Positions 1 through 64,000 are shown, counted from the first letter of the stretch. The stretch is 64,000 nt of DNA from Entomortierella parvispora E1425 (GCA_020891255.1 BQFW01000015.1:1674001-1738000), one strand, 5' to 3'. Made by a program: numbers and translations. The notes: generated by a model from the sequence alone, not told the origin.

Positions 1-3000
1 GATCGTTTGGTGGCCCAGGAGTGCCAGTATGTGACATGTTTTATGAATACCCTGTCAGCCGACCGTGAATGGATGACTTGCTAACGTTGACTTTCTTTTT
101 CTGTAGCAACTGTCAACCGTGGCGTTAATGGGCTCCGCACCAAGAATTCTGGATCTGGATCTGCCTCCTCCCCCCATCAACCTTCCAGCAAACGTAAGGA
201 CCTGTCAACATTCATAAAACAAAAAAGGGCATCCGATATGGAGCAGTATCGAAGGTCAAAGGTTGCTTGGCGACTAATCATTCGTTCATCCTTGACTGTT
301 TCTTATAGGCATCGATCACCCAGTCTCCACATGCCAACTGCGACCCATCGTACAAGAGATCAACCCTGAATGCCATCCCCGCCACCTCTCAGCTCTTGTC
401 AAAGTCGCGTCTGCCTTTTGGACTCGTTATCACCCCCTATCGCAGTGTCAAGGAAGGAGATGTAAATCCCTCGATATTCGACTAAGACTATTGCGCTATG
501 TCAGTAGATACAGGAACTAATATTCATTCTCGCGTTTACCCCAATTTTTTAGGAACCGGTCCCGGTCGTGTCAGACTCAATCATTGCCCGGTGCAGGAGA
601 TGCAGAACTTACATCAATCCATATGTAAAGTTTGTGGAAGGAGGTCAGCGTTGGAAGTGCAACATGTGCTACACGCTGAACGAAGGTAAAATAAGCTACC
701 TGCTGTATCTGCATGTAGATTCGTTGATGTGACGCTAACTGCTTTTTTTTTTTTTTTGACTCTACCTGGTCACAGTTCCATCTTCGTTTGACTACGACTC
801 TCAGACGCAACAACCCGTGGATCGCTGGCAGCGCAAGGAGCTCAACCACGCGGTTGTGGAGTACATTGCCCCTACAGAATACATGGTCCGCCCTCCTCAA
901 CCTTTGGTGTACATGATTTTGATTGATGTCTCTTACCCCGCCATCCAGTGTGGCATGGTGGCCACAGCAGCTACTACGATTCTGGAGTCTCTGGACAGGA
1001 TACCGAATGACGAGGGCAGGACCAAGATCGGAATTATTACTGTGGACAGCTCTATTCACTTTTATAACCTCAATGTAAGCGTCCACTCTAGTCTTCTTTT
1101 CTGGGCTTCCAACCTCGGAGACAAACGCAGCTACTTATTCTCTGCATTGTTGATCAATAACATAGACCGCCTCTGGAGAACCCCAGATGCTTGTGGTGTC
1201 GGACCTGGAAGAGCCTTACCTTCCTCAACCCGAGGATCTGTTGTGCAACCTCAGTGAATGTCGCCCAACGCTCGAAACCCTCTTGAACAGACTCCATGAC
1301 ATGTTCAAGGATACACAGAATGTCGGCAATGCTCTTGGCCCAGCTCTGCAATCGGCCTACAAACTTATTTCCCCCATTGGCGGCAAAATTCTTTGCTTGC
1401 AGTCAAGCTTGCCTAACTTGGAAGGTGGTGCGCTCAAGGTGCGCGAGGATCCGAAGCTCCTCGGAACTTCAAAGGAATCCACACTTTTGCAGTCTGGCTC
1501 ATCTTTCTATAAGAACTTTGCTGTGGACTGTTCAAAATCCCAAGTGTGTGTGGACATGTTCCTTTTTGGATCACAGTACTCCGATGTGGCCACTCTGAGT
1601 AAGCTCTCTTTTTGGTTCCACTGCGATGTGGTATTGTTTGTCAAGGACAGCACTGACTTTACGGCCCTTTCTTTCTCCCCTATGCGATAGGTTGCCTTCC
1701 TCGATTTACTGGCGGAAGTACTTTCTTCTACCCAGCATTTACAGCAGCAAAGTCAGAAGATGCCCTCAAATTTGCTCACGAACTGGCAGAGTTCTTGTCC
1801 CAGAGGATCGCTCTCGAGGCAGTCATGAGAGTTCGCGCCTCCAAGGGATTGCGCATGTCAGCATTCTATGGCAACTTCTTTGTTCGGTCCACAGACCTTC
1901 TTTCATTGCCCAATGTCCCTCGCGACCAGTCTTATTCGATTGAGATCAGTTTTGACGAAAACCTGAACATTCCTGTTGTCTGCTTCCAGACTGCGCTTTT
2001 GCATACGTCTTCCTCAGGTATACTTCAATTTTACTTGCATGTGTAAGGCTCCCTCATTGAAAAGATTGCTTGTGAAAGAAACTGACTGTCACTTTTTTCA
2101 ATAGGTGAACGTCGTATCCGTGTTTTGACGCTGGCTGTCCCTGTCACGACCAGTCTTTCGGAGCTTTACATGTCTGCAGACCAAGTTGCTATTGCCACGT
2201 TGTTGTCCTGCAAGGCTGTGGAACGTGGCATGAATTCTAAGTTGGATGATGCTCGCGATGCTTTGACCAACAAATGCGTGGATATTCTCGGTGTCTACAA
2301 GACCCACATGACTGCCTCGTCATCAGGCGCCACTCCCAACCTGCAGATCTGCGACAACCTCAAGTTGTTGCCGCTGCTTACTTTGGGCATGCTGAAGCAT
2401 GTAAGTCATTTTAAACTCGTTTTCTGCCTAGTGCACTTGTTGAAAGGCTTGGCTTCTTACTTTGACAATATTTTTGATTCTACGAATAGGTTGCGCTCCG
2501 TGGTGGTTCTCAAATTCCTTCGGATCTCCGATCGTATGCCATGCACTTGCTATCGACTCTGCCTTCCCAGTGCTTGATTCCCTTCCTCCACCCCAGGTTC
2601 TACTCCCTTCATAATATGCCAGAGAACTGTGGCACCATTGGTACAGATGGAATCCAGATGCCTCAGACCATGAACCTGAGTAGTGAGCGACTCGAGCGGG
2701 GAGGGCTTTTTATGTTGGAGGATGGCCAGAATATCTTTTTGTGGGTGGGTCGTGATGCGGTTCCTCAACTGTGCATGGACCTGTTTGGCGTGCCCAATTA
2801 TGAAAGCATCCGAGGCGGAAAGGTAATGTCGACTTTTTTTCTTTCATCGTTTGATAACGATTCCTATTCCTTGAACATTCGCTCTTCCAACCTTTGACCA
2901 ATGGAACTGACCCATTAACGATATCCCTATCTTTTTCAACCAGACCACCTTGCCAACATTGGACAGTGACTTTAACCAACGTGTTAACCTTATTGTGGGC

Positions 3001-3274
3001 AAGACACGCGAGATGCGCCGTTCGTCGTACTACCCTCAACTCTATGTGATCAAGGAGGATGGCGATGCAGCTCTTCGCCTCTGGTTCTTGAGCCATTTGA
3101 TTGAGGATCGTGCGGAACCCATTATGAGCTACTACCAGTACTTGGGCCATCTTAAGGATAGGGTACGTGAGGTTGCAACGAATATGGATGGTTACATTTC
3201 AAAAAAGAAGACCTTGTTCCTAACTTTCTTTGTACTTTTATTCCATTCAACAGGTCAACAGCGGATCGTTTTAA
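1..3274 (+). CDS. SEC24: COPII coat cargo adaptor Sec24 (5'-partial, multi-exon)
   Basis: Spliced exons give the zinc finger ([11 protein letters not shown]...WKCNMC), trunk/vWA ([21 protein letters not shown]), beta-sandwich ([21 protein letters not shown]) and gelsolin-like ([14 protein letters not shown]) segments; the last exon ends VNSGSF-TAA at 3272-3274. Confidence 0.95.
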
Positions 3275-3479
3275 AAGCTGCCCTCAAGACGAGTGGGATA
3301 CTACAAACAAAAATGAAAGAGAGATATTAAAAACACACAATAACAAAAAAAAAAAGGGGGGGGGGGGGGCGCGTGCTCCTCCAATTGCCACAGGCGAGGA
3401 CATTTTTCAAGCCTGCACCAGAACTTTCTCTGAACATGTTCTTCCCTCCTGCCTTTTTTTTTCCTCATCTCCAAAGAAA

Positions 3480-4252
3480 ATGACCCATTCCATCGCAATC
3501 GACAACCATCCGAGCTTTGTCTACGGCTCTTTGAGAGACCCCAGAGTGTTGAACTCTGTGACTCGCCCGGGACCTGAGGCCAATGTCTGCACTGTCAGAG
3601 GATTGATTCATGTACAGCGCTTCTTGCATGATGTTTTTCTTTTTTTTTTTTTGGACGCCGCCAATTTTCTTTTTTTTTTCAGGCACCAAAATCTGACGTG
3701 ATGGTGGTTTTTATCTTTTTTTTTTTTTTTTTTTTTTTTTTCCTCTGTTGAGCAGGGGTTTACTCGTCACCCTTATCACAATGAGCCTTACCCAGGGATG
3801 ATTGCCTCCGAGGACAAGACCCAGACGGTCGACGGTCTCTTGCTCTTTGGTCTCACTATAATGGATCGTTTCCGCCTCGACCAGTTTGAAGGATCGGTAA
3901 GGAAGAGCACTTACCATGAGGAAGGGGAAAACAAAGTGGGGATCTGAAAACTCTTGAATGCAACTATGACAGCCTAAACAGGCTTTTTTTTTTTTTTTTT
4001 CAACTGATTGGGATATAGGAATACACCCGTGAAGTTCTCTCCGTTCAAGTCCTCGATCCAGTTACGGCAGAATACAATCCTTCAGGGCCTCTGAAGGAGG
4101 GCGATATGGTCACGGCCTATGTTTATGTTTTCACAGGACCAGTGGAGCACTTGGACCGAACGAGATCCTGGGATTACGAGGCTTTCCAACGCGAGCAGGT
4201 TGCAAAGTGGATTGAGAACGACTCGCACCTTGTCGAAGGAGATGATGCGTAG
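3480..4252 (+). CDS. Gamma-glutamylcyclotransferase/AIG2-like protein (paralog 1, 3 exons)
   Basis: FVYGSL motif; spliced reading ...GLIH|GFTRHPYHNEPYPGM...LDQFEGS|EYTREV...WIENDSHLVEGDDA*. Confidence 0.85.
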
Positions 4253-4311
4253 AGCAGACAACGAAGCGAAACAAATACAAGTATAAAGCTGTCGAAAGGT
4301 CCTTCACCCGC

Positions 4312-7265
4312 TTACAGGGTTTGGAAACACTTTAATATTGGCTCCCTCAACAGAGGCCGAACACTTTCGTCACACTTTACAATCGTCTCATCCTCCCGAA
4401 CAATGATACAGGACCGCCGTCCAGCAAGCTCAAATTCGACCTTGATTTCTGGTAACGTAGAGCCGGTCTCATCTTTGTCAGGCCCTGATTCTGTCACTTC
4501 TGGATCTACAACACCAATCTGAATCCAAGAAAAAAAGAAAAAAAGAAAAAAAAAGGAAAATGTTAAAACTGGGCATCAGTCCAATACGGGCTGTACGTTT
4601 GCACTCAAACGTAGAGTCAAAGGACTTACAGCGACAAGACCTGCAAGGAGGTTTTGAAGATTCATCACACCGCGAAGCTGTCTTTGGGTATAGAGGGCTA
4701 AGACCTGGCGACCTGTGACTGATGCCGGCTCGAGCTGCATCTGGTTGTTGTAAATTGAGAGGGATCCTGCTACAGCTGCATACGAGGTGTTGCCAAATGC
4801 CTGGGGATAAATGCCCTTAGCAAGCTATTAAAGGCGAGCGATATACAGAGGAATCAGTTAGGATATGGAGAGATTGGGACTGTGCGGATCAAACTGCTCG
4901 AATGTAGTCTACCTCTTCTGACAAGAGGACAGTCTCGTAGAGGGATCCCATGTCCAACTGGATCGACTCGCCGACTTTGTAGGACGACCATCGGATAGCC
5001 GACGTTGAAGTTGTTCCTTTTGCATCGGAAAGCTCCGCTGTTCCATCCGCGAGGGTGGAAGAAGTTGCACTGCGCGGTACGAGGACATGTTTGGCGTGTC
5101 TGTACTTGTTCATAACCTCCACGAGTTGATCAATAGAAAGCCGAATGTCCAGTGGGCATATGCTTTGACTGATCTCAAGGCCCTCGTATGGCTCAAGACT
5201 CGCCGGCACATCGACTCTTGGTTCTATTGTTTCCAACCATTAAAGTTAGTGACAAAGAACGACTCTCAAAACGTTGTTAGGTTCACAATACAAGGATTTC
5301 TTACCAATAAAGATGATTGAATTATTGGAGTTCCTGCCCCACATGTGTAAAAGATTCACCATTGGTCCAGACCTTAAGGTTGGATGACCACCAAATACAA
5401 TACAAGGATGCTTCAAATCGGATGAAAATGCACCATGGACACTCTTGTAGTTCTTTGCAGCCCCTTTTTCCAGCAGTAGTCCATGAAGCAATGGAGCCTC
5501 GGGCAAGTAAACCATTTCTTGCTTACGGGGGGCCATCCTAGAATAGCAAAACCACAATCAGAAACGCGTTGATCTTCGCGGTGAGAACACTGAGACCACG
5601 CTGCTAGTCTTTGAAATCATTTCAAGCTTACCACTCCGCCAAAATGTTGGAGTACTGTAGTGCCGTATCGGCAACAGGAGAGACAAAACTATACTGGACC
5701 TGTGATACCAAGCCCATCCTATTTAGATGCAGATGAATATCCTCCAGAAGATCAAAGAGAAAACCGGATATAGTGCAGGGAATTAGAACATGGCCCTTCC
5801 GGGCAATGGTCCGTGCAACGTTGGCGCAAATATCGTTCATGCCACTGTCATAAGTGGTGCTTCCTTTTGGACAGAGATCTGCAGCAACGACTGTACTGGC
5901 GTGTTCCAGAAGCGTTCCATCAAATAAATCCGGGTGTAGGTTGCTTTGAGTGGAAGACGAAGACACAAAAGCAATCTGTTGGTACATTCCAAAGGGAAGG
6001 TTAGTTTTTGCAAGCAAAGCTGTGGTCATGGCTAGGGCGTGTTCATCATGTCGACGTTACATTTTCAGTCCCAATCTGCACAAGCCAATTGGAACTACCA
6101 AGGCAATATCCTGCACTGTGCGCGGTCAACTTGAGCGATCCATAGAGGGTCTACATGAGAAGTATTTAACGCGTGAGTAGACGAAATAAAAGATCGACGA
6201 TTTTCAAGTGCCTTAAAGATATGTCACTTACAATATGCTCTCTGAACCGCACGGCCTGGATCTTGTCAATGCATGCTTTGATGTCTGCCAGCGTATAGGC
6301 AGGGTAAAGACCTGCTCCTGATCGCGCCACCAATTTTTTCCTGTCAATAGCCTCGTGTGGGCTGGATGCAACTGCTGTGCCAAAAAACGACACAAACTCT
6401 GTCATAAGCTGTCTAGTTGGTCCACGAGGTCATGTTAGTATCGATATAGATGGCAATAGGGTGTGCAAATTGATCACCTCACAAATTATATGTTGGCGTA
6501 TAGTAAGGTACCTTCCAAATTCAATTGTTGGCTCTGTGGCAAAGATCCTCCCTTGAAAGTCTGTGAACTCTGTGAGATAGGGTAGGGCGAGGATATGGTT
6601 GTAGTTGGAGATAAGAACGACGTCGATAGACTTCAGATCAATACCAGAAAAATCTGGAAGTTTGAACATGTAGTCGCGAGAGGCAGTTGGAGAGGTTCCT
6701 TTCGCTGAAGGTGAATTTGCTGATGCTGATGCTGATCCTGCTCCGGACCCGGACCCTGAGCCCAATCCTGACTCTCCTTCCAGTCGGGTTTCTGGAACCC
6801 CGGCGCCATCTCCTGTGCGTGCCTTTTTCTTGTTTGGCTGGAATGAGGCGGTGCTGGACTTTAGGAAAGAAGCCCAGTCCTGGCGAAGATCTGTCTGCTC
6901 TGCGTTGGATACTGTGGAATTGGGCCGTTTGTTATTGGTGGCGTTTGTCTGCTTCGACGTTGTGGCGGTAACGGCGGCAAGCTCGGCCACATTCTTGTGC
7001 GTCTCGGTCAGTCCGCCCTCCCGCACCGGCATTGCATAGAGCTGCTCCTGTCCCAGACCACAGTCGAGCAGGATCAGCATCTGCCTGAGCTTGAGGGCCA
7101 TGCAGTTAGGCTCGCCATCAGGAAGTAATGAAGTCTAACGCAAATGCCAGGGCACGCGTGAATTGAATGAATGCAGTCAAGTCAGTCATATTGTCCTTGA
7201 TCAGGCAATGAGCAGTTCATCAAAAAGACAAAAGACACGGGAAGGGGTGCGCTTACTAATCGCAT
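4312..7265 (-). CDS. INTS9: Integrator complex subunit 9 (inactive MBL/beta-CASP protein)
   Basis: 9-nt first exon MRL (ATG 7265) spliced to TSLLPDGEPNCMALKLRQMLILLDCGL; DVVLISNYNHILALPYLTE, ATEPT, HSAGYCLGSSNW, EW..RKQEMVYLPEAP, PCIVFGGHPTLRSG and CPLDIRL are INTS9-type motifs. Confidence 0.88.
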
Positions 7266-7874
7266 GTGCCTGTTTCGATTGGGTCAAAGGATCGATCCAG
7301 AAGAGGGAAAAGAGGAAATGGACGAATGAACGCGCGAAGACTGCAAGAGGCACCAAGCGTGTCCCCGTGACCTGGGATGGATCAATCCTGCCCACTGCCG
7401 TGACACGTCGAAATCGAATCGAATTGAATCATCGGGCCAAGGAGGAGGAGGACCCTCTTCTCGAGTGCAGTGTATGTGCAGCCATGTAGAGAAGAAGTGT
7501 GCCCTGGTCCTGTTTGTCCCCTGGTGGTGTGCCAATGTCAGTGTGCAATTTTTTTTTCTTTTTCTTTCCTCGCCTTTCCTTCCTCTTCAAACATTCCCTT
7601 TGTTCTGTTCTTCGACTTGCTTGTCTCTTCCTGACTCTTTCCTGACTTTTTCCTGCCCTCCCTCTTCCTTCACTTGTCTTCTCTTCCCTTCCCTTGACCT
7701 TTTATATCTGAACGAACATTTCAAAGAAAAAAGAAAAAAAAAAAAAAAAAAAAAAGGAAAACGACTCCGCAACGCACCACCTCCTCCCCTCCTCTCCCTC
7801 CTCTCCCTCCTCTTCCTCCTCTTCCTCCTCTTTCCCTCCACCATCCACCTTTCCCCCATTCAACGCCTTCACCA

Positions 7875-10493
7875 ATGGGTCAGAGCAACTCAACGCCCTC
7901 CTCCTCCTCTCCGCATTCAAACAGCAATTCCTCTTCCTCGGCTCTAGGCCGCTCGTCCAGGCGTGCAGCCAACAACTCTCCTTCTGCTGCTTCGCCTTCT
8001 ACTTTGCCCCACTCTTCCTCCTCCACTTCCACACGACCCCTCATGAACTCCTCCTCCTCTTCCTCCAACCCAGGCCGCTCACCGCAGCAGCAACAACAGC
8101 AACCGCAACAACAATCCTCGTCGTCCTCCAGAGTCCTGCGAGCTACGACCGAGCGTCGACGACGTGCAAACCTCTTCTCGTCCTTTTACCCATTGCTCTC
8201 TCGAGGGTCGTCTTCGAATGCCAGTCAGTCTGCTCAGGAATCACCCAACCCTGCCCAGAGCACAAGCACAAACACCCCGACTAGCGTCTCTCGCAGCAAC
8301 AGCCCCCGAGTCAATGGTGATGTCCATGTCCATGTGAATGCCACTCAGCGTCCAGACCGCCCTCCTTCCCGGACAGGCAATCCCCCGTCTCGGGCCTCGA
8401 CTCGGTCTCCAGCCCTGCAAGCACAGAGTCCATCCTCGTCGAGCCCGTCCGCCGCGCCCACCGGTCGTACGCCCCGCGGCCTATCAAGAGTGCAACGCAT
8501 GTATGACGAACAGTCGATCCGAAGCACGCGCAGCTCCAGTCGAGCCTCCAGCCTGATTGCTGTGACTCCACCCGCCAGCGCTCCTACCACGGTCCAGGCC
8601 TCAGCTGCTGCATCAGAGCCCATGGATGTTGATCTCGAGTCGGTTGGCCAGCCTGCTCGTCTGCCTCTGCCCCCTCAAAATAGCCATCTTCTCCCTCTTC
8701 CACACGACTTACACCCTACCAGTGCTGCTGCTGTCGACCATTCGCAGATTCCCCAACAGGAACCCAACACGGGCGCACCCTACTACGTCGCTACTCGAAC
8801 CCGATCAAGATCAAGGGCGACCGCCGCAAGCATCGCCTCGGGATCCGACAACATGTCTCTGTATACTGGCCTCTCAAACCCTAGGGGCGGCACCTCCATC
8901 TCCTCGAGTCTTCTCCCTATCCGCCCGGATTCTGACGATGACATGGATGACCTCGATATGGAGCAAGATGCGCCATCTCATGGACACTCTCCAAGAACAA
9001 GGGGCATTGGTGCCGACCTGGTTGCGGATTTGATCCGTCGACAATTGGACCAATCTTTGGCCGAAAGTGGCCACTATCCTGCACAGTCTGAGAATGAGAA
9101 TCATGTACATACACCGTCTCTGTCCGCCCGCTCTCCTGCTGCCGATGATGCCCAATCTGCTTCCTCTGAGGATCGAAACCCCCCTTCAGCACACCGACGC
9201 CGACTGCGCTCCTCGAGCATGCGGGGACTTCTTGGATTCCAGCCCACAGACACACTGGCGGCCGAAGAGAGATCAGAAGAAACAGAGACCACGCCTTCGG
9301 AGGGCTCAACTGACACGCGCGCTGAAAGCAACTCTGCCGAAGGAGGACGCCAAACCATGTCGGAGGAGCAATTCGAATTCATGCTGGGTTTCCCGTTCTT
9401 GACCCGCCTACTCGCCAGCAGTCGCCTGCGTCCAGAAAGCCCCAGCACCCCCACAGCAGAAACTGCAACATCAGAAGGAACCTCAGAGACCAGCGACTCT
9501 ACAGGCGCTGCTGCTCCCACGGCAACTCCTGCCGACGAAACCAACTCACCCTCCATTGAACCCAACTCGAGTCCGAGACCACGACGCCACAATGCCACCA
9601 TCCGCTTTATTCAGATTGGCGGGGGCATTGGTCATCGACACCGCCAGCCAGGCACCAACAGAGATGGTACAGCTGGCAGAAATGAAGGCGAGGAGGTGGG
9701 CGAGGCTATTATTATGTATCTGAGTGGACCCAGCACGGATAGCCCCAATCCAGCCTCCGAATCTGGGGACTCTGCCACTGCAGGATCAGAAGAGTCCACA
9801 GAATCTGACCGTCCTCGGCCACGCACTCGATCACCCTGGATCATTTTGACACTATCTGGACCATGTAAGGATGTTGTCGTCATTTGTGCATTTTGTGAGA
9901 TACAATGTGACCCCCCCCCCCCAAAAAAAATGTAAATTAACCAGATTGTTCGTCTTGCTCTTTTGTGTTCCCAATAGATCTCAGCAACTTGATGTCTGCG
10001 GGCGCGGACAACGAGGGTGGTGTGAGCTATGATGATCTCTGGATGCTCTCTAATCTCATTGGACCTGCTCGACCCATTACTACTACTCAGGAAGCTATCG
10101 ATCGCGCAGGCTTTGCAGTCGGACGATTTGAACAGGACTATCAAGGCATTAAGGATGTGGTCACTCTCGGCGATGGCTCTAGATGTTTGGTCTGTATGAG
10201 CGAATATGAAGAAGGGGAGGACATGCGTGCACTAAAGTGCAAACACGGATTCCACCAAGAGTGTATTGACAAGGTATGGACTCAATCAACTTGTCAAAGT
10301 TTTTTTTTCATCTAGAGCTATGATGTGTTTTGATATGAGGATCGTAACTAAACTTCTCTTTCTGCGTTTCTGCTAATAGTGGCTCACAACTGGTGCCAAC
10401 AAATGTCCAGTGTGTAGGGCTGCCGCTGTGGTGTCGGAACCACCTTCAGTTGAACCTGAAGTTACCGTGAATCCATCTTTGAACGAAGAGTAG
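7875..10493 (+). CDS. RING-H2 E3 ubiquitin ligase with a long Ser/Pro-rich disordered N-terminus
   Basis: C-terminal CLVCMSEYEEGEDMRALKCKHGFHQECIDK|WLTTGANKCPVCR across an intron; N-terminus MGQSNS. Confidence 0.85.
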
Positions 10494-10889
10494 AAAAAAA
10501 AAAAAAAAAAAAAAAGGGATCAAATGACTGACGCGCGCGCGAGAGAACAATACTCTGAGAAGAACAAACCCTTCGGAAGCCTCCCTCTCAAAACTCAACT
10601 TCACCCATCCACACTCACTTCAAATTTCGGCATCGCTCCCCCATTTGTACCATATCATTTTGCACAGTTTTTTGTAACCCCACCCCCTACCCCCACCTAC
10701 CATCACCTGTACTTTTTCCCGCATTCTTTCAGAACAAAATAAAAAATAAAAAAATTTAAAAGAACAGAATATCCTCTGGTGTTTTTATTCGCTTTCAATG
10801 CTGCAGGCAGGCAACCATGTGTCCATACAAAAAATTGAAGGGAACAAGAGGATAACAGGGAAACACATGAAGAAAAGAAAATCACAGGT

Positions 10890-11615
10890 CTAGTCGGTCC
10901 GGGCAACCATCGCGGCAAAGTGGGAGCCCTTCATGACCCAATTGTCCAGATGGTTTTTCTTGAACTCTTCAAAGTCCCAGGCCCGGGTCCGATCCAGATG
11001 AATGAGTGGACCTGTGAAGGTATAAACGTACGCTTGCAAGGTGCTTCCTGGGGTATAATCCTCTTGGGGTCCCAAAATCGGATGACCTTTCAAAAGGGTC
11101 CATTCGGCGGGGACAGTTTCGAGCGTCGTGACAGTCAAGGTCGAGCGCGGGTATTCTGCACCCTCGAATTGATCCAGACGATACCGGTCTTGGTCAGAAA
11201 GTCCAAAGATCAAGAGACCATCGACAGTTGCCTCGGGGTCTTCGGAGGCAATCATTCCAGGGAACGGCTCGTTGTAGTAAGGATAGCGGACATAGCCCTG
11301 GACAGAGAAAGAGTAGAAAAAGAGCAGACGTTTTTTAGATCCGAAAAGACGGTGAAGAGATTTCGCCAATGGTATTTTGTTTGTGGGCGAGGATATAGAA
11401 GCATAGACTAGCTGGAAATGGTCAATTGTGAGATTAATCCCTTTCAATACCTTGATGGACGCCTTCACGACAAAGATCCTGGAGTCAAGGGCTGATCTGG
11501 TTACAGTGTCTCGTACTTTAGCGTCCATCAGGGACCCATAAACGAAGCACGGATGAGCATTGACTCCCTGGTTGTGGTTGACAGGGACAATGGTATCAGG
11601 AACAGGGATGACCAT
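10890..11615 (-). CDS. Gamma-glutamylcyclotransferase/AIG2-like protein (paralog 2, 2 exons; intron 11298-11450)
   Basis: HPCFVYGSLMD...ASIK|GYVRYPYYNEPFPGMIASED...LDQFEGAEY; clearly homologous to the gene at 3480-4252. Confidence 0.85.
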   Translation of the reverse strand: MVIPVPDTIVPVNHNQGVNAHPCFVYGSLMDAKVRDTVTRSALDSRIFVVKASIKVLKGINLTIDHFQLVYASISSPTNKIPLAKSLHRLFGSKKRLLFFYSFSVQGYVRYPYYNEPFPGMIASEDPEATVDGLLIFGLSDQDRYRLDQFEGAEYPRSTLTVTTLETVPAEWTLLKGHPILGPQEDYTPGSTLQAYVYTFTGPLIHLDRTRAWDFEEFKKNHLDNWVMKGSHFAAMVARTD

Positions 11616-12050
11616 AGTGGGAAGTACAATAACTCTTGTGTTGCTATAATCAAGAGAGGCTTTTGGATCTTGGAAGTTGGAGGTTGAAAGAAAGGAAGCA
11701 AAAGGAAGGGAAAGACAATGAAAATGAGGTGGATGCCCTCTCCTTCCCTTCTGTTTCTCTCTCTGAAAGAAATCTGGCCATGCCTTGTTCTTTTATACCT
11801 GGGGAACACGCAGACTGAGTCAGGGTGAATCGAACAGCTTGTTCCTTCCTTTCTACTCATTCTTTCCCACAGTCCGCCGTGTTGACTTGACCATGACACC
11901 AATTGCTCTCGTGGCCACCGCAGCTCGGCGTCGCCCTGAACCTTGTTCAGCGCCACCAAACTTGTACTTTTTTTTTTCTTTCTTTATGATACATGTACAA
12001 GGAAGAGGTCGATAGTTGACCAATGTCTAATATCTAGAGTGATCTGGCGT

Positions 12051-14886
12051 CTATCCGCCACGCATCTCCTTGATTAAATCTCTTTGCCGGTCATAGTCCA
12101 TCTCGCCATATCCTACAACCTCCATTGCGAAGTTGCCCGTTCCTCCTGTCAATGCCCTCAAAGCGGCGTCATAGCCGAGCATCGACGACAATGGAACACG
12201 AGCTCGAATGGACTTGCGGTCCGCCATGGTCGCGACAGATGATGAAGATGATGAAGCGGTATAGGTCGAATCTGGTGGTGCATACACTTGGAATTCAGTC
12301 TCGTCCTCATCGCCCTGCGCGCCATCTTCGCCTTGGCCCTCACCGTCAAGACTCAATACACGACCGCGTCTGGTTCCGCTGATATCACCCATGACGGTAC
12401 CAACATCCTTTTCTGCGACCTCAACTCGTACGTCCATGATGGGCTCCAAAAGAACAGAGCTGCTGTTGTTGCTACCACTGCCGCCGCTGCCGCCTTGGGC
12501 GATAGCCTCTGTCACTGCTGCAGAGACACAAGACGAGATTGCAGCTGGGGTGGATTCACCACCATACAAATGCAGATCCGTCAGGCGAACACGCAAATAG
12601 GTCTGTGCGTAGCCGAGCAAAGGTCCACGCGACAATGCCGAGAGGATTCCATTCTTGATCGAGGTGCGAATAACGGGAATAGGAAGATCCGTTGATCCAG
12701 AAGGGATCACCACGCCTGAGAGAGAAGCTCTTTCGGTCGCTGCTTGGGACCCGGCCTCGTCCGACTTGACAGTCTGCTCCTCCAACGAGATTACAATCTC
12801 ATTTCCATCGTGCTCTTCAAGATGGTCGGCAGAAGAGGTTGTCTCTGCAGCATCTTCAGAAGGATCCAGTCGTTCAACAGTGACGCCTACACGAGCCCGA
12901 CCTCTCTTGCCAAGAATTTCACGGTCGTATTCCCACTGTGGAACTTCAGAGACGGTTCCGGCACCCTTCATGGTCTCCTTGTAAGAGATTCGCATGCGTC
13001 CCATCTCTGCCTTGACCTTGAAGTCGCTCACCAGCCTCTCCTTGGCCACCTCCAAATGCAACTCGCCCATACCTCCGAGCAAGGTCTGGCCGGTCTCTTC
13101 ATCCACACGCATGCCGAGGGAGGGGTCCTCGCGGATTAAGGCCTTAAGTGCCTCCTCAACAGGCTTCTCATCAGAAGTGGACATGGGCTCGACGCTGGCA
13201 AAGAACACTGGAGAAGGAACTTTGATACCACTCAGGGCAAGTCCCTTGCGGGCATCATGAGCATCCAGCAAAGTGTCTCCAGTGCGGGTATCCTTGAGCC
13301 CCAAGACCACACCAATGTTGCCTTTAGTGATATGAGGAATCTCCTCGACATCCATAGCGTACATCTGCAAGAGCTTGTTGGCTCTTTCCTTTGTATGAGT
13401 AGAACTGTTCCAGAGTTGGGCACGCTCGTTCAGTTGACCGGCATAGACTCGGACAAAAACCATGGGACCTCGCCTGGCGTCATGGACCACCTTGAAGGCC
13501 AAGGCACACAGTCTTTCTTTAGCTCCTCCATTTCCAATTTCAACAACCTTTCCGTCCGCCATGCGTCCGATCGCTGCAGGTCGCTCATCAGGGGAAGGCA
13601 GATAATCCACAATCGAGTCCATCAGAGGCTGGACACCAATGTTCCTGAAACTGGCTCCACAGAGCACGGGGACAATGGTTGAAGACAGAGTCAATCGACG
13701 AATAGCCGCCTGCAGGTCCTTGGCCTCGATCGCCAAATGATCCTCCAGTGTCAAAAAGAGCTCAATGATATGCTCATCCAAGGCCGAGAGCTGCTCCACA
13801 AGGGCCACTCTGGCCCGAACAGCCTCCATGTAAAGGTCCTGATCCACATAGGTTTCTGTCAAGGGTGTCCGGGTCATTGTGGCACCCTTGGAGTCGGAAT
13901 CCCATCTCAAGATCTCCATCGTCAAGACATCAACGACACCGTTGAATTCGGCGTCGTTGGAAGATCTGCTGCCGAGGTTCTGCTCCATCAAGGGGATCTG
14001 GACGACCACGGGTCGGCAACCAAGACGAGTTCTCATCTCTCGTACTGTGCGACCGAAACCTGCGCCAGCCCGATCCATTTTGTTGACAAAGGCAATACGG
14101 GGGATTCCCTGCCGGGCAGCCTGCTGCCAAACCGTCTCTGTCTGAGCCTCGACTCCAGCGACGGCGTCCAGGATTGTAACGGCGCCATCAAGGACTCGGA
14201 TCGAGCGCTCGACTTCGATGGTGAAATCCACGTGTCCTGGGGTATCAATTAGGTTGATACGGTGATCATTCCATCCAAATGTAATGGCGGCGGAGGTAAT
14301 TGTAATACCACGTTCCCGCTCTTGCTTCATGTAATCCATAATGGTATCGCCACTGTCCACATCTATGGAAAAAAATTAGGTTAACGAGCTTATTTCTCCA
14401 TGCACCCTCCTGAACAAAAGAGAATAAATATCGCTCATATTTGAACCTCAGGGCCTGAAGTTACCTCCTATCTTGCGTGTGAATCCTGCATAGTGAAGCA
14501 TGCGCTCTGTTGTTGTCGTCTTTCCAGCGTCAATATGAGCAATGATACCAATATTCCTAGAATTCTTGATCGCCACCTCTGTCTTGTGTGCTATAAGATG
14601 CCAACAATGAGTTCAAAAATCCTTTCTTTTTCCAGTAGTAATAATGTCCATTCAAGAGTTGTTCAGGGGAAAATAGTCCCCAGGCACACGGAATCTTACC
14701 ATGTGAACTGTACCACCGATTAGACTGTATCGGCATAAAGCCCTTTTTCAATTCTGGGCTCAAGACTGGTCTTGGCTTCAGGGCCATGGACGAAGCTGAT
14801 GTTGCAACAATGACATGGCAACTGGTCGTTCGCCTAGAGAATGCAGCCAAGGAGCTGAATCCAGCGCGGGAAGAAAACGCATGCAT
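12051..14886 (-). CDS. MEF2: Mitochondrial elongation factor G2 / ribosome-releasing factor 2
   Basis: Presequence-like exon 1 ([10 protein letters not shown]...); [51 protein letters not shown] and LLEPIM EF-G motifs. Confidence 0.92.
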
Positions 14887-15140
14887 CCCCTCTTTTTTTT
14901 TTTCCTTGACTAGCGAATGAGGGTCTAAGTTGTTGGCCGATTGTCCTGAGAGTTGCCACTGGTGTCTTCCTTGTCGTTTATCACTCGCTTTGAATCCCCA
15001 AGTTGTGTCCGGAAGGTGGAAAGAAAAGGCGAAAAAAGAAGTGAAGGGGAGATATTCCCGCGCACGTTCGGGGCGCAAAGGGGACGCCGATGTGGGACTG
15101 CTTGTTTTTTTATTTCTCGAATTCGGGAAATTGGTGGCGT

Positions 15141-16814
15141 TCATGTCGCAGCAAGAGCTTGCATGGCCTGGTCTTTGGCTGCCATCAACCGAGACGCGCG
15201 AAGGTACGAGGGGTCGATCATGTGCAGAGGAAAGGCCGCCCCTAGCTGCTTCACCCACTTGGCAGCCTCTCGACTGTAGGCATGGATCAGATCTGGGGTA
15301 ACGCAGACCAAGGTCATCAAGTACAGAGAATCGATCAACTAGGAACACGACAGATAATCAACGATCTTTCCTAACAGATCCACAGCCAGAGATGATTTTG
15401 CGAGTTTACCTGACAAAAGTGCCTAGGATGCAAACCTCTATTCATTGCCAGACTCAGGGCGCGTCTCGCATAGTGAAGAGCTAAGAGGACCATAAAAACA
15501 CTTAGCTTTCAAAACTAACAGTTAGGCACAAGAAACACCAGCAGGATGCTACTCCAAACATACCAGTGACAGCAGATCGCTGCATGTCCACAAATAAGGA
15601 GGTTCTTTTAGGAACCAGCAATGGCCTGTCTTCCGGATGGTCATAGATCCACTCTGCAAGACTGAGATGGGCCTTGGAAATCCGAGTGATGTAATCCAAT
15701 ATAGGGCCATGGTCTTCCGAAAGGCCTCCTTCAAGGACTTGGATCGTCTGCATTGTAGCAGCTTTGCGGTCCTGTAAATCTCTCAAAATGTTGGTATAAG
15801 ATTCAGTCATAGCCGCGAGATTGCCCCAGTCTTGGGCCTTGCTCAATGCGCTTTCTGTTCCAGGTACAAATGGATAGCACCTCATGCCTCGACGAAATGA
15901 TCTTTTGGCTTGAAACACCATCGATTCTGCGCGCTTGTAGAGCTCTTCCGAGGCGTCGAGCCCTGTCCATTGTTCGTAATCTTTTATCTCTTGTATAATG
16001 GCCATGGCCTAGTGTTTACAGAGAATAAAGAGTGTAAGAGGAGCGAGAGGAACCCATTTCATTATGTGATCAATCAAATACAAACCTGCTTTTGCTCAAT
16101 GTAGGCGATGATCGTGTGATATCGCCAATATCGATCCAGCACCTGATCATTGCCATTGTCCCCGATCACTGTCTGTAGCTCTACAAGCGCTTTCTGGGCA
16201 AGAGTCATGGCCATGCTCAAGTATCTTTTGACGTGTTCTTTGCCAAGAACAGAAACTTGGATGGAGGTTCCGAGTGCGTATAGACACATCGAACGAAGCA
16301 AGTAATAATCAGGCGTTATACATACAGGCTCGTGCCACTGCTGAACCAAAGCGTCAAGGAATTCTCTGTCCCAGTCGGGCGCTGGAGTGTAGTCTCCATC
16401 GCGTTCATCTGGTGGTCGACCAGCCTGTGCTACATTGTATTCAATACAGCCTCAAGTTCAGTTTTGTGCTGCGTTTGGCACGACCAATGCTCGATCGATG
16501 CAAGAATGACGATATTTACCGAGTCCGCTCTGAAGCTTTTGCATGTCTCGACTGACGATTATGGTAACCTCCAGGAGGTCTTTTTGCTCGCGTAAAGTGA
16601 GGGTGTAAGTAGGCACAGGAGCTGAAGTGAAAGCGAGGACCTTGGCGAGGTGCTCCTCTGCCTCCAGTTCGAACTCTTGAAGACAGATTTGCTCAGGACA
16701 ACTGGATGATACCGCCGAGGTGGCCAGATTTGGGTATGCTGATAGCAGTGGTAGTGGTGATGGTAGTGGTAGTGGTAGTGGTGGGGGAGGTGCTGCGGGG
16801 AGTCTTCCTCGCAT
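15141..16814 (-). CDS. Hypothetical alpha-helical (TPR/solenoid-like) protein, about 5 exons; start uncertain
   Basis: Exons join in frame through canonical GT-AG introns (KLQSGL|AQAGRPP; VT|ALHYARRALSLAMNRGLHPRHFCQ|LIDSLYLM...ALAAT*); no family recognised. Confidence 0.55.
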
Positions 16815-17125
16815 TTCCGGAACGAGACGCAACAGCGGAGAGAGAATACGCGAGTGGAGGGAAAACGAGAGAGGGAAAGGGAATGAATGGAACAAGAATC
16901 GCCACCAAATCGGCTCTCCTTGAACACAAAAGGGGTGTTTCTGTCTCTTCATTCCCTTCTCTCTCTGTCCTTTCGACATCAATCCACCTCTCCATTCTTT
17001 CATTCCTGAGCCGCCAACACCATTCCTCTGCTTTCCATTCGCTCGTTGATTCACGCCACGACCAGATCGCTACTTCAGAGCCTTTACTTCCTCATTCCGT
17101 CGTTTTTGAATCAGTTTCGCCTCCC

Positions 17126-19759
17126 ATGGGCGTCAGAGGACTGACAGCGCTCCTGCAACGACTTGCACCGGAGTCTGTGAAAGCGCGACAAATAACCCAC
17201 TACAGTGGTCGAACCCTCGCTGTCGATGTCAGTTGCTTCCTCAACCGCTTCAGTAGGTGCAAAAAAAATAACAGATATCCATCTGCTATCTGTCATCTGC
17301 TCGTCACGTCAACCGTTAGAAAGATCCTAGATCTAATAACTTTGTGTCATTCTCAACAAGTCTATGGGCTAGATCCACATCCTGCACGTGTCCAAAGGGG
17401 CGTTCATCGACTCAGTCTCTACCTTGAGTTGAATGGCATCCGGCCCATTTTTGTTTTTGATATGGACGGCCGTATCACTGAGAAGCAACGCGAGACTGAA
17501 CGTCGAGAGGTTGCCAAGGAGAAGGTGCAAAAATCATTCCGCCTAGAAATGAAGCGTAAGGAACGAGTTGGGAGCCTTAAAGGCCCCGCCAAGGTTTTGA
17601 AATCCTGGACGGATGAACAACTATCTGCATTTTTGGAAAATACACCCGCCAACCTTGCGATAACTGCCCCGACTACAGCTGATCTGGCACCCCCGTCAGT
17701 GCCCTCTCACAGCACTCACGAAAGTGGTCGGTCAGGCTCGAGTGATGGTCCTGTAAAAGATTCCCTCTCAAAGCAGGCAACATTGAGCTCAATTTCGACA
17801 TTAGAACCTTTGGAGGACATGAGCTTTTTGCATGCGGACGAGGACGAGAATTTTGAGGTGGACTGGCTCTTGGAACTGCCAGAGTCCCCGGACGGATATC
17901 TTTCGACATTGGAAGGTATTTCATCAATTCCTCTGGTGGATCGCCACGAAAGTCCATTGGCCCTGGGCTTGATGGACGGCTCGATGGACGACTCAACGGA
18001 GCATGACCTGGCAACACCTGTACCCAAGAGTTTGGACCTTGACCTTGACAGCGTGACCGATCTCGACCTGGTTCCATACCTCTCTTTGACGGAGGATCGG
18101 GATGGCATTAACGAATCGGAATTCTCACTTCTCAAGAATATCAGGACCGGTACCAGTATGCAGCAGCTTATCCCGGCGTCTGAGTTCGCTCTCTTGGATT
18201 TTGGTGATCCTACTAGCCCCGGCTTTGATCGTCGCGTTCAAGTCAAAGTTCATGCAGCGCTTGAGCAATTTGTAAAGTCTATGGAGAGTCCTTCGGGCCA
18301 AACCCTGTTGCAAAATGAGCATTTGAATCAGCGGCAGAAGGCATTGAGCGAGTTGGAACAGAAACTTGTAAAGGATATCAAGGAAGCCTATCGCTCCAAG
18401 TCAAAGGAACGACTTCAGGAGCCGGCAACTTCAGAGACAACTTTGAAAGGCGACACAGGCATAGGATCTAGCAAAGACACGGAAGCAAAGATGGATTCCT
18501 GGGAAGAGAAAGCAGCCGTGCTAGAAGAGGATGCGAACACTCAAGAAGTGACCGGACTTACACACGGCGCAACAGCTCAGCAGGATGCATGGGAAGAAAA
18601 GGTAGCCGTGCTCGAAAATGCTGTGAGCAATCAAGCAGAAACTGGAGCTGGCGATGACACGACTGCTCAGGGGAATCCATGGTCGGAGGAAGACGAAAAA
18701 GACGCGAGCAAGGGCCCCGAAGCCACATTCGCAACAGAAGAACTTGAGCTCACAAGCACGGCCAATGAGTCGCTTGAGACAGAAAAAAAGACGACAAAAG
18801 AGGGAGGCGCCATGACCTCGTCAGAGAATGCACAGGTGTTGGAAAACAGTGAGCGGGTTCCAGACGACACCATGCAAGGTAGCGAGCTGGAAGAAAATCG
18901 CAATCTTCGGTCCACGATAAAGGATATCCTGTCGACCCATCAATCCATACTCATGTCTTTGGAACGACGGACGATGCGAGTGACTAAGCCTCTGGTCACT
19001 TCATGCCAAGAACTGTTGCGAGCTATGGGACAACCCGTGATTGTGGCTGCAGATGCAGAGGCCGAATCCGTCTGCGCACGACTGGTAACGCTGGGATTGG
19101 CGGATGGCACGGTTAGTGAGGATACCGATACGGCAGTCTTTGGAAACGGAATTTTGATACGTCAATTGGGGGGCGGAAAAAACAAGGATATTCTGGAGAT
19201 CAATCCACTACTGGCGCATGCAGGCTTGGGTCTGAGTCGTGATGCCTTCAGGGATTTCTGTATTCTCTGCGGCACGGACTTTTCAGGGGTAAACGTTGAG
19301 TTGGCCAATCCTGTTTGACAACCTATTCAGCATTGTAATTGACGCTCCATACTACTCCTACTCGTCTAGAAAATGGAAGGCATTGGGCCCCATAGAGCCG
19401 CAAAACTGATCCGAACCTATGGCAGCATAGAATCTATCATGGCGAATACAGAGTACAAAGCCCAGGACGACTTTTTTTATGATCATGCTCGACGTGTTTT
19501 CGATCGTCCGCCTGCCGTCCCAAGCAATCCGCAAGTTTACCAGCGCAGAAGAGAGAAACAACCGCAATTGACTGAACTCTTTCTCAAATATGATATTGAC
19601 CCGCTTCGGGTCCGGATGGAGCTCGTCAAGGAGATGGAGACGTATGGCGCCACTGGATTGGAACCTACAGACCTTGGGGAGGACCCCTTTGCCCTAAACT
19701 CATTTGGCTCGGATCCGTTTAGTAGTATTCAAGACTTTCAGAGCGAACTGAAGTTGTGA
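17126..19759 (+). CDS. XPG/Rad2/FEN1-family 5'-flap nuclease with a long acidic spacer
   Basis: MGVRGLTALL...LAVDVSCFLNRF|IYG...PIFVFD (XPG-N); DAEAESVCARL...SEDTDTAVFG, LCGTDF and GIGPHRAAKLI (XPG-I/H3TH). The true start is 17126, not the ORF-track start 16706. Confidence 0.85.
18494..18691 (+). repeat. 90-bp (30-aa) degenerate tandem repeat in the nuclease spacer, about 2.2 copies
   Basis: DSWEEKAAVLEEDANTQEVTGLTHGATAQQ / DAWEEKVAVLENAVSNQAETGAGDDTTAQG / NPWSEE start at 18494, 18584 and 18674. Confidence 0.8.
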
Positions 19760-19784
19760 TGGAGAGAAATGAGCGTGCATCGCT

Positions 19785-22760
19785 TTATTCGTTGTAAATA
19801 TCGTACAAGTCCAGAAGTTTCTCTTTGACTTCGTCAAATTCCTCCTGGTTCACCCCTCCACTTCCGTCGCCCTCAAACTGTGGCAGCTGTCTGAGATCAA
19901 TGCGCTTGATTGATTCTGAGAGAGACTGCAAGTGCCAACGCGTCGATGTCGATACGGCCAGTCTTGAGATCGTTGGGACGGAGTCAACTGTTTCAATAAA
20001 GAGAGATGTAAATTAGACACTGTTTCTATCACAAAAAGAAAAAAAAAAGGGGGGGGGGAAGACATTGAAATTCTGAGTGACATATCTATTTTACCTTTGC
20101 TGGTTCCATCCTTGCGAAGATTAGGTGGAGCATTGCTACAAGATGAAGAAAAAGAGCGGTCGGAAATGATTAGTTTTGTTCACGCAACTCATGGGATCTG
20201 CAAAGGAAAACATCGATTTCATACTCTTGGTTTTGATATCCATTTTGAGTCAGTCCTTGGAAGAATCGTGGGAAGGACGTTGGGATCGGGTATTTGAATG
20301 CTGTCTTGATCCTAGTAAAGTAGCCGTAAGGTAAATATAAAGATGACAGCAACATGTAAAGATACATATTTCCAGGTTTCAGGATAGTGAGCAGACCAAC
20401 TTACTTTGAATCACCAAGCGATTTTCCGATGGGCAACGAGTCCAACATTTCGTCCACTACCTCCAGGGCTGTATACTGGGTTCTATGTTCGACAGACACC
20501 CAAAGATATATGTTAGGGTGACAAGGCCACTATGACAAGGACACTATGACAAGGCTGGAAGATGCATTTTCTTACCCTTTGGCATAGCGATCGAATTGGT
20601 TAGTTTCAAGCCCACGCAGAACCACAGACTGCGAAAAAACTTGGTCATCCTATGATATAATGAAAAGAAGAAATGAGACGGAGAACTAGCAACGACCAAG
20701 CTCATCCTGTGTGTAACTAAAACCAACCTCATCCAGTTTTCTCGACGACAAGTCCAATAGAGGGGATTGTTTTCCAGTGAGTTTAGGCAACGTGTTGGCG
20801 CCGTAAGGGAAAGGTAACCCGACCGAGAGTGTTCCAACGGTAGTAATATTCCTCCAGTTAAGAGATCCGATCATGTCGGACATGAAAACGGGATCTCGCT
20901 TCAGCCTAAAAGAAAAGAGCTCACGGTGAGATAATCTTTTCGCTCAGACACTTCTACCATACCAGAACATGGCCCTTACCTGCATGGTAATAACGCTGAA
21001 TCGATGCCGGCGGAGATAAATGCACTGGTGTGGTACCTGTTAGAGGGCTATCATGGATAAAATAAAGAATGGCATTCAATATGAATTTTTGGTGACTTTC
21101 GACCCAAGTTCACTTTTACCGAGCACAATCGTTACGTCTATCCTCATATTCTTGGACCAGCCCTGAGGCGCTAGGCTGGACTTTGTTGGCGCCCGGACGG
21201 GGACGTAGAGCGAAGACAAACTGGAAAGGTTTGCAAATGCAAGTGCCTCATTGGCAGCTGTAGTCTGTTTTTCTCTCTATGAGGATGTAACTCTTGAGTT
21301 AAAAAAAATGGCTGTTATATCTTCTCCACCGACAACATCGAAATAGAGATCGTGTTACCATCGTTGCATATCGTCCCATATGGTCGTCACTCAATCCGTA
21401 TGTAACGACGCATGCCTTCGGAAAGTCTTCGCGGATCATCTCCAGGTAGCTTGACGCGTACCCGCCCCATCCATCCAGAACATCCGCCATGATTTGAAAG
21501 CCCTATTTTGTAAATGTCAATTAATTTAATTGCGGATCTGGACATGATTCCATCGTCGGGTCAAGGGTTAGGCGCTAGCTTACCTGAAGTTGATCACACT
21601 CTTCTGTAAACAACCGAAAATTTTCATCATAGGTTTCCTTTTCCTACATGCAAAGATAGAACAGTTAGAACCGGTTCCCTCGATGTGAAAAATGTGGTGT
21701 CATGGTCCCTGTTGGATAAATACCTTCTCTGTATCCAAGAACGCGCCCCGTCCATAAGAAAACACATCAAATGGCATGAAATCGCTCTCGATCTGGTATC
21801 CAGAGAGGGTAACCATAGACTTTGGATGAAAATAAACGCGATTGTAGTCCGACCATGTCCTAATCTCATTCAACTCGACATCGTCTTCGCCGTCTTCCGT
21901 TGCAAGCTGTGGGGATGAAACGCCATTAGAAGGATGTTGAGGTTGTGCATAGGATAAACAGTCTGCGCTATAATGTACATACTCCAAGTTCCTCGTTTTC
22001 CAGATGCTGCTGGTAGGCGGACCGTGAGTATTCCTGTTCTTTGAACGTCTCCATCTTAGAAGGATCCCTGTGTATGGTGACCGTAGTTAGTACGCAGATC
22101 AACTGAGGGGATACCTAACACTCACTGAATTGTCAAGCCTGTTAAGGGGGTAGAGTTCTTATATCCGATCAAGACTCACCATGATAGATCGTAGTTTTGT
22201 TGATAGTCCTGCTGTGCTTGCTGAGCCTCGTACAGCTTGTATTTTTTTATCGATCCAAATCCACCTACAACCAAACCAATATGTTAGATGTTAAAACATA
22301 TTTTGAAGAGGTATACATGGGCGGGACTTTCTAGTAGCATTTACCTTTCAGATCATAGATCAGCGCTCGTGGCGTGTAAGTATCGACACCCTAATTGTTT
22401 TTTTTTTATGAAAAAAAACATCAGAACTAGATATCGCCATATGGTCGACTTCCGCTAAAGTGCAATTGACGACTAACCTTAGGTGTAATTCCGACACGGT
22501 AAAGGCAGTCATGGTTGACGAGTTCCTGGGTTGGCTCCTCTTCATCGCCTACTTGCTGATAGTTAAAGTGTGCCTCCTACAAGGATAAAAAAAATAGAAA
22601 AAAAATAAAAATGAGTGAACGCCACCAAAATAACTCGTCTTTTTCTAGGAATGAGAGGCAAGAATGCAACAGCGGTCATCCCATTTACCTGGGTGTTCCA
22701 GAAATGAGTGCCGACAAAGTTGGAATAGTGGCCGAACTGGAGAGTGATGATCTCATGCAT
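19785..22760 (-). CDS. DML1: Misato/DML1 tubulin-FtsZ-like mitochondrial distribution protein (many exons)
   Basis: MHEIITLQFGHYSNFVGTHFWNTQ; IRTWSDYNRVYFHPKS; ADVLDGWGGYASSYLEMIREDFPK; ends LLDLYDIYNE*. Confidence 0.9.
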
Positions 22761-22956
22761 GGCTGGTCGTTTGGCAGTGATCGTGTTTGGGGTGGAAGCG
22801 CAAAGAACAAAACGCAAAGCAGCAAAGACAAAAAAAAATCCAGTGCCCAAAGTCACGCTTTTTTGCCTCGCCAAACCGCTCATTCCCCTTGCCTGTTTAC
22901 TCCAACACCCCACCTTCAAAGGAACAGACGATGCAACCTTGCTCCTGCTCTTGCTC

Positions 22957-23795
22957 ATGACAGCCCAGGACATGGAACCAAACACTCTCATCGCTCACGG
23001 ACTGACTGGAGACAATGACAACACCACCATCGCAACAAGCCAAGAGTCAGCTCGCGCCGTTGCAACAGAACTGGCACGAGAGTTCAGCATAGAATCGCTC
23101 TCTGCTCCCGCTGTAAGGAACTTGTACCGTCTCACCGGGGCTGGATGATGATGTTCGTCTGCAGAGGCTACGCGAGATAGCAGAATTACGTAGCTGACTA
23201 AAGTCGACTGCCTGTCATATAGATCAAAGACGCGCAAGGTCAAATACAGACTGTAGCACTTCAAATGGACGGGATCAGGACTCAACTTGGGCAGGTAGGA
23301 TTTCTGTGCAGTGAATAACTCCTCGCCATATTTCGAGCTTCGGAACACGCTTTGGCTAATGTATGGAATGCAAAGTAGATCCAGTCAGAGATCCCGAGCT
23401 TGAGCGAACAAACGGCTGCTCTTATAGCCGGAGCCAAGGCATTGGAGCAAATGTATCAGCAGATTGATGACCTTGCGGTAAAAGAATGGAACAATGAACC
23501 CTCAGTTAGGGGCATATACGATGCTTCGTTTCACTGTGGATAATCATTTACTCACCCATGGAATACCAACAACCAACTAGATCCTGGTAGACAGTGTAGC
23601 AGGGACTGTTGATCGGATGAACAGCAGAGTGACCGAAGCCGAGCGGGAGCTTGCATCAACTGCCCTCAAACCCCTCCAGGCTGTGCTTGAATCACTGAAG
23701 ATGGTATGTATCCTAAACTTTTCGGGAATAACACTGGATTGGTATCTGACAAGCTCTCCGTTGCATTGCAGGGACCGAAAGGATTCCTCTCATAG
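22957..23795 (+). CDS. BLOC-1 subunit 4 (cappuccino/Cnl1)-like coiled-coil protein, 5 exons, about 148 aa
   Basis: Phase-0 exons give ...AGAKALEQMYQQIDDLA|ILVDSVAGTVDRMNSRVTEAEREL..., resembling the BLOC1S4 pattern (IYSRIDRLEAFV...RMEEQVTKAEAEL) as recalled. Confidence 0.65.
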
Positions 23796-24121
23796 CACTG
23801 TCTGCAGTGGGAGCATCGCAACACGAGGGACGCAACATTTCCAAGGTGTGAACAAGAAGAAGAGCACGGCCGCGGAGCGTCGTTCAAATAAATCCGTCGG
23901 AAACAGCCAAAAATTTGTCATTTCATGCGACCCTGGCGTGCCCAGCGGAATCTCCGTCCGACGCTGTCTGTCCATTTGCCCAGAAAACACCTGCAAAGGG
24001 ATTCATTTCCTCTTCTTTCTTCCACTTACTCCTCTCCACATTTCATTTCATTCTTGACCCATTCATTCTCGCCCTTTCCACTCTCCGTCTTCTTTCTTTT
24101 ACATCCACACAACACAACACG

Positions 24122-25405
24122 ATGCGCGCCTACCTTTACGACAACCTCGATACCGATTGCAGAGAGCCTCATGAGCTTTCACCCTCGGTCCCTGTTTCCG
24201 TCGAGGAACTTGCCGCCTCGGGAGTCCTCTACTGGAAGCTCAAGGGCGAGAACTTTGAGGAGCAGATTGACAGAATCTGCGAAGAGCGCAACTACAAGAA
24301 CCGCGACCAGGTGCGTAGAATTGCTACTGCAGCCTTTCCCCGGTCGTTTTGTCAAGTTCTACACAGTTCGCTAAAATCGTCAGTTGTTTTAGATCACCGT
24401 TTCGAAGGAGGGTCTCGGCGCAGTCTTTGAGGACAAGATCAAGACTTTCTTCGCAGAGTATGTTGGATAGCATTGACAAACAAGTGTTAAGCGACCACCA
24501 CAGGATCATCAAAGGAGCTCTGCATATTGTATCGAATGTGAAATATTGCCACAAGGATGTCTTTATGGCACCTGCATGGGATTTGCAGGAGGGACAGCTC
24601 TGCCTGGGCCGTATCATGGACCTTACGACAGAGGAGGAGCAATGAGCGGAACGGGCAATCAAGTCACTGACAAATGGACGGACAATCATCTTGTCCCACG
24701 CCCAATTCGACTAAGCCCGCTCTCTCCCAGGCAGGATCGATTTCCATGTGGCTAACTCTTTCTTTGTCCTTTTTTTTCTTTCTTATTCATTCTTTTGAAG
24801 GCATCTGCACGAGGATGAGGAAATTCGTGCAATCCTCGAGGGAACTGGCTACTTTGACATTAGAGGTATGTATCGATGCGTGTTCCGAGGCTGCTTTGCC
24901 CAAGATTTTCTGGACCTTGTTGCTAACATATATTACATTTGAATATGAACGAAAATAGACAAGCAGGATCGCTGGGTGCGCATCAAGGTCGAATCTGGCG
25001 ACTTGATCGTCCTGGTATGTAACACTCTCCCACAGAATATAGAAGGAATTAATGCTGTTGAGAAGGACTATGGGGACTTGAGGTATGTATCATCTAACAC
25101 GCTCTGCCCATTCCTCTAGCCCGCCGGAATCTACCACCGTTTCACTCTTGACACCAACAACTACCTTAAGGCCATGCGTTTGTTCAAGGAGGACCCCGTC
25201 TGGACTCCTCTGAACCGTAAGACTTTAAATGAAAAGAAGACAGAGCCATGTTTTATCTCATTTAGAAAGGTCTACTCATCAAGGTCATGTTGTGCTTCCC
25301 TGACAACTCTTCTTCTCTTTCCGTCTCTTTCCAAATAACTCATTAGGTCCTTGCGACGAGAATGCTTACCGCAAAGCCTACCTTCAGGCCATCTCTGCCA
25401 ACTAA
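24122..25405 (+). CDS. ADI1: Acireductone dioxygenase (methionine salvage cupin)
   Basis: F..E|[35 protein letters not shown]|[11 protein letters not shown] and [11 protein letters not shown]. Confidence 0.95.
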
Positions 25406-25703
25406 ATATACGGGCTTCACCCAAGCTTCATGGGTGCCTGTGTTTTTTCTGCGCAGTGCACATATTCCCAGCCGTAGTCGTTGTCTTTGTTAGTTTTTCT
25501 CAAAAGCCCCTTTTCTGACCCTGACATTGACTGGCAATAAACTCGCATTGTTACGCTATGCTTCTGCCACTTGCCAAGAGATCACGTGAGTGAAGAACCC
25601 AAAGATCGTAATTGCTCCACATGCCCTGTGCATGCCCCTGGCTGACAATGCATGCAAAGCTGGACATCTCCTGCACATACAACGCGAGAACAAAGAACCA
25701 TCC

Positions 25704-28112
25704 ATGTCAGCATCTGCAAAGGACGAACCGGCAACCATCACAGAGCGCCTTCAGGCTCTGGAAACCTCATCAGACATCCTGCCAGCACAGATTACCGAGC
25801 TTTCCTCAGCCCTCATCATATCTCTTTCTCAGGCCAGTACAGAGACGGACAAGGACCTAGTACGGACTCAACAGCAACTCTTTCTGGACCACAGTGCCAC
25901 ACGACTTGAAAGCAGTATCCCGTCAGAGGATGCAGAGGGCAAGAAGGTCGCCGATCTTCTCTTGATCAAGGGCGCAATCGTGAAGGGACTCTTGCGGATG
26001 GTCATGAACGACAGTCCTTTTGCTGGTGCCTTGCTCTCTCACCGGATCTATTCCATTATCCTCCGGTTACCCAGCGACACTATCTCAGAGATGGATACAG
26101 TACCAACAACCGCATCTGCGACAACACGTGCAGTCACAGATATTAAGCCTATGGTCGCGATCCTGCTCTCCAAGACGTTTGAAATGGCGCCCAACAAGGA
26201 TGCTGTTCGAGACAGGAGTATTGAAATTGTTCTGACCGACATTGGATCCGACAAGGTCAAGACTCGATCGGCCGGATTCGGAGCCCTGGGATTGATTGTG
26301 CAAGCAGACATGACGATTGGAGCCGGGATCTTGAACAAGGAAGGACTGTTGGTCGAATTGATGGACTGTATAGAGTTGGAACCCGAAGATATGCAAATCT
26401 CCTTGACAGAGACCTTGTCGATGGCCTGTGCAGATGCAAAGACACGGACCGCCATTGGATTACACTGCTCCGAGTTTTTGAAATCCATCGTATTGAAGGG
26501 CGCCACCAAAAACCAGCATTTGAAGGGTGCAGCGGCTGTGGCTTTGACCAAGATCTCGCTGGCAGAATCTCGCAAGGATCCTTCTGTGGGCATGAATGGA
26601 CTCGACGGTGCAGCAGCCGGAGGCGCTGGGTCCAGCAAGGCTTCGTCCGCCAAGGGAGCTGCGGCAGCAGCAGCAGAGGAAGCACAGCTGGCAAAACTCT
26701 TTTCAGGACTCTTGAAGGATGACAAAAACGACAGCAACAGCGCCATTCAGCTGAATGCGGTGGAAGGTTTAGCGTATGCCAGTATTCAGCCTCCAGTGAA
26801 GCACCTCATCATCTCGGATCGGGCCTTGCTCCTCTCTCTTTTCCATCTCGCAGAAGAGACAAAGAGTAACCCTTTGAAGTACGGTCTGATTATCATCTTC
26901 AACAACCTCACGGCTTTCAGGAAACGCCTCAGTCCCGAGCAGGAACAAATGCTCAAGTTGAAGAAGATGGCGGGTGCGATGCCCAAGAGTGAATCTGGTA
27001 GACTCTCCAATCAAGACCATGACGATCCTCTGGACGACGAACCAGTGGTGATTCAACGGTGTGTCACGCTGGTCAAGTTGGGCGTGATGCCCGCACTGCA
27101 TGCGATCGGCGCTCAGGCCTCAGAGAACATTCGACAGAGTCTGGCGCAAGTCCTCAGGAATGTGATCACGCCAACGGAGACAAGAGGCCTTTTGGTCCAA
27201 CAGGGCGTAGTTCGACTCTTGATGCCCATGGCTTTGCAACAGCCTACTCAACAATCCTCTTCATCTGAGGGCACAAAGACAGCGGCGACTCAAGCGTTGG
27301 CCAAACTATCCATTACACTCGATCCTCGCTTGACGTTCAAGAATCAGCGGATACCGGAGCTCGTCAAGCCTCTGATCTGGTTGCTGGAGAGCACGGATCA
27401 ACTCTGTCAATTCGAGAGTTTGATGGCCTTGACCAACTTGGGATCCATGGGGGATGTGCAAGTCCTGGGCCTGATAGTTCAAGATGGAGGCATCGAAAAG
27501 ATGGAAAACTTGCAGTTCTCCGAACATAATTTAGTTCGACGCGCGGCCACGGAGGCTCTTTGCAACATGATCTTTTTTGAGCCGGTATTTGAGATGTACA
27601 GCGATCCCAAGAAGAGTAAGAACAAGATTCATTTGATGCTTGCCCTCTGTGACACGGATGATTTCATGACACGACGAGCAGCCTCGGGTGCTTTGGCGGT
27701 CTTGTCGACTAGTCAAGACGTCTGCAAAATGATCATGGTCGAAGGACGTGGATTGGAGATCTTGACATCCTTCATTACCTTGGGTGTTCCCAATGACAAG
27801 TCGGACGACCCAGCGCAAGTTGAAGCCAGAGCCATCGAGGATGTCATGTCAGACCAAGAGTCAGCCAGTGCTGCCGTTATCGACCATGCCACAGCAGTCG
27901 GCCGCATGGACGAGTTGCGCCATCGGGGAGCAGAGTGTGTCAAGAACCTGGTCACGATCGGAGGCAAGGAAATAAGCGAGAAGATTGCGGCTCAGGGTGG
28001 TATCATGCAATTGGCCAACCTGATCAAGGCTAGTGAGAGTGATGCAGTGCGACATTGTGCCATGGAGGCCCTCAAGGCCATGTCTGAGCAGGGCATCAAG
28101 TTGTCTTCATAA
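25704..28112 (+). CDS. SHE4: UCS-domain myosin chaperone (UNC-45/She4/CRO1), single exon
   Basis: ARM-like helices; AVEGLAYASIQPPVK, TRGLLVQQG, AATQALAKLSIT, LCQFESLMALTNL, VRRAATEALCNM and RRAASGALA; start taken at MSASAKD. Confidence 0.88.
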   Translation: MSASAKDEPATITERLQALETSSDILPAQITELSSALIISLSQASTETDKDLVRTQQQLFLDHSATRLESSIPSEDAEGKKVADLLLIKGAIVKGLLRMVMNDSPFAGALLSHRIYSIILRLPSDTISEMDTVPTTASATTRAVTDIKPMVAILLSKTFEMAPNKDAVRDRSIEIVLTDIGSDKVKTRSAGFGALGLIVQADMTIGAGILNKEGLLVELMDCIELEPEDMQISLTETLSMACADAKTRTAIGLHCSEFLKSIVLKGATKNQHLKGAAAVALTKISLAESRKDPSVGMNGLDGAAAGGAGSSKASSAKGAAAAAAEEAQLAKLFSGLLKDDKNDSNSAIQLNAVEGLAYASIQPPVKHLIISDRALLLSLFHLAEETKSNPLKYGLIIIFNNLTAFRKRLSPEQEQMLKLKKMAGAMPKSESGRLSNQDHDDPLDDEPVVIQRCVTLVKLGVMPALHAIGAQASENIRQSLAQVLRNVITPTETRGLLVQQGVVRLLMPMALQQPTQQSSSSEGTKTAATQALAKLSITLDPRLTFKNQRIPELVKPLIWLLESTDQLCQFESLMALTNLGSMGDVQVLGLIVQDGGIEKMENLQFSEHNLVRRAATEALCNMIFFEPVFEMYSDPKKSKNKIHLMLALCDTDDFMTRRAASGALAVLSTSQDVCKMIMVEGRGLEILTSFITLGVPNDKSDDPAQVEARAIEDVMSDQESASAAVIDHATAVGRMDELRHRGAECVKNLVTIGGKEISEKIAAQGGIMQLANLIKASESDAVRHCAMEALKAMSEQGIKLSS

Positions 28113-28174
28113 AGATATCAAACGAAATTTAATATTTGGCAATAGGGTATTTAATGAGCTATCTACAGTGCGAA

Positions 28175-30635
28175 TTATGGCGGTGTGGCTCGTCGTGAAG
28201 GTGACGAGAGGGGAGAGATGGGAGTAGATTGATTTTGAGATACTACTGAAGCGACAGGAGGTGTTGTTGTTGGTGAACCGGGTCTGGAAGCAGGGGCAGT
28301 AGAAGCGCTACCGTTTGCAGAGGCTGGATCATCAATATCGCGCTTGCAGAGGGGACAGTTGCGATGTATCCGAAGCCACTCATCGACACATTCCTTGTGG
28401 AAGTAATGGTTGCACTTCATCTTTCGCAGTTCTTCCTCGTCCTCGTATTCACACAAGCAAATAGCGCACACGGCATCCTGTTCGTCTTCCAGGGTAAGGT
28501 ATTCGACAGGTAAATTATTGGCCACTCCTTCAGAAGCAGCCGGTTGTCCTGCAAGCGAAGCCTTCTTGACCCTTCTAAATCGATTCATCAGGTTGAACTT
28601 TGACCTCCTCGGTGTAGGTTGAGAATGGCTGGCTGGCAGACCACTAGGTATTGAGATAGATGTGGCTCCCGCCGAAGGACCAGCCCCTGTCGTTGGCGCA
28701 GTAGAGCCGTCCGAACGGTCTGACATATGAATCACTGACCCCACTCCATCTGATCCATCCTCCGGTAAGTTGTCGCCCAATGATTCCTGAGGCGCTGATG
28801 CTGGCTTACGGTACCTCACGACTGGAATGGCTGCAATCATCTCCTCGGTAGCAGCCTTCAATCCTGAGACTGGCCCAACGCCCATAAATCGCATCGCCCA
28901 CAAGACCAATGGCAGGCAAAGGATCACCGCCAAGCAGAGCAGGATAGGGATCATGATCTGAATGTAGCCCAAGACCACGTAGACGAGAGTCAAGTAGAAA
29001 ATCCCAGGCGCCTGATCTCTGCAGTCATGCAGAGTAAACAGGAAGTAATTGCACAAGAAGAACAGACAAGTTCCTGCAATCTCCATCAGCGTATTCTGTC
29101 GATCAAGGAACAAGTCGCGCGAGGTAAGAGGCGCCCCTTGGACACGCGGGTGCAGGTGCGCGTAAATGGTAAAAGGCATTTTGATAATCGAGCGGGCAGC
29201 ATAGAGAATGATCAGGACTTTCAGATAAAGACAACCCGAGGGTGAGTCCCTATCGACGATGAGAACCACAATTGTGGCCAAGATCTAAGAATGCGGCGCA
29301 AGAACAACGGGTTAGAAACTTGGAAACTCAGAAACTGCCCGGACGTTGCCACCAAAAGGGGCAGAGGAAAGAAGGGGGCGTCATCTGCGAGTCATCCGGG
29401 ACAACCACTGAAAAAAAGTTGTGCACCACCGAGGATCGAAATGGGGGGCACAAGTCCTTTTTGGCTCCCCCGACTGACTGCCCCAGACTAACTGACGGAT
29501 TGGCTGGGTAGGTGGTGGATGGTGATAAAGGCCCTGATAGTACTCTCCCGAGTATGACTCCTTGTCTGTATCCATGCAGTCAAGAGATCGGGTTCAATCA
29601 CCGAAGCGCTGTTGCCGTCATTGTGGTTACGTGTTGTCATTACAACCATTGCTTTACGTGTTGTCGCACTGTGCAGCTGTCAGGGAACTCTGCAATCCAG
29701 ATTGTAATCGACGCTTCACCCCTGCTGGCTGGGCTCAAAGGGTCTGGTGCTAAAATAGACAATCTCTCTCGCTCTCTCTGCTTGCCTAACATCCAGCTGC
29801 CCGTGGTTACCTTGAGAAGAGTCATGATTGAACTCCAGACGAGAATGACGCGCGAGCGTCGTGGTACCTCCGTCCACCTCCCAGATAAGCGAGCAATCAT
29901 ATTCCGTCGAACCTGCCTTCCCCCGGCAGGCATCGATGCAGAGTCAAGAGCAAAGTCTACGACTGATCGTGGCCGAGAAGCAGCGGCGGCAGCATCGGCA
30001 GTAGTGTCGATCACTCCCTCGTCCTCATCTCGGTTCTGGTGTTGTTCCCCGAGGTGGTTAGGGATGGGGCCTCCCTCGATATCATGTGTTGTGGTGGCAT
30101 TGGACCCTGATAAAAGGGAGTCAGAAGTAGACATGTCTGTCGTCGGGGTTGCTGCGGTGGGAGAAGGAGGAAGGGCCAGCGGAGGATAAGAGGCCATTGT
30201 TTCGTCCTTCAGCAAGAGGGTATCGGCTGCAAGTACGGAATGCGATTCGGAATGGTCCAGAGGACCGTCGGCAAATGAGTCTTCTGCAATTGGATGAGGA
30301 ACGTTGTGGAATGAGGACGGGGACGATTCAGCCGAGGGCATGAATGTCAATGGGACCGAGACAATGGGGTACGGTGAATTCGAAGAGGGATGGTATGGAG
30401 GATACGAGAGACGGGCCGAGGAGGCGTGTGACGAGGGAAGGTGCAAGGGTAAGGATCGCAGTGAGGGAGGAGGAGCAGAGGAAGACGTAGAGGCGGCAAG
30501 GGAAGGTGGAGATGGTGGAGAAGAAGGTGGAGAAGAAAGTGGAGAAGGTGGAGAAGGTGGAGAAGGTGGAGAAAGTGAAGAAGGTGAAGAAGCAACGAGA
30601 GGCCGTTGGCGCGTCTCTGGAGAGGGAGAAGTCAT
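28175..30635 (-). CDS. Multi-pass membrane RING-H2 E3 ligase (2 exons; intron 29285-29810)
   Basis: Ser/Pro-rich N-terminus, several hydrophobic helices, C-terminal CAICLCEYEDEEELRKMKCNHYFHKECVDEWLRIHRNCPLCK. Confidence 0.85.
30509..30590 (-). repeat. 9/12-bp microsatellite-like coding repeat (Ser-Pro-Pro)
   Basis: Reiterated GGAGAAGGT units on the + strand encode SPPSPPSPP on the - strand. Confidence 0.75.
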
Positions 30636-31340
30636 GGCTGGTGGTGTGGAAGAGAGCAGGCCGAATGAAAATCTCGCTGCAGTGTCAGTTGGACCCTTGC
30701 TTTTCCTGCCTGTCTGCTGGATTGCTTCCTCCGTCTTTGTCAGCAGGAGAGGAGGTGCTGGGAAGTGAAGTGAGGAGTGGGTGGAGAGAAGGAAGGAGGG
30801 ATGCAAGGAAGCAAGGAAGCAAGGAAGAAAAAGAGTGAAGGCAACAACCGAAGAGAACAAACAAACAAAGGCGCCCGTCCTGGTCAAGAGGCGAAGCTGG
30901 TCCAGTTGAACCTGGCTTTGATTTAATGCAACAGAGCGGTGCAACTGTGCAGTGCATGTACTGTGCAACTGTGCAACAACAACGAGCACATCATCGCCCT
31001 TTCCCCCGCTCAAAACAACAGCAAAAGGGTCGACTCTTCATCCTGTCCATCCAACCCCTGCTTTCCACTCTCATTCGCTGATGGTTTTAGGACGCCCTTT
31101 TGTAGGTTCTTCCAAGAGCAGCGCGGCGTGTTATCGAGGCAAGACCATGGCCATCGAACCTTTTGATATGGATTTTTATTTTTTTTCAATAGATATTGTG
31201 GGTATTACATTTTCGTACAACAGAATGAAATGAACTGCAAACAAAAAAAAAAAAAGATAAAGATGAAAGCTACAGTCAAGAGTGAGAAACACTGATGGAA
31301 GAAAGATGAACAAACCAGTTCTTGTCTCTACAGCACCCTT

Positions 31341-34300
31341 CTACTTCTTGATGGCCCTGTAACAGGACGCGTACATGTTCACACGGTCAATTGACACGCC
31401 ACTGCCAGGCACGCGCACGCCAACGGCCTCCACCTTGAATCCATACTTCTCAAAGAGTGCGTTATACCAAGGCTGGCGACCTGCACTCCTCCACAGAACC
31501 ATGCCTCCAGTGCGCACAGCCCGGGCAACTTCCCGGATCTCCTCGTCTGCGTCCTTGGGGTCGAACCAGTCCATGTGATCCATCAGAACCGCCTTGGTCA
31601 ACTCTCCATCCTTCATCGACCGCAACACTTGGATGATCGACTTTGTGTGTAACATCATCGAGTCTGTTGATTTGTTCTCCCTCAAAGACGTAAATCCAGC
31701 CTCGGTCAGGTACGAAGGGCAGGACTCTGGAGTGTACTTGCGGTTAACAACCAAGTTGTAAAAGTACTGATCGTCCTTGAAGAGCGAACGGTTCATAATT
31801 GGATCCAAAGTATCGTAGATGTACTGAACCGCATTGCCTTCGTCCAAGATCAACTTCATCTGGTTAATGGGCACACCGAGAGCATTCCAGAGGAACGCGG
31901 GGTGACTCAGAACCCACTGAACCAACCACACGGGCAACGTCGAGGGCTTGACAACGTTCTCCCACAGATGTTCCTGGGTGGAGATCTGGTCTGTCGTGGT
32001 AATTTCCTGCACCACCTTCTTGAGACCCTTGATCTTGACCAACCACTTGAACAATCGCAAGGCCAGTCCAGAATAACCAGTCTCGTAAAAGCTTTGGTCA
32101 AAAGTGTCCCTGTTCTTGTACCAGAACTGCAACGCAGTCGAAGAAAGCGAGGGCGAAAGCTGATCAATCAAAAGGCGGCGGAAATCTGAATGGCGGCCCT
32201 CACCAAACATTTGCCAGAACTCAGAGTGGGGCAGGTTGTTGATACAGGCGAGCTTGAGTTCGAGCAAATGGTTCTGGCAAGGGTTCATGTCCACGCAATG
32301 GATCCTGGCTGGCTGTCCTTGAAGGGCGTACTCGAGGGCATTGTCGCCAGCAGAGGTGATAACAAACATGACATCGTCCTTCTTCAAATCAAGAACCTCA
32401 AGGTCGATTCGGGGATCCTCCCAGGTGAATGCGTAGATGTAGGAACGGAACTGAGTATGACATTCCAGGGTTGGATCATAAGAGAGTCGCCACTGACTTT
32501 GCTTAACGCCAAATCGACTGTCGACCTTCTGGTGAGGGACCTTTTGGGGAGAAATCGAGGTACCCACGAGTGTGCTTGAGGAACCAACACTGCTTGGGCT
32601 GTCTGGTACAGAGTCCTGGCTAGCGTTCGAGTCCGTGGACATGGAGCGGGGTCGCAAGTCGCTTGTCTGCAACTGAAGGGGTGCTGGTTCATCCATTGGG
32701 GCGATAGGGTCCAGTGAGATACTAGAGCCGGCCATAGAACGAGATCTAGAGAGGGTATCGACTTCAGAAGCACGAGTATCCTTCTTCATTTGACCAATCC
32801 AGGCGTAGTAAGGGATCTGCACGACAAAGGGAATGACAAAATGGTTTCGGCCGTTGATGGCTTTCTTGACGTCGAACCGGTACTCAAGATACTCGCGACG
32901 TGAAGCATGAAGGTGGACGTGATCAAACGCAAACCAGATCTGCCAGAAATTGCGCGTAAACCAGTTGCAGTGGTAGTCTTCCACACCGTGAGCGCTGGCT
33001 TTTTGGACACTTGTCGAAGCGTAAAAGTCGGAAACTCCCAGGAAACCTGTCTTAGGCTTCAGCAGCTTTTGGACGTGATCGATGACAGCGTAGTAGTTAT
33101 CCATCATGGACAGGGAATAGGACATGGTAACCACATCCATCTGACCCACAGGGTTGGCCATACCAGGGAAGTCCATGCCAAGAGCATCCTCGCAGAGGAC
33201 AACCACGTTCGTCCAGCCAAATTTTTGGAAACGTTCCCGGGCAACCTTGCACAAGGAAGGGCAGAGATCGACCAGGTAGACACGTTCAAACTTGCTGATA
33301 GGGAAGTGGTTGTTCATTTGCTCAATGTTCCAGCCTAAAATTGACAGAAAATTGAGCACAGAAGAAATAAAAAATCCCACGGGTGTGAGTCGGTGTGGAG
33401 CGAATTCTGAGAGCAAAGGGAGGCAAAGGACAAGCAATGGCCAGAAGGCGCACAGTCGCTCCTTCTTACCGGTACCACCGCCAAGGTCAACCCAGATCGG
33501 GGCCTTGGAGGATCCAGACTTCTTGAGCTGGTCCTTAAGCTGAGCAGCAACGAGCGCAAGCATGGTGCTTCGACCACGCAAAAGACCGCCGCGAGTTTCA
33601 TCATAAACTACAGTGAGAGACAGAGCAAGCTGTTAGCCGGTCGAGGAAACTGTAGACAACGATGGAGAGTGAGGGTGATAATGAGAAAGGACCCCCCACA
33701 TTAAACCGACTAAAATTTCAGAAACTCTTGGAGGATGATAAAAGCGGGAGGGGATGACTGGTGCAGGGCAGAGTGGATCCGCCGCGTTGGTTTGCGAAAT
33801 GGCTAGGGGTGGAAGGGGTACAACTCGAAGGGGGTGAGAGGAACTGAGGGGGGAGGTGGGCACACAACAACAGCATTTACAAACAAAGTATCGTCAGCTT
33901 CCTTCCCCGACATCTTGGACCACAAACACACTCGAGGCGCACCTCCAGCTTCAATAGTCAGTAGTCTTGTCACCCTTACTCCTATTCTGAGCCAATCCCC
34001 GACGACATGACGCTGCCAGACATCTCAGACCCAGTTGCGCCTTCTCTCACAGTCTCTTGTTGGCAGCCAGTGCTTGCTCCATTCGATCACTCCATGGCCA
34101 GTGTTGTCTGTTGTCCTTGATCTCTCTCCTGATCTAAGTCCTTACCCACCCTCCTTTATCCCCAACCAAACCTCTTCATGCAGCTTACTGCATGGCAAGA
34201 AGAAGTTTTCTCAATCACTTTGAGGATCACAAACAACCAACAACCATGGGATTTCGAAACACTCTTGTCCTTGACTTTCGTCCTTATTTTTTGATCGCAC

Positions 34301-34811
34301 CTCTCTCCCCATTGCTGCAACCGAACATGTCATCGCTGAAGATAGGAACCACTGGTCCCGTTTGAATTGGTACCTGCGACATCATTTTTTTTTTTTTATC
34401 GCTGGATCGATACCACCCTTCTTTCGAAATTGCCCACTCCCCTCGTTTTCAAAATTCGTCATTGGTTTTGTGGTCAGTAAAGAACCCGTACAGCAAGAGA
34501 GAGAACTTACTTTCTGCTTGGTCCTTGTAAAAAGCCTCTAGACGACCCTTTTGGTTGGAAACATCGCCGGTTTTTCCGAGGGGCTTGAGGAAACAGGAGT
34601 AAATGAACTTGAGAGGTGCCTTGACCTGATCAAGCGACGCGATAAGGAGCATGACAAAGGCTGCGACCGCACCCAGGAACGCCAACTGGGAAGTCACCAT
34701 CATCTCCTGAGCTTTCTTGAAGTTTCCGGTCGTGTTCAATAGATACAGGGCAACGGATGTGGAGGCCACCATCAACGCCACCGTCGAACCAGAGGCTGCG
34801 GGTTTGTGCAT
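31341..34811 (-). CDS. BTA1: Betaine lipid (DGTS) synthase, BtaB methyltransferase + BtaA/DUF3419 fusion, 3 exons
   Basis: N-terminal membrane anchor; IYDETRGGLLRGRSTML, WVDLGGGTG and VTMSYSLSM (methyltransferase); YIYAFTWEDPRID, ITSAGDNALEY, CVDMNPCQNHLLELK and MDHMDWF (BtaA). Confidence 0.93.
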
Positions 34812-36789
34812 GGTTTGGAATATATAAAAAAGCAGAGGAATTCGCCGCTATAGAGACTCTCTCGAGCTGTTACTGATATCGCTGTTGCTGTAGTTCCTGT
34901 CAGGGGAAACTACGGTACGTAATGGTTCTAGCCATGATAAGAAGAATGTCGAGGTCAGCACCCTGATCCATAGATATCAAAGTACCTGTTGACATTGTCG
35001 AGAAGTTGCGTGTATCATACTTTGTTTTGTATTCTTCTACCGTGGTTGACTTCAGATACAGAAGCGATACTCAATGGTGGAGTGTTGTTTCAGGTAACAG
35101 TGGCAATGGTGACAAGTGGAAGAGTGAAGAAAGAGGGTGGGATTTCAGGAAAGAACCAAAAAAAAAACAATGAATCTGAGGTGAAGAGATAAAGTGGGGC
35201 AGCAACGACCGATAACAGACGGCAGGGGGTTTTACAAAGTTAAAGGAGAAGTTGCAAAGAAGGGGTTCTGATGGGTACAAGGGGAGGGGGTAGAGGTGAA
35301 GAAGAAGAAGAAGACACAGAAGTTCGCAAGTCAGAGGGAGGGGAGGGGAAAAAAATCAGAAAGAAAAAAAATGAAGCGCGCTTCTTTTATTTTTCACGCC
35401 CCTTTTACAAAAACAAGCGCGTCCTCTCTGTTTGTGGGCTCTCGTTCACCTCTTGAATACTGTAACTCACTTTTGGGATTGAATCAAAAGTTGTTATTGA
35501 TATCACCCCTTCTTCCCAATGTCCTGGGTTCTCTTCTCGTCTGCCAGGGACAACGCGTCCGTCCTTCTTACGACTGTTTTTTTTTTTTTTCTTCGAAAAA
35601 CACCCTCCTTCTTTCCCTCCATTTTCTCGTTCCTTTGTTTCGGAACAGTAGAAAAGGAAGGGTCAGGATCAGGAGTTGACTCTTCATCTCTTCACCAAAG
35701 GCATATGATAGTCATATGGCACAATGGCCGCCTTGTCTTCTTTAACACAACAGTACTAGACAGTAATTCGCCTTGCGATACGCTGTTTTTGGTTAGAAAC
35801 GGATTGGATAAAGAACGTGGACCGGCCATTCAGACCCTTTCTTGTGCAGGAGCGTGGTCTCGTAGCGAAGCAGACATTGGGAGATGGACGTATCGGACAA
35901 GTTTGTGTTCACTTGAACCAGGGTCATGGACCAAGATTCGAAAGCTTTTTTCTTTTCTCTTTTTTTTTTTTGGGTGAATAGAACGGGCTACAGCAGCAAC
36001 GCACGGCGACAAGAGCCTGTGTCTGGGCGTAGTAGCGAACGCTCCACACACCCCTGCATCGGAGCCACGTTCGTGTTGTGGTGGCCAGAAAAATGGCACG
36101 GACACGTTGTCATCCACAGGTAAGAGGAATGCTCGTACTGCACACGCTCATTGGTTCGGCTACATACCCCCAAAGATAAAGTATCTTCTGATACCTAGAC
36201 TCAATCCTTACTCTTCTCCCAGACGCGTCGATTGCTGACAGTTTTTGCTTTTTAGCTTCAACTTTTGGGCTTGGGGAAAAAGAGCAAAGAACCGCGGCAA
36301 TGGGCGGATAATATTCTCACACTCACACATACATATTGACGCACCACACAATAGCCAACTACCCATCCAAAAAGAGAGCAAACAAAAAAAACGAGCGACA
36401 ACAACAAAGCGTCATGGGAGATATGAGAAGGATAAAAAGACGCAGCATTCAAGCGCGTTGATATTCGACAGATCCTTTTTGCGTCCCACATGCGCTCGCC
36501 GTCGTGTCGAATTGGGAGATCACCAGAAAACGTGTCCGCTCTCAAGAGATTTTAATGGCCAGGTCGCATCACGAAAATTAAGTGGGAACTACTCTAATCT
36601 AAACACACAAAGACCCACAGAGAGACGATATTGTCCGATATGTCCTTTCTGGACTTCTAGTCCTTTCTTCTTCTTAAAGACACTCACTCTTCCCCTCTTT
36701 CCCTTCCCCTCTTTCCCTTGATCTGTATTTCGAGGCTCGGTAATATTGTCCAGTCAGAAATATAGTTAAGGGTATAGCGCGGTCCTGGT

Positions 36790-36816
36790 CACGTGCTTGT
36801 GATTTGATGTCACGTG
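36790..36816. promoter_or_regulatory. Two CACGTG E-boxes (bHLH sites, Pho4/Cbf1 type)
   Basis: CACGTG at 36790-36795 and 36811-36816, both in a GTCACGTG context; the target gene is uncertain (about 2 kb upstream of BTA1, about 55 bp upstream of the tRNA). Confidence 0.4.
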
Positions 36817-36870
36817 ATTCAGTATCCTTGCGAATGGCTATGTTCCAAAATTCCGGAAGATATCAGAAAA

Positions 36871-36941
36871 GCGTGGTTGGTTTAGTGGTATAATTACCGC
36901 CTGCCACGCGGTAGACCCGGGTTCGATTCCCGGACCACGCA
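36871..36941 (+). tRNA. tRNA-Gly(GCC), intronless
   Basis: Acceptor stem GCGTGGT/ACCACGC plus discriminator A; anticodon arm ACCGC-CTGCCAC-GCGGT; T-arm CCGGG-TTCGATT-CCCGG; TTTT Pol III terminator at 36945-36948. Confidence 0.97.
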
Positions 36942-37060
36942 ATCTTTTGCGCCGTGTTACATTTTGGATTGGTGATCTCGCCGGTCCGACCTAGAAAAGT
37001 GTCAATATTTTTTTTTTTTGGCTTTACTGTGTGCAGTGTGTATTAATACAATACTTCCTT

Positions 37061-38456
37061 TCAGAACTCTACAATAAACTCGATGGAAGACATCACACCA
37101 ACAGCAATGGGGTGGTCAGAAGAACCATCGTATCCAGTGAATGTCAGGCTGAATCCTGTCTTAACCGGGAAGAACTCTCCCAATTTAGCTGCAGAGTCTG
37201 CCTCAAGGACAGTGTCCGCTATGTTCTCACCCGGGACCGCGTTAAACTCTTCATAGGTGGCGATTCCCAAGAGGTCTGTTTTGGCACTAGAAGTCCACAC
37301 CTGGAACTTGATTTTGCCAAGCTGGATCGTAACCGAGGCAGGATTGTGGAGTACGATCTTGAACCTGACCAAGCCAGCGCTCGCTCCGACCTTCTCGATC
37401 GCAGAGACAGAGTCCAAAAGACCTCTAGCAACGCCTCCAAAGTTGTTGAGACCCTGCAAGTTCATGTCCGTGGAGACAGCAGCCCCTAAAACAGGAATGG
37501 TCTTGAGATCCAGGTGAATTGGAACTCCCAAGGCAGCTAAGGGAACGGAAAGTGCGAGATCTACACTGGCATGTCCTCGAAGCGTAATTGTGTGGCTGGC
37601 AGTGCTGCGCAATGTTGAAAGCAGGGAGATTAAGGCTTGCAAGTTCTCAGGATCGACAATCAATGTTGTCGGCTCAATGTCCATCTCTAACTCAAAGCCC
37701 TTGGTGGACACGCTGGTCCAGTCAGAGACAAAAGAAGAGGTCACAGCAGCGCCGTCCTATTCCAATGAAAAGTAAAATCAGCAATGAAAAACAGCAATGT
37801 ATTCCCAAGTCGTGCTGCCTCTTCAACTCACATACCCATATCGACAACTATTCGAGAGAATGTTCGAAACCAGGCAGATGGGTTAGGTCCTAATATTACA
37901 AAAACCACCACTTCTCACCAAAAAAAAAAAAAAAAAAAAAAAAAAACCACATACATCGAACTTGGTGCGAACAATAGGAAGGGTTGTGATTCCAGGGACA
38001 CCAAGGATACGGACAGAAGCCTTGCGGAAAGATATTTGAGGAGTAGAGCCTTTCAGGTTGAAGGTCATATCTGACACTGCTGCCGACTGCACAAAGTTGA
38101 ATTGCGTCTACAATTAATGGAGGAATGCAATGTATCTGATGCGTTAATCCTCTAGTCCTCCTTCCACTGAACGAACATATACTTTGCAGATCGCTTACCA
38201 GGATCGCATTGCAGCTGTCTGGGATATTCCGCGAATTGACAATTCTGAATTGAATGCAAGGTAGATGTCAAAAAGTCAGGGTGGGAGGTTGGACGGTGGG
38301 AGTGATCCCCGAAACACTGGACATTATTCGTTACTCAAACAAACAGGAGAGTCCAACTTTGATATCTAGCATTCGAGGGAGGAGAGAGGGACGGGCATAG
38401 ATGGAGGAAGAGAGTACAACGGCACTCGCCGCCATGATCATGGATGAAACTTTCAT
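37061..38456 (-). CDS. Secreted beta-rich protein, DUF3712/LEA2-like, 5 exons including a 12-nt microexon
   Basis: Signal-peptide-like MKVSSMIMAASAVVLSSSIYA; exons join in frame (LFE|IVNSR...IL|TQFNF...KFD|LSIW|DGAAV...); LHNPASVTIQLGKIKFQV and LQGLNNFGG resemble DUF3712-type repeats. Confidence 0.6.
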
Positions 38457-39308
38457 GGTATAGGTAAGAAAGGAAGACGAGAGACTGGAGGTGGGTGTTT
38501 GAATTCAAATCGTCAAAAAAAAGAAAAGAATTTTATTTATATAGGCCAATCCCTTCTTCTCCTTTCAGCCAAGATAGTTGCACCATTGTCACCAGGAATC
38601 TAGTGGATAATGAGAAAAAAGTGATGTTCCCTCCTGCTTCTCTGAAGAGGGGGTGCGTCCTCAGAGTTGAACGAAAATGGTGTAGATGTCCATCATACTC
38701 CCTTGTTCAACATGAGGGGGTGACATTAACGGGGAAGCGAGTTTTGACCCCAGTGGGAGTGAGGGGAGGCATGTGGTTCAACGTCGTTCAAAGTAGAAAG
38801 GAGGAATATCTGGGTTTTGAGGTTTTCTGCGGAGGAGTGCGAGTGTGGCATTCCTGCAGCTGATGAAGAACAAACATCCATTGTAGTGAGAGTCTTGGCC
38901 GTAAGTGAAATGATATGATCGCCAAGTGGATTCAAGCCTCACCAAAAGTGGAGAGCTTCATGGCCAAAGCCACAACCGAAAAAAAGGAGGGTTAATTGCT
39001 CTGGTAAAAAGACGTTTCCTCCAAGGGGACATCAGCGTTATCATAATAGACGCCCCGTGCAAAGGGGGAAGAGGAAAACGGGAGGGAAAGGGTATCACCA
39101 GGATGACACCTCCTCAACCCCATTTTTCAATAGTGAAGACGCGTCGGCACAATCGCTATCGTATTGGCGTAGTTGCACTGCAAGCACAGGCGCATGGTCT
39201 TTATCATATAACTACACAAGTAAGTAGGTACACCATAACGGTTCATACGAAGCAGAGTATCTGTCGACAGGAATGGTAAAGGCTCAATAATGAGACGCTT
39301 CCTGGACA

Positions 39309-42300
39309 TTGACGGTCCATAAAGTCACGTGACCAAGTCGGCCAATCGTCGTCGCGCCTGCAGTCCATTATTGGCCCGATGAACCAGCCCATGAAATTGA
39401 ACAAGGGCCAAAAAACAGATATTTTCTTTTTGTCCACGGGAATAAAGGGGGGTTGTCAGGCGCCTGGGCCCGTTCATGCATGCGGCACATTTGCTACATC
39501 ATTCTTTTACATTCTTTCATTGGCGCACCTTCTCCAAATGCCCAAGCATCAATTGTCTCAACAGGACCAGGAACCGCCCCAGGAACCCAAGCAGCAACAA
39601 CAGCAACAACAGCGGACGCGAAAACGACAGAAACGAGAGCCTCCGACAACTGGCCAGCAACCATGCTCCCAGCAAGTCGATTCATCTCAACGTGAATCTA
39701 ATGTAATGCTCGACTCGACTACGTCAGCTCTACGCATGCTGCGGAATGAACAGTGCCATCTGTGTGCCTCTATGCCATTCTGTTTGCCTATATACTCATG
39801 CTCCATCTCTGGGCTTCGTTGTGCCTGCAGGATTCACTCGACGCGTCCGAGCTCGCGGCGTCACGACAACACGACAACACGCAAGGAATCTCGTCTAGTA
39901 CTTCTATTGTCGCGCAGTTCCATGCGGACAAGAAGGCGCGTCAAGCTCATGAGCTTGACTTGAGACAAAAGGAGTTGGCCTGTATGCAACTTGTCCGCGA
40001 ACAGCGAAGGGAAAGTATCAAGACGTCGACGCGTGCACTCTATGACCGATATCAAGCCGTATTCTCTGTAAGTTGGGCCAAGTGTACGATCGTGGCTGAT
40101 CATGGCTGACAGTGCCCTTTATCCTTTTTTTTTTTTTTTTTTTTTCTAATTCGTCTACTACAAACACCCATAAACTCATTAATGACTAGAAATGGTGCAC
40201 GGAAGCTGGATACTCAGACGCCAACGTCATCGAAGAGAAAGTCTTGCGTTACTGGACTTGTTTAACTGCATCGAAAGAGGACCCAAGCAAGGGTAAGAAC
40301 CGATAATCACATTTTGTATCTCCATTGTCTACGTATTCTCATCAGAATGACCTCTATGTCAACTTCCATGTTAACAGGTATCATCATTTTACCTACTGGA
40401 ATGCGCGGGAAAAGAAAAAGCAATTGAAGACGAGAGAGAAAGAGGCGACGACAACAGTGACAGTGACAGCGATGGTCATGATAGCGACGACACTGATGAT
40501 GACAACGATAGTGACAGCGATAGTGTCAATGACGACCTCGGTGAGAATGTATGTCATTCCGACAGGGGATTACCGGCCAATGCACCGTCTCTCTCAACGG
40601 TAAAATTACACGCATCCGCCATCGGAGAACTCTACCGTCAGCAACGTGTGGACCCAGACAACAAAGTCATGTTCAGGTGTCTCGAGAGAAAGCCGATGGA
40701 TTACCTGAGGGACCTGATTACGAGTTACGAAAGAAGAGTGGCGGTCACGAAGAGAGCGACAGATACCGATCAAGGCTCAGCAAACTTTGTCGAGGAGGAC
40801 CCTTTGGAGAATGTCAAGATGGTAATGGTGCACTTTTGGCACCATAATATACAGGGCGAACAGAGCAAATGGACACGAGTGATAACTGGTCTTCGCCATC
40901 GAGCTGACGCCGCCCTTCGATTTTTTATGATGTGCCGCAGTGAAACCACACGCAGGATGAGATTGATCGACCTCTTTGGCCAGAATGTTGCACGTCCAGT
41001 GCGGAAAGATCGGGAGCAGGAGAGAAAATTCGTCCTTGGTGTGGTTTTGATGACAAGACAAGGAAAAATGAACAATAATGGCAAGATCCGATATAATGTC
41101 GTGGTACGAAACCCAGACGTGGAAGCGTGTCCTGTCGGTGCTCTAGCCTTTTATCTGCTTGAGTACTGGTTGGTAAGTTTGAACTTTTTGATTATGACGT
41201 ACATTTTATGAGCTGGGTGAGGCTCTACCCCTTTCTAATCTGAATTATCTAGCCTACTTCCTCATCGGCTGCCCCTCCGCCTAGAGTAGAAGATCACGAC
41301 TGGGTCAACTATCACTTGTTGTCAAAGTCCACCACACGAACATCAGAGATACGATATGCCACACAGTACAAGCAGACACGCGAGGTCCAGGATTATCTCA
41401 ACATTGGTGTCAAAGGCAAAGCAACCCATCTCAGTAGACGACTGGGTGCTTTTTTGGCGCGGCTGACTGGAGCCACGCACGAAGATATATCGAAACACGG
41501 CGGCTGGGGGACAAACCGACTCATCACCCATTACCTCGACGGCGTCGATGCATCTGTGGCGTTGCAAATGGCCGGATTTGAGAATGGCCGTACGGAAAAC
41601 TTTTGGCTGGAGCGTAATGTCATTCCAGACCTCGAGCTACAGCGCATGGTCTTCCCATTCATTGAACGTGCATGCTCAAATCCTGAGGACAAAAAGCACT
41701 ACGACCCTTTCTGGATCCAGACCATCGACAACATCATGCTGGATCGGAGCATATTCTACGGACGTCAAGAGGAAAATATTAAGATCAAAAAAAATCAAGA
41801 AAAGGGCTGCACGGAAAGTTCTCTCTGATGAGGCAATCTCGCGTCGACGGCATCTTTGTCTGCTTGCCCACTTGCGGAAAGTCATTCTGCAGGACGCCGC
41901 CGTCTTTTTTATTGGCCGAGAACAAATCTTCCCGGCACCCTATTTTCAAGCGTGAAGTATTCAGGTCTCCGGAATTTTTGGCCTTTAAGAAGTTGATGGC
42001 AGAAACGTTAGCCCACACTTCCCTTCGCCCTAGCAACCTAACGTCCGTGGCACCTGTTATTCAGCGGCAACTGGAGGCCGCCAATGCCCTCATATCACAG
42101 CAAACTTCCCGACAACAAACAATGAGCACTGCGATCTCCAAGATCTCGGATAACATTGAGAGGCTCCAAGTCTACCAGGACCGCCGAGCCTTGCATGCAG
42201 AGCAGCGTAATCAGTATGTCCTTGAGGGTGTCGTTCAAGGTATGGGCAAGGTGAATGACAAGATTGATGCCCTAGTGAAGTCATTAGCGGCCTCTCTGTC

Positions 42301-43343
42301 AGATGCTGCTGGTCGGATGACCTCTATAACCCAAGAACAAGAACAAGGAGGCTTGAGTATCACTGAAGGGTCCGTTCTACCTCGTTTGGGTCTGCTGTCA
42401 AAAGAGCAGGAAGCCCCAGGTGCCCCGATTCTCAGCCTGCAATTATCGAGGGTAGAAGAATCGAGCTTAGTCGCTCCTCCTCCTTCCATTATCCATCCAC
42501 GTTGTCATGATGACAGCGGCCATTCTGTCAAAACTCAAGATAAAATCCAAGCTGTGGCTGTAGTAATTGCGCACTACAGAAGAGAGAGAGGCGAGGTTGA
42601 CCCTCCTATGCCCAGGCACATGCCTTTGTGCACGTTGGTCCCTCGGCCAAACACGCTAGAGGGGGTTTGGCAAGAGTGGTTCTATGGTGTCAATGGTAGC
42701 CCCTCAGTCGTGACGATGGATTCATGGTATTCAAATCTATGGCGCAGTGAAAAGAATTCGGCTAACCCTGATGGGAAAAACGGGTTTGCAGGTCTCTACT
42801 TATTCAAGAAGACGATTGTTCAATCGGTCTTGCGCTACATCCCGGATAACACACCAATTGACATGGCTATGATTGCACAAGCTCTTCAAGACTTTCAGGA
42901 CATGCTGAAGGAAGATTGCAACTCTTGCTCAATTGCAGCATACTACAAGCTTTTGCCCAAAAAGGTTTCCAAGAGGTTTGGAAGCTCAGAAGAAAAAGAG
43001 CAAGGAAAAGGAAAGGTGAAAGCAAAAGAGCAACCATAGTTTTTTTTCCTTTTTTTTTTTTTTTTAATAAAATACACATGCGCGTGCGCACACACGCTCT
43101 CACACACGCAGACATGAAAAATACGACAGAGAAACAGTGAGTGAGAGGAAAGGGAAGAGAGGGAGGAGAGGGAGGAGGGAGAGGGGAGGGGAGGGAGGGA
43201 GGGAGGAGAGAAGTACGTACGGAGATTCGACAGGCAGTCGTTGATCAAAGACGATGCCAGACCGTCAGGGGGGACTGTGGCTCATCATCTCATAATGGAT
43301 AAAAAGGGGCGAAAACAAAATTTCATTGGTTTTGACGGTCCAT
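39309..43343 (+). mobile_element. Crypton (tyrosine-recombinase DNA transposon); ends inferred from a 12-bp direct repeat
   Basis: TTGACGGTCCAT at 39309-39320 and 43332-43343 flanks an intron-containing tyrosine recombinase + GCR1_C gene. Confidence 0.8.
39538..43039 (+). pseudogene. Crypton tyrosine recombinase (Ndc10-II-like) with a C-terminal GCR1_C DNA-binding domain; 4 introns, three +1 frameshifts
   Basis: YDRYQAVFS|KWC; MMCRSETTR (catalytic Arg); GKMNNNG...RNPDVEACPVGALAFY; KATHLSRR (H-x-x-R); GGW...HYL (catalytic Tyr); LRKVILQDAA; HPIF; TLEGVWQEWFYG...WR (GCR1_C). Introns 39703-39830, 40068-40189, 40293-40377 and about 41173-41252. Confidence 0.88.
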
Positions 43344-43449
43344 TGGCAATGGCCCTGACTATGTTACACACGCCCTCATAGGCCGTCCATAAAAATCCAT
43401 TCAACAAAAATGAACCGTGAATTTTATGGAAATGAAGATTTATTACAAA

Positions 43450-44407
43450 TTACAACTTGGCAGACTTGTTGACAGCAAGACCGTAGTACGGAAGATCCAA
43501 GAAATTGGTCATGAGCTCAAAGCGATCCGAACCAAAAAAGAAATGCTCCTCATCCGATCCGGCCTGCTTGACCACAAACCAAGGAGCGCCAAAAGCTCCC
43601 TTGTCCAAGGCCTCGTTTGTGTTATCGACCAGCTTTTGCTTTATGTCCTTCTCAGCCGCCATCTGGATGAGTTCTGCCACTTTGGATTCGGAGCCATTGA
43701 AGACAGGTGCCAACGCAGCCATAATGACTTCCTTCTGGGTAACATCCTCACCCTTTCCCCAGTACGCGCCGTAGAGCTGAATGGACAACCACGGACAAAT
43801 TGCAGGTAAAACAAAGAGAGAGAGAGAGGTTAGGGCTCTGCTATCACCATCACAGACTTCGCTAGAAGAGCCATTGAACGTACCGCTTCAACGCAAGCCT
43901 GGTACAAGGCGGGTTCACACTTCTGGATCACAATCAGCAACCTCATGACATGGACAGTCATTACTGGGAACTGGGAGGGGAAGGAATACGGAATCCCTGT
44001 CATGTTGCAGATCCTGTTCAGGTCCGAGAACTGCAATTATATGAAGAGGTTAGTGTCACGCCAGCGATGGCGCCATATGACGTGCAGGTCATAACTTCGT
44101 TGTTTCTGAATCTTACCATGTACGTTCCCTTGGCCGGAACATTGGCTGGGGGCTGGTTCTTTGAGCCCTATTGCAATAAAGCAGCCACAGGCAAGTGTTA
44201 GAGTGGGGTACTCGATTCGTTCATGCGGGACAGTTGGATGCTGATGAGTCACTTTACGGTCATGATGCCATGGAGGAACATAGGTCGCAGTTCGACCTGA
44301 ACCTTGTCTCCCCACTTCTCCTTGTAGCGATTGAGGAGCATCACCCCAAAGTAGCTGTAAGGCGACACGATGTCATAGTAGCAGACGATGCTTGCAGGAG
44401 ATGTCAT
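43450..44407 (-). CDS. GSTK1: Glutathione S-transferase kappa / DsbA-like HCCA isomerase
   Basis: YYDIVSPYSY, ELRPMFLHGIM, GAFGAPWFVV and FFGSDRF motifs over 4 exons. Confidence 0.88.
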
Positions 44408-44673
44408 TGTGGGGATGAATGCGATGAGGAACGTGCAGAATGAATTAGGAGACGAGGAAAAAAAAAAGAAATAAACTCGTTGTTGAGATGAGGAATAAAA
44501 GAAACAAACTCGTTGTTGACACGAGCCGAGCCAAGTGGACCTTTTACTTCCCCACATCCCTGCGGCAAGGTGCTCTCAAGTTCTCACTCGGAGGAAGCCC
44601 CAATTGGTTTTTTGAATTTTGATCGAACATATATGTATTTTTTAGAAAGATTCTATGTGCTGGAATGGGAGGG

Positions 44674-47600
44674 CTAGTAGGCGCCTTCGGGAAATCCTGC
44701 AAACTCGGACAGATCAGAGACAGCGCCGTGGTTGGCAGTGGTATATACGACCTTGAGACGCAGGCGAACGGGGGTCTACAGAGTAGAGGGGTTAGAGTGT
44801 TTGCGCCTGTCGTCCTTACCTAATACGATACAATGCACATGCAACTCTCTTACCTTTTGTGGGTTAGCAATCTTGAGCAATTGAGTGGCGTTGCCTCCAG
44901 CAGGAATCTCACTCGATGAGGCAGCTCGCATCTGGAGTTGTTGCGTCTTTGTAACGGCGGCATGAAACTGTACGCCGCTAATAGCTCCTCCAGAGACATT
45001 TTGGTCATTTTGGAATGTGGCAAGGATATTAACAACGTTGGGGTTGGAGCTGTCACGCTGTGGAGTGAAGACAATCGAGAAGCCGTTCTTGCTATAAACT
45101 GGGAAGGTCTTCTGAGAAGATCCCTGACTGCTAGCCGAGCCATTGCTGGCGTTTGAGGTTGTCCGAGCAAAAGCCGGTGCAGGGGTAGGTGTCTGAGCTG
45201 CTGCCATCCCGCCTCCAAGAAGGTCCAGAATGTTGCTATTGGCGTTTGCTGGAGGTGATCCCGTGCTGGCGGGTGAGCCAAGTCCTGCAAACAGATCCCC
45301 AACTGCAGCGGCCGAAGGCTTGAAGGCCGCTGACGGGGACATGCTCGGGCCACCAAACAAATCGGCCAGCAAATCAATGTTGCTTGCAGGGCCGTTTCCT
45401 GCCATTGTGGGGGCTCCTGTGTTGATCTGGGCGTTTGTGGTGCCGCCACTGGTGCCGATACCCATGAGATCCAGCAAAAGCTAGAGTCACCATTACGAAA
45501 GGATTAGATTTCATTATGTTGCAGGAGTTGAGCATCATGACCTTCTTTGACTTACATCTTGATCGCTAGGTCCAGCAGCATCGATTGCTTGAGCGGCGGC
45601 GCTTCCAGAAGCTATATGAACATATGATTTTAAGAAACTTAGTCCAGACCATTGCTTTTTATCACAGTGATATGGCTGTCGGCAACTGTGACTTACAATT
45701 ACTGTTAAGGTGCTCGCCGGCAATGACTGTTTCTTTGATTTGCATGACAGGCATTCTCTCCAAAACAGCAGGGCGGATTTCGTCGTACTGGAACAGGTTT
45801 GTAAACTCAACAGCACGCTGCTGAATCTCAACCTCAATGGATGTGGAGAATCCGGCCATCAACTGCTTCACTCTCTCTGAAGACGAAGCAGATGAAAATC
45901 TGGATGTCAACTTCATCAAAGCCGTGATAATGTACTCCCGAAGGACTTGATTGGCAAAAGGTCCAGCAAGGATAGATTCCAGCAGGTCAATGACATCAGA
46001 TTCCGACACCTTGGTAGAGCAGGAAAGGTCAAAAAAGAAGTTAGCTCTGTACTTATTCGTGAATGGAGATAGGCCTTAAGGAATCCTGCGACAGCATACC
46101 TCCTTGGCAAGTTCCTCTTCTTCATAACTTCCACCCTGTACAAGGATATCGCCGTATTCACCAATAACCCAGACTCCAGCAAGGGTAAGAGACTCCTGTG
46201 AAATATCGTCCTTGAGAGCCGAGTACAACTTTTGGACAGTATATCCTTGCATCTCCTGAGTCTGGGTAATGAGTCGAATGAAGGATGCCAACATTTCTTC
46301 GCGGACATAGTTTCCTGCAAGCTTCAAAACGCGCAGGACTGTATCAATATGCCAACGTTTGTTGGGGGCAAATCTATAAAAAAGTAGTTCCAGGATTGTC
46401 AGTAATCTAGAAACATGTCTTAGTAGCTCATTTCAAAGAGGCCTGCAAGTTACCTTTCAGCGGCGAGACAGATCTTTGTCGTCATACTAGGCTTGAACTC
46501 GTTGTCAGCAATCTCCAAGAAGGCCAGTAGTTCGCGCGTCAAGACGCGAACATTGGACTCATTGATCAATGAGAAGGACAGCTCCAAAGCACGACGACGG
46601 ATGGAGATATCAGCATCGCGAAGGCAGTCCAAGATAATGTTTCGGTGACGCTGCACGGCATTGACATCCAAAGAGATGGATTTGTTGAGAGTGGTCAAGG
46701 CCACGTATCTGTGATTGCAAAACATGTAGCACAATATCAACGTCAACTATCAGTTTCCTTTGCTACTGCCAGGTCAGACGATTGCCAAGAAATGGTGCTG
46801 TACCTGATATTGTTGTCTCTGTTACTAAGGAATTTTCCAAGAATGTTGATGGCGAGAACACGGAGGGCATTGTCGGAAGGAGTCTCCATGATGGTAAGAA
46901 CTGTTTCGTACAGGATAGAGTTGCCAACATTTTTGGAAGACTCAGTGTTGGTGGCCACCTACGAGAATAAATAGTGGTCTGAGCAGATATTTTCATTGTA
47001 GCGGTCATGGTCAGGATCGAATATTCTTAAACAACGTACCTGAGCCAAAATATCGTTCATAGCTTCACTGCTCTCCACATCATCCTTTCCAAGAATACGG
47101 AGTAGACGCAAAATCCTGATCTGCAAGAAAGGGTCATTCACTCCAGTAACATCGTGTTCAGCTGAGAAGCCCGCGCTGACAAGGTTCTTCAGATGGCGGA
47201 CCAAGATGGGAACACTCTTGCGGAACCGCAGCAGAGTGTTGTCTGAAGCAAGGCACATCTCGGTGATGAGGGTAATGCCGGATAGAAGAACTCCGTGGTT
47301 GCGGTCATTCAGGAGCGACGATGCACGCTCAACATAGTCCACCTGCAGTTCAGGCACTTTCCGAATGATCCTGATGGCACAAAGGGCAGCCTAATACCAC
47401 ATTGGTGAGGGTGAGCGTCGCATGTCTTGTGTGGCTGAGTTTGCACGCAATGACCTGTTTTCCTGCCCTGATTACCTTCTTCCGGATATACATGTTAGAA
47501 CTTCCAAGAAGCTTCTCAACCTCTGAAGTCAGATCACGCGACATCTCCGCAGACGCAATGTTTCCCAATGTACACAGCGCAAGTCCAACAATATACATGT

Positions 47601-48193
47601 TGGCGTGGTTCAGATCGCTAGTGAATGATGAAGTAGAAGGCGGTCAGTTATCTTGTGGCGAAGTACAATACATGATCCGGCGTTGTTGATATTGATCCTT
47701 TGTCGCTTACTTCTTAAGAGAGTTGGTGAGAAGGGTCAGAACTTCCTGGTTTTCGTCCAACAGAAGCATGGTTCCAAGGTAGCCCAATCGTTTGTCCGAG
47801 AATAATGGGCTGGCAGCCAGCTTCAGACATTCGATTTGACCAAAATGGGCAGGGTACCCAAGCATATGAATGTACAGCAGCTTGGAGATGTTGGCATGAC
47901 GGAGCTCAGTATTTTCCTCCTTGAATGAGGTTCGAATGAATGCAGACTCTTTCTGGATGACGGCCCGCTCATCCGCATGGGTCTTGCAGGCACGGATGGC
48001 CTTGATGAGGTCTATAAAGAGAATGGGAACGCGTCAGGATCAGGTTTAATCGGAAGAATGTTGCAGTCGAGTGGGTAATTCATCCGAAGAAAGTGAGCGA
48101 GGAGAAGGCGAAATAGGACATGTTCTTGAGTCGCGGAGAACAGTCAGAACAAGTGATGACCGGGGTTGTACCTTTCAGGCGATAGAACACCAT
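44674..48193 (-). CDS. APL4: AP-1 adaptor complex gamma subunit
   Basis: MVFYRLK|[60 protein letters not shown] and a C-terminal gamma-adaptin ear ending FAGFPEGAY*. Confidence 0.95.
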
Positions 48194-48614
48194 TGGGTGT
48201 GTCAGATGAAGGGTGAAGGCAGAGGTGAGGGTCGGAGGGGGCAACGAAATGACAGGACGATGACGGGGCTAGAACGAGACGTGACGAGATGACCTAGATG
48301 ATGAAAGATGATGACCAGCGAGAATAGACAGCGCGATGCCCGCTCTGTCGGTCAGGCAGGGCTACCTCAGGTGGGGCAGCACAATACGCGCTATAATTAC
48401 GCCACCGAATCGACAGTCGCTTTTGCTTCACATGTAACTGATCACACGCGTTTCGCGGGTGGGTATATGAAGTCGAGAGGCCATATCGTACATGTTCTTC
48501 CACACTTCTTGAGCGTCCATGCTCTTGAGCCTTTCAATATGGTGATCCGGTGGTCCGGGTGTTTATTCAGATTTGGAAAGAAAGGCCATTCACAGCGTTT
48601 TGTTCGTTTCCAGA

Positions 48615-49061
48615 ATGATAAAAAACTACCGCATTTTTAGTCGTGTGCGTTGATCGGGGTTAACGCGTTCTTGCAGTCCCCCCCCCCCCCCTGTGCGTGT
48701 CTTCTTCACTCCTGAACTCTTCATATAGCTCTTCCAACATGTGGGCAACATCTTTCGCCGACTCACACGGAGATTGGTGCCTGGAGGGATTTCTGTTGAC
48801 CGAGAATCAGAGGACCACTTCTTCGAGATCCTGAACCTATTGCGCAAATCGAAGAGACTGTCGAACGTACTCAAGGGAACAAAGCAGCTCGCCAGGAACG
48901 TGGGCATTTTAAACCCCACGGGACTGATTTACGAAGGCTCAATCAGGACACCAGTGGGATCCCCAGTCGACTTCGTTGCTTTTTCAAGAAGGGGGCTAGT
49001 TTTTTCGGAATTTACACAGGCGGTACTGTATGATTTAGTCGAAGTTCTCAAGTTGCACATA
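48615..49061 (+). pseudogene. 5' part of a small unknown gene interrupted by the Fanzor element (frame resumes after 55350)
   Basis: MIKNYRIFSR|intron 48645-48728|LFQHVGNIFRRL...LVEVLKLHI; removing the element rejoins the frame to AIDWFTNDRATISFRPRVPTVWTASSGWTV up to a GTATGT donor at 55444. Confidence 0.55.
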
Positions 49062-49199
49062 GGTGTACAGTGGCAGGCACCTATTCCCAACAGTCCAAGA
49101 GTCAGTGAAAACGAACCGTCAACAAATTAACAGATCACATGATACGACGCGCGACATTCAGTACCGTAAAAAAATATGGCTTGAAGTCATTCTTCAAGC
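49040..49199 (-). ncRNA. Candidate Fanzor omegaRNA (scaffold about 49199-49062 plus a flank-derived guide)
   Basis: 131-nt gap between the Fanzor stop and the element end, with a perfect hairpin GCTTGAAG-AATGA-CTTCAAGC at 49179-49199 overlapping the stop. The position is that expected for TnpB/Fanzor omegaRNAs. Inferred; no expression data. Confidence 0.45.
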
Positions 49200-52100
49200 A
49201 TCGTTGTTGTTGGCGTGGTCCGCGTGGTCGGCGAGATCCGCAAGCTTGGCCTTTGCAAAATCAAGAGGAGCAGGCCACTCTCGTTTACGAAGAAAGTGTA
49301 TGGCCGCATGCGACAGATTCATGGCAGAATTGTGGTCCCGGTCGCGGCTCTTGTGGCACTCGTCGCAGATGACCGATCGGCCCTCCTCTTTCACGCGAAA
49401 GTGGCACGAGCAACAAAACACTGAAGACCGAAACTCGGGCATCTTGACAAGCTTGATGACAGTGGGCCTCTTTTCCTTGTTCCTGGCAAGGTCCTTGGCC
49501 AGATCTCGCCTCTATTTCATCCAAATAAAATTCCAGATATTAGAAACCCGTCTTCACCAACACTCCACCCGCACACTCACACTCATAGATTGCCAGCGCT
49601 TGCCTGTCTGATCAAGTTCTCTGTGAATTTTCCACATCCATGACTCTGACCCTTCCACCGTCGATAATCCCCATCTCCAACACCAATAATGAAGGGCGAG
49701 GCTAGAAACTCGTTACGATCGTGGTCCGAGAGACGATTCAGACTCAGATAGCCCCTTTTGAACAATGATCTAGCCATCTTTTCCAGGCTTTTGACGACAG
49801 GGTCCGACGACAAGAAAGCATGGAGTTCATCACCCGAGAGCTGGCCAGAGTCTTTCGTAGCATTTTGGTAAGATATCCAGTCGTAGCTTTTGACCCCTGG
49901 TAGAGCCTCGACATCCTTCTTGGCCTTCCTGGGGTCCTCCAAGACAGTGTTGATGATCTTCTGGAGATCATCCGCCGTCGGCTGCCGATCGGGAACAAAG
50001 TGCCGCATCTTGAGAACTGCAGTGGTGGCTGAGTCGAGATCATGACGGATAGCTTCACGGTAGTCATACTTGTCTTTCTTGAACTTCACACTGCCGTAAT
50101 AACTTCGAAGGGTTGGCGACTCTTTTGCTTGGCTCACGATGTGAGTCTTCACCGCTGACTCGAACTCTTGGGCAGCCTGGATCATGGCTGCGGTCAAGGT
50201 CATCATGCCCATCTCTGTTCGCGATGACTCATCGCCGGAGCTCGTTTGTACGTCTTCCATGGCTAGGCCCGTCTGTGCTTCGTTTTTTTCTTGGACATCC
50301 TCCATGATTTGGTCCCGATCTCCCTGGGCAATCGTCCCGACCTGGACCGGCTTTATCGATACTAGCCTCGCCTCGACGTCTGGGATCCCTTTTGCAGACT
50401 TGAGATTACTTTGATGCTTGCGGTACCGTCTGTTGATTGTGTCTCTGGGGCCGCGAGGAATGACCAAGTTGATGGCATCATGTTCAAAGTTGGAGTGCAC
50501 CAATGTGCCTGTGGCTGTGCAGGCGACTCCTGGGTCCAAACAAAGAGCTCGGATGCCAATTTGCGGGCCTACAGTGCCTTCGTGCAGCTTGTCGATTGTA
50601 CCCTGTGTGTTGAATTCATCATAGATGTATGGCCATCCATTCAAAACTGGTGCAGTTGACCAAGGCAAAGCTGCACCCAACGCCACTACTGATACTAGTG
50701 CAGGTGCTGGCAGTGGCTCACTCGATGTCTGCTTCTCGGGGCTTGGAGGGAGATTTGATTCCCATTCCATCTCGATGGAAGTAGAGAGAACAGGCCCAGT
50801 ACTGGATGAATCATCCACAGCCAACCGAGACGGACCGGCGGAACTTGAAGTGAACGACCCCTCCGCGACATTCGACGCTGTTGTCTTTGCAGCTCGTTTT
50901 TTCTCGGTCAGTTTGTAGGCCATGACACGCAGATCGTAACCATTCGTTGAGAAATCCCCACTCAGAACGTATTTTTGTCGCTTGGACCCTGGGCTGGCAT
51001 CGTCGATCTGCCTTTGATAACGTTCAGGGCTCTGGAGTCCATCACGTACAATGGATCTGAGCTCATCCTTGGTGGCTTGATAACTAGAGTCACTAGCGGG
51101 CATATCATCCAGTCTCGCCGAGACTTCATCAATCTATTCGACAACGTTTTGCTCGAGGAGCATCCTCGAATAGAGGGGTAGCGATTGCAGAGCACATTTT
51201 GTACTGCTCGATGGCAGAGATGACGAGGACGACGAGGACGAGGCATTCAAGTCATCGTTGGCCCAGAGCACGTTTGCCCCACGGCGATAGCTGGTATTCT
51301 GACCGTTGAGGAAAAGGTAGAAGGAAAGTCGTCCGACCTCGTCCTGCGTGTTGGCGTCGGCTAACATCTTTGCTCCAAAAATACTGTTGAGAATCTGGGC
51401 TTGTCGGTCCTTCTCACTTATGCCTCTTTTGCGACTGTTGGTCAACCTGCAGTCTTTCTGAAGACACGCAACCAGTTGGCGCTCAGTCGCCGTGAAGAAT
51501 CCGTCGGCGAACCCGACTTCTGGCAGAGTTTTGACCTGAACTGCTGCGGGAAGCATCATGTTCATAATCAAGTGCATGCTAAGCCGATCGTGTTTGTCAG
51601 ACTTGCCGTCGTCGTTGATCGAGTTCAACAGTTCCTTTCCACAGACAGAGGAAGCCCAGGCAGGGTTGTTGAGAATGACCTATTACAATGCGCAGTTAAA
51701 AATTCGGTGTGGTTAGAGTCATGGTGAAGCTCGCAAAGAATAGGATAGCTTTTGTTGCAAGGACTTACCCTCTTCTTTAGTTCCAAAGTAAATTTGAATA
51801 CATGGCTCCCGACCATGTCAGAGAGACCTCTTGCACATTGCTCGATGAATGCTTTGTCACAAATGTCTCCGTCATTATGTAAGAACGGCTTTGCACTTCG
51901 AGTTTCGGTGAGCTTCTTGTACTTCTCGAAAAGATCATCAGCATCTGTTGCTGTCTTTGACGTAGTCTTGCCGAGTCCAGAATCATCAGAGCCCCAGTAG
52001 ATCATTCGACGGAGAAGTCGCTGGAAAAATGGGCCACAATACGCTGGGGTTAAGAGATTATTGAACCGGCTCCTCCTCTCTTCTGCATCGCTCAGCGCTT

Positions 52101-54714
52101 GGTCGCCATCAATTGCCGGGTACTCCTTGAATACGGTCGCGATGTAGAGCTCCGTCGCCAGGAGACCCTCACGTAGGAGATCGGAATGGACCTTGGCCAT
52201 GGTACGTATGACAGTGACGATGTACTTAACCAATGTTGTGCGGTCGTCTTCGCTGAGCGACGGAAACGACTTTTTTACGCTGTGAGAGAGGCATGACTCG
52301 AGTCGGCCAGGTCTCATCGCGACCAGTGGAAAATGGCCACCGACAATGTCGCCAATGATATTGGTGGTATTTCTCTTCCGAGACTTTACATCCGCATTTT
52401 GCTCGGCAGTTCCTTTTCCCTTCATTTCCTCGTCTCGGGCCCTCCTCTTGGATGGGGCGTAGGTCGTCGTGCTCGGTCGCTTTCTAGATTTTTTTTTCTC
52501 CTCGGCCTTTGCTTTTTTCTCCTCGGCAGCCTTCGACTTTTTCTCCTCGACCTTCGCCTTTTTCTCTTCGGCAACCCTTGCTTTTTTCTCCTCGGCCTTT
52601 GTCTTCTTCTCTTCGGCCTTGGCCTTTTTCTCCTTGGCAGCTTTGGACTTTTTGTCCTGTGGGACAGACTCAACGGTCTGAACATCCTCATCGGCTGGAA
52701 AACTGTCTTCGCCCTCCTCTCCTTCGTCCTCTTCACTATGATCTTGAATTTGAGAATTGGGAGCAGGTCGGCCAATGGTCATGTTCCTACAGCCGATGGG
52801 CTCAGTGTTCTTGCTTGGATTTATGTAGACCGAAGAGAATGCCTTGGGGCAGTATTTATGGCCAGAGGAGTACCGACAATAGCTGTGTTTTAAAGAAAGA
52901 TAAAGACATGAAAAAGATAGGAGTTGAAAAAAAGGTCAAATGCCTGTCGTATTTCAGTGCAAACATCGAGCAGCAGGATCATTGGTCTTACCCTCGACGG
53001 TGCTTCTTTTTCAGCTTTACTTCAGGATCGAGATCACTGCTTGTGGTGGTTGGAGGAGGTGTTGACAGTTCGACGGTTGAGCCAGCATCGGGCTCTGGCG
53101 GACAAAGTGCCAACACGCTGACGATATTGTCCGTTACCGCATCGAGCTGAGGAGAAATCAACGCGGCTGACGACACGCTAAACATGTTCATGGCCGACCC
53201 TTCATCTGATTGGGGCCTGCGCGACTGACGATACCTAAGATGGCAGTAAAGTGGCAATGCACAAGTCATGATGAATACATTGGTTGGTAGTTATAACGAC
53301 AGGATAACGTCTTCCGTGAAATTTCACCCTTACCGGCTCGTCAAAACTCCCAAACGAAAAACTATCCTGCGGATCGAGTCGTCGAGAACGTCGTTGACCT
53401 GTTGGTTTTGTTCAAGAAACGTCTCTTGCAGATTCACAAAGCTACTGATGGACTGCTGGACATTCTCAACATAATCCTTTTTCTTCGAGCAGAATTGAGC
53501 GACATGCGCCTCAACAGTAGGATTAATGTCCTCGCGAAGCAAATCCTCTCGGATGGCCTTCATTGCCTTGATGGCGCTATTGAACGACGTCCGGCCGATG
53601 CTTGGGTCATAGTCATTAAGACTTACGACGGCGCTTGCGACCCACTGCTCTTTTGATTCAAGTCCACAAAATGTAATCATTTCCTTGACAGGGTAGGAAT
53701 AGAACCGGGTGCCTCTAGGTTGGAAACGAACGAACTCCTTAATCCCCATGAACATGAGATCACTGTCGGTGGTCACCACCGTGAGGTTTGGGTCATCCCG
53801 GGCCAATTTTCAAGCGCAAATGTCGAACTGGCCATCGCAGACGTGCGAACGCCACCCATGGGAGTCATGGAGTTCACGGGCGACATTCTTAGTTGTTCGG
53901 GGGTCAACACTACGGCACTTGAGCCAGTGTGGAAACACGACGCGCCCGAGATACTTCCTGAGCCGATGAAGCTGATTGTTGGATAGGTTTGGTTTTTTTT
54001 CGATTCTAACTGTAAAAGCCGTCTTTCGGTCGAAGCGAGCATGTCAGACATTTTGACAGATACAGGTAGGCTGGCTTTGAGCCGACGTTCACGGGCAAAA
54101 GCCTTCTCAGCTGTAGGTGTCCCATCGTAATGGATATAGTCAGACGACTTGCTGTAGTTGTTGTCAAACATTTTGTCCATGGACCTGGCAAGAACAGGCA
54201 ATATCTCGTCGCGCGCACTATTGAGTTCGTGGCAGACATTGTCTGGAAGTGGCTGCGATCCTGGTGGGAATGAAGCTGACACAGAAGAAGCTGGCCCAAA
54301 ATATGACGGGGGCTGAATAAGCGGCTGTCGTGGAACAACCGGGATTGTTGTGGAGGGGTTCTTGTTTGAGGTCGAAGATGGGCTTGAGATGTGAAGTGCG
54401 GATATCCTTTGCGGGACGCTGACGGATACGTCTTGGGAAAATGAGCCATCGGGCCGTTCAGCAGATGGAAATTGCCACAATTTGTTTTCCTTATCCCATT
54501 CTCCCAGGGGCAACGGGGAAGCCGTGGTGCTTGCTGTGCTAACTTCCTTCGCTTGCTTTTTGAACGCTTTGAGGAGAAGACGGCCTTCTGTATTTTTGAG
54601 TCTGATATAGGAGACTGCAGATCCATCGATATGACACCCATCTAAGGACTTGGGGTCGATGACTTTGATGGCCTTACAGTCTTTCAGAGGCGCAAAGGCA
54701 TTAGCGACACCCAT
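49194..54714 (-). pseudogene. PIN (XPG/FEN-like) nuclease-Fanzor (TnpB-like RuvC) fusion, about 1710 codons over 5 exons; 1 frameshift and 2 in-frame stops
   Basis: Exons 54714-53334, 53234-52992, 52882-51769, 51679-49604 and 49511-49194 join in phase. PIN motifs: MGV..., HIDGS, HYDGTPTAEK..RERR, GW..HVCDGQFD, VVTTDSDL, NDY. Fanzor motifs: LSGDFSTNGYDL, LCLDPG (RuvC-I D), IIGVGDG, MPEFRSS (RuvC-II E), CCSC...CDEC (zinc finger), RDRDHNSAMNL (RuvC-III D). Confidence 0.85.
52490..52650 (-). repeat. Lys/Glu/Ala-rich 7-8 aa coding repeat (KAEEKK)
   Basis: KAKAEEKKTKAEEKKARVAEEKKAKVEEKKSKAAEEKKAKAEEKK lies between the PIN and Fanzor parts. Confidence 0.8.
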
Positions 54715-56239
54715 GCTACAAAGGACAAAGACTACAGCGCTATTAGTACCTGGATAAACTGTTCTGCAACAGCAAAAGTCATGTCAATCTACCTGAAAAA
54801 GCGCAAAGCCTGGACGACAATATCAACCGAGTCAACTCGAACTTCTACCAAACATGACATAGACAAAGTAGAGGAGAAGGTAAGAGCGACGGTGGAGATG
54901 CTGCTTTTGCGATACAAAACAAGAGATAAATACTGCGCACGCACTGAAGCTGCGATTACGGGTAAGTGCTCGAGAGGATTGAGATATAGTAAAGTGGAGG
55001 AGACTAGTGTATGTGTATGTGCGTGGAGTAGGGGCAGAGGCGAATGGGACGATGAAAAGAATGGGAGCGAATGAATGACCACGAATGGGACGGACACGAA
55101 ACAAAAGAACACGAAAAGGCGGAAACGCGCATCCATCAAAGTCACGTGCACGGAACAAGGGGCGATACCCTTAAATATAGCCATCTCTCTCCATAGCGAC
55201 GTTGCTGTCCCGGCCAGAAGCGAAAAGAGCACATAGCCTTGAGGGTGTGAAGGGCATCAATCGTTTTATGAAGTCCATGATGATCAAATGGTCTCGCTTT
55301 CTTCTTTATAGGAGTTTTCGCGTTTATGTTGGGACTAGGTGACGTGCACCATAGCAATTGATTGGTTTACTAATGATCGTGCTACCATATCTTTTAGACC
55401 GAGGGTTCCAACCGTTTGGACTGCGTCCAGCGGATGGACAGTCGTATGTTAGCTTATTCCATTTGTATTCTGTTCATGAGCTCCCTACGCAAATGAATGA
55501 TCTTAAAATACACTTCCAAGATTTGACCAAGTTGATACAGATCCGGGTAAGTTTCTGATTTTCAACGGCAGGGTCAGTATGTATGCTTCTTGCCCTCTCT
55601 GTCGAACAGCATTATCATTTGACTGAGGAATAAATGATGAAGGTATCTGAGGGCATCTCTGTTTGCTACGGTTTATTCAAGCCTTGACTGGTACTCGAGA
55701 CAAAAAGATGATATGTAGCCTCGAAAGGGAGCAGCGAGCGCGCGCGCTGCACGCACAGGAAGATCCAAGATCGCAAGTGCAGCCACTTCATTAAACCAAT
55801 TCGGCGAGAACGCGTTTCGCAGTCACTGAACATTGCCGCGAGGGATGTGCCCCAGCAGGTGGAGTGGGTTCCCTTCTTCTTTTCTTTCCTCTTATTCTTC
55901 TTCACTCCCTTCCGTTTCATTCGCCATCGCATCCACTCCACGGCTCTTACATCCTACTCTTTTTGCTCCATCTCTTTCTTGCATTCCTCCTTTTCTTCTC
56001 TCCCTCCTTCCCTCCTTCCCTCCTTCCCTCCTCCCTTCCATCACGCGACTCCCCATCGCTGATCCTTTTTATTGACGCGTCTCATCGCTGAGTGCCAAAA
56101 AAGAAAAAAAAACAAACAGCAGCGCAAAAGCACCACTATCGACTTTCATCCTTCCTTCATATTCCTTTGCTTCTCTCTTTCTGCTCTTCCTTCAGCGCTC
56201 TGGTCAACCTTCGCGTGCTGTTCATCACGTTCACTCGCT

Positions 56240-59213
56240 ATGGGTTCCCAACATCACCACCACAGCATGGACTCTTTTCAATCATTACATTTGCCACCAA
56301 CATTCCATCCCTCAACCTCATCCCAGCCTGAGGCAACAGCAGCGCAGCGGTCTGCAGCTTCGCAAAAAACCCAGAACCCCACTACGACTGGTACCTCTAG
56401 TAATGCTCCTGTGGGCCAGAGTGCTGGGGATGGAATCAAGACAGAAGGCGAGAGGACCGAAAAGGTTCCCGCTCCACGTAAGAAGAGAGGCCAGTACAAA
56501 AAGACGATTCTTCGTCAGCAGCATGAGGCAGCAGCCGCCGCCGCCGTCGCAGCTGGTCTTCCACCGCCAGAGTGTCCTTTCCCTCTGAAGCGTCGGTCCA
56601 CACCAAAGTCGAAGGCTAATGCAGAGCCTCCATTGGCAACATCATCACCAACAACAGCAACGTCAGCATCGGGATCGACGTCACAGGCCCATTCGTCCAC
56701 GATCGAGAGCCTCAACGTCCGCCCGCCCAAGACTGGCCTTGATCGTAGTCCCACGGCTCTCGAAATGGAACAGGAATTGGCCATGTTAGCAGAGGAAGCT
56801 GAAGAGGATCGAAAACGTCGCGATGAAGAAGCGGCAGATCGGATATTGAAGCGTGCGCAAGTGGTTAACGTAAGTGACACAGCCTTTTGTTTTCATACCC
56901 CTTTTACTCAGAGGATCTCCCTTTGCTAATAATTCTCGTCAACTTGTCTGTTTATAGCACTTGCGTTCATTAAAGTCCAAGCTGGCCAGTGCACAAATCC
57001 AGATCGGGCAGGATTTGCATTATCAAAGCATGGACCTATTCTCAGATATTTTTGATGAAGTACTGGAGGATATTGGCAAGGACAATTCAGAGATGCTGGA
57101 ACTCATCAAAAACTCTCGACTGGAGCACAAAGACCCAGCTGACCACAAAATTAAGCTTGAACCCACGGCCGAGCAGCTCGGACACATGCCAACGCGATCG
57201 TCAGACAGACCAAGAAAGCGTGATCTTGTGTCCAGCGTGCCCAGACATCATCACCAAGCGAGAACATTGGATATCGATCAAGACTCTGACCGTGAGGAGA
57301 CAACTGTGAAACGTTATAAGAGAGGCAAGGGCAGCGACCGTTTTATCGGACAGACCTGGGACGTAGCTGATGGAGACACACGCGGCCGGAACAAAGAAAA
57401 TCGAGAAAAAGCGGGGCACCTTGAAGTAGATGACCCTCTAGTCGATGACGAGGTGATCAAGATCGACAGAACAGTTGGGATCAATGGAAGTTCTGAGGCA
57501 AAAACGGCTTTTCGCACCCGAGAAGATCTTCAGACTCGACATCGCCTTGAACTGGAGCAACTCCAACTACAGCAGAGGAAAGACCAGGAAGAATTTCAGC
57601 GAAAACAGTTGGAACAATTACGAGACCTTCAAATGCGCCAGAATGAGGAGTTCCGAGTATTTGAGGCAGACAAAGCCAGGCGATATCGAGAGCGCATGGA
57701 AGGACTTGTAGATAAGCGTGCTACATTCACCCAATCAAGCCTGCACCACAACTCATCTCGGTCTGAAAAGTCGCGGAGATCTTCATACTCGTTATCGCGC
57801 TCGCTACGTTATGAATTCGACAATGGCTTCGAACATGACCTGACTCAGGAGCTGGACGACTCTCCATCCTCGCGATCACCCTCGCGCTCACCGTCCCCTC
57901 AACCGGTAAATCGGTCCAGAGGAACTACCTTACTTCAAAGAGGAACACCGGCCCCAAAGCCTCGTCACAACAATGGCCATGGCCATGGACATGGACACGG
58001 AGGGGTTCATTCATTCCCAATGTCAACAATGACAATGGCCTTGACTGCGATGAACGAGAAAAAGAGACAAATGAAGCGAACCCAGAAGAAACATCATGGG
58101 CAAGAGGACTTTGATGAGCATGACCTTTCCGACGAGTCGCTGGATAATTCAGACTATGAGCGGCATCTGGATGCAAAATCATCAAAACTTCTGAGGTCGC
58201 CAAGTTGGGGTCAGAAGCGGAGCGCGTTGGACGACTCGTCAGATATTAAACGACGCTCAACATCTGTCACTCCCTCAGTACGCTCATCTTCCAGCTCCCA
58301 TTCAAGGACTCTTCACTATCAATCTCAGCACACCAGCCACAGTACAGATTCGCAGCTAAAGCACCCCTCTGGAGAGTCTTCTCAATCTGCTCATTATGAA
58401 CATTCCACGCATCGTTCAACGACAGATTCGCTCTCATCCTCATCAAAACAACGCACAAAGAAGCAAAAGCAGGAAGCACCACATTTGTCCTCTACGCCGA
58501 CATCTGGAAAAGGTCTTTCAGAACAAGATCAAGAACCCAAGCCTGCCATTGGATTCAACAAGACACTCCTAAGTCATTTCGAGAGGTGGAATCCAGATAC
58601 AAAGACGGAGAACTTTTTCGACTTTGTTCTGAGTGACCCTCCAGATGTGGACGTGGATGATTCTGAGGTTGAAGGCTTGCTCAATCGTACCAAGCAGCCA
58701 GCAGAGCGTCCTCAGTCGAAGGATATGAACGTGACACCAACCTCAAATGCCTTCCGTTGGTACCAAGAGCAACAAAAATTGGCCCAGGAAATCTCGCGCC
58801 AGCCAAAGATGAAGCCGCTCAACTTCGAGAGTCTGGTCGAGGATGATCAAAGTCATGCCTCTTTGAATTCCGCTGACGCCCCTAACCCGTTTGGTGCCAC
58901 TACTGGCGATAATTTGACGTTGGGAGTGGACCCTCTGGCGGCATTTATCCCAAAGAATAGAGGGGTGGCAGGGTCACCAGCAGTAGGGTTCTCAATGAAC
59001 GTGAGCTCTGATCACGACAACGGCGCGGAATCGAACTTGGCCCCAGACTCTTCGCCGATGATTAGCAGCTCGCCAGCCATGAATCTGCTGTACTCAGATG
59101 ACGGCGAGCACGACTGGGGGTTTAACCCATTCATGGTGGATTCTTCAGATCAGTACCTCCACCAAGAGTCGCCTCTCAACAGCAACCATGACGATTTTGA
59201 ACTGCAGTTCTAA
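56240..59213 (+). CDS. Hypothetical low-complexity/coiled-coil nuclear-like protein (2 exons; intron 56870-56957)
   Basis: Start MGSQHHHH; in-frame splice VVN|HLRSLKSK; basic PRKKRGQYKK motif and a Q/E-rich coiled coil; no family recognised. Confidence 0.65.
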
Positions 59214-59489
59214 AAGACCCCCCTCCCCCAAAAAAGAAAAAAAATAAAAATTGTGGCTTGAGGTCACAAATCTCAGGACAAAAAATTCAGTGTTGCTTCA
59301 AGAGACCTGCACGCCTTCCAATTGAACAAGAACATCGGCACAATCATCGGCGTGGCAGCATCGCTTGGCATCACATTGAACAAAGCCTCAGAAAGGACCA
59401 GAGCAACCGGCGGCAGCAGTAGCAAACACAGGATTCTGCGTGACGGATACATTTCACCACACCATCAAAAACAAAGAGAAGACTCGTTC

Positions 59490-62028
59490 ATGTCGTTGAA
59501 GCTAGAGCCAGAGACCATGGAGATCTCCTCCCTCACTTCTTCAGTACCTCCATTACCGCCCACCATTTCAACAACGGTACTGCCCTCTTCTTCAACTCCG
59601 CAGGCGGATGCGCTCCCAAGCGCATCAGTGGACTCTCCACGGATAGCGCAGCCGTTGGCCAATGGCAACAGTAACAGCAATGGAAGCAATGCTGGCTCCA
59701 GTCAAGTCGCCAGTACCCCCAGGTCAACAGAGGAGTTGGCGCGAGGTCCTCTAGGATTGACTGCGGATGAAGAGGAATGGGTCAGGAGCAGGATGGAATA
59801 CGCCATGCATGAGTAAGGATGGGAGATGCACAGCATGAAGAACGGAGGCATCATGTCTTTCTTGGCTTTTGTCACGCCTCTGACAAAGGCCGTTCTTTTT
59901 TATATTTTCTTCTGTTTTGCTCGTAGCTTCGAGGTGTTGGCACTTGCCATTAAACGATACAAATGGCAGTTGGGTCAAGTACCAAAGGACGTCAGAAGAC
60001 TTCAAAGTCTTAAAGACAAGCACATGGAAGACCCGTTTGAGTTTCTTCGGCAACTGAAGACCAAGGTATGGAACTACACGACTTTGTTTGAGCAAAAGGT
60101 TCTTCCGGCACAAATGATGGGCTTTCAGTTTTTTTTCTAACGTGTTGTTTTTTTAATCCTTACCAGGAGTTTCGATATCCGGAAGGCCAGAAGACTCTAC
60201 CGGCTCCCACGATAGAATGGTCCAAATACCAGTACCCTCCTGCCAATCCGATCGTACCCACAAAGCCTCAGACAGTCAGTTTCCTGGTAATTTTTTTATG
60301 ATACATTCGAATATCACCCCATATGAAAAGCAAAGAGTTTTCAATAGAATCAGGCGAGCTGAATTCAGGGTCTCTTTTTTCTTGCAACAGGGACCAAAAG
60401 TGTTTGCCTCTAACAACGATCGTCGCAATGTTGTATCGTTGCATTCAAAAAGTCGTTCCAGAGCCGGATCACCCTCTTATGAACGGCTGCGGACAGTCAA
60501 GGACACAGCGCGGAGTCTTGGGATCCATGTCAGTCATCGTCATCATCAACCGCAATATCCCAATCAGGACACCAATGGCTTGCATGGCGGTCGGATAGAC
60601 CGAAATTATGGAGACGATACTCAGCTGCAGCCCAAGGCCGACCCTGGCCACTTGATCGAGAGCCGACCTTTGTCCAGGCAGACCTCTCAGGAATTCGTGC
60701 CACGGGATCGGGAGTACAGTCAAACACCGAGTGTCTCTGTTGGGGCCTCTGCGAGTGAGATGGAAGGCATTGTTTACTCTACTTCACAGCCGACAACGGC
60801 TTCTGGAGCCCGAGCCAGATCTGCGACGGTCACGGATCACCATCTCGCGAAGATCCACCAGTACCCAAGTCATACCATTCCAGTAGACTCTCATTTGGTG
60901 GGAGGGTCATCTCCCGGGGTCGTGCCACATTCATCGTCGGATCCCCCGTCTATTCACCAGAACAGTAACAACCACCAGAACCGAAATATCACCATCAATC
61001 ACATGAGCGGGAGCGTTGTGGATATTCAACCCTCCAAGGCCAAAGCCACCTCGAGGGAAGGAAGCGGAGCTCGCGAAGAACCACCCAAACCCCCACTGTT
61101 CAACATTCCCTGGAGTGACGACGAACAACGATTGCTGGAAAAACTCTTGGATGAATACCCTGATGAGCCTGTGGCGGCCCAACGATTCCAAAAGATTTCG
61201 GCCGCCATGGGTACCCGAACCCCCAAGCAGGTGGCGAGTCGAGTTCAAAAGTATTTCATCAAACTGGTTAAAGCAGGATTGGAGGCCCCAGGTCGGATGA
61301 ACTATGCATTGGAACCCAAGAAGCCTGTGGCCAAAGGAACATCCCCCTCCAAAGGAAAGAAGCGCAAGGATGGCCCTCCAGGAGGCGAAGCTGCTGCCAA
61401 ACCCAAGGCGAGCCGACCCAAGAAAAAGGAAGAGGGCTCTCGTGCAGGATCTTCAGCACCGTCCACAAAAAAACAAAAGGCAAAGTCATTACTGGGCTCT
61501 GGCTTCGGAAGAACTTCGGGAACACAGTACTTGAATTATTCCTCAGCACCGACTGTATATATGAGCGAGGAAGATGACGAGGAGAATGTTCAGGATATGA
61601 TGGGCGCTAGTCATGGGTATGCAGCTCCGGCTGCGACAAATGGCGTTGTCAGTCATCTCGGATTTGCCGTAAGTGATAGCACAATGGATTTTCTATCCTT
61701 CCTTTTCTTTGTGCAATGGCTGCAATTATTTCGTTTTCTCGTAAGCTGATCTTGAAAGAAACTGTTCTCGTTCATCTTTTTGAAAATTTAGTGCGATTCT
61801 TGTGGAGTAGAGCCGATCTTGGGGACGCGCTATTCTTGTATGAACTGTGAAGAGTTCGGAGGAACGGATCTCTGCGGCTCTTGCTTTTACTCTGGAAACT
61901 ACCAAACGGATTACCATCTGGCGTCCCACCAGTTCCAAGCTGTTGAAACTGCAGAGGCTGTCTCTTACGGCACCGACTATGGCCGGTCATCGAGCGCAGG
62001 ACCAAGTAATCGTGTTTATCACCATTGA
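59490..62028 (+). CDS. ZZZ3: ZZZ3-like protein (SANT/Myb + ZZ zinc finger; ATAC complex subunit homolog)
   Basis: [24 protein letters not shown]; [23 protein letters not shown]...[38 protein letters not shown]; HLGFA|[19 protein letters not shown]...DLCGSC. Confidence 0.85.
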
Positions 62029-62184
62029 ATAGAGCAATAAAGAAAAAAAGCGCCACCAACAGCACTTACACGTGACTGGACCAACTTTTTTTTTTTTTTT
62101 TTGTCAAAAGGACGAAATGCATGCACTTTCAGCCTTTTGATGAGCTCCTTTGCCCGACACCTCATTCAACGACTGAACGCGACA

Positions 62185-62779
62185 ATGTCCAGCCACCAAC
62201 AACCTACCTACGTGGACTCCAAAGTCCTCAAGGCTCTTCTTGAAGACAAGTCAAAGATTCCTGGAAAGGACTACCTTGTGATTGATGTTCGCGATGTCGA
62301 CTACGCCGTATGTGAAAAATATATATATTTGTCAAGTCCACTCTTGTTTTGATTTAGCCCACTCCCCTTTGTATCTTCCATATCCCCAGAGCCAACGAAA
62401 AACAAACACAGGTCCTCGTCTTTACGCAACCTTCTCTCTTTTTAACCTTCGCGTGTGCTTTTTTTGTTTCTAGGGTGGCCATATCCCCGGAGGCGTGAAC
62501 ATTCCCTCTTCTGAACTTGTGGATCATCTTCCAACCCTGATTGAGAAGCACAAGGATGTCCCCCAACTCTTTTTCCACTGCGCTATGTCTCAGATCCGAG
62601 GACCCAAAGCCGCTCGTCGGTGGTCCGAGGCTTTGGCAAACAGAGAAGTTGAGACTCAAACGCGTTCCACTCAACAGGTCCACATCTTGCGCGGTGGATT
62701 TGGACACTGGCAACGGCTTTACAAGGACGATAAGAATCTGGTTATCGACTACCAACCGGAATACCATGAGGATTATTAA
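62185..62779 (+). CDS. YCH1: Cdc25-like rhodanese phosphatase/arsenate reductase (Ych1/Ibp1/Acr2 type), 2 exons
   Basis: LVIDVRDVDYA|GGHIPG, the FHCAMSQIRGP (HCx5R) active site, and ILRGGF. Confidence 0.85.
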
Positions 62780-62826
62780 TTAAACTTAGGAGCAATAGGT
62801 GGAGCAATCGAGATGTTTGTAATATT

Positions 62827-64000
62827 TTATAAAAATGTGCTCGAGCTTTTGAGCTGATCCAGATCGTATTGGGCTATGCAATTGAGTAGCTCCCCGCTTG
62901 TCACGACATCCACATTCTTGCCAAGAGGTCGCGCAAGTTCCATGCACGCCTTTACTTCTGTGCGTAGTTTTTTCACTTTCAGGACGCCATCGTTGACTTG
63001 ATCATAAACAAGTAAATGTTTTTTCATCATAGGTTTTGCTGAGTTGTGACCATCCTGAGTATGGATCTCCTGTCGAAAGAGCTGCGATACTACTTTCCCC
63101 CCTCCCGCTCGAATCATTAACGCAATATCATCCCGCGAAGGCTTCACAAAGGCGCCTGTGAGTTGAATCTCATAGCCACTAAAAAGTTTGGGTTCCTTTG
63201 ATGATAAAAAAAAAAAAAAAGAGAGGTGATCGAACATGTAAGCAGAGCGGTTATTGTCACTATGAAGAAAGTTCGAGACCAACGACTTACTCCTTGCTCG
63301 AGGCTTCTCCTTGATCTCTCAGCGCCATTGTTTCCAAATTCGTTGTTGTAGAGCAAAAACGGTCTCTCATCGATCCAGTAGCCCGCTTCCATGGATGCCT
63401 CCAGCCCTAATGAGCAATTGGTTTCCAAGAGTTAAACCAAATACTGCAGTCTGAACTCGATGGATACACTGTCAATCAGTCTGATATATCCTGAATATCT
63501 TACATTCAAATCGCAAAACCCAAGACCCTCGTAAAAGACCAAGGAAAAACTTGACAGTTCGCCCGCCTCCTTCTAAACATTGTTTCTCGGCTATAATCAA
63601 AAAGACGCGTCAGTTGGGGATCGTAAATGAAGCAGTGTTGGATCGCAGGGTAACTTACTAATATTCAGAACTACGTGAGTGCATCTTGTAGAGAGATCAT
63701 CAACCGTTTTTGCCCGGAGTGCTTTCGATATGGCTTCCAATCGCATCTGGAAAAAGAGAAGAGCAAACTATTAGTAATTGCCACGCTATCATTTACAGGG
63801 TAATATTAGCCATATTGGTACCTTCTTAGAAGAGGTCAAACTGGTGCCACTCAGAATAAATTCCTTTTCCGTTGACTCCTTTGCTCGATCTGGGGTGGAA
63901 CGAGCTAAAGTTGGGACTGACGGCTCTTCCTTTGGTAAAACAAGAGGGGGTTCGTCTACTTGTGGCTGAAGTGTAGGCAAATCAGACAAATCGGGTTCTT
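62827..64000 (-). CDS. Tandem-BRCT protein of BRCA1/BARD1 type (C-terminal part; gene continues beyond the window)
   Basis: ASMEAGYWIDERPF...GAERSRRSLEQG|EPKLFSGYEIQLTGAFVKPSRDDIALMIRAGGGKV...ELLNCIAQY matches the BRCA1/BARD1 tandem-BRCT layout. Confidence 0.7.

Follow-up and report, generated by a model that had tools for sequence, protein, structure and literature searches.

Analysis of a 64,000-nucleotide stretch of the genome of Entomortierella parvispora E1425 (hereafter, the window) indicated the presence of one gene on the minus strand, between positions 54714 and 49194, with five exons joined in phase through four introns. Exon 1 (53334..54714), beginning with an MGV start at 54714, encodes a PIN 5' nuclease domain of the FEN1/EXO1/XPG type, and exon 2 (52992..53234) a linker of low complexity. 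Exon 3 (51769..52882), homologous to the relatives P0024, P0029 and P0030, covers an acidic and Lys/Glu-rich linker, which includes a 21/45-nt tandem repeat (52493-52639) and basic NLS-like stretches, and then the start of a Fanzor N-terminal (REC-like) region. The Fanzor REC/WED-like region, RuvC-I (LDPG) and a conserved GDGDY block are located in exon 4 (49604..51679), and the relocated RuvC Glu, C4 zinc ribbon, RuvC-III Asp and stop codon (49196-49194) in exon 5 (49194..49511). The exons add up to 5132 nt, giving about 1710 codons once one base is added, in agreement with the length and the in-phase join of the original prediction.

The four introns were found at the predicted coordinates with matching splice sites: intron 1 (53235..53333; GTAAGG...AG, 99 nt), intron 2 (52883..52991; GTAAGA...AG, 109 nt), intron 3 (51680..51768; GTAAGT...AG, 89 nt, with a CTAAC branch site) and intron 4 (49512..49603; GCAAGC...AG, 92 nt), all on the minus strand. 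Three are GT-AG and the last is GC-AG; the four range in length from 89 to 109 nt and in GC content from 0.37 to 0.45. The intron positions are kept among relatives, namely the loci L005 and L010 and the gene model P0025. In L010, the donor of intron 1 and the acceptor of intron 2 fall at matching points of the protein, and the position of intron 3 is kept in both L005 and L010. That of intron 4 is conserved family-wide. The donor there begins with GC in L003 and L005, and with GT in L001, L002 and L004; P0025 is spliced between IRQ and KRDL, identical to the junction in the window.

The series of PIN motifs predicted for the N-terminal part was located in full within exon 1 (minus strand): HID (54636-54619), HYDG (54135-54115), GQFD (53833-53813), TDSD (53773-53750) and NDY (53623-53606), the first of them being followed by a Ser/Pro-rich insert of about 110 aa. 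Against PDB, the PIN family profile gave 22 top matches, all to FEN1/EXO1/XPG (best E 2.5e-4), and 97 of the 100 nearest named Atlas clusters carry XPG_I, XPG_N or Pox_G5. The predicted model of the relative P0034, with pLDDT of about 90 or more across most of residues 1-365, agreed with the PIN-like FEN fold, in which a helical arch separates the N region from the I region. By Foldseek it matched FEN1 (E 8.8e-7) and EXO1 (TM 0.61, rmsd 4.8 A over 339 alignment columns), and its best 30 matches among Swiss-Prot models were all FEN1, each aligned from its own residue 1. The gathering scores of Pfam XPG_N and XPG_I were not reached by the relatives, for which sub-threshold matches were detected (XPG_I, E 0.0095-0.087; XPG_I_2, E 4.5e-4; XPG_N, E 0.098), and none was detected for the window pieces. 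The PIN part is a divergent branch of the XPG/Rad2/FEN1 superfamily and not a canonical member.

Acidic residues occupy all seven carboxylate motif positions in P0034, P0029, P0030, P0032, P0041, P0042 and P0044; these positions presumably correspond to the FEN1 active-site residues, a correspondence not drawn from a structural alignment. In the window and in L010, an intact member of its own subfamily, six of the seven are acidic, GQFD replacing GEAD. Since the first GEAD carboxylate is here replaced by Gln, the PIN domain of this subfamily may be weakened or used for another purpose.

For the C-terminal part, the D-E-D triad was found exactly at the predicted codons on the minus strand, with the RuvC-I Asp of LDPG at 50536-50534 in exon 4, and the relocated Glu of PEFRSS at 49436-49434 and the RuvC-III Asp of RDRDHN at 49337-49335 in exon 5. 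The predicted zinc ribbon was likewise identified in exon 5 as CCSC (49415-49401) and CDEC (49367-49353). The motif described for Fanzor and TnpB is D-X(125,275)-[TS][TS]-X-X-C4 zinc finger-X(5,50)-RD (Bao & Jurka 2013, PMC3627910), and all of its elements are present in the window in this order (LDPG Asp, PEFRSS, CCSC...CDEC, RDRDHN). In the window's subfamily 338 residues separate Asp from SS, above the range of 125-275 because of inserts; in members of the P0034 type the spacer has about 200 residues. Every relative carries E[FWY]R[ST]S, with GDGD[FY] at the canonical RuvC-II position, and the RuvC triad is fully conserved. The catalytic Glu lies directly before the [TS][TS]-zinc finger, as E536 does in SPu-1-1p and as is expected of Fanzor1.

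The last exon of the window matched Pfam PF07282 (OrfB zinc ribbon, or Cas12f1-like TNB) with 29.0 bits above the cutoff of 26.3 (E 1.2e-6), and also NCBIfam TnpB models; PF07282 was detected in the relatives P0036, P0008, P0014 and P0025 at 32-47 bits. Fanzor profiles searched against PDB matched TnpB, mimivirus Fanzor2 and PpFz1. A Fanzor1-like fold over both the REC/WED and RuvC regions was observed in the models of P0036 and P0034, relatives 21-37% identical to the window pieces, from which the structural support is drawn in place of the window protein. The P0036 model matched SpuFz1 (E 1.2e-6; VIA-align Z 14.3, with 408 residues aligned across model residues 1-636), while Cas12 and TnpB chains matched its RuvC half only (VIA-align); the P0034 model also matched GtFz (E 8.8e-7, TM by target 0.47), SpuFz and PpFz.

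Fusion of the two parts into one gene, the central claim of the original prediction, was borne out by uninterrupted ORFs, colinear loci, conserved introns, profiles and models. Three relatives, L003 (1196 aa), L004 (1211 aa) and L009 (1168 aa), span both parts in a single ORF, each with MGVEG, GEAD, DSD, IDPG and GDG in this order. PIN lies upstream of Fanzor in the same orientation at all seven informative loci (the window, L001, L002, L003, L004, L007 and L008), and the two parts are also colinear in L010. The predicted model of one uninterrupted ORF (pLDDT 79.7) matched only FEN1/EXO1/XPG/Rad2 at the N-terminus and then Fanzor1, as was expected for the structure search; in P0034 a disordered linker of about 130 residues (369-500, pLDDT about 30) was observed. 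Between L009 and L001, dN/dS was 0.26 in both the PIN part and the middle region and 0.21 in the RuvC part; as judged from these ratios, purifying selection acts on the two halves to a similar degree in intact relatives. The encoded product is one polypeptide composed of a FEN1/EXO1/XPG-family PIN domain, a disordered basic linker and a Fanzor1-type RuvC nuclease with a REC/WED-like region.

All named relatives belong to Mortierellaceae, and the PIN-Fanzor mobile element is apparently limited to Mortierella-type soil fungi. The public gene models omit the last exon, and for this reason the relatives are filed as hypothetical, 'XPG-I domain-containing' or '5'-3' exonuclease'. The zinc-ribbon/RuvC-III exon is hidden behind the conserved last intron. 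No report of a natural fusion between Fanzor or TnpB and an XPG-type nuclease was found in the searchable literature; the original prediction likewise knew of none.

The window copy itself is a pseudogene, because it carries three disabling lesions on the minus strand, a frameshift plus two in-frame stop codons that were called in the homology-supported reading frame. Lesion 1 (53991..53998) is a frameshift in an A8 run, where tblastn frames change from -2 to -1; the intact relative L010 reads LESKAQLSNRQL at this site without a shift. Lesion 2 (53810..53812) is an in-frame TGA directly after GQFDICA, where L010 has Gly and P0024 has Arg in the alignment, and lesion 3 (51134..51136) is an in-frame TAG. 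The homopolymer frameshift had been foreseen as the single defect of the gene; its presence was confirmed, but it is not single. On this point the prediction has to be corrected, and its PIN motif series has to be qualified by the Gln at the first GEAD carboxylate; in its main points it holds.

The DNA common to L009 and L001 comprises the gene with about 107 nt on its 5' side and about 85 nt on its 3' side, with sharp borders and unrelated flanks. The gene is the sole gene of this shared element DNA, in which no transposase is present. In the window, the 3' non-coding tail (49078..49193, minus strand) is a candidate for the end of an omegaRNA. A hairpin extends over the stop codon, for which TTGAAG/CTTCAA is changed to TTGAAA/TTTCAA in L005, a compensatory change, and the terminal motif is conserved in L005, as is the tail block TGTTGGGAATAGGTG. 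Folding of the tail was no better than that of shuffled sequence (z 0.5), and a search against Rfam gave no match. A candidate left-end inverted repeat (55327..55341) matches 49078-49092 at 14 of 15 positions; it was seen in one copy, and two such inverted-repeat matches occur in the window versus 0.43 expected by chance.

PIN-Fanzor shares with Fanzor1 (SpuFz1, PDB 8GKH; PpFz1; GtFz1) the order of Asp, Glu beside the [ST][ST]-x-x-C4 ribbon and RD, the PF07282 match, the predicted fold of relatives aligned over REC and RuvC, the location of the gene at the 3' end of a mobile element, and the presence of introns and NLS-like basic stretches. It differs in the folded N-terminal FEN1/EXO1-type domain of about 365 aa, a feature not described in the searchable Fanzor literature, in the long disordered linker, in the lack of a transposase and, for one subfamily, of terminal inverted repeats, and in a sequence identity of just 9-14% to solved Fanzors. 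Like EXO1/FEN1/XPG of the Rad2 family, the N-terminal domain begins with MGV at residue 1, follows the XPG-N, XPG-I motif order, has acidic residues at the seven presumed carboxylate positions in most subfamilies, and gives Foldseek TM of 0.56-0.61 by target at probability 1.0; its GEAD motif resembles that of EXO1. Unlike these enzymes, PIN-Fanzor scores below gathering for XPG_N and XPG_I, does not conserve the H3TH glycine motif, has Gln for the first Glu of GEAD in the window's subfamily, and carries Fanzor in place of a C-terminal PCNA- or MutL-type interaction tail. By language-model features the nearest named cluster (0.95) is the poxvirus G5 FEN1-like nuclease (PF04599), a lead at the level of features only; G5 acts on its own as a FEN-like nuclease, promotes recombination and the repair of double-strand breaks, and is not fused to a guided nuclease. 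A parallel in design is exoCasMINI, in which editing by Cas12f becomes more efficient through the fused T5 exonuclease (PMC12337685). Both combine a FEN-superfamily 5' exonuclease with a RuvC nuclease of the TnpB lineage in a single chain, but exoCasMINI is man-made and built for higher indel rates, whereas PIN-Fanzor is natural, selected and borne by a mobile element, its activity being predicted.

Could PIN and Fanzor be two neighbouring genes falsely joined by in-phase pseudo-introns? The linker does hold many chance in-phase GT/GC..AG joins, but three relatives lack any stop between the PIN and RuvC parts, the intron positions are kept in L010 and L005 at about 39-50% protein identity, and selection on the two halves is equal, which leaves this reading extremely improbable. 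The family of the window gene is, as judged from sequences and predicted structures, a true fusion with both nucleases in one polypeptide. Very unlikely, too, is a functional window copy whose lesions stem from errors of assembly or sequencing. An A8 homopolymer is a typical site of error, and an independent contig set from the same sample departs from the window at some positions; against this, two separate nonsense codons in unique sequence would both need to be errors.

The window holds a dead copy of a single-gene PIN-Fanzor mobile element. For intact members we favour, with moderate confidence, a reading in which an omegaRNA derived from the element's 3' end would guide the RuvC site to DNA, and the guided target would be cut there. 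The tethered 5' nuclease would then trim the 5' strand or flap at the break, like EXO1 in end resection, and the break would be repaired by homologous recombination with an element-bearing copy and not by end joining, thereby retaining or copying an element that lacks its own transposase. This coupling of guided cleavage to 5' end resection or homing is what we infer. That PIN-Fanzors are autonomous single-protein homing elements, for which a guided cut and EXO1-like resection are enough for copying into empty sites, is possible, though we hold it doubtful.

Within the same architecture, PIN might instead act on RNA, releasing or trimming omegaRNA from the 3' end of its own mRNA or degrading competing transcripts. 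Some members of the FEN-fold family are RNases, clusters of herpesvirus virion host shutoff are among the nearest named Atlas clusters, one metal ligand is changed to Gln in the window's subfamily, and the omegaRNA would overlap the mRNA 3' end, which makes a processing activity plausible. We nevertheless consider this role unlikely, as FEN1 and EXO1, to which the nearest solved structures belong, act on DNA, the seven presumed carboxylates are all retained in most subfamilies, and TnpB-type enzymes process their guide RNA by their own RuvC. Quite unlikely, too, is a PIN that serves as second DNA cutter in the R-loop, on the displaced non-target strand or its 5' flap, with RuvC and PIN taking one strand each and no resection. 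FEN-family enzymes recognise 5' flaps and, as XPG does, bubble junctions, and the disordered linker of P0034 would let PIN reach the R-loop; yet the RuvC triad is fully conserved, and known Fanzors cut both DNA strands by RuvC alone.

To our knowledge, Fanzors are the sole known RNA-guided DNA nucleases of eukaryotes. A selected, multi-copy fusion of EXO1/FEN1 and Fanzor types would be direct genomic evidence that the Fanzor break is meant for processing, most simply towards recombination. The gene also offers a lesson for annotation, that one conserved last intron conceals the zinc-ribbon/RuvC-III exon in public gene models. Intact PIN-Fanzor proteins provide natural material to ask whether a tethered 5' nuclease shifts the outcome of repair, an idea that engineers already use. 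If homing proves true, PIN-Fanzor would be a natural 'cut-and-resect' editor and a new route of spread for a eukaryotic mobile element.

On the minus strand of the window, ORF fragments could be joined over 54714-49194 as the original prediction had stated, and all four introns proposed (99, 109, 89 and 92 nt) agreed with the window sequence. Introns 1-3 start with GTAAG and intron 4 with GCAAGC, all four end with AG, and their GC content is 0.37-0.45 versus about 0.50 in the exons. The exon total was 5132 nt instead of the 5133 nt predicted, and addition of one base gives the expected length of about 1710 codons. The catalytic codons were located where predicted, GAC at 50536-50534 (LDPG), GAG at 49436-49434 (PEFRSS) and GAC at 49337-49335 (RDRDHN), together with a zinc ribbon of CCSC and CDEC. 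A 21/45-nt tandem repeat at 52493-52639 encodes a Lys/Glu/Ala-rich linker stretch; long plus-strand ORFs in this segment mirror the repeat and do not represent genes.

The fusion of a PIN-type 5' nuclease with a Fanzor nuclease was then examined among relatives. By exhaustive HMMER search of 1.84 billion representatives with the 506-aa Fanzor piece, only 40 relatives were detected; a word-based search with one of the relatives, P0036, gave no match except P0036 itself. Four long relatives (P0029, P0030, P0032 and P0034) carry, within a single protein, an MGVEG start, FDG, GEAD and DSDF, followed further on by IDPG and GDG. Three of the relatives are encoded by uninterrupted ORFs, free of introns between the PIN and RuvC parts, of 1196 aa at L003, 1211 aa at L004 and 1168 aa at L009. 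The PIN region is located upstream of the Fanzor region in the same orientation in the window and at L001, L002, L003, L004, L007 and L008, a comparison that took in every locus with sufficient upstream DNA (contig ends truncate L005 and L006). Three uninterrupted ORFs and the same order of parts in every informative locus support the fusion across the family. The Benniella locus L002 also carries, at 208-1885 on its minus strand, a second and partial copy of the Fanzor part, upstream of the full copy and inverted.

Splice sites are also shared within the family. L010, a metagenome contig from the window's own subfamily that overlaps P0002 and was the sole locus obtained by the single-protein metagenome scan, is intact from the PIN part through to the contig end; scanning of viral contigs, and of metagenome contigs by alignment, yielded no locus. 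It keeps the donor of intron 1, the acceptor of intron 2 and both sites of intron 3 at the same protein positions as the window, all GT...AG, and intron 3 is also common to L005 and the window. The last intron occupies one conserved position in all subfamilies, with a GC donor in L003, L005 and the window and a GT donor in L001, L002 and L004; in P0025, a gene model from Entomortierella parvispora, splicing there joins IRQ to KRDL, identical to the predicted junction. This intron is read through in most public gene models (L001:7860-8175, L002:7300-7602, L003:4130-4445 and L004:3670-3959), and these models therefore lack the exon bearing the catalytic Glu, the zinc ribbon and RuvC-III. The missing exon probably explains why the relatives are without TnpB or Fanzor annotation.

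For identification of the N-terminal nuclease, the profile of the aligned family A1 was compared with all PDB sequences. The 22 top matches were all FEN1, EXO1 or XPG (best E 2.5e-4), and the FDG, GEAD/DSD and NDY blocks aligned with their counterparts. Pfam XPG models gave only below-threshold matches in homologues and no match in the window pieces; likewise, phmmer searches against PDB with single window pieces gave noise only, and the Atlas, searched with the first ORF (313 aa), gave disordered-protein noise. With language-model features of P0034 residues 1-350, the XPG_I, XPG_N and Pox_G5 clusters made up 97 of 100 named matches. In an AlphaFold model of the complete P0034 ORF (pLDDT 79.7, pTM 0.62), a confident domain (1-365) is followed by a disordered linker (369-500) and a confident C-terminal body (500-1175). 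Foldseek search of PDB with this model gave 50 matches at E <= 1e-3. Of these, 43 were to FEN1/EXO1/XPG/Rad2, including FEN1 at E 8.8e-7 and EXO1 at TM 0.61 (339 alignment columns, rmsd 4.8 A), and the other seven were to Fanzor1. Against Swiss-Prot models, the top 30 were all FEN1, aligned from residue 1 of each. The PIN/FEN-like N-terminus and Fanzor C-terminus anticipated for a structure search were both recovered, with the model of a relative.

As for the C-terminal part, the last exon of the window passes Pfam PF07282 and matches NCBIfam TnpB models, and the family profiles match ISDra2 TnpB, mimivirus Fanzor2, Cas12f and PpFz1. A profile limited to the RuvC-I-to-GDG region matched no solved structure. 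The Fanzor1 matches of the P0034 model were led by GtFz (E 8.8e-7), followed by SpuFz and PpFz. For the P0036 model with the last exon included (pLDDT 72.6), the best match was SpuFz1 (E 1.2e-6), aligned by VIA-align with Z 14.3 over 408 residues. Because SpuFz1 spans model residues 1-636 and matches to Cas12 and TnpB chains are confined to the RuvC half, the C-terminal body is, as modelled, Fanzor1-like throughout, beyond the RuvC domain alone.

The true reading frames of the window copy were set by aligning homologues to the DNA. Exon 1 is in frame -2 for the first approximately 210 codons and in frame -1 for the remainder. The switch falls within the A8 run 53991-53998, and no shift occurs at the matching site of L010, an intact relative. 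The homopolymer frameshift predicted for this gene was thus borne out, but it is not the single lesion, since two nonsense codons were also found: an in-frame TGA at 53812-53810, immediately past GQFDICA, and an in-frame TAG in exon 4 at 51136-51134. Because of these three disabling lesions, the window copy is a dead pseudogene, barring assembly errors at all three sites; such errors are improbable at the two nonsense codons, both of which are located in unique sequence.

Most subfamilies preserve the carboxylate positions of the FEN motif series. The GEAD of other subfamilies is replaced by GQFD in the window (53813-53833), with one active-site carboxylate changed to Gln. Since the intact L010 carries GQFD too (L010:507-533), this substitution is a lineage trait of the window's subfamily and not decay, and the PIN domain of this subfamily may be weaker or altered. 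Between L009 and L001, which share 84% protein identity, dN/dS was 0.26 in both the PIN region and the middle region, 0.34 in the linker and 0.21 in the RuvC region.

A segment of 3927 nt is common to L009 and L001 at 88% identity (L001:4358-8257, L009:1792-5705). This 3.9-kb unit of the P0041/P0030 subfamily comprises the gene with about 107 nt on the 5' side and about 85 nt on the 3' side, has sharp borders and unrelated flanks, and leaves no space for a transposase. Terminal inverted repeats are absent from the unit, as is any obvious target duplication; about 20 nt from its 3' end there is a hairpin, CCGC-GAAA-GCGG. A 15-nt inverted pair in the window (49078-49092 and 55327-55341) is matched at 14 of 15 positions, with 0.43 expected by chance, and its 3' member is conserved in L005; the pair may mark element ends about 6.26 kb apart. 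A 6-bp hairpin over the stop codon (49180-49200, TTGAAG...CTTCAA) is retained in L005 by one compensatory change (TTGAAA...TTTCAA). The 3' tail of the window copy gave no folding signal and no Rfam match.

Among 11 sequencing runs, the exact window copy (49100-54800) was present only in two from one sample. The nine others, under the same species label, contained almost none of its 31-mers, and all three of these nine that were aligned with the window, as DNA contigs, carried copies 80-90% identical to it at other sites. The other-strain copies align with the window at identity of at least 80% only from about 49170 to about 54752. Confinement of the exact copy to one sample, with diverged copies elsewhere in three other runs, suggests that the window copy is a strain-specific insertion. 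Open frames are present on both flanks on the plus strand (48741-49076 and 55358-55558), and could represent the two parts of one host gene that the element interrupted. Pfam detected no family in either flank, and frame restoration alone is uninformative on this point because in-silico joining of the flanks is in frame for one third of junctions by construction.

Named relatives all belong to Mortierellaceae (Mortierella, Benniella, Entomortierella, Podila, Gryganskiella, Dissophora and Haplosporangium), the remainder being contigs of metagenome and public-run assemblies. Their public names, 'hypothetical protein', 'XPG-I domain-containing protein', '5'-3' exonuclease' and 'Cas12f1-like TNB domain-containing protein', each cover one half of the fusion only. 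In the searchable, non-subscription literature, no paper mentions Fanzor with XPG or Fanzor with Mortierella, and the parts of the main Fanzor papers reached by term search contained no natural nuclease fusion. Literature mentioning both TnpB and XPG includes a Cas12a R-loop mechanism study. Fanzor1 itself is known; what is new is a Fanzor1 carrying a fused FEN-family nuclease.

These observations support the original prediction as largely right, with the PIN-Fanzor interpretation holding at the family level and its function and RNA guidance putative. TnpB-type nucleases cut element-free sites, and recombination then restores the element; EXO1 performs 5'-3' resection and commits the break to recombination. 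The PIN domain might instead process RNA rather than DNA ends, which we consider unlikely, and cleavage by it of the displaced strand of the R-loop is slightly less probable still. A man-made parallel to PIN-Fanzor is T5 exonuclease fused to Cas12f (PMC12337685). For processing of DNA ends, we propose that a Fanzor to which an EXO1/FEN1-type domain is joined by a flexible linker would act on the ends made by its own cut, and that, where end joining competes in the host, this processing would favour copying from an element-bearing template.
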